Part shown: positions 1 through 64,000 of the stretch, piece after piece | Numbering within the stretch: position 1 is the stretch's first letter | Layout of the letters: every line of letters starts with the position of its first letter | NCBI GenBank assembly: GCA_028534125.1 | Contig: CM052816.1 | Location: 22,818,001-22,882,000 of the forward strand | Origin: Lama glama | Taxonomy: Eukaryota | Length of the DNA stretch: 64,000 nucleotides | Reading direction: 5' to 3' | Translations under genes and position numbers: made by a program | Notes under the pieces: model-generated | What the model saw: only the letters and a program-made list of their open reading frames with translations | What the model was told of the DNA's origin: nothing | Database searches by the model: none

Positions 1-870
1 ATCATGACTAATAATTTCCCCAACTTAATGTCAGACACCAAACAGATCCAGGAAGGTCAGAGAACATCAAGCAGAATAAATACCCAAAGAATTACACCTA
101 GGCTTACTGTTTTCAAACTACAGAAAATCAAAGATAAAGAACAATTCTGAAAAATGCCAGAGGAAAAGAACACCTTATTTATAGAGGAACAAAGATAAGA
201 ATTATGTCTGACCTCTCCTCAGAAACCATGCAAGCAAAGGAGTGCAGTGAATCCTTTAAAGTGTTGAAAGAAAAAAACTACCGACAAAGAATTTTGTACC
301 CTGCAAAATTTTCCTTCAAAAGTGAAGAAGTAAACATTTTCTCAGACAAATAAAAATTCGGTATATTTGTTGCCTGTAAACTTGACTTGCAGGAAATAGT
401 AAAAGAAATTATTTGGAGAGAAGGAGACTAATACATCAGAAACTCAGATCTACACACCGAAAAGAAAAGTTTCATAGAATAAAGGTAAAATAAAAACTTT
501 TATTTTTCTTATTCTTAAATTTACCTAACAGATAATTTGTTCAAAATGATAAAAGCTATAATGCATTCTATTGTACGCTTATGTACAAATGTATGTATGT
601 GTGCATGCATGTATGTATATGCTTATATATGTATATGTGTACATGTATATATGTATGTAAATGCTTATGTATACTTAAAATGAATGACAGCAACGATACA
701 TAGAATGAAAAGGAGGAATTAGGATTATTTTGATAATATAAGAAACTTACACTAACCACTAAGTGCTGTAGTGTTATTTGTAAGTGGACCTGGATTAGTT
801 TTAAGTATTAATTGCAAGAGCAAACACTAAAAAAAATGAAAAAAAAGGTATAACTGATATGCTAGGAAAC
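1..870 (+). mobile_element. Old L1 ORF1 3' part and inter-ORF region
   Basis: ORF1-like ..aatttccccaacttaatg..caggaag.tcagagaac..gaattttgtaccctgcaaaatt; includes a (TATG/TA)n tract at ~580-670. Confidence 0.75.
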
Positions 871-919
871 AACTGATATATAGCAGCCTTAGCAAACTAA
901 TACAGTAGGAATATAAAGG

Positions 920-1790
920 ACTTGATCATATTTATTGAATATCAAATAATAGATGCCCCATGTACAATGCATGAAGACTTTATATTCATCACATATAAAT
1001 AATGTCTATTCTTCAGTAAGCAAAAGGTAAGTTAATTGATTAAAAATGGACAAACACTAAAGTAATAGCTTACAAAAAAAGCTAAACTAACACATATTCA
1101 TCGAAAAGATGCTCTACCTCACTAGGAACAAGGAAAATACATATTAAAACAACAATAGATTTCATCCTATAGATTCATTGAAATTAAAACTACTGGGGAT
1201 AGTCTGTGAGAGTTATTAGGCAGAGGAAATTTAACAAAATTACTGATAACAGCGTACATAGGTGCAATCTTTTTTGAAGTTAAACATTAAATTTACTTAT
1301 TATTTGGAAACAAAGTTTAATTTTAGATTTTCACAAGAATATCTACATATATTTATATCCATATGAAAGATCTTTAAAAATATCTCTACATATGTATAAA
1401 GATTTTATTAGATTACTGATTATATTAGTAAAAAAATCAGTAACACTGTAAATGTTAACCACTTTTGAGAAATGGTTCTATGAATTAAGTTTTCTCCACA
1501 GAATTTCATACAGTAGTTAAATGAGATCTAAATGCTCTGAAATACAAAGACTGCCATGATTCCATTTAGGTAGAAATATATACATTTCTCTATACAGAAG
1601 TATATATTTGCGTAAGTGCAAAGAAAAAGTCTGAAAGGAGCACATTAAAATTTTTAAAGTGGTTAAGGGTCTCAGATGAAATCAGAGAAGACTGGTAAAA
1701 GAGAATCCCTAATTTTACTCTAAAGCCTGTGATTATATTGTTTTCACATTATTACTGTATATTGACTTTTTTAAAGTCTGTAAAAGACAT
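920..1790 (+). mobile_element. Very old L1 ORF2 end / 3'UTR
   Basis: Degenerate aaaagatgctctacctcactag..attaaaacaacaatag motif. Confidence 0.55.
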
Positions 1791-3037
1791 TCTATTTTTG
1801 TACTACTTTACCCCTGATCATATCCCTGTACCTATAATAGAATATGGCAAATTAATAGATACCCATTAAATATTTTGTATTCAATAAATGGGAGGAGGTT
1901 TCCATTCAATAAATGGAGTCAATAAATGTTTATTCAATAAACAAATCTTGAGAGAAAATGATTTTAAATGAATATAAAAGACAAAAATGAAAAAATAACA
2001 AAGAATAAGACAAAGTTAGGAAGAGGCAAAACAGAGTTAAAGAAGTTTGTATCTTGAAAAATCTGTTTTATTGGTGAGGGAGGAGGGATACCAATCAGAA
2101 AACTCAGGCTGGGAATAAATCCTGCTTATCTATCCATGAAATAGATGTGGGGCCAAGCAGCAATGTGAGATATATAATTAGAGTAAAATTTTTACAGCTT
2201 GATTTAAGAATTTGTGTTCTTTCCATGTAAGTAATTTGAATTTATTAAAATTCTCTTACTGCTTTCTGGCCAACTGATTAATATATACAAAGACATTCTT
2301 TCTCTAACGGTATGTTTTTCTTCAAACAAGACATGTTTTGTTATGTAAATGAATGGAACAGCAAAAATATGAATATAGAATCTAGACACTCTACACAGCA
2401 CTGGGAAAAAATAAAATCATGCTAACAAAGCAGTTTTAAAATGAAAACCAAACTATGGCTTAAATTTCTACTTGCATTGTGCGTGTGCCAGAAGACATTT
2501 CTCTCTTAAACTCACTGAGTACAGTGAACTCTATCTGTTCTCTGCTTTTCTGATTCATATTAAAATAAGTAGGTTAATGAAATCTTTGATTAGTCATATG
2601 TGGTATAAAAATCAAGCTAGTATCCACACCATTTTAGAAAGTATTTTTTGAAATTTTAAAAGATTTAATGTTCTTTTCTTTTGAGAAACATTTGACATCC
2701 TAAAACTGGTTTTTGAGTGCTCTTTTATTTACTGCTTTAAAAAGTATGTTAGCAGAGACTTTAGTATGCAACCTAAATGATAACTTCACCAATCTTATCA
2801 ACATTTTAAAATGAATAAGACAGGATAAATAATAAATATATAATTTAATGAGAATTTGTTATTATAATGTATTAGATCCCTTATAAAAACTCCTGAGGCA
2901 GGCTAGGGAAAGATTCCAGAGAACAATGTTATCCAACTTACTAGATTAAAATTTTCTGGTCTGGAAAATTTTTTTAACTAAATAAAGTTTATCTTGAGAT
3001 TACTAACCATTAATTCTATATTCTTTCTTTTCTTGAG

Positions 3038-3094
3038 GGGCAGTGTAAAGTGAAATATTTCAAGGCACACTATGCTGCCAACAAGTTGCTTCAA
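3038..3094 (+). pseudogene. Fossil collagen exon (57 nt)
   Basis: TACTAAC branch point at 3001, polypyrimidine tract, AG|GGG start, CAA|gtaagt donor. Reads GQCKVKYFKAHYAANKLLQ, compatible with decayed G-Q-x-(G)VK-(G)FK-(G)HR-(G)AN. Confidence 0.55.
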
Positions 3095-4434
3095 GTAAGT
3101 TCAGCTTTCCTAAGCTTAATTATAAGACCAAGTGTCTTCAGTTTACAGCACCCAGTCTCTTCCTAAACGTCAAAGAGTATAAATATTCCTTGTATTCATA
3201 CAACATATGGGAACAGATGCTACATGATTAAATTCTTCCAATTTAGGTCCATTTTAGAACATGTCAATGAATTTTACCACTGGTTTGATATGGTGTGAGA
3301 TTGTCTACATCTTAAAATAAGTATCTTTATTTCACATCTCTCAGGCAATACTTATACCTTAGGTATGAAATTAATAATTATTATTTTCCCATTTTCATAT
3401 ATGACATAGAATTGAAATTCTTCAAGGTCAACATCTTCTCAATCTTACATGTTAATCTAAGTCGCTCACAAATTACAACCCCCAAATATCATTCTATCAT
3501 TCAGAGTTCACTGCAGGGAATAGATATCACTCAGGGTATTTAAGTAGGAAGGGGTTTAGTATAAGGGATTACAGTATCATTCAAAGAACTGAAGGAGTAG
3601 GCTCTAAGTTAAACCTCCAAGAATGACTCCCAGAATAATAAAAATAACTAAGAAAACAAATCTATTTACAACAGCACAAGATTCAAAGACAAAGGAATAA
3701 ATTTAACTAAAGAAGCACAAGACTTAAAGTAGAATTTTGTCAAGAAATCCTTGAACTGAACTGAATTTCTTGAAAACATCTAGAATGAGTTGCCTGCAAT
3801 AAGGCAGTCCAGGGCTTAACTATAAAATATGCAACATTCCCTTTTTAGACATTTGATCTTGCAGGCCACTGGAACTATGCAATTACATGAGTCTATACAC
3901 TCTGAATTTCTGCAGAAGCAAAAAAGCTGTGCTTTCATATTTAGAACATACTAACTTAACTGAATTCAACCCACTGACTAAAAAGAAAAAAAAACAGTTT
4001 TTTTTAAAACTACTATACAGTGAATAATCAATTTAACTCAATATTTTGCTTTCAAATGAGTTGGGTATCTTTCCTGCAGGAAATATGGCAAATTCGTATA
4101 AAATACAGATATTGGCAAGTTTTTATTAAAAAAAATAGATTTTATTGTCTCTACTTACTTATTTTAGCCCTTGTTTAATTGCTTTTAAGCCCATAGGATG
4201 TTATAATACAGACAACAGGTCCACAAAAATGTTTTTGTTATGTATATCACAGTAAGTGTGCAATAAAAACATTATGTCAGATCCTAGCCCCAAATTCCTC
4301 TAATTGCATGAGTCAAAATACACTGGGTCTTAGCATCTAAAAATTCTGTACTACATTCAAATTTTTCTCTCATATTATTCAGAAAATAAATTACAGGGAA
4401 AGCTACTAAAATAAAACCTATCCTCTTAACCCAG

Positions 4435-4754
4435 TTGTGAAAAGTGACTTACTATGGTACACTTGGTTGTATCCAAAATGAGTAAGAGAACATGGAGCAC
4501 AGAGAAGAAAGTTAAAAAGAAGCAGAGGAGGGCTATAATAGCTGGTATTTTAGTATCAAGGGAAATCATTTGAAAATGATTCATAAATCTTTCAAAAGAG
4601 ACAAATGGTCCCATATATGCTATTACCCACAAGGGCAACTATTTCCACTTCTGACAGCTCGGAGGCACAGGAAGGAGCTGATAAAGGCTGTCAGCAATTA
4701 TCTGCTTGATTCTGTTGTACCTGCATCATTACACCAATAAAAGAGAAACCCAAG
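4435..4754 (+). pseudogene. Fossil collagen exon (~320 nt)
   Basis: cccag| acceptor and AAG|gtagct donor. Reads (G)VK(G)DL..GTLGCI..GAQ(G)RK..(G)IKGNH..(G)DK GPI..HKGN..(G)QLGGTGRS. Confidence 0.7.
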
Positions 4755-5048
4755 GTAGCTGCAGCTAGAAATCATTTTTTTTCTACTGCTTCATCTTAAA
4801 TGTGTTATTGGTAAGGTGTTAGTATTGAATTACACTGCAGCTAGATTTTTTCACTGCATTTAGCAGATTCTTAAATTAAAATTCTGCCTCTAAAGGCTCT
4901 ACAATTAGACACCTTAATTCACTCATGTATTTTGACACATTAGGGTTAGTTAGAATTCTGTCCCCCTATTCTGGGGGTTTCTTCAGACATCACATTTTGC
5001 AATGTGAAAGTGGGAAGTGACTTCTCTCTCCCACAATTTAGCTATTAG

Positions 5049-5142
5049 GTAGTAATGAATGCTAAACAGAAAAGTGGAGCTCATCAGTGATTTATATCCA
5101 AAATAATAATCTCAGCAAGAATTTCAGAACATGGGAGGAAAG
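5049..5142 (+). pseudogene. Fossil collagen exon with split-Gly ends
   Basis: tag|GT AGT AAT start; ends GAA CAT GGG AGG AAA G|gtatgt. Confidence 0.6.
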
Positions 5143-5227
5143 GTATGTTTTGGATGCAATTTGCAAACCTCTTACCAGCCAATATACCAACACTGAGAGA
5201 AAACACATACATGTCAGTTCCATTAAG

Positions 5228-6885
5228 TTAATGGGGCAGAAATCTGAATAATATGAATGTCCCTCAGGACATATACTCAATTATTGACAACAAATTTAAT
5301 CCAAAATAGAATGCTTATTTCATTTGAGGGTCAACTATCATTTGTTCAAATAAATCTTCTAGAACTATAACAATATATACTGAATACCAGAGTTAAAGAG
5401 TTTAAAACTGCATATTGGAGACTGTCTGCATGACAGCTGAGAAGCTGCTGACCTGCTCCCCAATGAAACTGGTGAAAAGTATATTAAAAACAAGCAAAAA
5501 CATTTTTAAAAGCCCAAACTCTGGAAATGGTTCTAAGGACAAACAGTAAGTGAAGAAACATCAAATAAAGAAAAATTTGAAAATCCGGTTTTTAAAAAAG
5601 GCCAAAAAACTGTGGTATTTGAAGACAGACAATCCCCTTAACACCCTGTCCAATTCAGCAGGTAGTGACTCCACTCCAAGCTGCTGCAGCCAAGAACACT
5701 GCTCCCCTTGGGTCCCAGTCACAAAGCACGTTTCCCTTGGGGAAGAGGAGGGGACCAGCATTTCTCACCTCGCCCCAGCTCCCTGTCATTGAGGCTAAAT
5801 CCTGGGTGAGAGTTATTTAGGAGCTACTGCCTAGCCCCCATTCATGGAATACAGACCTTACATAGGACACTGTGAGCTGAGAGCACAGGCTTTTATCATC
5901 TCTGCCCTGGCTCATCAGACAGTAAGTAGTTCCATGTCAGATGAGGCAAGCACCTGAGGACCTCTGGCTCCCCGTACCCTGGCTCCAGGAGCATTTGGCT
6001 CCCAGAGGGAGAAGGGTGACTCAAAGAGAAGCTCGCCATTATCCCTACCCTTAGCTCCAGAGCCCCAGTTTAGAGATTTTGCATGACGTGGAAAAACTGT
6101 AAAAAATCTCCTAATCTCTTCCCAAAGGAACTGATATCATTGGACAAAGACAAGCCTAAGGGCACTCTAAAAACCAGTGGAAGCCGTAGAGACAGACAAC
6201 TGCGAGGAGATGTAAGACACAGGCTAAACTGCAGGCTCGCTAGTTTAGAAAAGAGAACAACCAGAGACAACTAGGAAAAACAACCAGACAGAAGGTCAGC
6301 AAGGAAACAGAAGGCCTGAGCACTGAAAGCCAACCAGTCTTAACAGACATCTTTTGAATACTCCACACACCTGCAAGAGAATATATGCAAATGGGACGTT
6401 CTCCAGGACAGCCTATATGCTAGGCCATAAATCAAGGCTCAATAAATTTAAAAGGCTAGAAATAACACAAAGTATATTCTCCTACCACAATGGAATGGAG
6501 TTAGAAATCAGCAGTCAGAGAAAATTTGGGAAACTCATAAATATGTGTAAATTAAACAACACATTCCAAAATAACTAAAGTTAAAAGAAAAAATCAGAAA
6601 ATATATTGAGATGAATAAAAACAGACACAAAACATAAAAACTTACTGGACACAGCTAACACAGGGCTAACACTAAGAAAGATCCAGATCAACAATCTAAA
6701 CCTCAACAGAGACACTAAAAATCCAGAGATTAAACTAAGTAGAAGGAAGGAAATAATAAAGGTGAAAGTAGAAATTAATGTAACAGATAACAGAATCCGT
6801 CTGCTAATATCTCCAAAGAAACAAGGGCCTTCTTTCTCCAGGAAAGATAGAAGCACTATTGGAAGGCTGCTACCAATGAATTCAG
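5228..6885 (+). pseudogene. Fossil collagen exon split by an L1 insertion (coding ~5228-5410 and ~6800-6885)
   Basis: 5234 GGG CAG AAA TCT GAA..TGT CCC TCA GGA CAT ATA; resumes at 6808 (G)LQ(G)NK GLL SP GKI (G)A. Confidence 0.7.
5410..6795 (+). mobile_element. L1 5' region plus endonuclease-domain fragment
   Basis: ORF 6354 GTFSRTAYMLGHKSRLNKFKRLEITQSIFSYHNGMELEI matches the L1 ORF2 endonuclease. Confidence 0.85.
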
Positions 6886-6939
6886 TAGCTTCCTCTGCTT
6901 TTGCTACTTAGTATCCCATTGGAACACGTCATTCAGTTA

Positions 6940-8510
6940 CACTTCAGACAGAATTTTTTATCTGAATAAATGGCACTACCATCTATGCAGATGTGCAAAC
7001 TAGATAATATTTCTAGCCCTGATCAAAAGATAGTATTTCTAGCCCTGATCAAAACTGCATGTACACCTGGATATTAAATAGGTACCTTAAATAACATGGA
7101 TGATCAAAAATTCTTTATTCTCCCTTCTGTCCCTCAAAAACCTATTCCTCCCCAGATCTTTCCTGTCTAAGACTATGACTATCACCTACACAGTTGTTCA
7201 ACTAAAAACTTAAGAGAGGGATCTCTTTCTTAAACATCTACATCTAATCCAACAGCAAATCCTTCCTTGTTTACCTCAAAAATAACCTCAAGTGTATTTT
7301 CTCCACCTTCACTAATGGCATACTAGTTCAAGTCACCATCATCATCTCCCATCTGCAACTGGATTCTGATCACCTTGCTTTTAAAAACAAGTTTATGCCT
7401 CTTCATAGGCACTGAATAAAACTGAAACTATTTAAACTGGCACACCGGGCTCTACACAATCTAGACCTGCTAACCTCTTCAACTTTATTCCTCCCACTAC
7501 CCTCCTGCTCACTAGTTTCCCAACAAAGTGGCCTTTCTTCACTTGAAGATAATTAGGCTCTTTCTTGCATTGGAGCATCTGCATTGGCTTTTTACTCCAA
7601 CTCTACTTCTCCGTGTGGCTGGGTCAGTTTAGTCACTGAGATGTCAAATTTACCTACTCTACTCTTACAGATGTTCCCAGGACACCTCTAAGTAAAAGGT
7701 TTCTTTAGCCACTCTCTGTCACATCACAGCATTTTATTTTCCTCAAAATACATATCATTTTAATATGTTTTTATTCATTTCTTGATTATTTACTTACTTG
7801 TTTGTCTCCTTCACTGGACTGTAAGCTTCACAAGAGCAGAAACCTTGTCCCGAGTTTACTGGAATATCCTCAGCTACTAATGAGTGCCTAGCACATGTCT
7901 CCATCATAAATATTCACTACATGAATATTCTTGAAAGTTCCTTCTACTCCAACCTCATCTTCAACCTTTCACTGAGTCCTGTTGACACTGATTAATAAAT
8001 ACTTCTTCAATATATCCACTTTTCTCCGTCTCCTGTATCACCCTGCCAGGTTAAATTACCATCAATCTTTTAACTCTGAGTCTGAGACAGACTCCTCTCT
8101 GAATTTCTGGTATCATACTTTGTCCTTCTCTAATCAGTCAACCACCTTGCATGTAGGATAGTCCTTCCAGAACTATAATCGGATCATATCACCCTCCTAC
8201 TTGGTACTATTCAGTGGCTTCCCACTGCTCTCAGACAAAGATCAAAATTATTAATAAGAGTTACATTGGATGTCTAACTTCTGTATACTTCTCCAGTCTA
8301 ATTTCACTGTTTTCTCCTTCATGCACCAAGTTCTGGCCACTCTGGCTTTCATCTAACTACTCATCCTATTCTGCTTTTTGCCTACCAGAAAGTCTTAGCA
8401 CATGCTGTTCCATGGGCCTGGAACATCCTTCCTATTCTTCTTTATATACTTATGTTTCAGATTTTAATCAAGTGTATTAAGAGTGCTTTAGGAAAGTCTT
8501 GTTTGATCAA
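6940..8510 (+). mobile_element. L2 fragments
   Basis: Pyrimidine-rich L2 3' motifs, e.g. ctggactgtaagcttcacaagagcag..gtgcctagcacat. Confidence 0.65.
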
Positions 8511-8537
8511 CCTTATAATAATGTATTTAAATTTTAG

Positions 8538-9251
8538 CCTGGAATAAAGGCCAAGTTTTCTAGTGTACAGAGTGAACATATTAGAACTACTTTTTCCTAT
8601 CTTTTGGCTCTGCATAATACATTAGAGTTACTTGGCAGTGTCAACAGGAGAAATATACAATTCTTGGAATTCTTGGGTCAAATTATTAATCAAAGTTTAT
8701 TAATTTATTTGAAAGGAAGGAATGATTAATACTTCAGTGCTATAAAGACCACCAAAGTGCTGGTTAATTTGTCTAAATAATTCATTTTTTATGCTCCGAG
8801 GGTGATTAGGTTACTCTCTATATAGACTTATGTGATTACCACAGGGTTTTTAACCATTAAGTTAAAATTATCTTTTTTTTTTAAATTATCTTGATTATAG
8901 TACATGGTAACATACAGACATACACTCAGTCAGGAAAGAGGTTATAAGTGATCGCTAATGTGCTGTATCAGGGAGAAACCTCCATTCCTTCAGTTTTGTT
9001 TTTCCATGCAGAATGATAATAACCCCCTACTACCCAGCTTCCTTCTCTCATCCCTTCGTTATTCCACTCCATACAGAAGGACAAGTCTGTTGACTGGCAA
9101 GAGTCTGGCAGGCATTGATCCACGTGTTTTAATAAGCAAAGCTCATCTACTAAACATCTGCTAAGCACTGGGGATTAATTTTCTTTTTTTCCCTTCAGGA
9201 CAGTTATGCCATGTCAGTATATCTGCTTATCTGACCCAAAGTTTCCCTTGG
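8538..9251 (+). pseudogene. Fossil collagen coding block, ending in a well-bounded 53-nt exon at 9199-9251
   Basis: PGIK..(G)VQ(G)EH..GSV..LKGRN..GET. Exon 9199-9251 has a ttttttcccttcag| acceptor and G|gtgagt donor. Confidence 0.6.
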
Positions 9252-9339
9252 GTGAGTTTCAGCAAATCTTCTCGTCTGCAAATGAAAGCCATATTCTCTG
9301 ATTAGTTTTATCAGCAGACCCTTCACACAATCCTAAAGA

Positions 9340-9570
9340 TATAGCTAAGAAAGGTTAAAAACTGCAAATATGTACCAAAAAGGAATTATGCTAATGTCAT
9401 TTTTCATGCTCAATATCAATATAAATAAGTTTTCACTTTAATGTGCACAGATATGTTAGCCTCACTTTTCAAAAGAATTTTTTAAAACAGTTTTGAATAG
9501 AAGTATATCATAGGTCCACCAGGACATTAAAAGCAGTGTGTAAATGTTCAAAAAATTTAATACTGTCACC
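9340..9570 (+). mobile_element. hAT-Blackjack-like 3' fragment
   Basis: 9428-9520 aligns by eye with 17971-18065 (ctttaatgtgcacagat...). Confidence 0.5.
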
Positions 9571-9576
9571 CATACA

Positions 9577-10116
9577 TGTCTCAGGGTGCTAGAAGACCTC
9601 TGCTTTAACCTACTTCCATTCTTGTTCTAAAGCACCTATCAAAGACGTTTATCAACTACACCTCAAAGGAAAGGAGACATTCAACCACCCTGAGCCTGTT
9701 CCAGCCTAACTCCAAAAGCACTGCCTGTGCAGAGGAAACCTCGAAGAGTTGCCTTTGCTTCATTACCATGCTAAGATCTCTGCCCAAAGAGGGAACCTCT
9801 ACCTTGCTAGGCACAGTAAGTTTCATGTGCAAGGGAGCCTGAGGGATTGTATGTCCCTAGCTGTTCCTGAAAATCTCTGCCCGTTTCCCCAGTTTCTGAT
9901 GAGGCACCGGTCTCTTACCCCTTAAATGTCTCACATCTTCCTTCATTTAGGGAAAAGGTGTCCTTAGAGCACGAGCTCTCCCTTCTCTGTATTTTGATCA
10001 ACAAATAAAGTTTCTGCTCTGCTTTCCTGAACCTGGTCTTGTTCAACTGGGGTGAGTAGGGCTGGGCAAGGGAAGGACTCAGCTGGAGCACAACCCATTC
10101 AAGACAGTTGGTAACA
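9577..10116 (+). mobile_element. Probable solo LTR
   Basis: TGT...ACA ends; AATAAA at ~10004; GC-richer than the flanks; TSD unclear. Confidence 0.55.
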
Positions 10117-10152
10117 ATATTAAGCACAGTACTTGATTTTATGAATCAATTT

Positions 10153-10666
10153 AGCCAGTCCATGGGATCCAGATATTTGACAATATGACAATACTGTGAT
10201 CTATAGCAGTATGCAAGAGAGCAGAGTGGTCTGTCAAGAGAGCTTCCCCAGGTCTCAGATCCCTAGGGCTTGGCTCTGCTGGCTTGATTGCTGACAGAAG
10301 GGAAACAGGAGACATTAAACCATAATCACAATCTCCACTGTTAGAATCTTACATACTTCATTTAATCCTGTATTTCATTCCTTTTAATTTATTAGTCTAT
10401 CATTTTAATCCATGAGGTTCAGATCTGTAACTTCACTGGCAGACTATAGAAATAAAAACCTAGCTGTTTAATTATACAGACATTTCTAAAAGCAAATTTC
10501 CAAAGCATCATCCCTTTCCCAGTCTACCCTCCACTCAAGAGATTATAGTCATGCTCTATACTTGGTTAGTGACTCATTTCTTGAAGAGAAGCATGAGATT
10601 ATGAAGTAATGTGCTGTTTTTATTTATTTTTTGAGTAAAATGGAGAACGGAACAGAAAATGTCTCG
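10153..10666 (+). pseudogene. Fossil collagen exons (~10153-10339 and 10523-10666)
   Basis: GSAGLI(G)DR(G)ETGDI at 10272-10316. 10523-10666 is 144 nt (16x9) between tttcccag| and |gtaaga. Confidence 0.75.
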
Positions 10667-10919
10667 GTAAGAAAATAAGGATGTGTTCAAATCGCAAGTG
10701 ATCTAAACCCAATTCTAGCTAGTTTAAGCAAAACAAAATAAAACAAAACAACACAAAAGGAGCTACAAGGCTCTACAAACTGGGAAAAGAGGAAGGGATG
10801 CTGTGCTACAATGACAGCAGGCACCCACTGCTAGCTGGCCTCCTTGCATGTACACACAAACTCCACATACAAACTTCCTTCCAAATGCATAATTCATTTC
10901 TTGAGTATCTGTTTGGTAT

Positions 10920-13035
10920 TACTTATATAATAACGTAAGGAAAGTAGGATGCATTCTCAGTGTTAAAAAGTGAAATAGATGAAGATAAAAAACCCACTTT
11001 GACTACCACAGTTAACCCTTGTTTTTAGTCCCAGATTATCAGATTAATGAGTATATTTCCACGCATTTTTATGCTTTAAATACACATACACATTTACATA
11101 CTTACATTCAAGCATTTAGAGAAATATACAGTGTTGATATATGAATATGTATCTTCGTGTTTTCACAGAAAAGTCATACTATATATATTATGAAAATTGC
11201 TTCCTTCACTCTCTCTCTCCTCATACCATAGTAAGTCCCTTGCAGAGTTTTCCATGTCATTCTGAAACTTGATATATAGTATGTCATGATGTGGATATAC
11301 CATGATTTATTTGTAGGTTAGTTATTTTCTAACTAATGGAAGTATAAGCTGTTTCCAATTTTATAATAAGAAACAATACCATAATGAAAATCTTTGTTTA
11401 TTCCTTCCTGTTATTAAGTGTGGTGTTAAAATTGGGTACATAACAAGAAACTGTATAAGCAGTGTTTATATTTTCTTCTCTGTTTTCCATTAGTCTGGTA
11501 CTTTCATTACTTAGCAAGCCCTTCACATATTTTAGTATTAATTCATTGTCTGCTGTATGTGTACTCTTTCCCATCTGTCACTTACCTTCTAATACTGCTT
11601 ATGGTGAAGTTTGTTGGTTGCAGACTTTGAGTTTTACATAATCAAATTTATGAGTTTAACTTTACAGTTTATAATTTTGGTTTACAGAAAGCTTCCATTA
11701 CCCACAGTCACACTATTATTCTAGTTTTATTTCTTTTAAAATTTTAATAATTTTATTATGTTTTAGAACTTTAATGCAACTAGAATTTATCTTTTGTGCC
11801 TTAAGTGAAAAAGATATATAACTTCAGTTTTGCCAAACACTTGTCAATATTTCCAATATCATTCTTAAGTAGTCTATAGGGTCTCTCTACAAATTCAAAA
11901 AAAGTTATAATTATTGGGTACTACTTTTCCATATACACAGGTCATTTTCTGTCCAATTGATCAGTTTTTCAATTATGCACCAAGTAACAGAGCAAGTTCT
12001 TTCATACTTTTGCTCTGAATTGTCTTGCTTGCCTTCTTTCAACTGAGATAGAAGAATAGGGACCAGATTTACTGTCCCAGAAGAAACAACTAAAACACTG
12101 GACAATATACATGAAACATAGTTTTTAAGATAATAAACGTCAGGCAAAAAAGGAAAATGAAGATCAACAAACTTAGTCCTATGATTACCACAGCTTTACT
12201 ACCTTGAGTGTTCTAGGACACGGAGCAGAGAAGGGAAACCCAGGCAGAGCCTGGGGGATTTCCTAACTTGAGATGATGGAGGTAGGAACCCAAGAAAGCC
12301 AATTAGGTGGCTGCAGTTAACCTTAGACTAAATACTGCTCTGTTACTATCTAACAAATCCCAAAAGTAGGAACTGTTTCCAAGTAACTTAATTGCATCTC
12401 AGAACAAAGCTCAGTCATACTTAACAGCAATGCAAAAATGTCCAACACCTAAGGCAAAATTCACAATGTCTGGCATTCCACAAAAAAAGGAAATAAAAAA
12501 CCCAGGAAAATACAACCACAAGCTAAGAGAAAAATTATCCAATCAAAAGCAAACAAGAACTAAGCTAACACAGATATTAATAGACAATGATACTAAACTG
12601 GATGCTAGAAGTATATTCCACATGGTTGATTGTTAAAGGAAAGATTAAGAATGCTGAGTACAGACATGGAAAATATAAAAAACATTTAAAAAGTCCAAAT
12701 AAAAATTCTAGAATTTATAATTATTTGTCAGAAATGAAAAATCCTCTGGATGGGATTTGATGGCTAATTGCACAGTGCAGCAGAAAAATCTCATGAACTT
12801 GAAGACATAGCAATACAGATTACAGAATATGAAAAGACAGCAGAAAGACTAAAATGATAATAAAGAGAGAATTAGTGAGCTATGTGACAACTTCAAGTAG
12901 CCTAATATATGTGTAATCACGTCCCAGAGGAGAGGAGGAATAGTGGGTAGAGAAAAAAACATAAGAAGAATAATGGCTAGGATTCTACAAATTTGATGAA
13001 ACCTAAAGTGCACAGTGTGAAGTTCCACAAAGCCA
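10920..13035. mobile_element. Old L1 pieces (minus strand ~10920-12020; plus-strand 5'/ORF1 ~12025-13035)
   Basis: T-rich antisense ORF2/3'UTR followed by A-rich ORF1-like sequence. Confidence 0.6.
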
Positions 13036-13039
13036 AACA

Positions 13040-13394
13040 TTTTTTTTATTTAAATTCCCTTTGTGTATGTGTGTCTGTCATTTTTTTAACATTTTTTATT
13101 GATTTATAATCATTTTACAATGTTGTGTCAAATTCCAGTGTTCAGCACAATTTTTCAGTCATTCATGGACATATACACATTCATTGTCACATTTTTTTCT
13201 CTGTGATTTATCTTAACACTTTGTGTATATTTCCCTGTGCTATACAGTGTAATCTTGTTTATCTATTCTACAATTTTGAAATCCCAGTCTGTCCCTTCCC
13301 ACCCTCTACCCCCCTGGTAACCACAAGTCTGTATTCTCTGTCCATGAGTTTATTTCTGTCCTGTATTTATGCTTTGTTTTTGTTTGTTTGTTTG
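13040..13394 (-). mobile_element. Young L1 3' end running into the assembly gap
   Basis: Close reverse complement of 34752-34962. Confidence 0.85.
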
Positions 13395-13894
13395 NNNNNN
13401 NNNNNNNNNNNNNNNNNNNNNNNNNNNNNNNNNNNNNNNNNNNNNNNNNNNNNNNNNNNNNNNNNNNNNNNNNNNNNNNNNNNNNNNNNNNNNNNNNNNN
13501 NNNNNNNNNNNNNNNNNNNNNNNNNNNNNNNNNNNNNNNNNNNNNNNNNNNNNNNNNNNNNNNNNNNNNNNNNNNNNNNNNNNNNNNNNNNNNNNNNNNN
13601 NNNNNNNNNNNNNNNNNNNNNNNNNNNNNNNNNNNNNNNNNNNNNNNNNNNNNNNNNNNNNNNNNNNNNNNNNNNNNNNNNNNNNNNNNNNNNNNNNNNN
13701 NNNNNNNNNNNNNNNNNNNNNNNNNNNNNNNNNNNNNNNNNNNNNNNNNNNNNNNNNNNNNNNNNNNNNNNNNNNNNNNNNNNNNNNNNNNNNNNNNNNN
13801 NNNNNNNNNNNNNNNNNNNNNNNNNNNNNNNNNNNNNNNNNNNNNNNNNNNNNNNNNNNNNNNNNNNNNNNNNNNNNNNNNNNNNNNNNNNNNN
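13395..13894. other. Assembly gap (500 N)
   Basis: Run of N. Confidence 1.
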
Positions 13895-14136
13895 TTCCCT
13901 TTTTAAATTTCACATGCCATAGCTACTCGACACAATCCATCTTTTCAAAGTACAGAAATGCTACTTGAGAGCTACTTATACACAGGAAGAGTCTAAATTC
14001 TACACCTATTCACTAGAGATGAGTGTTTAGGAGGTAACAGTTCCTTTACTGCTGTTCTACAGGAATAACTGTCTGGGTGCCCACCCTGTGCTGGGCACTG
14101 AGGTATGTACTTTCTTGCCTCTATCATCTCCTTCAG

Positions 14137-14480
14137 TGAGAGCTCAGTTCTCCATAAGCAAGGCTGCTCTGTGTGTCTGTTTGTCTAGTCATCAAAGGGA
14201 CTCTCAGGCCTGCCTTCATTATCATCATCATAGGCTGAATTCTTTTAATTGTGTTCAAGTCATCTAAGGGAGTCTCTGAAAGAGGCAGAGCAATTTTCTG
14301 CTGAATTAAGCAAGGCTACAAACTCAAAGAAGATAGCTTACTATAAAGGCTTACAGGACTGCAAATCAATGTAAACAATTTACTTCAAAGCTCTCTGCCT
14401 GGATCAACAATAAGTCTGAAATGTGCTTCAACAGTGCCTGAAAGCTGAAATAAAACCATCATACAGATACTCCACATTTT
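14137..14480 (+). pseudogene. Fossil collagen coding block
   Basis: Register kept over 9 triplets to 14198 GGA CTC TCA GGC CTG CCT; later GVS, ERGRA, (G)LTGLQ, PGST(G)LK(G)AS. Confidence 0.7.
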
Positions 14481-15247
14481 CACACATTTCTATTATAATA
14501 ATTGAAAAGATTTCGAGAGTCACCAGTGCATTTGTTTTAATGTAATGTGTTAGGACAAAACGAACAGAGAATCCCCATTACTTAAAAGGACTAACACAAC
14601 TTCTGACAGATCTTTCATATTACACAAAAACACAAGTAGTTAAGCTTTAAGTTTTACAGAAGCATTTTTAAATGATAAGGGGAAATTTTATTTTTCTCAT
14701 GATGTCCATATTTTCACTGTGAAACAGTATTAAAGCAGAACACCTCTAAGAATGTATTTTTATCATCATTTTATTGGTGCCTTGGGTGGGAATGTTTTCC
14801 AAGAAATGATTATCTAAATCAGAAAGAATTAGTATAATAATTTATACAGAGTAGACTATTAGAAAGTCACCCTCTTTTGCTCTCTAACTTAGGAAGCTAC
14901 ATTTCACATGGGAAAGAGTGAAGACACAGGGTAACATTACTCTAACTTTCTTTTTACTACCTTATTCTAATATTGTCCTTAAGGACATGCATGAACTTTT
15001 CATATTCTAAAGGACAGATACTAAAGACCTGTTTCTACAAATAAAAAGTCCAAATTTCATTATATGCTGTTTTCTATCCTGTGATATACATATTTTTAAA
15101 AAATTATTTACCTAATTTATTGAACAAAATAAAAACATTTGAAGTAGCCAATTTCTCAATAAAATTTAGGGACGGGGCCTACATTATAGGTTTAAGTAAA
15201 ATTATACATGCAAAATTATACAAATCTCTTCACTTAAATACCTTCAG

Positions 15248-16470
15248 ATAGGGGGAAATGTGTGTGTGATCTTTAGAAAGTGTTACTGACCAGAGCAGAA
15301 GTTAAATTAATGACCCTTTGAATCAGCTGCACAGCACTAACATCCATTCTTGAGTAATACACAGAGGCACAAAGTAAAGGTTTGACTTACCCGTAGGTTA
15401 GTCTTTGACCCTATCACTTAACAGCTCCACGTAAGTTTTCCTTATCTAAAATTACACAAAAATTATATATGCCGTTTTGAGAACACATTTGACAAATAAT
15501 AATGAAAACAAATAAAGATACTTCATACTACTACTAAACGAAAATGATGAAGCTGAGCTTCAAAGAGCATGTCAGAAAGACACAGAATGCAGTTTTCCCC
15601 ACATATTTCAATAAAAAATTCACAAAAGTATGTTCATTATTAGCTGAATAACATGTTCTAATCCACTGGCACTTTGGAGTGCCACAACCTTGTGATACTG
15701 ACTCTATCTACAGTTTAAAATCCACATTGTTATCCAATTTGGAACCAACAAAACCATAGTTTGTCCCGATGATATCTGAAACACCATCTAAAGCTGAGAG
15801 CAATGCTGGGCATGAATTCTGCCCTAAGGAATTATAATTTTGTCTTAACGTATGAACTACAACGTCTGTGCAAATATTCTCCTTAAAATCAATAATTATA
15901 TTTTAAAATATTCATCCTATTTGCAAAACTGTATTCCTTAAATTTCCATGAAGAAGTTGGATATTCACCCTGAGGACTCTCCTGAAAACTGCACTTCTAT
16001 ATGTGGCAGTTGTGAATTTCTTATTCAATATATGTGAAAAACAGAGAACTGTGGTTCAACTGCTTTGCCAAAAATCTATTTTTTCCACATTCTGTTTTCT
16101 TACTAAAAGAATTAGCCACGTGTATTTTAGAATTTTCTAATGGGTATTTTATTTATCAACTATTACCCTTTAACTACATTGAGAGAAATTTTCATAGACC
16201 AAGCTTCATGAAATTTTACTCTCAAGTAGACTGGAATAAACAAGAAACATATTCTCAGTATGTTTCTAAAATTTCCTTTAAAAAACTTTTCATACAATTC
16301 TAATAACATACTTTCTTTAAATGTTGGACTTCAGTACAGAAGACTGTACCTAAAAGAAAACTACAAGAAAACTTCTATTTTAATTGTTTATTGCCTTCTT
16401 CCCTTATATGCCACCCCAATCCAAACCCCAACGAAGCTAGCATTCGAAACCACTAAATGTTTTTTTTTAA
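15248..16470 (+). pseudogene. Cluster of fossil collagen exons (15248-15430, ~15667-15849, ~15930-16119, 16198-16257)
   Basis: In 15248-15430 most Gly slots are GGA/TGT/TGA/GAA/GCA/AGG/GTA/CGT, with a gtaagt donor at 15431. 15950 region reads (G)EVGYS PR GLS(G)KL. Confidence 0.7.
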
Positions 16471-17619
16471 TTCAGTATGTATTTATAAAACATGCATTCC
16501 TGCTTAAAGTCGATGTATTTGTAATGTAAATAAAAGATACTAGGATATATGAATTATTCTGGTTTGTTTTCTAACTTTACTCACATAAGCGTTTAGTTTT
16601 TGGGGGTGTTTTTTTGGTTGAATATTTATCAGGGTAAAAGTTAAATGCAAGTGTATGCACAGATCTTAAGAGTACGTTTTGATGAGTTTTGATAAAAGCA
16701 TTCATTTATATAGTGATTACCCCAATGAGGTACAGAATAATTACAGAAATTTCCCTTTTGACTCCTTTACTCAATATTCAACAATTATTTTGATTTCTAT
16801 CAACACTTCAAGGGAAAAATTTGCAAATCAAAACATACTGAAAATTATTTCTACAAGAATAAGTGAGGAATTGAAGGATGCAAGATTCCACAGTTTGTAA
16901 GATTTACTTATGAAATTCTTGTAATTGCACTTTGTGATATCTTGACTTGATGGAAGAATCTTTTGAAAAAACTTCTATTTTTAACTGGAAGAATTTACAT
17001 GAAGAGGCCTATGATTTGCATATGCATTTGCTGAAATATTCAGAAAGATTATAAAAAGAGAATTTATGAGTTTGGGCTTTAAAAATATTTATCAAAAAAG
17101 ATGTTCTTAAGGTGGCAACAAAGGCAGTACTTAGAAAAATACATGGGTTAAAATGTACACACATTTTAATATAAAAATTTTGAAAACTGAGAATACCATC
17201 CAGTTTGAAAAAATTATTGCTTGTACATTACCAGGTACCTCACCATGTGCCGAGATAATACTTTCTCCATTAAAAAAATTACGGTATTCAGAGAAGAGTT
17301 GATTTAAAATGTCAAATATTTCAAAATTACTAATAATAAAATTAAACCTTTAAAAGTATTAGAATTATTTGGGAAAATAAAAGAAAGAACAGTTTAAAAA
17401 AGTAAGTTCTTCAGAAAAATACAAGTGACACAGTATTAGAGACTATTAAAGTTTAAAAACTGATTAAAGTATGTGAACATATACCAAGAATGAATATTTA
17501 AATTTAATTAATTTAATTTAAACTACACTATCTTTATTGGTGGATAAGCAATGATTTAAACATTTTTTTGCTTTATCTGTCTGACTTATAAATTATATTA
17601 AGTAAAGTAAGTCAAAGAT

Positions 17620-17970
17620 GAATATCATACAATATCACTCATATGTAGAATCTAAAAAATTATACAAATCTTATTTACAAATCAAAAACAGACTCACAGA
17701 CATAGAAAACAAACTATGGTTAACAAAGGGGGAAGGGCAGCAGAGGGATAAAATAGGAGTTCGGGATTAATAGAAACATTTTAGCATATAGAAAACAGGC
17801 AAACAACAAGGAACTACTATAGATCACAGGGAACTATATTCAATTTCTTTAATAACATATAATGAAAAATACAAAAAAAAAGATGCATATGTACAACTGA
17901 ATCACTTTGCTGTCCACCTGGAATTAACATTATAAATCAACTATACTTCAATAAAAACCTAAATTAAAAA
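17620..17970 (+). mobile_element. L1 3' end
   Basis: 3'UTR shared with 22815, 29597 and 42615; AATAAA and A-tail. Confidence 0.85.
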
Positions 17971-18119
17971 AGTTTTTGCTTTAATGTGCACAGATGCATG
18001 CTATTTTCATTTTAAGAAAATTATATTTAAAAATAATTGTTGAGTTAAAGTATTTTATAGATTCAAAGATACAAGAAAATGAATCTTTCAGTCAATAATT
18101 ATTTAAAAATTAAATTACT

Positions 18120-20770
18120 TCCCTTCTCAAACAATTCCAAAAAATTGAAGAGGATAGAATAGTACCAAATTCATCTGATGAGGGTACCATTACCTGATAG
18201 AAAAACCAGACAAGAAACTACAAAAAAGAAAAATACATACCAATATCTCAAATGAATACTGATGCAAAGATCCTCATCAAAATATTACCAAGCCAAATTC
18301 AACAATATATATAAAAAAGATCACACACTATGATCAAGTGAGATGTATTCCAATGATGCAACAATGGTTCAATATCTGCAAATCAACCAACTGATACACC
18401 CACACTAACAAAAGGAAGGCTAAAAATCACATGATTATCTCAACTGACATGGAAAAATCATTTGACAAAATTCAATATCCATTCACGATCAAAACTCATC
18501 AAAGTTCGTAGACAGGGAATTTATCTCAACATAATAAAGGCCATGTATGGCCACAGTTAACTTCATACCCAGTGGTAAAAACCTGAAAGGTTTTCCTCTA
18601 AAATCAGGAACAAGACAAGGATGCACACTTTCACCACTTTTATTTGACATAATATTGGAAGTTTTATCCACAGCAATGAGACAAGAAATAAAAGGCATGT
18701 AAATTCGAAAAGAAGTAAAACTGTCACTGTTTGCAGGTGACATTCTATTAAATAGAAAACTCTAAAATGTCCACCAAAAACCTATTAGAACTAATAAATG
18801 AATTCAATAAAGGTGCAGAAATAAGATTAATATATGGAAATATGTTGCTTTTCTCTACACTAATAATGAACTATCAGAGAGAGAGCCAGAAAAAAAGTCA
18901 CATTTAAAATCTCACCAAAAACAATAAAATACTTAAGAATAAACTTACTCAAGATGATGAAAGACCTATACTCCGAAAACCATAAAACACTGATGAAGGA
19001 AATTGAAGATGATACAAAGAAATGAAATAATTATCCCATGTTCATGGACTGAAAGGATTAATATTGCTAAAATATCTATACTACCCAAGGCAATCTGTAG
19101 GGATTTACTATATAATCTCTATCAAAATACCCGTGACATTTTTCACAGAACTGGAACAAAAAATTCTAAAATCTATATGGAAACACAAAAGACCCATAAT
19201 TTTTTTCAAGTAATCTTGAAAAAAAAAGAACCAAGCTGAAGACTTCAGGCTCCCTGACTTCAGACTATACAACAAAGCTACAGTAATTGAAACAGTATGG
19301 TACTGACTATACAACTAGAGACACATGCCTCAATGGAACAGAATAGAGATCCCAAAATAAATCTATGCACTTATGGTTAATTCATCTACGAGAAAGGAGG
19401 CAAGACTATACAACAGAGAAAAGACAGTCTCTTCAATCAGTAGTGATGTGAAAAGTGAAGTTACATGTAAAAGAAAGAAATTAGAACATTTTCTTACACA
19501 ATATTTAAAAAAAGAGCCAATTAAAAATGGATTAAAGATTTAAATGGAAGACTGGAAACTATAAAAATCCTAGAAGAAAATTTAGACAGAACAATTCTTT
19601 GACATAAATTCTAATAATAGTTTTTTGGATCTTCCTACTAAGGCAAAGGAAACAAAAGCAAAAGTAAACAAATGGGATCTAGTTAAACTTAAAAGCTTTC
19701 ACACAGCAAATAAAACCATCACTCAAACCAAAAGACAACCTACTGAATGGGAGGACGTATTTACAAGTGATATGACTGATAAGGAGTTAATATCCAAAAA
19801 TATATAAAAAACCCATACAACTCAGTATCAAAAAAAAAAAAAAAAACAAACCCAAATAGCCAGGTTAAAAAATGGGCAGAAAATTTGAATAGAAATTTTT
19901 CCAAAGACACACAGAGGGCCAACAGGCACATGAAAGATGCTTAGCATCACCAATCACCAGGGAAATGCAAACCAAAACAACAGTGAGATATCACCTCACA
20001 CCTGTCAGAATGGCAGTCATCAAAAAGTCTACAAATATCAGCAATGATGTGGACAGGAGGGAATCTTCATACATTGTTGATGAGAATGTAAATTGGTGCA
20101 GCCATGATGGAAAACTACATGTAGGTTCCTCAAAAAAACCAAAAATAGAATGACCATTGAATTCAACAATTCCATTCCTCAGTATTTATCATAAGAAACC
20201 ACCATTTTAAAAAGATACATGCACCCCAATAATCATAGCAACATTATTTACAATAGCCAAGATATGAAAGCAACCTAAATGTCTACAAATAGATGAAAGG
20301 GTAAAGAAGATGTGGCACACACACACACACACACAATAGAGTATTATTTAGACATTAAAAAAGAATGAAATTTTGCCATCTGCAACAACATAGATGGACC
20401 TAGAGGGTATCACACCTAGTAAAATGAGTCTGACAGAGAAAGACAAACACTGTGTTATCACCTATGTGTGGAATCTAAAAAATAAAATAAATGAATGAAT
20501 ATAACAAATCAGAAACAGGCTGACAGGTATAGAGAAGAAACTACCAGTTACCAGCAGGGAGAGAGAAGAGGGGAGGGCAAGATAGGGGTAGAAAATTAAG
20601 AAGTGCACACTACTAAGAGGAAAATAAATAAGCTACAAGGCTATATTATACAGCAGAGGGAATATAGCCAATATTTTATAAAAACTTTAAATGAAGTATA
20701 ATCTATAAAAAAAAAGAATTATGTTGTACACCAGAAACTAATATTGTAAACCAACTACATTTCAATAAAA
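18120..20770 (+). mobile_element. 5'-truncated L1 (ORF2 RT through 3'UTR)
   Basis: ORF remnants IPCSWTERINIAKISILPKAI, KWDLVKLKSFHTA, RYHLTPVRMAVIKK; poly(A) signal at 20765. Confidence 0.92.
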
Positions 20771-21589
20771 ATTTTAATCACATCAATTATTTCAGCATCT
20801 CCTTTTACTCTCTAAAGTGCCCTGGTTTAGAAAATAAATTATGTAGTCACCATTATAAATAGGGACAACGTCCTTGAAACTTTTTATATGTGACATTCAC
20901 TCTCTAAAAAAGTAAAAGTGCAATCTCTAACAGCAGGTCATCTTTTTGTTCCTTATTTGGATGTTTCTTCTTTCCTAGAATGTTAGCTCTCTATGGAAGC
21001 ACAGACATTCTCTTTCTGGTTCACTGTTTTAGGCAGATCATTTAGAACAGTGCCAAAATGTAGAGACTGACCAACAAAATCTCACAAAATGGTCTTTTGT
21101 TCTGAAAAAGGTACATTTTCATCATAACTAATGGTACTTTACATTACCACTACACTTCTATAAAATTACTTCCATGAGATTTATATGAAATTATTAATGA
21201 AATAACTTTTTTTCAGTTATGGCACTAAAATGATTTTCACCATATATTGTTGCAATATTTGGAAAGCTATTTTTGTATTATGTGTTTACCACAGAAGAAA
21301 TATTTAAACTTGAAAAATTTTTAAATTCATTATTAAAAGTCTTTATTTAAATACAGCCAGAATCTCCCCTGAACAATGATGCTACAGTTTTAGTCTTTAG
21401 AACTGATTTTGTTACGGGATAGGTGCATTTGCATCACAACTAATGAGAATTTGCATTCCTACTACACTAATAATATTTTCTTCATGACTCCAATTTGAAT
21501 TAGAATTTATAGTGGTTTCCTACTTCTGGTCAAGTAAAATGTACTTATTGAAATAACTAGTTAATTATAAGTTCTTATTATTTTTATGA

Positions 21590-23560
21590 AAGGGATACAT
21601 GTATTTACAAAAAGGTTAGACTTAGACTGGAACTTCCTTTTCCAATAATGACAAGCGAGGTAATTTAGACAGAGTCCCTGCAAGAACAAACAGTAGCTTG
21701 ACAAAATATTAAAAATACCTGCTTGAAGGTACTGGAGAGCTAACAAGGCAGTATAGATTTTTGAAGCCAAGCTTCAAAAGAAGGCAAAACCCCAGTGAGG
21801 TAAGTCTAGCATTTGGAGCATTTCTCCAATGGTGTCTGCTGAGTTGAGAGAGGAGGTTGGGAAGCTAAAGAGCTTAACTGTGATTTTCATAAACTCATAT
21901 TAGTGGGAAAATATTAAGAGTCAGAAGATACCAGAGGTGGCATCCACCTTCTCTCTATTTTCTCTGCTGGGATCCCAAAAGACAGTATCTTGGGAGACTA
22001 AACATAGAATCACACTAGCTATATAATTCTGACTTGCTGGAACCCTAAGCCATTTGACAGAAGAAAATAAATTCCTTTCTGAAGGAAGAACATCATTCAA
22101 GGGTTAAAATTATTTCTATACTTTGTTTTCATATTCAATATCTGACTACCATTCAAAACTGAAGTGGCATATGAGGCATAAATATAAACAAAAATAAACA
22201 GCAGAAAATAAAAATGAATGCTCAAGGAATACAAATAATGAGGTTACAAGACACATAATTAAAATAAATGTATTTCAATGAGATAAAAAGAAAACAAAAT
22301 AAGACATGGGAAAAACTAGAAAAAAATTCTAAATTCTAGAACTGAAAAACATAAACTCAAAGTAAGAACTAAAAATACAGGTATAAAAGCATGTTAGAAA
22401 AACAGTCACTCACTCACTGGAAGGTATGTCAGCAGAAAATTTCCAGAAGTAAGTATGAAGAGATTTTTTTTTAAAAAGAAAAGGAAAAATACAAAAGGAA
22501 GAGTAAAACATCCAGAAGACACAGAGAAAAAGCACAATATATGTATATGTGTAATTGGAGTGGTAGAAGGAGAGGAAATAAAAGATGGGTAAGAGCAAGA
22601 CTGGAAAAGGAATGGTGAATTAAAGTGAATGAAAAAAAAATCAAACCATGGTTGCAGAGAGCAATATGCACTAAATAGGCTACATCAAAAGAAAAGCACC
22701 CTGGACTTCCTTATCTAGTGAGATTCACCAAATAGTGTGAAACAAGTTAAAAATAAGTCACAATATAGGAAAGAATGGTTTTCAATATATTTTGACACTG
22801 GAAGTGAAGGACAGTGACTACTACTCAGCCATAAAAAAAGAATAAAATAATGTCATTTGCATCAACATGGATGGACCTGGAGATCATCATTCTACATGAA
22901 ATAAGCCAGAAAAAGAAAGAAAAATACCATGTGATATCACTCATATGTGGACTCTAAAAAAAGGACACAAATGAACTTATTTACAAAACAGAAACAGACT
23001 CACAGACATAGAAAACAAACTTACAGTTACCAGAGGGAAAAGGGGTGGGAAGAGATAAATGGGGAGTTTGAGATTCACAGATAATAACTACTATATATAA
23101 AAAAAAAAAGGTTCTACTGTATAGCACAGGGAACTATATTCACTATCTTGCAGCAACTTACAACGAAAAAGAATATGAAAAGGAACATTTGTATGTACGT
23201 GTATAACTGAAACATTATGCTGTACACCAGAAATTGACACAACATTATAAACTAACTATACTTCAGTAAAAAAAAAGTGAAAGGAGAAAGTATATTGAAT
23301 TGAATAAAAATACAAACAGAACCCATCAAAGCTTGTATGAAGCAGCTAAGGCAGCATTTAGAGGTGAATTTATAGTATGAAACACCTATTTATATGTAAA
23401 AAGGTGTTAGAACTATGGCTTCAGCTTCTACCTTATCAAGCAAAAAGAGGAGTGCAAATGAAATCCAAAATAAGCATTAAAAAAGGAAAGGATTAATATC
23501 AGAACATAAATCAATTAGATAATGCAGAAAATCAAGAAATAACACAAGTTGTCTGCTTTA
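21590..23560 (+). mobile_element. Old L1 pieces with a younger L1 3' end nested at ~22815-23280
   Basis: ORF1/ORF2-like A-rich sequence; near-TSD aagtgaagga / aagtgaaagga. Confidence 0.7.
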
Positions 23561-24079
23561 AAAAGCAATATAATTCTTATGATTGTCACACTAAAATTGC
23601 ATATGTATTTTTGACACACAATCTCACTGCTAGTAATTGGCCTAAGACTATACTAAAAATTTTCTGCCAAGATTTCTGTCATCATTTTAGCAAAGTACAT
23701 AATAGTAAATAATTGTAAACAACCAAAAAAACCACATCTATCATAATTATTGAAATGCTTGGAAATATTCAAACAACTTATTTTACATTTATAATATGAT
23801 TTTATTTTTCGTCTTGTTTGCACCTTCCCTGCTGTTTGTTATACTGATGAGGTTTTCTTAAATCTTTTCTTCTTCTTGTTACCTGGAAACTGTAAGTTCT
23901 ATTTCTAAAGTGTTACTAATTACTCTTGAATTTTCAGTAAACTTACTTTGGCATTTTTTAAATCACTGTAGTCATACACTTACCTCCCACTAAAAAAGAC
24001 ACGACCTTTAGTACCTTCAAATATAATCTGTTACACATCTCAAACATATTAAAGCTCTCAAAATGTTACACATCTCAAA

Positions 24080-24745
24080 AATATTAAACTCTGGGTTACC
24101 TCCCACTTAAACCTGCCCCTCTCTGGTAGTCCCATCTCAATAAATATACCACCACAATCCTTGTTGCTCAAATAAAAAATCTAGAAATCATTTCCAAAGC
24201 CACTACCTTGGTCCAAGACACCATCACTCTTGCCTAAACTACTGTCATAGATCATTCATTGGTCTCCTTTCTTCCACTTTGCTTTATTCAATTCATTTTC
24301 CATAGAGCAAACATAGTCATCTTAAAAGAAGTGAAAACCAGAAGATGCCAACTTCTGGGTAAAACCTTTAATGATATCTCACTGATCAGAAAAATAATCC
24401 ATACTCCACACTTCTTCAAGAACTTCATGACATGGACCCTGCCTCATCTTACATCAGTCTTCCCCTTTCTCTTTATCATGTAGTCACACTGTCCTCCTTT
24501 GGATTCTTCAAAAATTATTCTCCCTATCCCCACCTCCACCCCATCCCTCTCTTACTATTTCTCTGCTCAGAATTCTTTTCCTCATAACTTTTCATATGTT
24601 TGGCTCATTCTCCTTTAGGTTTCAAATCAAAACTTATATCATCACAGAGACTTTTTTGATCACCCTACATGAAAGTGAACCCCTTGTTACTCTTTAGCAT
24701 CTCACTTGCACTTTAACATTTTGTAGCACTTACCATAACCTGTAT
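24080..24745 (+). mobile_element. L2 fragment
   Basis: Same L2 motifs as 7100-7760. Confidence 0.6.
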
Positions 24746-24755
24746 TTTTCTTTAG

Positions 24756-26131
24756 GATGAATAACTGACTCTTTACTTGGGTTTTCCTTTAGTTAAGTAG
24801 GTGGTGAGTAGGCACTAAAGATGGGGTCATTAAAGTTGCTAAAGTAAGGGATGACTTATATTGGGAAGGTCATAAAATATATCTGCCTTTTCTATTTTTT
24901 CTATTCTCATTTTGGTATTACTTTAGTCTCTGATTTGTCTTCTTCTCTCTTCCTCAATGCCCAGTGAGGCAGATGCCCACCTTGCTTAGTTTATTGTATT
25001 CTCACTTAAGCTTGAGCCTACCAAAGCCAGATAAGAACAGTCCAAGAAAATAAAACACAGATCAATAGCCCTTATGAAGACAAATGTAAAAATTTCCAAC
25101 AAAATATAAGAAAATGAAATTCAACAACATGTTAAAGGGATCATACACCACTACCAAGTGGGATTTATCCCTGGGATGCAAGGATGGTTCAATATAAACA
25201 AACAAATAAATGTGATATCCCACATTAATAGAATGAAAGATAAAAATCACAGGATCATCTCCATAGATGCAGAAAAGGTATTTGACAAAAGACAACATCC
25301 TTTCACAATAAAAACTCAACAAATTGGGCATGAGAGGAATGTATTTCAATACAATAAAGGCCAGAAATGACAAACCCACAGCTAACATCACAATCCATAG
25401 TGGAACATCTAGAACTTTCCTTTAAGATCAGGAACAAGACAAAGGTGCCCACTCTCACCACTCTTATTCAACATAATACTGAAATCCTAGTTAGAGCAAT
25501 TAGGTAAGAAAAAGAAATAAAAGTCATCTAAATCATAAAGGATTAAGTAATATTGTCATTATTTGCAGCTGGTATGATCTCATATATAGAAAAATCCTAA
25601 AGCTTGAGTCAAATGTCCCACCTTGAGTGTTTTTATATTCTAAGAAAGTGATTGGCATGTCCTACCCAATATCTGACAAGAAGCTCTGTGATCACATAAA
25701 TTCACATTCCTCCACCAACCCCAGATTTGGATTTCTCCAGGGTCCTACTGGAAGGCCAATCATCACCTCTCCAGCAGGTATGCTCATCATGTGTATAGTT
25801 TTAGATGACTTTATTTTAAATTTCCCTATCAATCCCAAACCATCTTTTTACAACTTTCCACAAGTTCCTCAGAGGCTAACTACTCCTGTTTTGTTTTGTT
25901 TTTCTATTATGACTTTCCACCACCCTCTCTTTTTTTAGTACTTTCTGTTATTTCAAAAGGAATTTAGATACAGGGAGAAATGGTAATACCATATTTTCAG
26001 TGAGCCATCTTGATCATACAATCATTAAATACAAAGTGGGTAACTCCTACTGTACATTTAAAAAAAAATGAGACATTGGTGATGGGTTTGGGAGAGGATC
26101 ATCATGCAGTTATCTATCTGAAGAACATTTG
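24756..26131 (+). pseudogene. Cluster of short fossil collagen exons (24756-24843; 24965-25016 + 25609-25623 split by L1; 25741-25777; ~25830-25982)
   Basis: 25741: ctccag|GGT CCT ACT GGA AGG CCA ATC ATC ACC TCT CCA GCA G|gtatgc. 24965: TGA GGC AGA TGC CCA CCT TGC TTA GTT. Confidence 0.75.
25017..25599 (+). mobile_element. Tailless internal L1 ORF2 (RT) fragment with TSD
   Basis: [43 protein letters not shown]; aagcttgag at 25008-25016 and 25600-25608. Confidence 0.9.
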
Positions 26132-26559
26132 GTAAAATTAGCCTAATTTGTGATGCTCTATAGGAAGTAAAATTGAAGTTGTTCAAATGAAAGGGTTTAT
26201 AACAGTGTGATATGAAATTTCTAACTTAGACTAAAACTAAGTGAGATTAACATTTCCCTGCATTTACGATGAACTCTTCAAGAAAAGAAGCCATGACTTA
26301 CTCATTTCTCTAGCCCTAATGCATGCAGAGTGCCAGGATTTTCATGGAATGTTTGTTGAGTAACTGAAAATAAAGCTTAACATTTCTAACATTTGCACTG
26401 AATTTTAAGCAGCTGGGTCACAATTCTATTTATCTTTTTGGCATTGACTTAGTATTTCTATCAGTTTGGAAGTGTTACCAATTAATCCACATTCTCAAAG
26501 TCTCCAAGAATAATTCTACAAAACTCAGAACTTTTAAAGTCACATTCGTTTACCTTGTA

Positions 26560-29370
26560 CTTCCCTGATAATTATAAATGACTGTAACAAGAAGTGTAGG
26601 AGCATGGACACCGGGAAAATACTGTTCCTGCCAGAAGCACAAGTCTGTCATCATGTACCAATTGAAAAAAACAAATAAAAGCATGATTTTATTGGGTAAA
26701 TATATAAGGATTCAAAAAAATCTGAAAAATATTGCTATGCTGAATAATGGTCAGGAAGTTTTTGTAGAAATTCCCAAAATAAGTTGTGAGAAAGTGTTAC
26801 CCTTCATGTCCCTTTTTTGGCTCGGGTTTGATTTCAGTTATTTTAATCAGTGTTTTTTCCAAGCCTAATGATGTTGTTTGCTACTCTCCCCACATTACAT
26901 CAAATAAATTTGAAAACCCTCTGAGACATTTAAATGGCAACTGCAGTAAATATTCATCATGTGGAATTAATAATGGCATCCTGAGATGTTTAGGTTTTTT
27001 TTGGTCTCTCTTTACCACAAGGAACTGTCATCCAATATGGTATTAAAAACAAGGAGGGTCATAGCTGGATTTTTTAACACACTCACAGGAGATAAAGCAG
27101 AATTGTGGGATTAACCTGGAGGCCAGGTCTAAATTACCCACTTACAAAGCTTAAAGTCTTATCAGGTATGTTGGAAAAAGCAGAGACCAGGTTGATTACT
27201 CAGACAATATTTCTAATACGAAATGAACTAAATATTATGGGCTAGCTGAAAAAATGATTATCTGCTTATTGATAATTTCTGATACAATAAAATTTCAAAC
27301 TGAATAGTTTTCTATTAATCCTAAGTATTTATCAGATTTGTCAGGTAAAAACAAAACTTCCCAGTCCAATGTTAATTATATACAGCAAATGACAGAGTTT
27401 TGCAGAATGATGTTATGTGATTTCTGATTTATGGGAAAAGCTTTATCTTGAGTGGCATTCAGTAAGCGTATCTTGTTTATTTGTTATTATCAAGTGTAAC
27501 AGAGAAAAACAAAGAAAAGGGGGCAAAACGTAATAAAATCAAACAGAAGACCTGAGGTCACTGAAATTTTTTAAAATGTGCTTTCCGGTTGGGTGGTGAT
27601 TATTTTGGTCTTTCCTACTTAAAATAAACTTTAAAAGCTAGAAAAACAACTAGATCTGCCAATTGTTGTGGTCACTTTTATTCCTTCCACTCTTCTCATT
27701 AACATATACTTGGAAAAAAAGTGACAGTAATTGTAGTTTCATGTGTGAAATTCATTTTACTGAACTGTTTGGAAATTTCTAAGTTTTAGGCTAGTGTGAT
27801 ACCAAAATTAATATATTTAAATTTTGTTTGTTTCTAGTAATCACTAGGAGATTTTTAAAATGTGTAATTTCCAAACGATTACAATAAATAGAAAAGAAAC
27901 AAGGAAGACCCAACGAGTTAGTGAAAGGCAGGAAAGATAAAAAAATAAAAAAAAACTTGCAAAACTTCAAAAAAACAACAATACAGGTCTTCACAAATCC
28001 ACAGTGTCAGTTAGACTGACTTTACAGGCTATTTGGGACACAATTCACATACTATCTCCTTTTCAGCCTTTCCTTAAAACTCCATTAAATATGGAGATTA
28101 AAGGGTCCAATGGTTCCATTTTCTTGGCAAACAGAAGAGTTTCCATTTTGTCAAACATTCGAAAATTAAATGTTGGTATTTTTCATACAATTATTGTCAA
28201 GAAACATTTCCTTAGGGATATCAAACTGGCTTCCACTGGAAGGGACTCAAAAAACACATTTGTCCACTTGTTCTGCCTCCAGAGACTGTTTCTCTTTGCA
28301 ACCTCTGTACCAACTGGCAGTGAAAACACATTTGAACAAATTAAAACTAACAATCTGTGCAACAGACACCCACTGTCTTTCAGAATAGGCCAAAGAAATG
28401 TCACTGGGGCCATTGCTACAATTTAAATTTAGACGCAGTTAGACTTTGACCCCTGCTTTATTTGCTGAAATTTGATTTGTTTGCTGCCATTTGTTGAAGA
28501 TTCTTCTACTTCACCAGAATGTTTATTCTAGAGGCACCAAAAGAACTGTTCTTATAAGAATATATGAATTTTCAGAGACTCTTTGTGAGCAAAGGGGTCC
28601 ATCTTTTCTCACCTTCTAATGATGTGTATGAGTGAATATACACAAATAATGGGGCCAAGCTAAAGTTTCCAAAGATATCTATGGAAAAATTAAAGTTTTA
28701 TAAAGAAATTAAAGTAGAAGTATTACCTCTACTAGTAACTGTAGGTTAATGTTTTCTAGAGAAAGCTGAATGAAACAACACAAAGGTAAAGTGAGATGAA
28801 GATCAAAACAGGTTTGTTTTTTTTTTTCTGTCTTGGTGAAAGAAAATAGTCCTATCTGACAACATACATTAGAATTTGTACAAGTCTTAGTTCATTTTGA
28901 TTAAGAAATTATCTGGATGAACTTTAAAGGCCCTAGGGAAGAACTGGAAGCTCAATACACATGAGGTGTTATTATAATCTACTGGCAGCTGGAAAGGAGA
29001 TTAGAAGTCAAGCTTAGAATAAGTCTGAGGGAAAAGTCTCACAATACAGGTGACCAGAAAGTGTAAAGGTAGAAGTAAAGAGTGTTCCTCAGTAGACTGA
29101 TAGAGAACACACAGAAGAGACTATTTATGAATAATGAAATTTAACAAGAAGTATGTAAGGAAAGAATATGCCCCTGGTGATCTAGCCATGAAATGAATCA
29201 CTGATGCTTTATTTTTTGTACAAATGAGCAAGAATAAGAACTCATAATATTAAATGGTACATCACCATAAGTACTTTCATTCACTAGTGATTATAGTACA
29301 CATTTTACAAGTGTCAAAATCAAGGATATCAAGAAACTTTTTGTTATTTACCCCAATGAATTCACTCTGT
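26560..29370 (+). pseudogene. Near-continuous fossil collagen coding block (~2.6 kb)
   Basis: GHR(G)NT(G)PA(G)ST(G)LS; GQE(G)FV(G)IP; exon 27089-27165 (G)DK(G)E..RPGLN; IKGSNGSI; GQR(G)VTGAI(G)TI; (G)FKGPR(G)EL(G)AQ. Confidence 0.85.
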
Positions 29371-29596
29371 ATACTTATTTACCATTATTTATTTTTGTGA
29401 AATGAGAAAAAAATCTAAATAATAAGGGAATGACCAAATTATCCTCGTGGATATCCTCAAAGATATCCTCAATACTATGTTAAAGATGCATAGTAAATTT
29501 CTAGTGATATGAAACTTTTACAATGCTCCAAAGATAAACTAAGAAAATTTGGCACAAAAACTTACATATAAAGTTTGATCAAAACTATGTAAAATA

Positions 29597-29884
29597 CAAT
29601 GGAATACTACTCAGTGATAAAAAAAGAATAAAATAATACCATTTGCAGCAACATGGATGGACCTGGAGATCATCATTCGAAATGAAGTAAGCCAGAAAAA
29701 GAAAAATACCATATGATAACATGTATATGTGGAATCTTAGAAAGGAAGGTAGGAAGGGAGGAAGGCAGGCAGGCAGGCAGGCAGAAAGAAAGGAAGGAAG
29801 GAAGGAAGGAAGGAAGGAAGGAAGGAAGGAAGGAAGGGAGAAAGAAAGAGAGAGAGAGAGAAAGAGAGAGAGAGAAAGAGAGAA

Positions 29885-29931
<47 letters not shown>

Positions 29932-29944
29932 AAGAAAGAAAGAG

Positions 29945-30003
<59 letters not shown>

Positions 30004-30371
30004 AAAGAAAGAGAAAGAAACAAGACACTAGTGAACTCATCTACAAAACAGAAATAGACCTACAGACATAGCAAACAATTTTATGGTTACAGGGGTAAAG
30101 ATGGTGGGAAGGGACAAATTTGGGAGTTTGAGATTTGCAAAGGTTAACCACTATATATAAAATAGATAAAAAACAAATTTCTTCTCTATAGCACAGGAAA
30201 CTATATTCACTATCTTGTAAAAACCTATAATGATATAGATTATGAAAACGAATATGTGTGTGTATATATATATATGTATATATATACACACATATATATA
30301 TGAATGACTGGGACATAATGCTGTATACCAGAAACTGACACATTGTAACTGACCATACTTCAATTAAAAAA
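29597..30371 (+). mobile_element. Young L1 3' end with an internal purine microsatellite
   Basis: Perfect 16-bp TSD aaaactatgtaaaata (29581-96 / 30372-87). Confidence 0.92.
29741..30020 (+). repeat. Compound (GGCA)(GGAA)(GA)(GAAA)n microsatellite
   Basis: Read directly from the sequence. Confidence 0.97.
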
Positions 30372-30699
30372 AAAACTATGTAAAATAAACCACAATCTAT
30401 GCATAGCAACACATCAAAATGGTTAGTGAAGTTTTTTTCAGTTGATACCATTAATGATACATATTTCTCTTTTTATTTCCTATATCTTATAAATTATAAA
30501 TCTTACAGTACACTTTATTTTTATAAAATGTAAAGTTTTCAATAGGATCACTTAGGCTCTGTAAAAATGTCCATTTAATTCCCTTTCCAGATATTATCTT
30601 ACATTACTGCATTTACTTACTTCTCTTCAGATAAAAATTTTTATAGTTCCCTCAGCTTCTATCATGCCTGCTTCATCTTTAGCCTGGATTTAAATGAAT

Positions 30700-31715
30700 C
30701 AAAAAAGAAATCAAGCATAGTACAAAAAAAAATTATCAAACCACAAAAAGACAAACAAAAACAAAAAAAAGGAACAAAGAAGAAATACAAAATCAACTGG
30801 AAAACAAAATTTAAAATGGCAATAAACACACACCTATCAACAATTACCTTAAATGTCAGTGAAAAACCTAAAAAAACCAGTGGATCAATGATGAAATCAA
30901 AGAGGAAATTAAAAAATATCTTGAGACAAAATGACAATGAAAACACAACCACACAAAATCTACGGGATGCAGCAAATGCACTCCTAAAAGAGAAGATCAT
31001 AGCAATACAAGCCTTCCTCAAAAGACAAGAATAATTTCCAATAAACAACCTAATCTACCACCTAAAAGAATTAGAAGAAGAAGAACAAACAAAACCTTAA
31101 GTTAGCAGAAGGAAAGAAATAATAAAGATCAGGGAGGAAATAAATAAAATAGAGATTAAAAAAACAGGAGAAAAAATCAATCAAACCAAGAGCTGTTTTT
31201 CTGAAAGAGTAAACAAAACTGACAAAGCTTTAGCCAGGTTCACCAAGAAGAAAGGAGAGAGGACACAAATAAACAAGATGAGAATGAAAGAAGAAATACA
31301 AAAGATCATAAGAGAATACTAGGAACAACTATATGGCAATAAATTGGACAGCTTGGAAGAAATGAACAAGTTTCTAGAAACATACAGTCCACCAAAACTG
31401 AATCAAGAAGAAATAGATAATTTGAACAAATCATGAGAAATAGAATCAGTAATAAAACAAATAAAAAAATTTAAAAAAAACTCCTGCAAACAAAAGTCCA
31501 GGACCAAATGGCTTCACTAGGAAATTCTACCAAACATACGAAGAACTTAAAGGGACACAGAGATGGTTCAACATACGCTAATCAATCAATGCGATAGACC
31601 ACATCAACAAAAGAAAGGGAAAAAAAATCACATGGTCATTTCCACAGATGCGGAAAAAGCATTTGATAAAATTCAACATCTAGTCATGATAAAAACTCTT
31701 ACTGACTTCAATAAA
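30700..31715 (+). mobile_element. L1 ORF1-end/ORF2 fragment with internal deletions
   Basis: MAINTHLSTITLNV (ORF2 start), TTQNLRDAA, NHMVISTDAEKAFDKIQH. Confidence 0.88.
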
Positions 31716-31884
31716 AAAAGTACCAACCAGTCAAAAAAAAATCAACTGATAAACAATGAACACCACAGAATAATCATTTTGCTAATCTTCTCACCTCCCA
31801 GATCAGATCTTTTTCTTTAATTAACTGGATTATTTGACATTGTATTGCTTCCCCCAATAGATGCACTTCATCTTTTAAATACAC

Positions 31885-32527
31885 ATTTTAAAACTGAAGT
31901 ATAGTTGGGTTACCATGTTATGTTAATTTCTTATGCACAGCATAATGATTGCATTATACACATATATATTCCTTTTCATTATAGACTATTACAAGGTATT
32001 GAATATAGTACCCTGGGCTATACAGTAAGATCTTACTATTTCTCTCTTTTATAAATAGTAGTTAATACCTGCAAATTCCAAACTCCCAATTTATCCCTCC
32101 ATCCCCCTTTTCCTCCCTGGTAATCAGGTAATCACAATTTTGTTTCCTATGTCTGTGAGTCTATTTCTGTTTTGTAACAGAGAGTTCATTTGTGTCATTT
32201 TTAAAGATTCCACATATAAGTGATATCATATGTTATTTTTCTTTCTCTTTCTGGCTTACTGAACTTAGTATGGAGATTTCTAGATCCATCCACATAGCTG
32301 CAAATGGCATTATTTTATTCTTTTTATGCCCAAGTAGTATTCCATTGTGTGTGTACGTGTGTGTATGTGTATATACATATATACATCTTCTTTATCCAGT
32401 CATCTGCCAATAGACATTTAGGTTGCTTCCACATCTTGGCTATTTTCTCCCAATATATGCCCAGGAGTGGGACTGCTGGATCACACGGTAAATCAGCCAT
32501 TATGGAAAACAGTTTGGAGATTCCTTA
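31885..32527 (-). mobile_element. L1 3' end with a short inverted 5' piece (32490-32527 on +)
   Basis: Antisense 3'UTR followed by sense-strand cagccattatggaaaacagtttggagattcctta. Confidence 0.8.
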
Positions 32528-34751
32528 ATATACTCTTCAACCAAGACACACTTTAAGTAAGCATATTACCATCAAATATGATAGAAATATCAAATAATAT
32601 AGGAGAGTGTCATGCACGTGTCAGTTTATAAAAACCTCCACAACACTCAAACGTAGTTTTTGAGGCTATCAACAACAGAAACAACCCCAAAACAACCTAT
32701 CCCATTAAACTTGGAATTTAGTTTGCTCCCTTCTTCCTTAATTTTCTGAACTATTTCATCTCACTGTAAAGTTTAAACTCTCCTCAGTTTCTACATAATT
32801 ATTTTAAGAGAGTCCTTCCTTGGGTAATGAACTAAGGTAACCAATACAATGATGCCATCTATTTGCACCGTCTTTTATGCATACAAATAGTAATGTGTCT
32901 AGCACAGTTAACACAGCCAGAGAGTACAGGTCAACTGAACTCCTTACTTGTTGGACTAAGAGTCACAGATCTTATTTAATTTTTCTTAATTACGCTAGTT
33001 GAGATGCATAATGGCCAACATTCTACTACACCTCTAAATCCTAATGACTTAAAAATGGGTGTCTAAATTTTCTTAGTCCTATGCTTAGTTCAAATAAAAA
33101 TACAGAAAACAAATGATTGCCTCTTACTGGTCAAATGTGACTGATAAAAATAGTTCAATGCTCATTAAAATTTATTTTAAAAAGCAAGAGATTTTCTTTT
33201 TACACAAATTCTGTTTACACATAATTAAAGATCAAAACCAAAATAGTCCAATAGGAGAATGAAAAAAAAAACTACAACTGATTGGTATAACTGCTCCTAT
33301 TTGCTCAATGACAATCCAAGTTCTGTTTATATACAGTAGATATTTCAATTTATTAAAGTCTGAGGTCATCATGGAAGTAAAAAATTAAGTCAAATGGAAA
33401 CCACAAGTGCAAAACATATGTCATTTGTATAATAATATGCCATAAAGCAGTTTCTCATGATTAGGACTTTATATTGATGGCCCCTGATCTTTAATTAGCC
33501 ATCTACAATTTTTGAGCAAATTATCAAATGGGAAAGGAAGCAGGAAGGTCCTGTCCTCATTAAAGAGACAATGAATAGAACCAAAGGATGTGTATCTGTT
33601 CTACATAAACTGCAGGTAGTATGGCCCGCAGTTTTACTAATGACACTTCTATAATAAATATTGCCCATTCCCTATTTTTTGTTTGTTTTCTTTGGTTCTT
33701 TTATCACTCTCTTCCCATAGTTAGCTTTGAAGAATAAAGAAACAGACAATCGGGTAAAGAATATAACAAGAGCATTGGATGTGGCATCAATTGGCCAGCT
33801 CTGCTTAGTTGTTGTGTAACCTAGACCAGCTATTACTTTTCCAAAGCTCAGCATCTACATCTAATAAATATTATCTGTGTACTTCTCAGTAATTTTGAGT
33901 CTCAATAAAACTATGTTAGTACAATCATACTGAAATAGTAATATCAAATCATTTTACCTTATCTTTTTTGTTTGCTTACAGCATTCAGTCTCAGTATATA
34001 GAAGCTTACTAATAATTATTTTAATATTTTAATAATGCCTATATATAGAGTGGCTATATAAATTTTTGCCCAAATATGTAATAATTACTCCAGACAGTAT
34101 GTGTATGGTTAAACAACTTACAACTACTGAGCTGGATGAGTTTTCAGCACAGTATTAAATAAAATTAGTAACAACAAGTAATTTAACATTTTAAAATTGC
34201 TTACTTGCCAATGCCATGTATATGTAAAAGAACTGAAATGGAAGACTACTGTCATTATTTGAACAATTCCATACAAAACACTGTTTCTGTTTCTTTCACA
34301 AGTAAATGGCTTTTGAACTCAATTTCGCCTTTTTTTCTTTTAAGTGCAGACTCAGTCTGCATTTCACTAATTCTGTTTCCTAAAAACGCTGCTTAGTACT
34401 GTGCATAAATTCTCCATCGTAAGTAACAATCCTATGTAGTAAGTGTTACCATCTCCATCTTTCATTTAGAAAAACTGAGTTCCAAAAGGTTACACAAGGC
34501 TTTCTCTGAAACATAAATAAGCTACATTCTCAAAACTATGTACTACAATAAAGATGTACTCCTTAAAGCTGTAATGAAAACAGTTTGCGTGAATTTAAAG
34601 CCAATGTACTGAAATACTACTCTGTATCAATTACTAATATAGTGTCTGGCATAAAGAAATTCATCAAAAATGGTCACTACGATTGTCATTAATAACATTT
34701 GTAATAATCACACAAAATCACAAGGAATAGAGTCATGATAAGAGACTATTA

Positions 34752-34962
34752 ATAGATTGGGATTTCAAAATTGTAGAATAGATAAACAAGATTACATGTA
34801 TAGCACAGGGAAATATACACAAAATGTTACGATAACTCACAGAAAAAAAATGTGACAATGAGTGTCTATGTGTCCATGAATGACTGAAAAATTGTGCTGA
34901 ACACTGGAATTTGACACAACATTGTAAAATGATTATAAATCAATAAAAATTGTTAAAAAAAA
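34752..34962 (+). mobile_element. Young L1 3' end
   Basis: Near-identical to the reverse complement of 13080-13285; AATAAA and A-tail. Confidence 0.88.
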
Positions 34963-37149
34963 AGATATTTTCATTTTATACTATTATCAAGAATATTCAA
35001 ATGATCTTTTGGACAGAATAATGAAAAGCTAATTACATGGCAAATTAGAGTGCTTTTTTTCTCATAATTTTACTGGTCACTTATATGAATGCTGTAAATT
35101 AATCAAATTTCCTGGGCTCTAGCAGTATATCAGAATAAAACTGCCTAGAGTATTCTTTCTAGAGAGACCATTACATTGCAGGACCATTAGATTAACAATT
35201 TCATTGTGTGAGAGGAAAGAGAAAGTCACTTAATTTATAAAAGTGATAAATTACTTCAATTCAAAATTGAATTAATCAGTAAGTACATATTTTAGGAAGA
35301 ATAAAGTTCAAATCTTCAAAAGACAGAGCTTCTTGTAAAAACAAGACTGTCCATTATTTTCAATTTAATGAAACATCAAATATTATCAATAGCAGAATAT
35401 TTGTTAAATTCATATTCTTTTTAAAATAGTTTTAGAAAGCAACTAGATATTAAAACTCCAATATATCTATTTTCTTTTTTACTACTCCACTAAAAATAAC
35501 TAGCAAAAGACACATTTGTTTGACTTTTAGACAATGTGGATAGGAAAACACAATGATCAGGAATTTCCAAAAACACATTCGGAAAAAAAAAAAGTTTTCC
35601 CCTTTAACAAAATTAATGAACACATTCACTGGAACTGTGCCAAAGCTTCACAAACTGTTTACTATTTAAAGTTGCTAGCTGGAGTTTCTGGCAGGTTATT
35701 CCAAACATGAACTTCATCTTACTTGTATCTGGAGCTGTTACTAATGAACCTGATAAACTTGAGGCCACGTACTCAACTGTGCCCCATGTTCTCCCCCATG
35801 ACTTGACTGGTGGCACAAAGACAAGAGATGTGAACAGCTGCATGCTGAATCCAAGATTTAGAGAGCAGAAAAGAAGGGATCAGCCAAGTGCTCATCTCCC
35901 TGGGAGCACTGTGAAGTTCCTGAACTTGCACAGCTTAATTAGACCATACACACTCAATTAGAAAATAATTAAATTAGTTCATGGTTTTTTGGAAGGTGTT
36001 TTTTGTTTTTTGTTTTTTTCACATTGATCCCAGTTGCTCCTCAGATGAAGTGACTACATATGGCAACAGCGTCATGAGAGGCCTGGCTTATTGCAGGAAT
36101 CAGGAAATGAAGGAATTTTTCCCAAAGGAGGCACCTAAAAAGTATTTTTAATAATACAGCCCTAGGACAAATCTTGTTATGGCATCTTCCCAGGTGCCCA
36201 GTTTGCTAGCACACCTCCCTTCCCAATGAGTATTCTATTTCCTCAGATTCCCTCCTCACCTACTTAGTTGGCTGCCTCTGTCTATTACTTTGTGCTATCA
36301 ATAAATTTTTCCTAAGGTGTTTATTACAGTAGACCTGGTAAGGAAATAACCTATACAGGAAGTCATCTGATTTTTCCACTGAAAAAAGCCTGTCGTTCAG
36401 AGCTGCCCAAGAGGCTTGTGCTACCTCCAAAACTGGGTCAGCTCAGGCCACTTGTCTTTCTGAGAGCTGGTTTTAGTGTAACTAACTGCTACCTTCCTCT
36501 TGATCACAAAAGAGAAAGTCTCCTTTCTCCTAGTCACGCAGAACAAAATAAATGAACTGTATTACCACTGAATTTTTATGAGCCCACTAACAGCCTTATT
36601 CCTGTGTAAGGAGGAAATTCTCCACCTACTTTGGCAATCCACTGCACTAACCCACAGCATTCCTTAGAATGATAGTCACTGCTCTCAACAATCACTGAAG
36701 CTAAATTTGGAAATTCATTCATTTGCCTAGATTTCTTTGGGTTGTTTCAGCAACTCTGGAGCAGTGAAGACGGTGATTTAGGATTTTAACATAACTGTGC
36801 TATGGGAAATAACACAGGTGACCTAGACTACATTAAATTTACTGCTTCGGTTCTACTGGAATATAGAATGGTTGTCTGCACTACAGTACAAACACTCACA
36901 CCGGCACATCTGTGTAGGTAATGGAGTTGAGTTATAATGGGTTCTCATGACAAGTGGCACATTTTTAATCTTAAACTATTTAAAAAAATTTTTTTTCTAG
37001 ACCAGTTTACTGAAGAAAGTGGAACAAGTTTAGCTCATATCTTATTCTACTGATATTAAGAGCATAAATTATAGAACATTAATTCAGGCTAAGGAAAATA
37101 ATTAGATTCAGTATGAGGAATTAAAGTGGTAAATATTTTTAGTTTTTAA

Positions 37150-38010
37150 CATAATTATGATAATAAGGAAACTTCAGTTTTTATACATGCCAGGCACTAT
37201 GCTAAGTGCCACACACAAACTATTTCATTATTGCTTTCAGCAACACTGTGAGTTAGTTTCTAATATTATCTCTATTTCTAAAATGAAATTCAGAGAAATT
37301 AAGTCCCTAGCTCAAAGTACACAACAAAAAAGTGACAAATCAGGATTACAACACAGGTCTGCCTTTGGGACATCAGAGATAAGGCTTATAGGATGTAAAG
37401 ATCTTACCTCTCTGTCAATACTCTGCATTTCTCCCCTAGTTGCCTGTGTCCCAATCACTCTGGCCTTCATTCAGTTTCTCATACTCTCCATGGTCCTTCA
37501 TAAATCATGACCTCTTCATATAATGTTCCTACTACTGGACTTAGCCCATTATAATATTTTATAAACATGTATTTACTGTGATTATTTGATTAATTTCTTT
37601 CTCCATTATCACCAAAGACCAAGTACTATGTCTATTTTGCCTACGATTATTTGAGAAGAAATAGTATGGAGTGGTACTCAAAGCATGGGTTTTGGAGCCT
37701 CCCTGGATTCTGACTTTGCTAGTTTATGTTACCATGGGTAAACTATTTAATTTTTGCCTCAGTGTTGTTGTCTATAAACTGGGGATAGCCATAACATCTA
37801 CTTCATTAGCAGTATTGAGGAGTAAACAGATACAAAAAAAAATCACAAACATTTAAACCATATGTTAGCACTGGCAAGACTTAGTAAGAATCAGCTATTA
37901 TTTGTCTATTCCTAACAACTGTCACAGTGCTGGTTAGATTGCATTAGATAGTAGGCACTCTACACATATTTTTTTAATAAATGCACACATGCACGCATAC
38001 ATAATGAAAG
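37150..38010. mobile_element. MIR/L2 cluster (MIR ~37150-37360, L2 ~37410-37650, MIR ~37655-37900, L2 end) enclosing a 45-nt collagen remnant
   Basis: MIR core motifs tgccaggcactatgctaagtg and gcctcagtg..tctataaa.tgggg; 37367 GTS(G)IR LI GCK(G)LT lies between them. Confidence 0.65.
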
Positions 38011-39284
38011 AATGACTAAATCTTTCAGCATTATCCCAGTCTTCTTTGGTTTTATTACATTACAGCTATTCAAGCTTTGAGATCATATACCAAAAATTTA
38101 GCCAAGGATTAGTGCTACTTAATCCTGCATCAAGGAACAGACATCATCTCTGGGTGCTCTTGAAAAGTTCTTGCTTTGGAGTTTAGAGGCCAGAAATCTG
38201 ATCCCAACACTCTTAAATGAATAACTTAGTGTTATGCTTTGGTACTAGCATCTTTAAAATATTTTTTTCCTTCTAAGAAAATGAGAAAGAATACAGAAAA
38301 TTCATTGACAACATCTGAGCTCAGAAAATCTTTGGGTATATTCAGCCTTACACTTATGAAACAATGGCATCCCCTTCTGATAACCACACTGCACATGAAG
38401 ATTTCATAACAATAACAACACATTATTGGGCACTTACCATGTTTCAAGGATTTAACATACACAATCCCAAATCATCACAACAACCCTGCAGGGGAACTGG
38501 CATTATTTCAATTTTATCAGGAAGAAACTTCATAGAAGTTATGGGACTTGAGCAAGTGCACAGAGCAAGAAAAGGAAGGGATGTGATGGGAAAACTATAG
38601 TGCCTTACTTTTATTATTGTATATGTTACTCCTTATTCAGTAGTTAAATTAACATAAATACCTTCTAAAGGAAAGATAACTGTTAAAAGGTGACACAACA
38701 TATTGAAGGCAATTAGTAAAGATGTTAAAAATATCATCGGTAAATGTGGTTTGCCATCAAATGTCAAAGATATAAAAATAATACTAAAATATTTTTGGCA
38801 TCTTTACTGGACATCCCATCTTTGGCAACAAGCTAAGGCAATAGTTTTACTCATGTTTCCTCAGGAACATAGCTAAGATTTAGTGGGTAGATTAAATTTA
38901 GCGGGGAGCTACTGTATGCAGCTGTCTCATAGAGCAGATGTTAGATCCTGTCATTGTCACATTTGCAGAAAAAAATACACTTTCATTGGCTTTACTGTGT
39001 GAAAGAGTAAGATCTTTCCTAACAGAGGAGCCTTGGAGGCCATCTGTCAAAGAGGCAGAGCCTATTCCCAAGTTGACTACAACAGCACCAAAAGTATTTA
39101 TTCATACTGAATCTTAAAGTCATATGACCAGGTTTTAATCATGACCCCATCATAATTTTATCCTGGCAGACAAGAATAAACTGCCCCAGCTAAGAAAAGC
39201 ACTGAGGAGAGAATCCAGATAACTAAGTTTCGCTTTTGTTTCTCTAAGTTGGAGTCAGTTACATAGTGATGCTCACAGACCCAC

Positions 39285-39771
39285 TGCCCAAAACAGCCTT
39301 AATATTCCCCTCAGCTTGACTAAACTTTAGATAAAATCCTGCCTATAGGATCCTAAGCTCCCTTTTCCTAGAGTGTTTACTTTAGAAAATTTGGAATTAC
39401 AAATGCTTTCTCTGCCCCTATGAGATGGGAATCTTCTCCCAGCCTCTTGTTTTAAAACCCAAGAAAGTCTTTGTCAAGGCTCTGGGAGCCACTGCTCCCA
39501 CGGAAATGGGCCTCAACCCCTATCACCCAGTTTCTGTGGGAGGGGAGGAGCTAAAATTCCATAAGTGCCAGGCAGCAAATACAAATGGTCTAACCGCAAT
39601 GACCACCTTCTCCACCTCCTCCTTCCTCTAGTACTTTTCCGCAGCTCACTTCAGTGCTTAAAAACTCTCCTATCTTTTTTTCCCCCAGCAGGAGCTGAGT
39701 CCCCTCTTGCAGTAGACTTAAATTAAGTTTTCCATACCTGTTTAAGTGTCAGGCGCAATTTTTCTTTGACA
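39285..39771 (+). mobile_element. ERV1 solo LTR (MER31/MER67-like)
   Basis: TG...CA ends; TSD ccac/tcac; cttgactaaactttag motif. Confidence 0.7.
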
Positions 39772-40097
39772 TCACAGAGCAGTTTTTCAGAAATATACTG
39801 CATGGTCAACTTTCTACCAGCTTTATATTCCATTCTAGAATCTAATTGCCAAAAGATTTGTAACATCCACTTCAGCCATAATACTCTATTCTCTCTTACC
39901 AACTTTGTATATGACTCCAACATAGAGCCAACAACACTAAGTTATGAATATTTTTTTGTTCCATTGGACTGTGAACTACTGGAAGGAAGAGAATGTTTTT
40001 ATTCATTTTTCTATTCCCCGTGTCTAAGCGAGTGCCTGCAAGACACACTCATATCACTCTAGGGGAGCACCCAGGCAACCTTTTAGTACCTTATGCA

Positions 40098-41934
40098 TGG
40101 GGTGACCATATAATCCTCCTCCACACAAGGAAAGTTTTCACAGTCAAAAGCAGCACTAAAATAATTTTATATAATTTCTAAATTATTTTGCAGCCAGATA
40201 AATTACTTTTATAAAATAATGGTTAAGAAAAAAAACCCTAAAATTTATTTTTTAGTGTTTTATTATCATATTTAGATGCTGAAGAATCGCAGGCTTTCTA
40301 GATTTCAATTCCCTGTTTTTATGACATGGCTTCATTAGGAAACAATTTGAAGCCCAGCTACTATACACATAACGTTGCTTGTCTATTTTACCTTTTCTGC
40401 TTCTGTGTAGACTGGCAGTGCATTTAAGCTTACTTGAATGCATTATGTACCTCAACCAATTTCAAGTTCATTTCTGCTCCATAAATGCTTCAATTTATTA
40501 ATAACACTGTTTTTGTTTGTTTTACTGCGATGTTCTGAACTACCAAAATCTGTATTCATATTATCAGCACAAAAGAAATTCTTTTAACTTCATTTTAACT
40601 ACTGAGTAAACTAATATCCTTTTCAATAATGTCAATTTTGACAGTGTTTAACTTCTGAAAGCTTTACTTTCTTCTATGAATTGTATTTTAAAAAATGGAA
40701 TCGTACTAGAATTAACTACTTTCAATTTCAAGCAACTGATAACACTGACATAAAACTGACGTCACTGACCAATTCCCCATTTGCTAATGAATAGCCATCA
40801 ATTCACTGTATGTACATACACAAGAAAATCTGAAGTCATAATGAGCAAAATTAATATTGATGAAGAAGAGTACTGAATCTCAAAGAAAAGTCGTGTTTCT
40901 GGAATGATACACAAAATGACCTTTGTCGTTACATGTGTTAAATCATTGTCGTTGCTCACAGTCCTAAAATAACTGATGCGTTTTAAAATTGCTAAGCTTA
41001 AGCAGATGTGTTCTCTGGTCTTTATAGTCAGTTTTATCGCTATTGTATCCCTGCTGGATGCTAAATGTCGACAAACATTTTAAGTTAAACTTCTTATATC
41101 AAAACTAACAAAAATGATACATTCAAGTTTATCATTAAATATGTGCTTTTGTTTTTAAACATATTGTTGTCAAGTGATTTAATTCAAAAATGAAAACATT
41201 ACAAAACAAGAAAATAGTTGTAGAATCACTGCATAGAATAAGTGGCCAAATCACTGCAGCAAGAAGACACGGCAGGACCGCTGAGTCTCTATTTCACCTA
41301 GGCCGGCCCCTGACTCCCGTGGTTACCCCGAGCCTGCCCGCGGCTGGCCCTGTAGCTCCTTACCTCTAATAGGCCGAGCAGAAAAAACAGTGTCAGATAC
41401 TCTCCTCGCCAATGTCTGGAGGCGTCTTAAGGAAAATGAAGACAGAACTACAAATCCAAAGTTGCGCACATTTCCTTGAAGACGCCCGTGCCGTGCGGGG
41501 AGCTGAATCTCGAGCATCGCTAGCTCCACGCTCAGGCAGCGTCTGCGAACTCGCCCGGCCGAGGAAGGGCCGTGTCCCACAGGCAGAGGACACACGGACA
41601 AGCACTCCGCCGACTGCCAGAGAGTGACACGAACGCAGCCGCGAAGACCACGTAAAACCGTACAGTCCACGGTAGTTTGAATAGGATAAACAAATAAGTG
41701 AATGAAGCGCTGAATTACTAGGAAACTGTTTTTTATTTTTTCTTTTTTGGAGAGGGTGCGCTGAGAGAAACTGAGCGCCAGGAGTGGCTCAGAGAACAAC
41801 GGAACCAGGCCTGAGGCGCAGCAGCTGAATCCTGTTCTCGCGCGATCTCGGGAGGCCAATAGGTGCCGGCAGGTGAGTCGGAGGATGAATCAGAATATCC
41901 TCAAACCCTAACCCCAGACATTACATTGTCACCA
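40098..41934 (-). mobile_element. hAT (Blackjack-like) DNA transposon, internally deleted
   Basis: Terminal inverted repeats ggtgaccat (40101) and attgtcacc (41925-41933). Minus-strand transposase remnants: ATG at 41162, CLSTFSIQQG (41077-41048), FVYHS/KHDFSLR (40916-40878). Left end matches the reverse complement of 20790-20851. Confidence 0.75.
41270..41880. promoter_or_regulatory. CpG island / putative promoter, possibly bidirectional
   Basis: The only CpG-dense stretch in the window. TCTCGCGCGA (1 mismatch to the TCTCGCGAGA BANP motif) at 41836; CCAAT at 41856; minus-strand donor GAG|GTAAGG at 41364/41363; plus-strand donor CAG|GTGAGT at 41872/41873. Confidence 0.7.
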
Positions 41935-42614
41935 GGGCCTGGAGGTCTGACCAGTGACAGGGGAACACACCCTGGCCCAAATACTGTGTATGGGAAGAAC
42001 CACCGAAGCCAGAATGGGGTTGGGTTTAGGGGTGGGGACTGAACTGCGCATGCTCAAGCTGAAAAAGTAAAGCCTTCTGGGAGCTGGCAGGGCCCAGAGC
42101 AGGGACCAGGGCCTCTTGCACAGAATCCTGGAGTCCCCAGTCTGACATATGCATAGGTCCAAAGCCTCAGCACCCTCAGTGTTGCATTTTATTTGCATAT
42201 TTTGGGGCCAGTTCCTCCTAGATGCAAGGTACCCAAAATTTGTAACAGAAACCATCTCTGCTTGTTCCTCAGGCATGTGTCTAGAGGAGCTGCCTCAGAT
42301 CTCTGCTCTCTGGTTCCTAACCTGCCCATCTGTCAGCACTCTAAGGTGGGGAGCTGGCTCCTTCACTCAATCCCTTCCATCAGGAAATATTCCCTCTCGT
42401 GGAATACCATAGCAGATACTATGGTCCAGGGCCTGGTTGGATGGGTAGAGTGTGGAGGTTCCCAGGAAGGACTTGAAAGCAAGAAAAAAGGACAAAGATT
42501 CCTTCTTTCATTCAAAGGCAATAATCTAAGCCACTGGATGAGTGACGGTCCTGCACTGCCATGACCACCTTTACTCTCCACTTTCTCATCTGCAGAGTAT
42601 AAGAATTAGACTAA

Positions 42615-43178
42615 AGCAGCTCTATGTACAATAGCCAAGACATGGAAACAACCCAAATGTCCATTGACAGATGACTGGATAAAGAAGTTGTGATAGATTT
42701 ATATAATGGAATACTACTCAGCCATAAAAAAGAACAAAATAATGCCATTTACAGCAACATGGATGGACCCGGAGATTGTCATTCTAAGTGAAGTAAGCCA
42801 GAAAGAGAAAGAAAAATATCATATGATATCACTCATTAGTGAAATCTAAAAAAAAAGACAAACTTATTTACAAAACAAACATACTCACAGACATAGAAAA
42901 CAAACTTAAGGTTGAAGGGGGAGGGAAGAGGGTGGGAAGGGATAAACTGGGAGCTCGAGATTTGCAGATACTAATATATATAAGTAGATAAACAAGTTCA
43001 TACTGTATAGCACAGGGAACTATATTCATTATCTTGTAGTAACTCATGGTGAAAAAGAATATTAAAATGAATATATGTATGTTCATGTATGACTGAAGCA
43101 TTATGCTGTATACCAAAAACTAACACAACATTGTAAACTGACTATACTTCAAAAAAAATAATAATTGCAAGAAAAAAA
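42615..43178 (+). mobile_element. Young L1 3' end
   Basis: Perfect 14-bp TSD aagaattagactaa (42601-14 / 43179-92). Confidence 0.92.
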
Positions 43179-43534
43179 AAGAATTAGACTAAGATTGCTT
43201 ATGCCTCTAAAATTTGGTTCCAAAATTCTCTGAAAACTTTCTCCTTTTCTTATATTGACTTTGAGATACACATGAAGAAAAGTTTTCCATAGCTTCCCAA
43301 TGCCAAGTGAATTTGAGCTTGTTTTATTGTGACATTTTTTCTAGTATTAGGATGCAGTATTATTCAATCATTTGTTTTTATGACAAATTTTATGACATTT
43401 ATATCCTGACCTCCTCTTTCAGCTACAACACCCAGAAGGGTAGTGACAAGTACTTACTCATCTCTGAACCCTCAAAGCAACAAGCAAAGAGTCTAGCACA
43501 GTTTTTGTAGTAGAAAGCCCTTGCTGATGAAAAC

Positions 43535-43930
43535 CACACCAAAACTTGACTAAAACAAAAAACATTAATTATTTCTCACAATTCAGTGGGTTGACTTGGC
43601 ATTTTCTCCAGCATGGACTGGCTTGGTCTAGAATGTCCTTACTAACTTATGCGGTGATGGGCATGTTGTTTAGTTATGACACCTTGGTGGGGATGACTGG
43701 GACAGCCTCCCTCCTTGTGGACTCTCAGCCTCCAGGAGGATCATCCACATGGTAGAAGAAACGTTCCCAGCAGAGAGAGAACTGAAGCTCCAGTCTATAA
43801 GCATTTTTCACTCCTCTCCCTAAGTCACGTTTGCTAATAGTGATTACAGCCAGCCATGTGACCATGCCCAATTCAGAGTGTGGAGTAAGAATGGACCTCA
43901 TGATGAGATGAACTTCTTTCAATCTACCCC
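43535..43930. mobile_element. MLT1 (MaLR) LTR fragment
   Basis: ccacaccaaaact..atttctcacaattc and ..ccatgtgaccatgccc..aatctaccc motifs typical of MLT1. Confidence 0.6.
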
Positions 43931-46326
43931 ATTTACTCAGCAACTGGGGATTAATGCAGTCATATTTCTACTTCACCCTATAGGTGAAGATGAAGCAGGA
44001 ATGCAAGGACTTTCCACTATATCTTTCTGTCCCTGACCTGGTTGGAACTATAAGGTCTGGGGGAATGTAAAAGTGAAAAACTATAAAGAATGTGGTTCTG
44101 TTTGTAGGTGAATGGGAGAATAGGAAAGAAACATTTCCTCCTTGTGAATATCTGCAGTATTATAAAAATACTATAATGAAATAGAAGCTGAATAACAAAC
44201 CCCATGATAGTTTACCTAGTTGATGTTTGACAAATACCATTTTGAAGTGCTTCATTTCATAAAACCAAAGTTTGTTAATGTGGAGTGGTGCAAAGAGTAT
44301 TTTGGCATTTTTCAGATCAAGATTTGAATTCTATCTAGGCCACTTAGTAGCATGTAACCTTGGAAGAAAAACTTAAATATTTACTCTCACTTTTTTGTTG
44401 TTGGTAAATGAGATAATCATACCTCAGAAGACTATTTGGAGGATTAAATAATGTAACATACATGCTTCACACATTTCAAGAACTCAAAAGATGGTTTCTT
44501 TTCTTCCTTTCTTATATTTATACTTAAGTTCTTTAATTTATTCAGTATTATATACTTCTTGGAAATACATGAGTTCTTAAACCCTAAACTTTAAAAACAC
44601 TTTTTATGCTAATAGTTAACACGCACACATATGTAAGTGTATAGGTATATTATGACCCTGTCATGGCTCTTACCAGAGATGTTTCTTACACCTAATAAGA
44701 AATGAAGCTGAAATTCTAACCAACACCAGTGTGCCTCCTGATACATCTTCCTAACCACTGTACTAAGAGGCCACTCTCTGGCAAAGAATCACTGCAACTA
44801 TAATTAATAACATGACTTTTTAAAATTAATTATATCACTCTATCAGTTAAACCAAAATCTGATTTGGTTTCATTTAAGATAATAAGCAGACTTTCCCCCT
44901 TATACTTGTGTGTGTGAGGCTAATGCAGAGTGGAGCTGAAGATTCCTGGGACTGAAGAGGTGAATTCCTTCTAGCTGTGTTTTAGAAGAAAAATCTAGAA
45001 AAGGAAATGCCATCCATATTGAACTGCTTCTTTTCCTAAAAGTGTTTGGGAAGATGGCTTAAATTTGAGGAAAAAAAATCCATGGTATTATAATTTTAAC
45101 TGGTTACTATATCTATAGCGTTTGAATAGAATATATAATGTTCTAAGCTTGCTCTAACAAGAATGGGTTGAATATATAAGAATATAGCTCAACTCTAGCA
45201 AACTTTTGGAATTAAAAATGGTAGTCACTCTGAAAAGCACGGTTCCAAATATCACCTAGTGTATGAAATTATATAGCTGTTTTAATTCTATTTGCATTTG
45301 GGAAATGCTAAGAACATATTCAACGGAAATTTTGATAGAAATGTACAACACATTTTTTAAGAAAGAAATTCTTTCTTACAGAGAATTCAATTCAGCATTA
45401 TCTAAAAAATAAAAAACTGAGTCAACTAGATAAGACACATGTAGTTAAATACCGAAAATATTTGGTACTGGAAAAATCCAGCATCTCTCACTTCATGAAG
45501 GACAGAGCACACTGTTTTCCTCCAGGGCTGTTTCCTACCTTCCCAAGACTTACTTTTCTGCTACTTTAGTCACTTCACTGAACGTTTCATGACCCTCCCT
45601 TGCTTAAATGAACACTAGTTAGTCTGCAATTTTCTGCTGAAATGGCCCCTCAGCATTCTGTACTGATGTTACCTTGAGGGTCAGGTTGGGACAAGACTGG
45701 TCTTCTTCCTGCTTAGCATTGCCATTTCTTTCTAGATCACTGCCCATGCCTCATGCTAAAATATCTGCATTTCTAAGCTTCTGTTATTGGTCTACACAGC
45801 GTAATGCCCTCTTATATTTCGGCCCAGAACATACCCTATGTTTTGGGCAACTGGCTCACACTCCCCTCTTTATTCTCTGTTACCGTTCCATGCATGCGAT
45901 AAGTCATGCAACATCCACTCTCAACTGTATTCACCTCTTCAGTCCCAGGAATCTTCAGCTCCACTCTGCATTAGCCTCACACACACATCCTCATTTTCAC
46001 CCTAGTTAGTATCCAGGATACCCTACAGAAAAAGCTTCTTGAGGGCAGGGACAGGTTCTCCAGGGATGATCACTGCATCATCAACAATCAGCACAGCACC
46101 TGGTACTTACGAGGTACTGAAGTAGTTATTAAATAAATGAATACATTAATCACACCCCATCAGGAAATCTTAAACTCCAATTCATTCTTTCATCTCTTCC
46201 TATCCTTCCTACCCTTCCTACCCTTCCTTGGGTCGTAGCACACTTAGGACCCGAATTCCAATATTCATTTTATATCACAATGACCACTATCCCCATCCTT
46301 TCTCTATTTCCTCCTAATCTCTCAGC

Positions 46327-46789
46327 TACCAAATTGGTACTTGCCAACTGCCTTTCCAAGGATGAGGTGGTTAGCCACTGTAGTCACTGGCCTTCAACAC
46401 AGCCTGAAATGAGTTCAGGGTGGAGATCAGGAATGAGGCACTCTGTGCTCTGGGAAAAACTGGCCAAACGGACCTTCGGATAGTTAAGATATTTTCCGAA
46501 GATTTTAATGAGCACAAAGTCTTGCATCTTCTCATATCTAGAAAAACACTAAAATCATTAACAGTGACATGTGTTCCTCGTGACTAGCAGCAAGCCTCTG
46601 CCAAACTGTGTGCTTGACTCCATGTACTCCCCCGTGCTAAAATCATATATAATACTGACCTCTCCCCCTACCTCTGTGGAGCAGTTCCTCAGAGCTACCT
46701 CAAATGCTGTCTCCTGGGCTATAGTCCTCATTTTGCGCCCAATGAAACTGAACTACAACTCTCATCTTGTGCATTTTTTTCAGTCGACA
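46327..46789 (+). mobile_element. ERV-type solo LTR
   Basis: Ends ..cagtcgaca; TSD cagc (46323-26 / 46790-93). Confidence 0.65.
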
Positions 46790-46990
46790 CAGCCATCCCC
46801 TATGCTTCACATACTTTACTGACTGATGCCAATAAGATGAACTTCTTCTCAGTGAACACTTCCCTGTATTACATGCCCATTCCTACACAGCACATAGCCA
46901 TAAAGCAGGCCTCTGAACCATTCCAGTGTTAACGCTATTGCTTCTTCCAGTACTGCTGTATAAGAACAAACAAATTTTAAGATGTGGTAC

Positions 46991-47567
46991 TGTTGCTGAA
47001 AGATCAGCCCCTGTCCCTGACGAGCCAAATAACCCAGAGACAAGGTCTCGGAGCTTAGAAGAAAAGAGGAAATTGTATTGCTTTGCCGGGCTAAGGGGAC
47101 TCACAGCAGGCTAGTGCCTTCAAAACTGTGAACCCACCTTGGGGATTGGGTGGGGTGGTTATACAGTCATAGCTCAAACAATACAGCATCGATAACAAGC
47201 AAGAGACTCATTTTCTCACCAGAAGACGCAGAATGGCGACATGAAGCCTCCAGGTGACCAATTCCATACAGACCAGCGGTTAGAGCTCTTTATCTCCTAA
47301 GCACTCAAAGTGTGGTCTTCTTGGTAATTCAGGCTATTTTGTAAGTTTACAGTCCTGTGACCTTCTCCTTGCAGAAGGACTCAGAGACCAAGCATGATTA
47401 TCGCTTTCAATTACTGGAATAAAGTAGAAACAGTAAGATCAATAGCTCCAGTTTTAACAATGGGCCTGGAACTGTGAGTAGCAACCGGTCAGTCAGGTCA
47501 GCTGACCGTTTTAAGGGCAAGCATAAGAATAAGCAATCTGCTAGCCTATTTTATTAATCCTCCTTCA
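46991..47567 (-). mobile_element. ERV-type solo LTR
   Basis: TG...CA ends; TSD gtac/gtcc; collagen register resumes on both sides. Confidence 0.65.
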
Positions 47568-49140
47568 GTCCTAGGAGTTAGAATTGAGAGTTGGGACAGA
47601 ATGTAAAAATCCACAAAAATGATCATGTGCATCTATAACAAGAAATGGCAATAGAAATGATTCACTGTATATTTATTCATAAGACTCTCAATGAAAACCT
47701 CCTCAGGGGATAGAAATTCAGTCAGGTTCTGAGGAGAAAGAGAAGGAAATATGCCCTTCTGCTTTAAAGAGTTTGCTCAGTCTATTAAGGAGAAAGACAT
47801 CCAGACTTGCTTCTTTCATTCACAGGGTCCTGTAATCCAACATGTTGTGAAGATGGAAATTTTGAGAGAAGTGCAAATATGGTGTAAGTTACTGGATTAT
47901 AATTAAGATTCAAGATTATGAAATTAATTTTATTTTATGTAAATAAATTTGTGTTAAAAAGAAAGCCTGAGAATAGATGACATACTAAGTTGCCAATACA
48001 ATTTCTTTCAATAAGAAGAGATAATTGTAAATATTTAAAAACCAGTAACATGAAGCATTAGTATCACTTCAAAATTAAGCAACTTTATCACTAACAAATC
48101 CTGTTTATTCCCTATCGTATGCTAAGAGCGGGAGTCTGTATTCACCTTGCAAAGGTCATCCTAAAATTCTGTGCCTAGACTACAGCCCAGAGCTAGCTAG
48201 GAACTAAATAAATACTTGTTCCTGTCTCACTTCCTGTTTGTTACCCAGTGCGGTCACAGGGAGTGCCTGAAGCAATGAAATTTGAATTAGAGAGAAAAAC
48301 AATGATCAGAGTTTGAAGTTCACAGAGATTTTGAGTAGTGGAAAGTTGAGAAGTTAAAATTATGAGCTGGGAGCTCATGGGGATCAGTGGGAGTTCTCGG
48401 GTCCATAGGTGATTATTTATAGGCGGCATTACCACTTTAGTTCCTTCTCACCAGGAGAATTAGGTGATTTTTTTATTTAAATGTAATCTGGTATCAGTAT
48501 GCATCATGCTCGCAGAAATCCCCTACTATTCTCTGGCTCTCTGAACCAGTAATTCTGAAAGCCACTGATAGACACTCTCTAACCCTTTCATAGTACCAAA
48601 CTTTTTTTTCAGAATATTGAACAAAATACCTCTCCTGTGACATATATATAAAAAGATTAGCATAGTCACATCAAATATGTCACAGCTTAGTGAAGTTAAA
48701 AATCCCTGAAAGTGAAGATGTGTAACACGTTTTATCAGGAAGTTAAGAGGAAACAGGGTTAACACCATTAGCAAGGAACTTCAACCACAAAAAAAAAATG
48801 AGCCTGCTTCAATAGAATTTAATACAAGACTGGTTCTCAATGGGAGAGTTGCCTGAGGAAGAAATCAGTATGTCCAAATGAAATAGCCAGGGAAATGCCT
48901 TCTTGAATGTAATTAAATTCTCCCTACACCCCACTGACTTAAAAATTTGGCATAACGCAAACTTGTTTTTTAATAGTTTTCCTCATTTTTTCATATCAGA
49001 CAGAATCAACCAAAGGCCCACAGTGATGCTCCCTGCATGACTAGGTCCACTCTTGGAAATCACATACAGAATCTAACAGACAGATAAAGGTCCAGCCAAC
49101 CCAGACAGTATTCATGATACTGGGATTCATAACAAGAAAT

Positions 49141-49532
49141 TATTTAACAAATTAATAAAGATCGCTTCTCGGCCTTTTGGCTAAGATCAAGTGGAAAAAA
49201 TTAATACAGAGAAACCTCAATTAAACAGAGTTGGGAGAGCAGAGGACAGTACTCCCATACCTTGCAACAACAGCAGAGCCCAATAAGGAGAAAGAAGAGT
49301 CTTCTTTCTTCCTGGCAGTGATTCAGCCAATGAAAAGCCATGGATTGTTTGTTTACTTTAGTCCTCCCAACTGCCTTTTCCCCTCTTTAAGGGTTCTCAT
49401 TCCCTTGCTGGGGAGAGAACTTGCACATGACTCACCATGATTACAGACCCCAAATTGCAATTCTCTGCTGAACCCAAATAAACCAATCTTTGCTGGAAAA
49501 ATTCCTGACAATCTATTTGTTTCAGATCAACA
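49141..49532 (+). mobile_element. ERV1-type solo LTR nested in a MER21-like LTR
   Basis: 4-bp TSD aaat (49137-40 / 49533-36); ends ..aaca; AATAAA near 49477; MER21-like sequence resumes on both sides. Confidence 0.7.
49161..49193 (+). pseudogene. RNU2: U2 snRNA 5' fragment (3'-truncated retro-copy)
   Basis: ATCGCTTCTCGGCCTTTTGGCTAAGATCAAGTG equals U2 nt 1-33; flanking repeats aaattaataaag (49149-49160) and aaattaatacag (49198-49209). Confidence 0.95.
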
Positions 49533-52500
49533 AAATATATATTTGGCCTTTGCCCTCATTTCTGAATCAGAGCGGCTAAAACCATTGGAATTCCCTAAGT
49601 GAGGAGAGGCATAAAGTTATCTTCTATAGTTATGTTAATGAGGAGACTTTTAGAAAAGCCTAGGTAGGTAACCTAAGGGTAGGATCCACTGCTAAGAAAC
49701 CCAGGCTGTGAAAAGAAGGTTATTAGGGCTTTCAATTAATATCCCCTTGTTTCCCACTCCCACCTCTAGGGAGGCGAGCAGGGCTGGAGGTTAAATCAAC
49801 AGCCAACGGACAGTGATTTAGTCAATCCTGACTATGTAGTGAAGTACCCAGAAAAACCCCAATAGGATGGGGTTTGGAGCTTCCAGGTTGATGAACACAT
49901 GGAGATTTGGGGAGAGTGGTGCACTATGGGAGGACATGAAAGCCCTCATACTGGTTCCCCATTCCTTGCCCTGTGCATCACTTCCACGTGGCTGTTCCTG
50001 AGTTGTATCCTTTAATAATAAACCAGTAATCTATTAAGTTAAATGTTTCTCTGAGTTCTGTGAGCTGCTCTAGCAAATAAATCAAACCCAAAGAGGTGTT
50101 TTTGGAACCTCCAATCTATACCCAGTAGGTCAGAAGCATAGGTGGTAACCTGGACTTGAAACTGGTGTCTGCATGCTGGAGTGGAAGGGGCAGTTTTGTA
50201 GGACTAAGCCCTTAACACGTGGGATCAAACTATCTGCAGACAGATGGTGTTAGAATTGAGTTGAACTGTAGGACAGCCAGCTGCAGCTGGTGTTGGGGAA
50301 CTGCTTAGTGGTGTGAGAACCTCCCCCCACCACACACACACTCACACTGAAACTGATGACCAATCATTGTTATTTAAAACAAAACTTACAATGATCCATT
50401 GATTTAGAACTCTGCGACGGCTTAATTAGAAGGACCAAACCCATTTTATGGTAGTAAGAAGAGCTATATACATTTTATCACACATACTAATGAATTCAGG
50501 TTACAAAGAATACACAATGGATCCTGCTATCAGCATCCAGACATTCTACACAAGGCATCAGTGACAATGCTTATTTGAAATGGCTAGGTGAAGTTTCTTG
50601 ATTCTCTGCTGGGGAGGTACAGGGGGTTCCAAAATGACCTTGATTTATAGAGACTAGACGTGACAGAAATAGATACTTCCTTCTTCCTGACCTTTATTAC
50701 TGCATCACATAATTCTTAGGATTTGCTTTGTTTATAGAACTAAAGCTGTACTTGTTCACTCCAGAAATAACTACACCCTGTTTCAGCTCTGGCTCCCTGA
50801 CCTCTGTGATTATGTGCAATCTTTGTTACAACGAATGTACTTTCCCTGTATAGCTGCAATAGAAGATATGCTTTTGGAGGGAAGGACCTTTTCTTACTTG
50901 TAGTCTGAACTGAAAATAGATCCTTCATTTTTAAAGTATCATAACATTTCATATGCAACATCATTAAGCATCCTCTAACAATGGTCAGAACAAATTAATC
51001 ATTTTGTTATCACTTATGATCACAACATATTTAGAAGGTACCCAAGCAAACTTCTCGCTCAATGCAAAACATTCCAGGATGGGTGCATGCCACCCTTTCT
51101 CAAAAACTCCTGATGAGGAACATATCTGGAGAGCTTCCGTATGAAGCCTTTCTCATTTTCTGAATTATTACATTTTTCTGAAATTTTTTGTGTACTTTTA
51201 CATTATATTAAGCCTGAATTTCTCTTCTCCAACTGGGATTTCTGTCTTTTGGTTCAATTTTTTTTCCCCCTCAAATCTGGGCCTTATCGCCATTAGAGCA
51301 CACTTATCACATTGTCTATCCTCAACTTGCACTCTCATTTATACAACTACCATTGTTCTAGGGATGAATGAATTGGTCCATTTTTCTCTATTTAGTAAGT
51401 GATTTTTTTTTTAAGTAGCACAGCTTAGATCAAAATCTATTTAGTGTAAACAAAAAAATAAGGACACCTTTTAGAAAGTCACAGGGATGTATCAGGGACT
51501 CCAAGAGCTGCGCAGACAAGTTCCTCAACAGACTGAAACAGGGAGTAAAAACCAGCACACACACAGTCATCTAATGTCTCTGTGTGTCTTATTCTCAATA
51601 GCGGGATTTTTTCTCATCTGTTCCTCTCTGGACTGGATTCAGTCTCCTTTCTCTCCAAAGAGCTAATTTCTCTGGTCTTCTTGCTCATGGACCAGCATGA
51701 GTAACTCAGACGCCACTTTACGTCACTTTTTGTTGAACTGATCAACAAACAAACTAGCCTTTGTGTCCTAAAACGAAATTCCCAGAGGAAACATAAAATG
51801 ATCTTAGCCTCGACTCTGAAATGACATCTACTGACTCAGTCAATTAGTTTGATAGCAGGAATTCACCCACGGTTTGAAGGTGGGGGGTGAGTGTTTTCAG
51901 AAAAAGGGGAGTGTAAACTGAAGTCTGACAATCACTTTATCTTCTTCTTCTCATAATGATCTAAAGCCATAACATGGTATTTTAGATATGATCTGAACAA
52001 AGCAGAGTGTGCTCATAGGCTATGACTTCTCCTTTCCAGCACACATGATAGTTCACTTGATGAAGCATTGGTTGTTATAGTAACATTTTTTTAAGTAACA
52101 TCTTAATTATCAAAGAGATCAATGATCGCAAAGCTGGAAGCTTTCTCTTTAATATTCGTTTTATCACTTGATTAAAGAGGTATTGATATACATTTGAAAA
52201 GTAGAAATTCAGTGCTATGAACGCATAGTTACTTGCAGAATTACAGAAATGAATGAGATCTATTATTAGTCACATGTATTATTGAGACCAGTTAGGTCAC
52301 AGTATTCCTTTTGCGATGCTACTAGAAGCCTGAGTCAAGAAATCGTGCAGATCATTAACACATCTTACCCAATTTTATTAACCAATTATTTCAATCACAG
52401 ACAATTTAAATTGATAGTTTTCCTAAAAAGATCATGAAAATGGGATACAATATCAAATAATTAAAGTAATCAATTATCATTAGTCTATCCTATCTGATTT

Positions 52501-53109
52501 CTGATTGAAATATACATGTGTTAGCTTCTATAAAGTTTTAGTAATTTTTTTTACCATATTCTCAGAAATTTGCTCTAAGTATTGAGGAAGAAAACTTAGT
52601 CATGAAAGTTATGCATAGGCCATTCAAACTTACAAATACATTGCTTTTTATTTTTGAAACATCTGGCCTAGTAAAAAAAAAATATACATTTAGAGTACAG
52701 AATGCTCTTCTGCTTAATTTTTTCCCATTTCCTCTCCAGACAGATCGATTTACTGCACAATTGGCATCACAGCCCTAGTACTGCCCCGAGAGAAAGAATG
52801 AACACTAAAATTACTCACTTATTTAGTTTACTATGACAGACACTCTGCCACATAGAAATGCTGAGTGTTCAATCCTAAAACTCTTAGAATCTGAGTTATT
52901 AGTAAACTCATTAGGAGTGTGACAAAAACGTAAGAAATTAACAATGACAAAGAGAAGTCATACAATTAAAATCTAGTTTTCCCTTGCTTTTGTAAAACAT
53001 CTTAACTGTCAAGGATCATGGATGTGTCTTTGCTCTCCTTTCTCATTTGAAGATGGTAGTGAATACACTGAACTTTCTGTCCAATATTCTCTAATAATAC
53101 AAGATACTC

Positions 53110-53785
53110 ACATTCAAAATGCTTTATAGGTTGGAAATGGTGACTTGCTTCCCAAAAAAACAGAGTATGAAAAGGGAAAATAGTAACTTCACAGGAGAGA
53201 AAGGTAGCAGACACTACCTCGATCAAGTGGCCAAGTGTAACACCACCAGTGATATCATGTATGACCTGAGAAGAACATTTCATCTTAGTGGTATTCTTCC
53301 CCAGAACTCATAAGCCCAGCTTAAATTATGAGGAAGACATGAGACAATTCTAAACTGAGGCACACTCTACAAACTCAACTCCTCAAACTGTCAAGCTCAT
53401 AAAAACAAGGAAGCTTGCTTGACTCTTTAAAACTGTTTAGGTCATGAAAAACAAGGACAATCTGAGAAACTGTCACTAATCAGAAGAGACTCAGGAGACA
53501 TGACAACTAAGTACAGTGTGGTACCCTGGACGGGGTCCTGGAACAGAGAAGGGATGTTGGCGGGAAAAAATGCTGCAATCCAAATAATGTCTTTAGTTAA
53601 GAGTAATGTATTGATATGAATTTCTTAATCTGGACAAAAGTGCCATGGTTATATCAGATGGAAACGAGGAGAAACTAGTTGAAGGGTATGCAGGACCTCT
53701 CTGTACACTCTTTACAACTCTTCTGTAAGTTTAAAATTATTCTAAAATAAATATCAAAGAGTTTATTTTAAAATATTTTAAATAA
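53110..53785 (+). mobile_element. Old L1 (L1MC-like) 3'UTR
   Basis: gtgacttgcttcc..agagtatgaaaaggg..ggagacatgacaactaa..aattattctaaaataaa. Confidence 0.7.
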
Positions 53786-56700
53786 AGATGGTCCTGCACA
53801 TGAGTTACTACTCAAGTCTCCATTTTTCAATTCTGCCATTTTACACTTTTTTAAAAAATCCTTTCTCCATTTTGTTTTACTTTTGGGAAAAATAAATGCA
53901 TAGATGTTTGAAAAAGCCTGAAGAACTTTTGGCTCTCAATTTGTATACAGATAGCAAGACAAAAAAACAAAAAGTTACATAAAATGTCTGCTGTCCAATT
54001 CTTCACACACTTGGAGCAGTAACTAATATGCTAATAATATTCTAGGAGAATTTTAAGAGTATTTGATAATATACATTATATAATGGCTGTAAAAACTGTT
54101 CCGTGTTCTTGAAAGCCTTTTAGACACACGGCACAAAGCCTCTTTGGACACCTTGTCATTATTTTTCTTTACTAAATTTATTTCAAATGTCACAGTCAGT
54201 GATGTTGCTGAAGCAGATTATTGACAGTTCCCATTCACAGAGGGCTTGCTCTTGTCAGTGCACTGACAGACTATTTTCTTCACAGAATGAATTTCAATGT
54301 TATTTCAAATATAACATTTTTTAGGTCATATTCCAACTGTTTCTTCTTTGTATTAAAGGTTAAGATAAATGGCTAAATCTTCCTGCATTGAACTGAAATG
54401 AATGAGCAGAGTTGGTACTTTTGGTGTTTATTAATTTCAAATGTAATTATTGTGTTTTGCTTTTAAAAACCTTTTGCTGCATTTTCCAAGGTCTCTGTCT
54501 GGCTTTTGTGAATAGCAAGATCACAGGAAGTGGGCAGAAGGAATAAACAAGTTTGATGGGCACAGATAACATATTAGGGACTTCTCTCAAAACAGCCTGT
54601 CATCAAAGGATATCTGAAATTAAGTCTGTATTTCAACAGAAATTCCAGCGCACCAAGTTACAACCAAACATAAATATATATTTGTGTGTGTATAGATATA
54701 TAATGTGTGTGTATACATATATTCTCAACATCAATAAAATTCACTTTGGATGCTCTGTGCTCTTCTTGCCCTTGGTCCTCCCAGCTAGAGGTAATCTCTC
54801 CACTAGAGTATTATAACACTTTACGTGCACCTTGATGACTGTAGTGTCACTTTCTATATTTTCATCAATGTGTGCACATTAAGTAGAATTATGTCTACTT
54901 AGTTTTGTATTCCCCAGGGCCTAGTACAGTGATTTTCATAGAAGTCACATAGAAAATAATCAACAAATCTTCACTAAATGAGGGAATCAATGTTATTGGA
55001 CGGTTTTCCTTTATATTCCTTGAATTAGCTCCCCTAGGGGCAATTTTCCCCACTGAGATTAAAACAGAACAGAACAGAACAGAACAAAACAAAATACAAA
55101 ATTGAGAATTGTAAACAATGATGTCAGTCTTGGGTAATCCACTAACTTTCAATGGACATCAAGTAACTTACAAAATACAACCTTAAAGTAATGAAAATAA
55201 AGCCAAAAGCCATGACACATGCCTCTCTCCTTATCTTCTTTATGTATGTTTATCCATCTATGGACTTGAGATAGTAATACCAATGCTATTCCAAACCATG
55301 TCCTTTATCATTTCATTCATTCCTTTATGAAGCACTTACCGTTGCTTACATTGTAATCACTTCAAAATGAGGTATGCAAATGATAATATAAGAATTAGTA
55401 TCACTGATAGTTATTACTAAAAATCAACTGTGGTCACATAAAACTACAATTCATTTTTCTCTTCGTTAAGCTTTGAAAGTTTTGGACAATGTAAAACAAT
55501 TCCACTGCAGAAAAACAAAACCGGCTTTCTTAATAGATGTATCTTCACAAAATTCAGATCTGTCCTATAGCATTTAAACAGATTAATATTAACAATAAAA
55601 TACAATTAAAGAATTATAGGAAGAAATATGTTCTTTTGTATCCCTATTCCCATGCTTTGACTTTCACATTACACATACAGGACTTCTCATGAAGCATATA
55701 CCCAGATGACTCATGTGATACACAACTTAAAGAAAAATATTCAAATGATAATAATCACCATCACCATCAGTATTATTTAGGATTACTGGAACAAAGGGTT
55801 CATTTTGAAATATGAAAACATGGATATATCAATTGTTAAAATAAAATACACATTTCTCCCAACTGAAGCCAAAGCCAAAAATATCTGCAGACTTTGAAAG
55901 GATTTAAATAACATATTCGATAAAGTGGAACTGTTTCGCTTTCCTTTGAGTTTGGTGTGAAAAAAACAGAGAAGTTCAATGTGAACATCAGCCATACACA
56001 CCCTCTGACTGAATGATTTCATGTATATTGACATACGTATATTTTCCTGAGCACAGAGTCAATCAGTCATTTTCTTCAGATGCTCAAAGACTTCCATTAC
56101 CAAAGGAGAGAAAATACACAGTTATAAAAATTTTTCTATAAAAGTTACTTTAAAATCACTTCCTAAAACTTCAGTTGATAATAATGTGTCCATGTTGGTT
56201 CATCGATTATACCAAACATGCCATACTGATGATGGATATTGATGGACACTGAGGGTAGGGGAATACATATGTGAGCGTGGGAAGGGCTATGTGCGAATAC
56301 TCTGTATTTTCTGCTCAATTCTGCTGTGAACTTGAAACTGCTCTAAAAAATAAGGAGTATTAATAACAAAAAATAGATCAATGAAAGAAATACTAACGCT
56401 AAAAGTAAATGATACACATCCTAGAAAAAAAATCACTTCCCAAAGCTAAATAATGGTTTATAAATAACTGATCTGATCCACATATATTTTTACATATCAA
56501 TTTTTTACATTTCTAACATTTATCTACAAGATATTCTTATATAATATATAGTACATATTGTGAGCAATTTCAATTTAAACCTCACCATTTCCTCAAAGAT
56601 ATTCACTAATAATATTTATAAGTACATGGTATATTAAATATTACTTTGTCCTGCAAAAATTTTCATTCAGAAGTCCTTTGAATATTTAACTCAAAACCTA

Positions 56701-57229
56701 AGTCCATATTCTGTTACAGAATTTACAACATAAAGTAAAATTTTGTAGCAGATAGCCAGATACTTGAAACTAAACTCATTTAATAAGATATTCACATTAT
56801 CTTCATTTTTAAGGCAAAAGTAATTTTTAAAACATTTGGTTTTATTTAGATAAATGTCACGGTTTTGAATTAGCATGCATAAATGAAATCAAAGACTTTA
56901 AAAACTATAAAAATTTATTTTAATAGTAAACATACACTGTTTGAAGCCATTACAACAGACAAATGGTAATATTTTTACCTTAGGTCACTATTTAACATTT
57001 ACTGTGATAGCTTAGTGTTTATAAATTTTTTCAACTTATTTTGGGCCAAGGGTAGAGAATCCCATGTAAGAACATTTTCTAGTTTTTTCTCCTCTTTTAT
57101 TTTAATTATGAATTTACAAATGTTGTGATCTGTGGCTCCTGATCTGTAACAGAACGAAACTTACACACTATTCTTTTCCCTAAGGACTCATTAAAGGTGA
57201 TAGTTAAGGAATGAACAATATAAAAGACA

Positions 57230-60030
57230 TCGTAATAAAGCAGTAGGAGGGAGATCCATCAGAAAACATAAAGTGTCAATAAACACAACAGATGGGTGAT
57301 GACTGAGCACAGGAAACAATAATCTAGAATCTGTCAGGGGAGGGTAGCAGGTGAGGAGGGAATTCAGCCATCCGGAAAAATTCACAGCGATATATGCTAT
57401 AGAATCAAGAGACAGCAGGTATTACAGAGGCTCACAGTGAGTCATGGGCTGAAAATGTAAGTGTTTACAAGTCTTCATATGAAAATAATGCACAATTCCT
57501 TCTCTACACTATGCAGAAGGTGCAACAGTCATTCATTTAGAAGCCAAGCCAGAGAAAAAAAATTATTTTTCTTTAAAGAGATGTTAATTCACTCTCTGGA
57601 GAAACCTAGGGCAGCAAGAATAGGTGTCGGAGCTCAAGAGCAAAATCCTCCACAGCCTGGTGCTGAGGAGTTAAGCAAAATGGCCAGTGCTGCCTACCTA
57701 CACTGAGCTCCTCACTAGAGCTCCTAGGGATACATTTTTGTACGTAAAAGGACAATAAAGAATAAAAGAAAGTTAGTCCCATAAGTGAGAAAAGCCAAAG
57801 ACAAATAAACAGAAAAAAAGAGTCCCCAAAGAAAACACAGATAATACAGGGAAAAGAGAATGAAAAGAAAAAAAAAGTCACAAAAAATAAATCTGAAGAT
57901 TAAAAATAGGATTGTCAAAGTAAAGAAGTAGATAGAAAGTTTAGAATATAATGCTGAAAAAGTATACAGATACTGAAATCAAACAAAAAGATAACAATAA
58001 AAGGTAGAATGGAAGTGAAAAACAAAGAGACTTAATGAATCATGCCAAGAAGACTCATATCTGAATAACAGAAATTATTAGTAAGATCCCAGAAATAGAA
58101 GAGATTATGAAAAAAATAATACAGGATTGGGACATCAGAGTTGTTGCAAATTACATTAGAATAAAATGTTCTAATTGTTTGTTGCTTATATATCAATGTT
58201 TGAGTACTGATCTTGTATCCTGCCCATACTGTGTTTACTGGAGGGCCTAGCCAATGCAAGGAGGCATGGAAAAAAAAAGATAAAAGGCAGAAAATAAAAC
58301 TGCCTCTATTGATAGACAATTGTCTATGTACATAATCCCAATAAATCTACAAAAAGCTCTTAGAATTAATCAGCAGTTTTAACAAAGTAGCAAAATACAA
58401 AATCAATATACAAAACTGTATTTTTCATGTGCTTGCAATGAACTAGAAATAAAAAATTGAAAAAATATATTTTTATAATACCACAGAAAAACATGAAATA
58501 CTTAGCTATTAATTAAATCTTTTATAAAATATGTATGCTGTTCACTGCAAAATACTGATGAAAGGAAGCAAAGGTGACTTATATATGTGACATACTGTGT
58601 TCATATATAGAAGACTCAATACTTCAATTTCTCCCCCCAAATGATCTATAGATTCAATGCTATTCCAAAAAAAATTCCGCCAAAAAATGTTTTTGCAGAA
58701 ACTGGGAAGTGGCTACTAAAATTTATATGAAAAAAACAAATTATCTAGAACAGCCAAAAACAATTTTGAAGAAGAACAAGTGTAGACAAATGACACTGAC
58801 AGGTATCAATGCTTCAGCTAAAGCGATAGTAATCAAGACAGTGTGATACTGGCAAGAATATGAACACACAGATAAATATAAAAGAATAAAGGGTACAAAA
58901 TAAATCCCAGATATGTACTCAACTGATTTTTGACAAAGGTCAATCTTTGATCAAAGCAATTCAAAGTATGAAAATAGATTTTAGTAGATAGTACTGGACA
59001 TTGAACATTCATATGCAAAAACAACAAGCGTCTATCCATGGATCACAGACCTAAATTTAAAACTGAACCCTATAATGTCTAGGGGAAATGAAGGAAAAAA
59101 ACTATTTCATAGTTATCACATCAAAAGACAATGCATGAATGAAAAAACATGATAAACTTATAAAATGGACTTCATTGGAACCTGAAAACTTCTCTTTGAA
59201 AGACACTGTTCAAATAATGAATATATAAATCAGAGAATCTGAGAACATATTTGCAAAGCTTGTATTTGAAAACAAAGTACATACGAATCCAGAATATATA
59301 ATTACCAAAACTTCTTAATAAGAAAATTAGTAACTGGATGAGATGCGAATGGGCAAAAAGATATGAATGGAAAATAAGCACTAGAAAAGATACTGCTCAG
59401 AGTTAAATGTTAAGAAACTATAAATTAAAATCAGTGAGATACCACTACCCACAGTTTAGAAGGCCTATAACAGAATTAGTAAAATACCAACACCAAGGGC
59501 TAATGAGGCTTCTATGCAACTACAATTTCCCAGCCGAGCAACCAGAATACTCAAACATTGCTGATGGGAAAGCAAAATGGGACACAGCTTGGCATTTCTT
59601 GAAAAATTTAATATCCACTTACACAATCCATCAATCATACTACTTGGAATTTATTCAAGTGAAATGAAATTTATGTTCACAGAAAAATCTATGTGTGGAT
59701 GCTTACAACAGCTTTAAGCATAATCACCAAAAAATTGTAAATAATTCAAATTTCCTTTAGCTGGTAAATTAATAAACTAACCAAGGTACTGTCCATACAA
59801 TGAAATGCTATAAGAAGATACAAACTTCTGATACAGGGAACAAAATGGATGAATTCCGAATGCATTAGGCTAAAAAAGAAGCCAGAATCAAAGGGCTAAA
59901 TCTTGTATAATTCCAACTGCACACCATTCTGGAATAGGTGAAACTATAGCAAGAAAAAATGGATCAATAGTTACCAGGGCATAGTGGATCAAAGGAGGGT
60001 TTGGTTCTAAAAGGGCACCAACATTTTAAT
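57230..60030 (+). mobile_element. Old L1 ORF1-like plus ORF2/3'UTR fragments
   Basis: A-rich degenerate ORF2 motifs (ctatagattcaatgctattcc, gtaatcaagacagtgtgatactggc). Confidence 0.75.
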
Positions 60031-60756
60031 CCGGAGGCCATAGAATAGGCATGGGCGATATAGTAAAGATGCAGAAGCATTTTAGGCAATAAGTAGCATT
60101 CGTTCAGCATTTGTCATTTGGTCATATAACAGAATTACTAAATCAAAATTATGGAAACCACGTAACCAGTATGCTTTAGGCTGATGACTTCATATCTAAA
60201 ATAACGTTTCAAGTCCCATGCTGTATTTCAAAAGGGCTATTTTAAAAAAGACAGAGAAGCAGTTGTCCAGAAGTAAGCATTTGATACCCATGACATATCT
60301 GGAATACTTGAAATAAGCAAGGAAGATTTAACTAGAAATAATTGTTTTCTGAAAAGGATCGAAGAAAATAACAACTGCCATGTAAAAGCACTGGTCTATA
60401 CCCGTTGCTTCTCCATATAGGAGAACTTGGCATTGAAATCACACTGATGTATACATCTGGGTCCTAGATAATGACAGCAACAACTGAAAGGTCAGAAGAT
60501 GTGGTAGCATAATTAGACCTGTACACCTTTGGGCAAGAATTGGGTAACATGTCAGAACACTTTGAAAGAGATTCTTTTTACAGATGAGCAATTTATATCA
60601 CTCTAGGGGTTGCCCTAGTGACCATGACCACTCATGCACCCAACATTAACCTACTGAATATCAATATTAAGATAAGTGTGGTAAAATGTTAGGGAAATAA
60701 ACATGTTATTCAATCTCCCCAACAGAAAATGTCTTAATCTAACAGAGGAGAGAAAC

Positions 60757-61550
60757 TGTGATACTGTGATTTATAATAAGAAATGTATATTTAGTCTTCA
60801 ACAGTTCCTGGCTCAGAGCTCCAGTATCCTTGGAATTTCCTAAGGGATGAGAGCCATAAAAGTGTCTTTTTGTTATTTGAATGAGGCAACCTTTGGACCT
60901 TACCTATGGATAGGACTGGCTGCCAGAGGAGCCAACCATATGATTAGAGGGTTGGAACTTTCAATCCCACAGAGGGGGTAGGGGCTGGAGGCTGAATCTA
61001 CTGTCAATGGCTAATGATTTAATTAATCATGCCTATGTAATGAAGCATCCAAAAAACCCAAAAGGATTGGGTTCAGAAGCTTCTGGGTTGGTGACCACGT
61101 AAAATGTGGGCAGAGTGGCAAGCTCAGAGGGGGCATGGAAGCCCTGCACCCTTTCCACATACCTTGCCTTATGCGTGTCTTCTATCCAATGTTCCTGATT
61201 TATATTCTTTTATAATAAATTAGTAATCTGTAAGTAAAATATTTCTCTGAATTCTGTGAGCTTCTCCAGCTAACCAATCAAACCAAAGGAGGGGGTCTTT
61301 GGAAACTCCAATCTATAGCCAGTTGGTCAGAAGCACAGGTGATACCTGGACTACAGCTGGCATCTGAGGTGGGAAGGGGTGCAATCGTGCAGGGCTGAGC
61401 CCTCGACTTCTGAAATCTGATGCTATCTCCAAGTAGATAGAGTTAGAACTGAGATGAATTATAAGACACACAGCTGGTATCTGGAGGATTGCTTGGTGGT
61501 ATGTGAGGAAACAAACACCCCAGCCCCTGAAGTGGAATCAGGTCCAGAAC
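60757..61550 (+). mobile_element. MER21-like LTR
   Basis: Starts tgtgatactgtgatttataataagaaatgtatattt; homologous to 49113-50370. Confidence 0.8.
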
Positions 61551-61598
61551 CTAATTTAGATGCATATAAACAAATGATTATTAGTACTGTAATAGTAA

Positions 61599-62136
61599 TG
61601 TTGGGGCCCAAGCAGGTTGTCCCCAAATATGCCTCAAAGGCATATTTATTATTTTGAATTAAAGTTACCTTAAGAAACAGATGATTCAAGACAGACACTC
61701 TGGCCTTCCTTTCTGAAAGCAGGAAATAAACCCGCCATGTGAAAGGTGTCCTCCCTGTACCAGGAAGTAGAAAGATGCCCTTATCATCAGAGATGGCAAT
61801 TCAAGGCCAAGTAGTCTGTGTAAACAAACTTGGTTACTTCCTTAACTAATTTACTACTCAAGCCCAAACTTTGCTTTTATTCCTTACTAATCCAGTACCC
61901 AAATCTAAGTTTCTCTACCCTGTCAATTCCTTTCAATGTATTGTTTCTTTGTCTAAAAAGTATGAAAGATGCTTGGTTTGGTCACTTCTTAAATTTCATT
62001 TCTATGACACTGCCATACACACATGAATTAAAATTTGTTTCTTTTTCACCTGTTAATCTGTTCTGTGTCAATTTTATTATTAATTCATCCATAAGAACTC
62101 AAGAAGTGTAGAGGAAGAAATATCCCCTCTTGGACA
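61599..62136 (+). mobile_element. MER34-like ERV1 solo LTR
   Basis: TG...CA ends; perfect 4-bp TSD gtaa (61595-98 / 62137-40); ccccaaatatgcctc motif. Confidence 0.8.
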
Positions 62137-64000
62137 GTAACCACATAAAAATGTATGTGCATATTTATTGAGAATACTGAATTAGATGAAACTGACTAAC
62201 ACTGCCACTCCTCTTGCCCCAGGGTAAGACATTGTTTCCAAACAAAAAGGAAATGTGAGCTAAAAGGGTGAAGTGACTGGTTTTTTAAGCAGAGAACAAC
62301 TTGTGCTTTTAGATACCCATGCCAAAGAGATGGCCATGTTCATAAACCACAAGTAGTGTACTATAGCTAGAATAACAGTCTGCAAACCTGATATGGGTAT
62401 TGCTGGCAGAGTATTTAGACTTTGAAAGCATATGAACACATGGTAAATATTAAGGGATTTAAGATCCTCAATTCTCTAAAGTTGTTTTCAGAAAACAGAT
62501 GTGCCTGAGAAAGGCCCCATGGTGAATGGAGAACTGGGGCATAATGGCCTATGTTGGGATGCTCTAACTTTCAATATATCGTATAGTGGAGCAGAGGGAA
62601 TACTGACAATTTTCGTAAAAAAAAAAAAGATCTTGCTGCTTCTCTTATTAGGCTTTCTAAAAAATATATCACTACTGAGGGAGAGAATTAGTAAGAAATA
62701 TGGAAACCAGCAGGACTTTAATTTGTCCTATGACAAACCCAGGGCAAGGTTCTGTGCCTTGCCCATGTATCTTAGAATGCGATTTTCCCAGACCTGTATA
62801 AAGCAGGGAGTTAATACTCAATCTCAATACTGAATTCTCAGTAAGAAAATGCTTGGAGAGAACTCTCATGCATCAGTGTCTTATATGTTCTGCATAATGG
62901 TTATCATAAAGAGGTTAAATATTCTACTTTTACTTCCAGCAGATATGTGTTGCATTTTCAAATGTAAAAAACCTTACAAAAGAGGCTAGTTGAGGTCCCC
63001 TAACTCACAAGTTCAAATAATTGAGTGACTCTGGATTAATAAAATTTCTTCCATTCCCTCAATTTATCCATGAGAATGAAACTTCTCAGCTAATACATCT
63101 ATACAAAGAAAAGCAAATGCCATTCATACATTTAAGGGACGTGTTTCCAATAAACTATTAATTTTTAAGTTGGATATTTACTATCCAAATGTCCAATACA
63201 TACTGTTTTGATTAAATATTTACGAATAATAGCTGTATTCCTAGCTCAATTCAGAATAAGTATTTTAACTCTTTAAATGTTTAGTCACAGGAAACTCAAA
63301 AATCAATTTCAATGTTTAAATGTATTTTTGTTGGAGAGGCACAAAAATGGATGAAGTCACCTGGCCATGAGGGGACGGAGAGAAAAGAGTGACAAGAGAA
63401 ACATTACTGAGAGAAGGCCAAGAAGGAACAGAGCCATAAAACTTAATGGTGACAAAAGCTAGAGAGGTAGCAGGCAAATTACAAGACAGAGCTCGGGATT
63501 TAGCTATTTTAAGAAGAAGGAGAAAATACTTATAATCAAATACTACTGTGAGCAAAGTAAGATAAGAACTGAGCTTTATCTATTGGATTTAGTAGCAAGG
63601 AGGTCACAGGTCATTTTTTAAGGAAAAAATGATACTTTAGTATTAGTGCCCCAAAACATGAAGGATCTTATCCAATATAACCATTAACAGGGATTTATTT
63701 TTATATGAGACTTACATCATAATCTCTGTGCATCCCCTGCAGTTCCTATAATAGAAAACATTGTTTTAGCCTAAAGGAATCTAGCAACAAATTGTCTTAT
63801 TTTTCTGAATATTTTTGTAGTATTAAGCCATGGTTGGAAGTCTTAATTCCCTAGTCTTTCATAACAATGGTTTATATTTAGCTTATACATTGTCCTTGAC
63901 TAATTTTAATAACAACTTATATTAAAGAAAAACAATGGTGTATGCTTAGACATTAAGGAAATAGTGGAATTCACTGTTTTTAAGACTCTCTGGTAAAAGA

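Follow-up and report, generated by a model that had tools for sequence, protein, structure and literature searches.

Why does a single CpG island stand in 64 kb of otherwise AT-rich llama DNA, and does it belong to the decayed transposon beside it or to the host? Here we report that this island, in a window of 64,000 nucleotides (the whole stretch of Lama glama DNA analysed), has the features of an orphan two-way promoter. Its most likely source, which we put forward tentatively and at somewhat less than even confidence, is the 5' end of a Blackjack-type hAT fossil. If the gene order of human chromosome 5 applies, as we presume, the window falls in the gap that separates HINT1 from CHSY3. HINT1 and CHSY3 flank a gap at 5q23.3, as stated in part of PMC4741898.

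The island measures 611 bp at a GC content of 0.56 and an observed-to-expected CpG ratio (o/e) of 0.94, above the usual thresholds of 200 bp, 50% GC and an o/e of 0.6. Over the 64-kb window as a whole the GC content is 0.34 and the CpG o/e 0.17; the background rate predicts 8.7 CpG where the island has 45 (P ~4e-18), and 200-bp windows with a GC content of at least 0.5 and an o/e of at least 0.6 are confined to 41180-41958. The preliminary description had called this the only CpG-rich stretch, and the counts bear it out, the richest 611-bp window elsewhere holding 11 CpG.

CpGs persist over evolutionary time only where the germline leaves them unmethylated, and the TpG and CpA signature of CpG decay is absent from the island (Table 1). 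That its CpGs persist is well supported by the sequence, as is its promoter-like character; that it would be unmethylated in the germline, as was proposed earlier, has indirect support from the missing decay. On the transposase side, 40751-41250 retains 7 CpG in 500 bp (equalled by 2 of 689 GC-matched windows) and has a TpG+CpA o/e of 1.46 (equalled by 3 of 339), a pattern that fits formerly CpG-rich foreign DNA, since decayed, adjoining a patch that would have been kept unmethylated. On the other side, the last CpG-rich position is 41879, 41 bp short of the candidate right inverted end (TIR), and the next 215 bp, at a GC content of 0.57, hold 2 CpG where the island rate predicts 15 (P ~4e-5). 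The GC content of 41936-42435 (0.528) exceeds that of all 606 outside windows (best 0.522) at a CpG o/e of 0.09, and the GC-rich domain, 41260-42560, crosses the proposed end of the element and continues for about 600 bp beyond it.

Two-way use of the island is suggested by its splice donors, which were scored with matrices approximated from general knowledge. The plus-strand donor after 41872 ranks first among the 6424 GT sites in the window and points right, out of the island; the minus-strand donor at 41364, present as earlier claimed, scores 11.2 bits, ranks 7th of the 6424 and points left. They stand at opposite edges of the island, both facing outward, with the ZNF143-like core between them, and comparably strong donors appear on both strands in 0.55% of island shuffles. 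Such an arrangement would suit a divergent promoter whose two first exons are both spliced; it is because of the stronger plus-strand donor, missed earlier, that the element looks bidirectional. A minus-strand acceptor at 41253 (9.4 bits) would close a 110-nt GT-AG intron with the donor at 41364 and sits 91 nt ahead of the transposase ATG, two further ATG triplets lying within those 91 nt. Elsewhere on the minus strand, 17244-17347 and 28613-28678 are open candidate exons with donors of 9.0 and 10.4 bits, possible downstream exons of a leftward RNA; a Pfam search with 17244-17347 gave no match.

The island also carries promoter-like motifs. The sequence TCTCGCGCGA at 41836 occurs once in the window and differs at one position from the BANP motif TCTCGCGAGA, as published in PMC10206803 (in part). 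The preliminary description had listed this BANP-like site and a CCAAT box, and both are present, though the CCAAT at 41856 fails the strict NF-Y pattern and agrees with a relaxed one; a BANP-like match of 9/10 also arises in 3.9% of 2000 island shuffles, and the relaxed NF-Y pattern in 9% of shuffles. What we take to be a ZNF143/THAP11-type core at 41447 is the sole copy in the window and arises in 0.2% of 2000 island shuffles, and what is presumably an NRF1-like half site lies at 42045-42053, outside the proposed element end. The four tested motifs occur jointly in 0 of 2000 island shuffles, a figure that overstates the case, the motifs having been picked after the sequence was viewed. By these counts the predicted ZNF143-like core and plus-strand donor are stronger features than those listed earlier. 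MYB sites in the island comprise one YAACKG and one AACCGT, and YAACKG is seen 84 times across the window where 90.5 are expected; the A-MYB site cluster that serves as the criterion for a pachytene piRNA promoter is absent from the island, with no enrichment in the window.

Table 1. Coordinates of observed and predicted features at the island and the adjoining element, in window positions.
Feature	Position	Strand	Basis
Left TIR, hAT-like (3' end relative to transposase)	40098..40114	+	Sequence; Blackjack label presumed
Transposase-like remnant, frameshifted, internally deleted	40337..41162	-	Three-frame translation; ATG 41162
Candidate 110-nt GT-AG intron	41254..41363	-	Predicted donor 41364 and acceptor 41253
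CpG island	41270..41880		45 CpG, o/e 0.94, TpG/CpA o/e 0.94
ZNF143/THAP11-type promoter core	41447..41457	+	Presumed motif; one copy in window
BANP-like site	41836..41845	+	9/10 against published motif
CCAAT box, imperfect NF-Y context	41854..41862	+	Pattern match
Plus-strand splice donor	41870..41878	+	12.6 bits, top donor of window; predicted
Candidate right TIR	41920..41933	-	12/14; without target-site duplication
GC-rich, CpG-poor flank past proposed end	41936..42560		GC and CpG counts; contains NRF1-like half site
Candidate second exon of rightward transcript	42273..42345	+	Acceptor 11.6, donor 9.3 bits; prediction only

From what is computed here, namely the island, its missing CpG decay, the motifs and the two strong outward donors, we infer germline hypomethylation, factor binding, initiation, splicing and an origin as follows. 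The fossil would be a 1.84-kb internally deleted Blackjack-type hAT running from 40098 to about 41936, with the island as its 5' end. ZNF143-, BANP- and NF-Y-type factors hold such CpG islands open, and they would do so here, with RNA polymerase II starting in both directions from within the island. Leftward, an RNA would run from the donor at 41364 through the acceptor at 41253 into the dead transposase, or splice further left; rightward, an RNA would splice from the donor at 41872 to the next acceptor, at 42273. Both RNAs would be non-coding, and no collagen is needed.

For 40000-42300, 22 sequencing runs were listed, 16 of them with some of the stretch and 5 recorded as RNA; six RNA rows, sharing 0.08-0.11, and six rows of unindexed raw reads were set aside. 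The six best-sharing runs contain 0.81-0.87 of the words of 40000-42300; the share is 0.32-0.34 in four RNA-seq runs, which belong to a single study and carry the label reproductive system. This last share might weakly suggest that about 0.9 kb is transcribed; it fits equally well the whole stretch in a relative diverged by 2-3%, and it could come from DNA or pre-mRNA. A 188-aa open reading frame in the island was considered as a conserved protein and rejected: its one near-identical relative (P0001) shifts frame after 39 residues, inside the island. In the comparison with P0001, one of four amino-acid-visible changes is a CpG transition, a count that suits 1-fold and 10-fold CpG rates alike.

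The transposon remnant was read by eye from a three-frame translation. The minus-strand frames of 40337-41162 contain short pieces that we take to be hAT-like, from N-terminal finger and C-terminal dimerisation regions with the middle missing; the assignment of this copy to BLACKJACK is likewise our presumption. The preliminary description had named a decayed hAT transposase with its ATG at 41162 on the minus strand. The ATG is present and the frameshifted remnant stands by eye, but the database searches turned up no relative. Pfam searches of 9 and 12 frame pieces gave no match to a transposase, its BED-type finger or its hAT dimerisation domain, and no relative was found in a HMMER library of 1.84 billion representatives, two word-index protein searches, the ESM Atlas and viral contigs, or the PDB (a lone match at E=1.5 was disregarded); single frames from a frameshifted remnant have little power in such searches. 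A Pfam match at 0.073 to MRI, in an island frame, was taken as chance.

Read as an inverted repeat, 41920-41933 and 40101-40114 agree in 12 of 14 bases, so the right TIR that had been claimed at 41925-41933 has a candidate core, but about 10% of controls equal it: scored without a pre-picked 14-mer, it is matched in 21 of 200 shuffles and in 5 of 42 real control segments. Taken as a fixed 14-mer, the core has 0.54 expected matches per window, and one other was found, at 20838. A second TIR-like 11-mer at 41320 (9/11) would place most of the island outside the element. The best candidate for an 8-bp target-site duplication agrees at 5 of 8 positions over 49 end combinations; this does not exclude hAT membership, since decay could have erased the duplication. 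As described in part of PMC3942097, hAT elements have TIRs of 10-25 bp, 8-bp duplications and a size range of 2.5-5 kb. Pattern scans for other copies of the element end returned 57 loci (21 viral, 24 from metagenomes, 12 from genomes); beyond the core used as the pattern none of them matches the window, and all were dismissed as chance matches. A two-ended element pattern gave 0 matches, an Rfam search gave 0 matches, and an inverted repeat spanning the right end shows no folding advantage over shuffled sequence (z -0.29). An identical 15-mer occurs at 40051-40065 and 60595-60609, with looser similarity beyond; its first copy directly flanks the left end of the element, which may therefore sit in a small older repeat.

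Because the TIR score recurs in about a tenth of controls, no duplication was found and GC-rich DNA continues past the TIR, we put the chance that the island lies inside the element, as the transposon's own promoter, at about even, or slightly better, against that of a host island. The earlier claim of an element's own promoter thus keeps a suggestive TIR in its favour, against the missing duplication and a GC-rich domain that crosses the proposed end. It is quite possible that the island is a host orphan promoter that predates the transposon or arose separately from it, and that what adjoins it is a Blackjack fragment truncated at its 5' end (40098 to about 41250-41330); the right TIR would then be a chance match, and the leftward RNA would merely splice into the fragment. 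The weaknesses of the right end just named all suit such a host origin, as does the NRF1-like site outside that end, and the motif set and outward donors are of a kind we presume typical of ordinary vertebrate promoters. The prior for a TE promoter is also low, because more than 93% of human TE-derived start sites are without CpG islands (PMC12963367, in part). What speaks for the transposon is the abruptness with which CpG richness ends, within 41 bp of the candidate TIR, while the equally GC-rich flank is CpG-poor. A host island also has to accommodate an oriented 12/14 match 773 bp before the ATG, which would leave a plausible 5' region for a hAT of the size given in part of PMC3942097.

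Two further readings concern what the island does. It could be unmethylated and unproductive, as a poised enhancer or a GC peak of biased gene conversion, its donors being leftovers or chance; the GC-rich halo around it is consistent with this, but two top-ranked outward donors and a ZNF143-like core rare in shuffles, together with the RNA runs of one study that contain part of 40000-42300, make it quite unlikely. Very unlikely, in our judgement, is that it is the promoter and first intron of a once-domesticated, later dead transposase gene, or a two-way testis promoter of piRNA precursors. The exon-intron-ATG layout, the reproductive-system label of the best RNA runs and the presumed gene-desert setting agree with one or other of these, whereas the frame is heavily decayed and deleted with no homologs found, and the island has a single YAACKG site in a window without MYB enrichment.

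The preliminary description had placed the element in a dead collagen, with collagen codons resuming at 41935 and the island driving a transcript antisense to the fossil gene. That reading arose because 41935 begins the best plus-strand Gly-X-Y stretch, but it scores 17.2, where shuffles peak at 14.5-17.1 and the minus strand reaches 17.8. Adding an acceptor term gives the plus strand a modest lead, with top scores of 19.4, 19.1 and 18.5 where shuffles peak at 15.0-18.5; the best minus-strand score is 21.3, and several of the plus-strand matches fall inside the island. Acceptor-anchored Gly-X-Y counts (17 plus versus 16 minus) are above shuffles on both strands, partly at L1 tails, and one of four settings beats all 40 shuffles, equally on both strands. 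The Gly-X-Y signal is not strand-specific, the minus strand scoring as high and top scores lying near the shuffle maxima, and the claim of a collagen around the element is not supported. None of 16 candidate collagen exons matches Pfam, and the 41935 stretch has no match in the PDB. The collagen matrices are crude, so that a very old remnant could fall below them, and the Pfam search for non-collagenous domains covered chosen pieces; judged by a strand-specific series of Gly-X-Y exons, a collagen unitary pseudogene is not confirmed.

Relative to a host gene, L1 elements tend towards antisense orientation, and of 13 L1 pieces whose strand could be assigned (window 1-59000), 11 are plus-strand, with some to either side of the island (two-sided binomial ~0.02, for pieces that may not be independent). 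This is weak evidence for minus-strand transcription and against a plus-strand gene of long standing, and the antisense claim is unsupported on this count as well as for want of a strand-specific collagen signal. The same bias hints that a long transcription unit on the minus strand may cross the window. Several other observations concern the surrounding DNA. On the minus strand, 35613-35879 holds an 88-aa stop-free frame of protein-like look (no Pfam, PDB or Atlas match), and 15560-16040, 26700-27040 and 27990-28420 look by eye like decayed coding DNA, from an old transposon or from exons of a lost gene, and gave no useful match in Pfam. A short piece at ~49165-49197, below the Rfam threshold, resembles what we take to be the 5' end of U2 snRNA. 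The window also contains an assembly gap of 500 N at 13395-13894 and a long GA-rich simple repeat within an L1 tail at ~29740-30020.

Among known systems, the locus is like the bidirectional CpG-island promoters that are presumably bound by ZNF143, BANP and NF-Y in its motif set, CpG richness and predicted divergent first-exon donors; unlike at those promoters, a protein-coding gene is not evident on either side. It also presumably resembles BLACKJACK in a short inverted end beginning GGTGACCA and in a minus-strand remnant with presumably hAT-like N- and C-terminal pieces. Unlike BLACKJACK, it is 1.84 kb long, has lost most of the transposase, lacks a duplication, has one uncertain end and carries a CpG island. 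BLACKJACK is an autonomous hAT fossil family of placental mammals, with hAT-Blackjack MITEs such as MER81, as described in parts of PMC5753468 and PMC9409130.

Most TE-derived promoters are of retroelement origin and CpG-poor, DNA transposons contribute little to human TE-derived start sites, and older TE families show broad, dispersed initiation, according to the same part of PMC12963367; its seven supplementary files, as far as they are accessible, contain 0 occurrences of BLACKJACK. Like TE-derived start sites, the locus would have an old element as its promoter source; unlike most of them, it has a CpG island and would derive from a DNA transposon. Hezroni et al. 2017 (PMC5577775, in part) depict in Fig. 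7b a new TE-derived promoter that reuses exons of a lost gene, and give 34% of lncRNAs that are fossils of lost genes as having a TE-overlapping start site. That route is the scenario of the preliminary description; no lost gene is demonstrable at this locus, and the accessible content of four supplementary files of the same paper gave 0 matches to collagen terms, HINT1, CHSY3, LYRM7 or CDC42SE2.

TE-derived promoters and orphan islands are already known as kinds, and the human orthologue of this one may already be annotated. The human lncRNA CTB-1I21.1, which we had presumed to be its counterpart, proved wrong, being placed at chr5:136.1 Mb in the part of the listing available. The openly accessible literature that was searched holds no report of this locus and describes no CpG-island promoter derived from BLACKJACK.

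With a host origin, the locus would be an ordinary promoter of an intergenic lncRNA, next to a repeat. If the island is transposon-derived, it would be an uncommon and testable case of an orphan CpG island originating from an ancient DNA transposon, and a transposon promoter whose other copies have decayed would be preserved in it. A bolder version, that an extinct Blackjack hAT left its native promoter, complete and with the 5' intron, as a living two-way island common to placental mammals, seems to us rather doubtful. If true, the island would document the way in which a cut-and-paste element evaded methylation in the germline by means of host ZNF143, BANP and NF-Y sites, and the native Blackjack promoter would have seeded an orphan island from which spliced RNAs run both into the dead transposase and over a gene desert.
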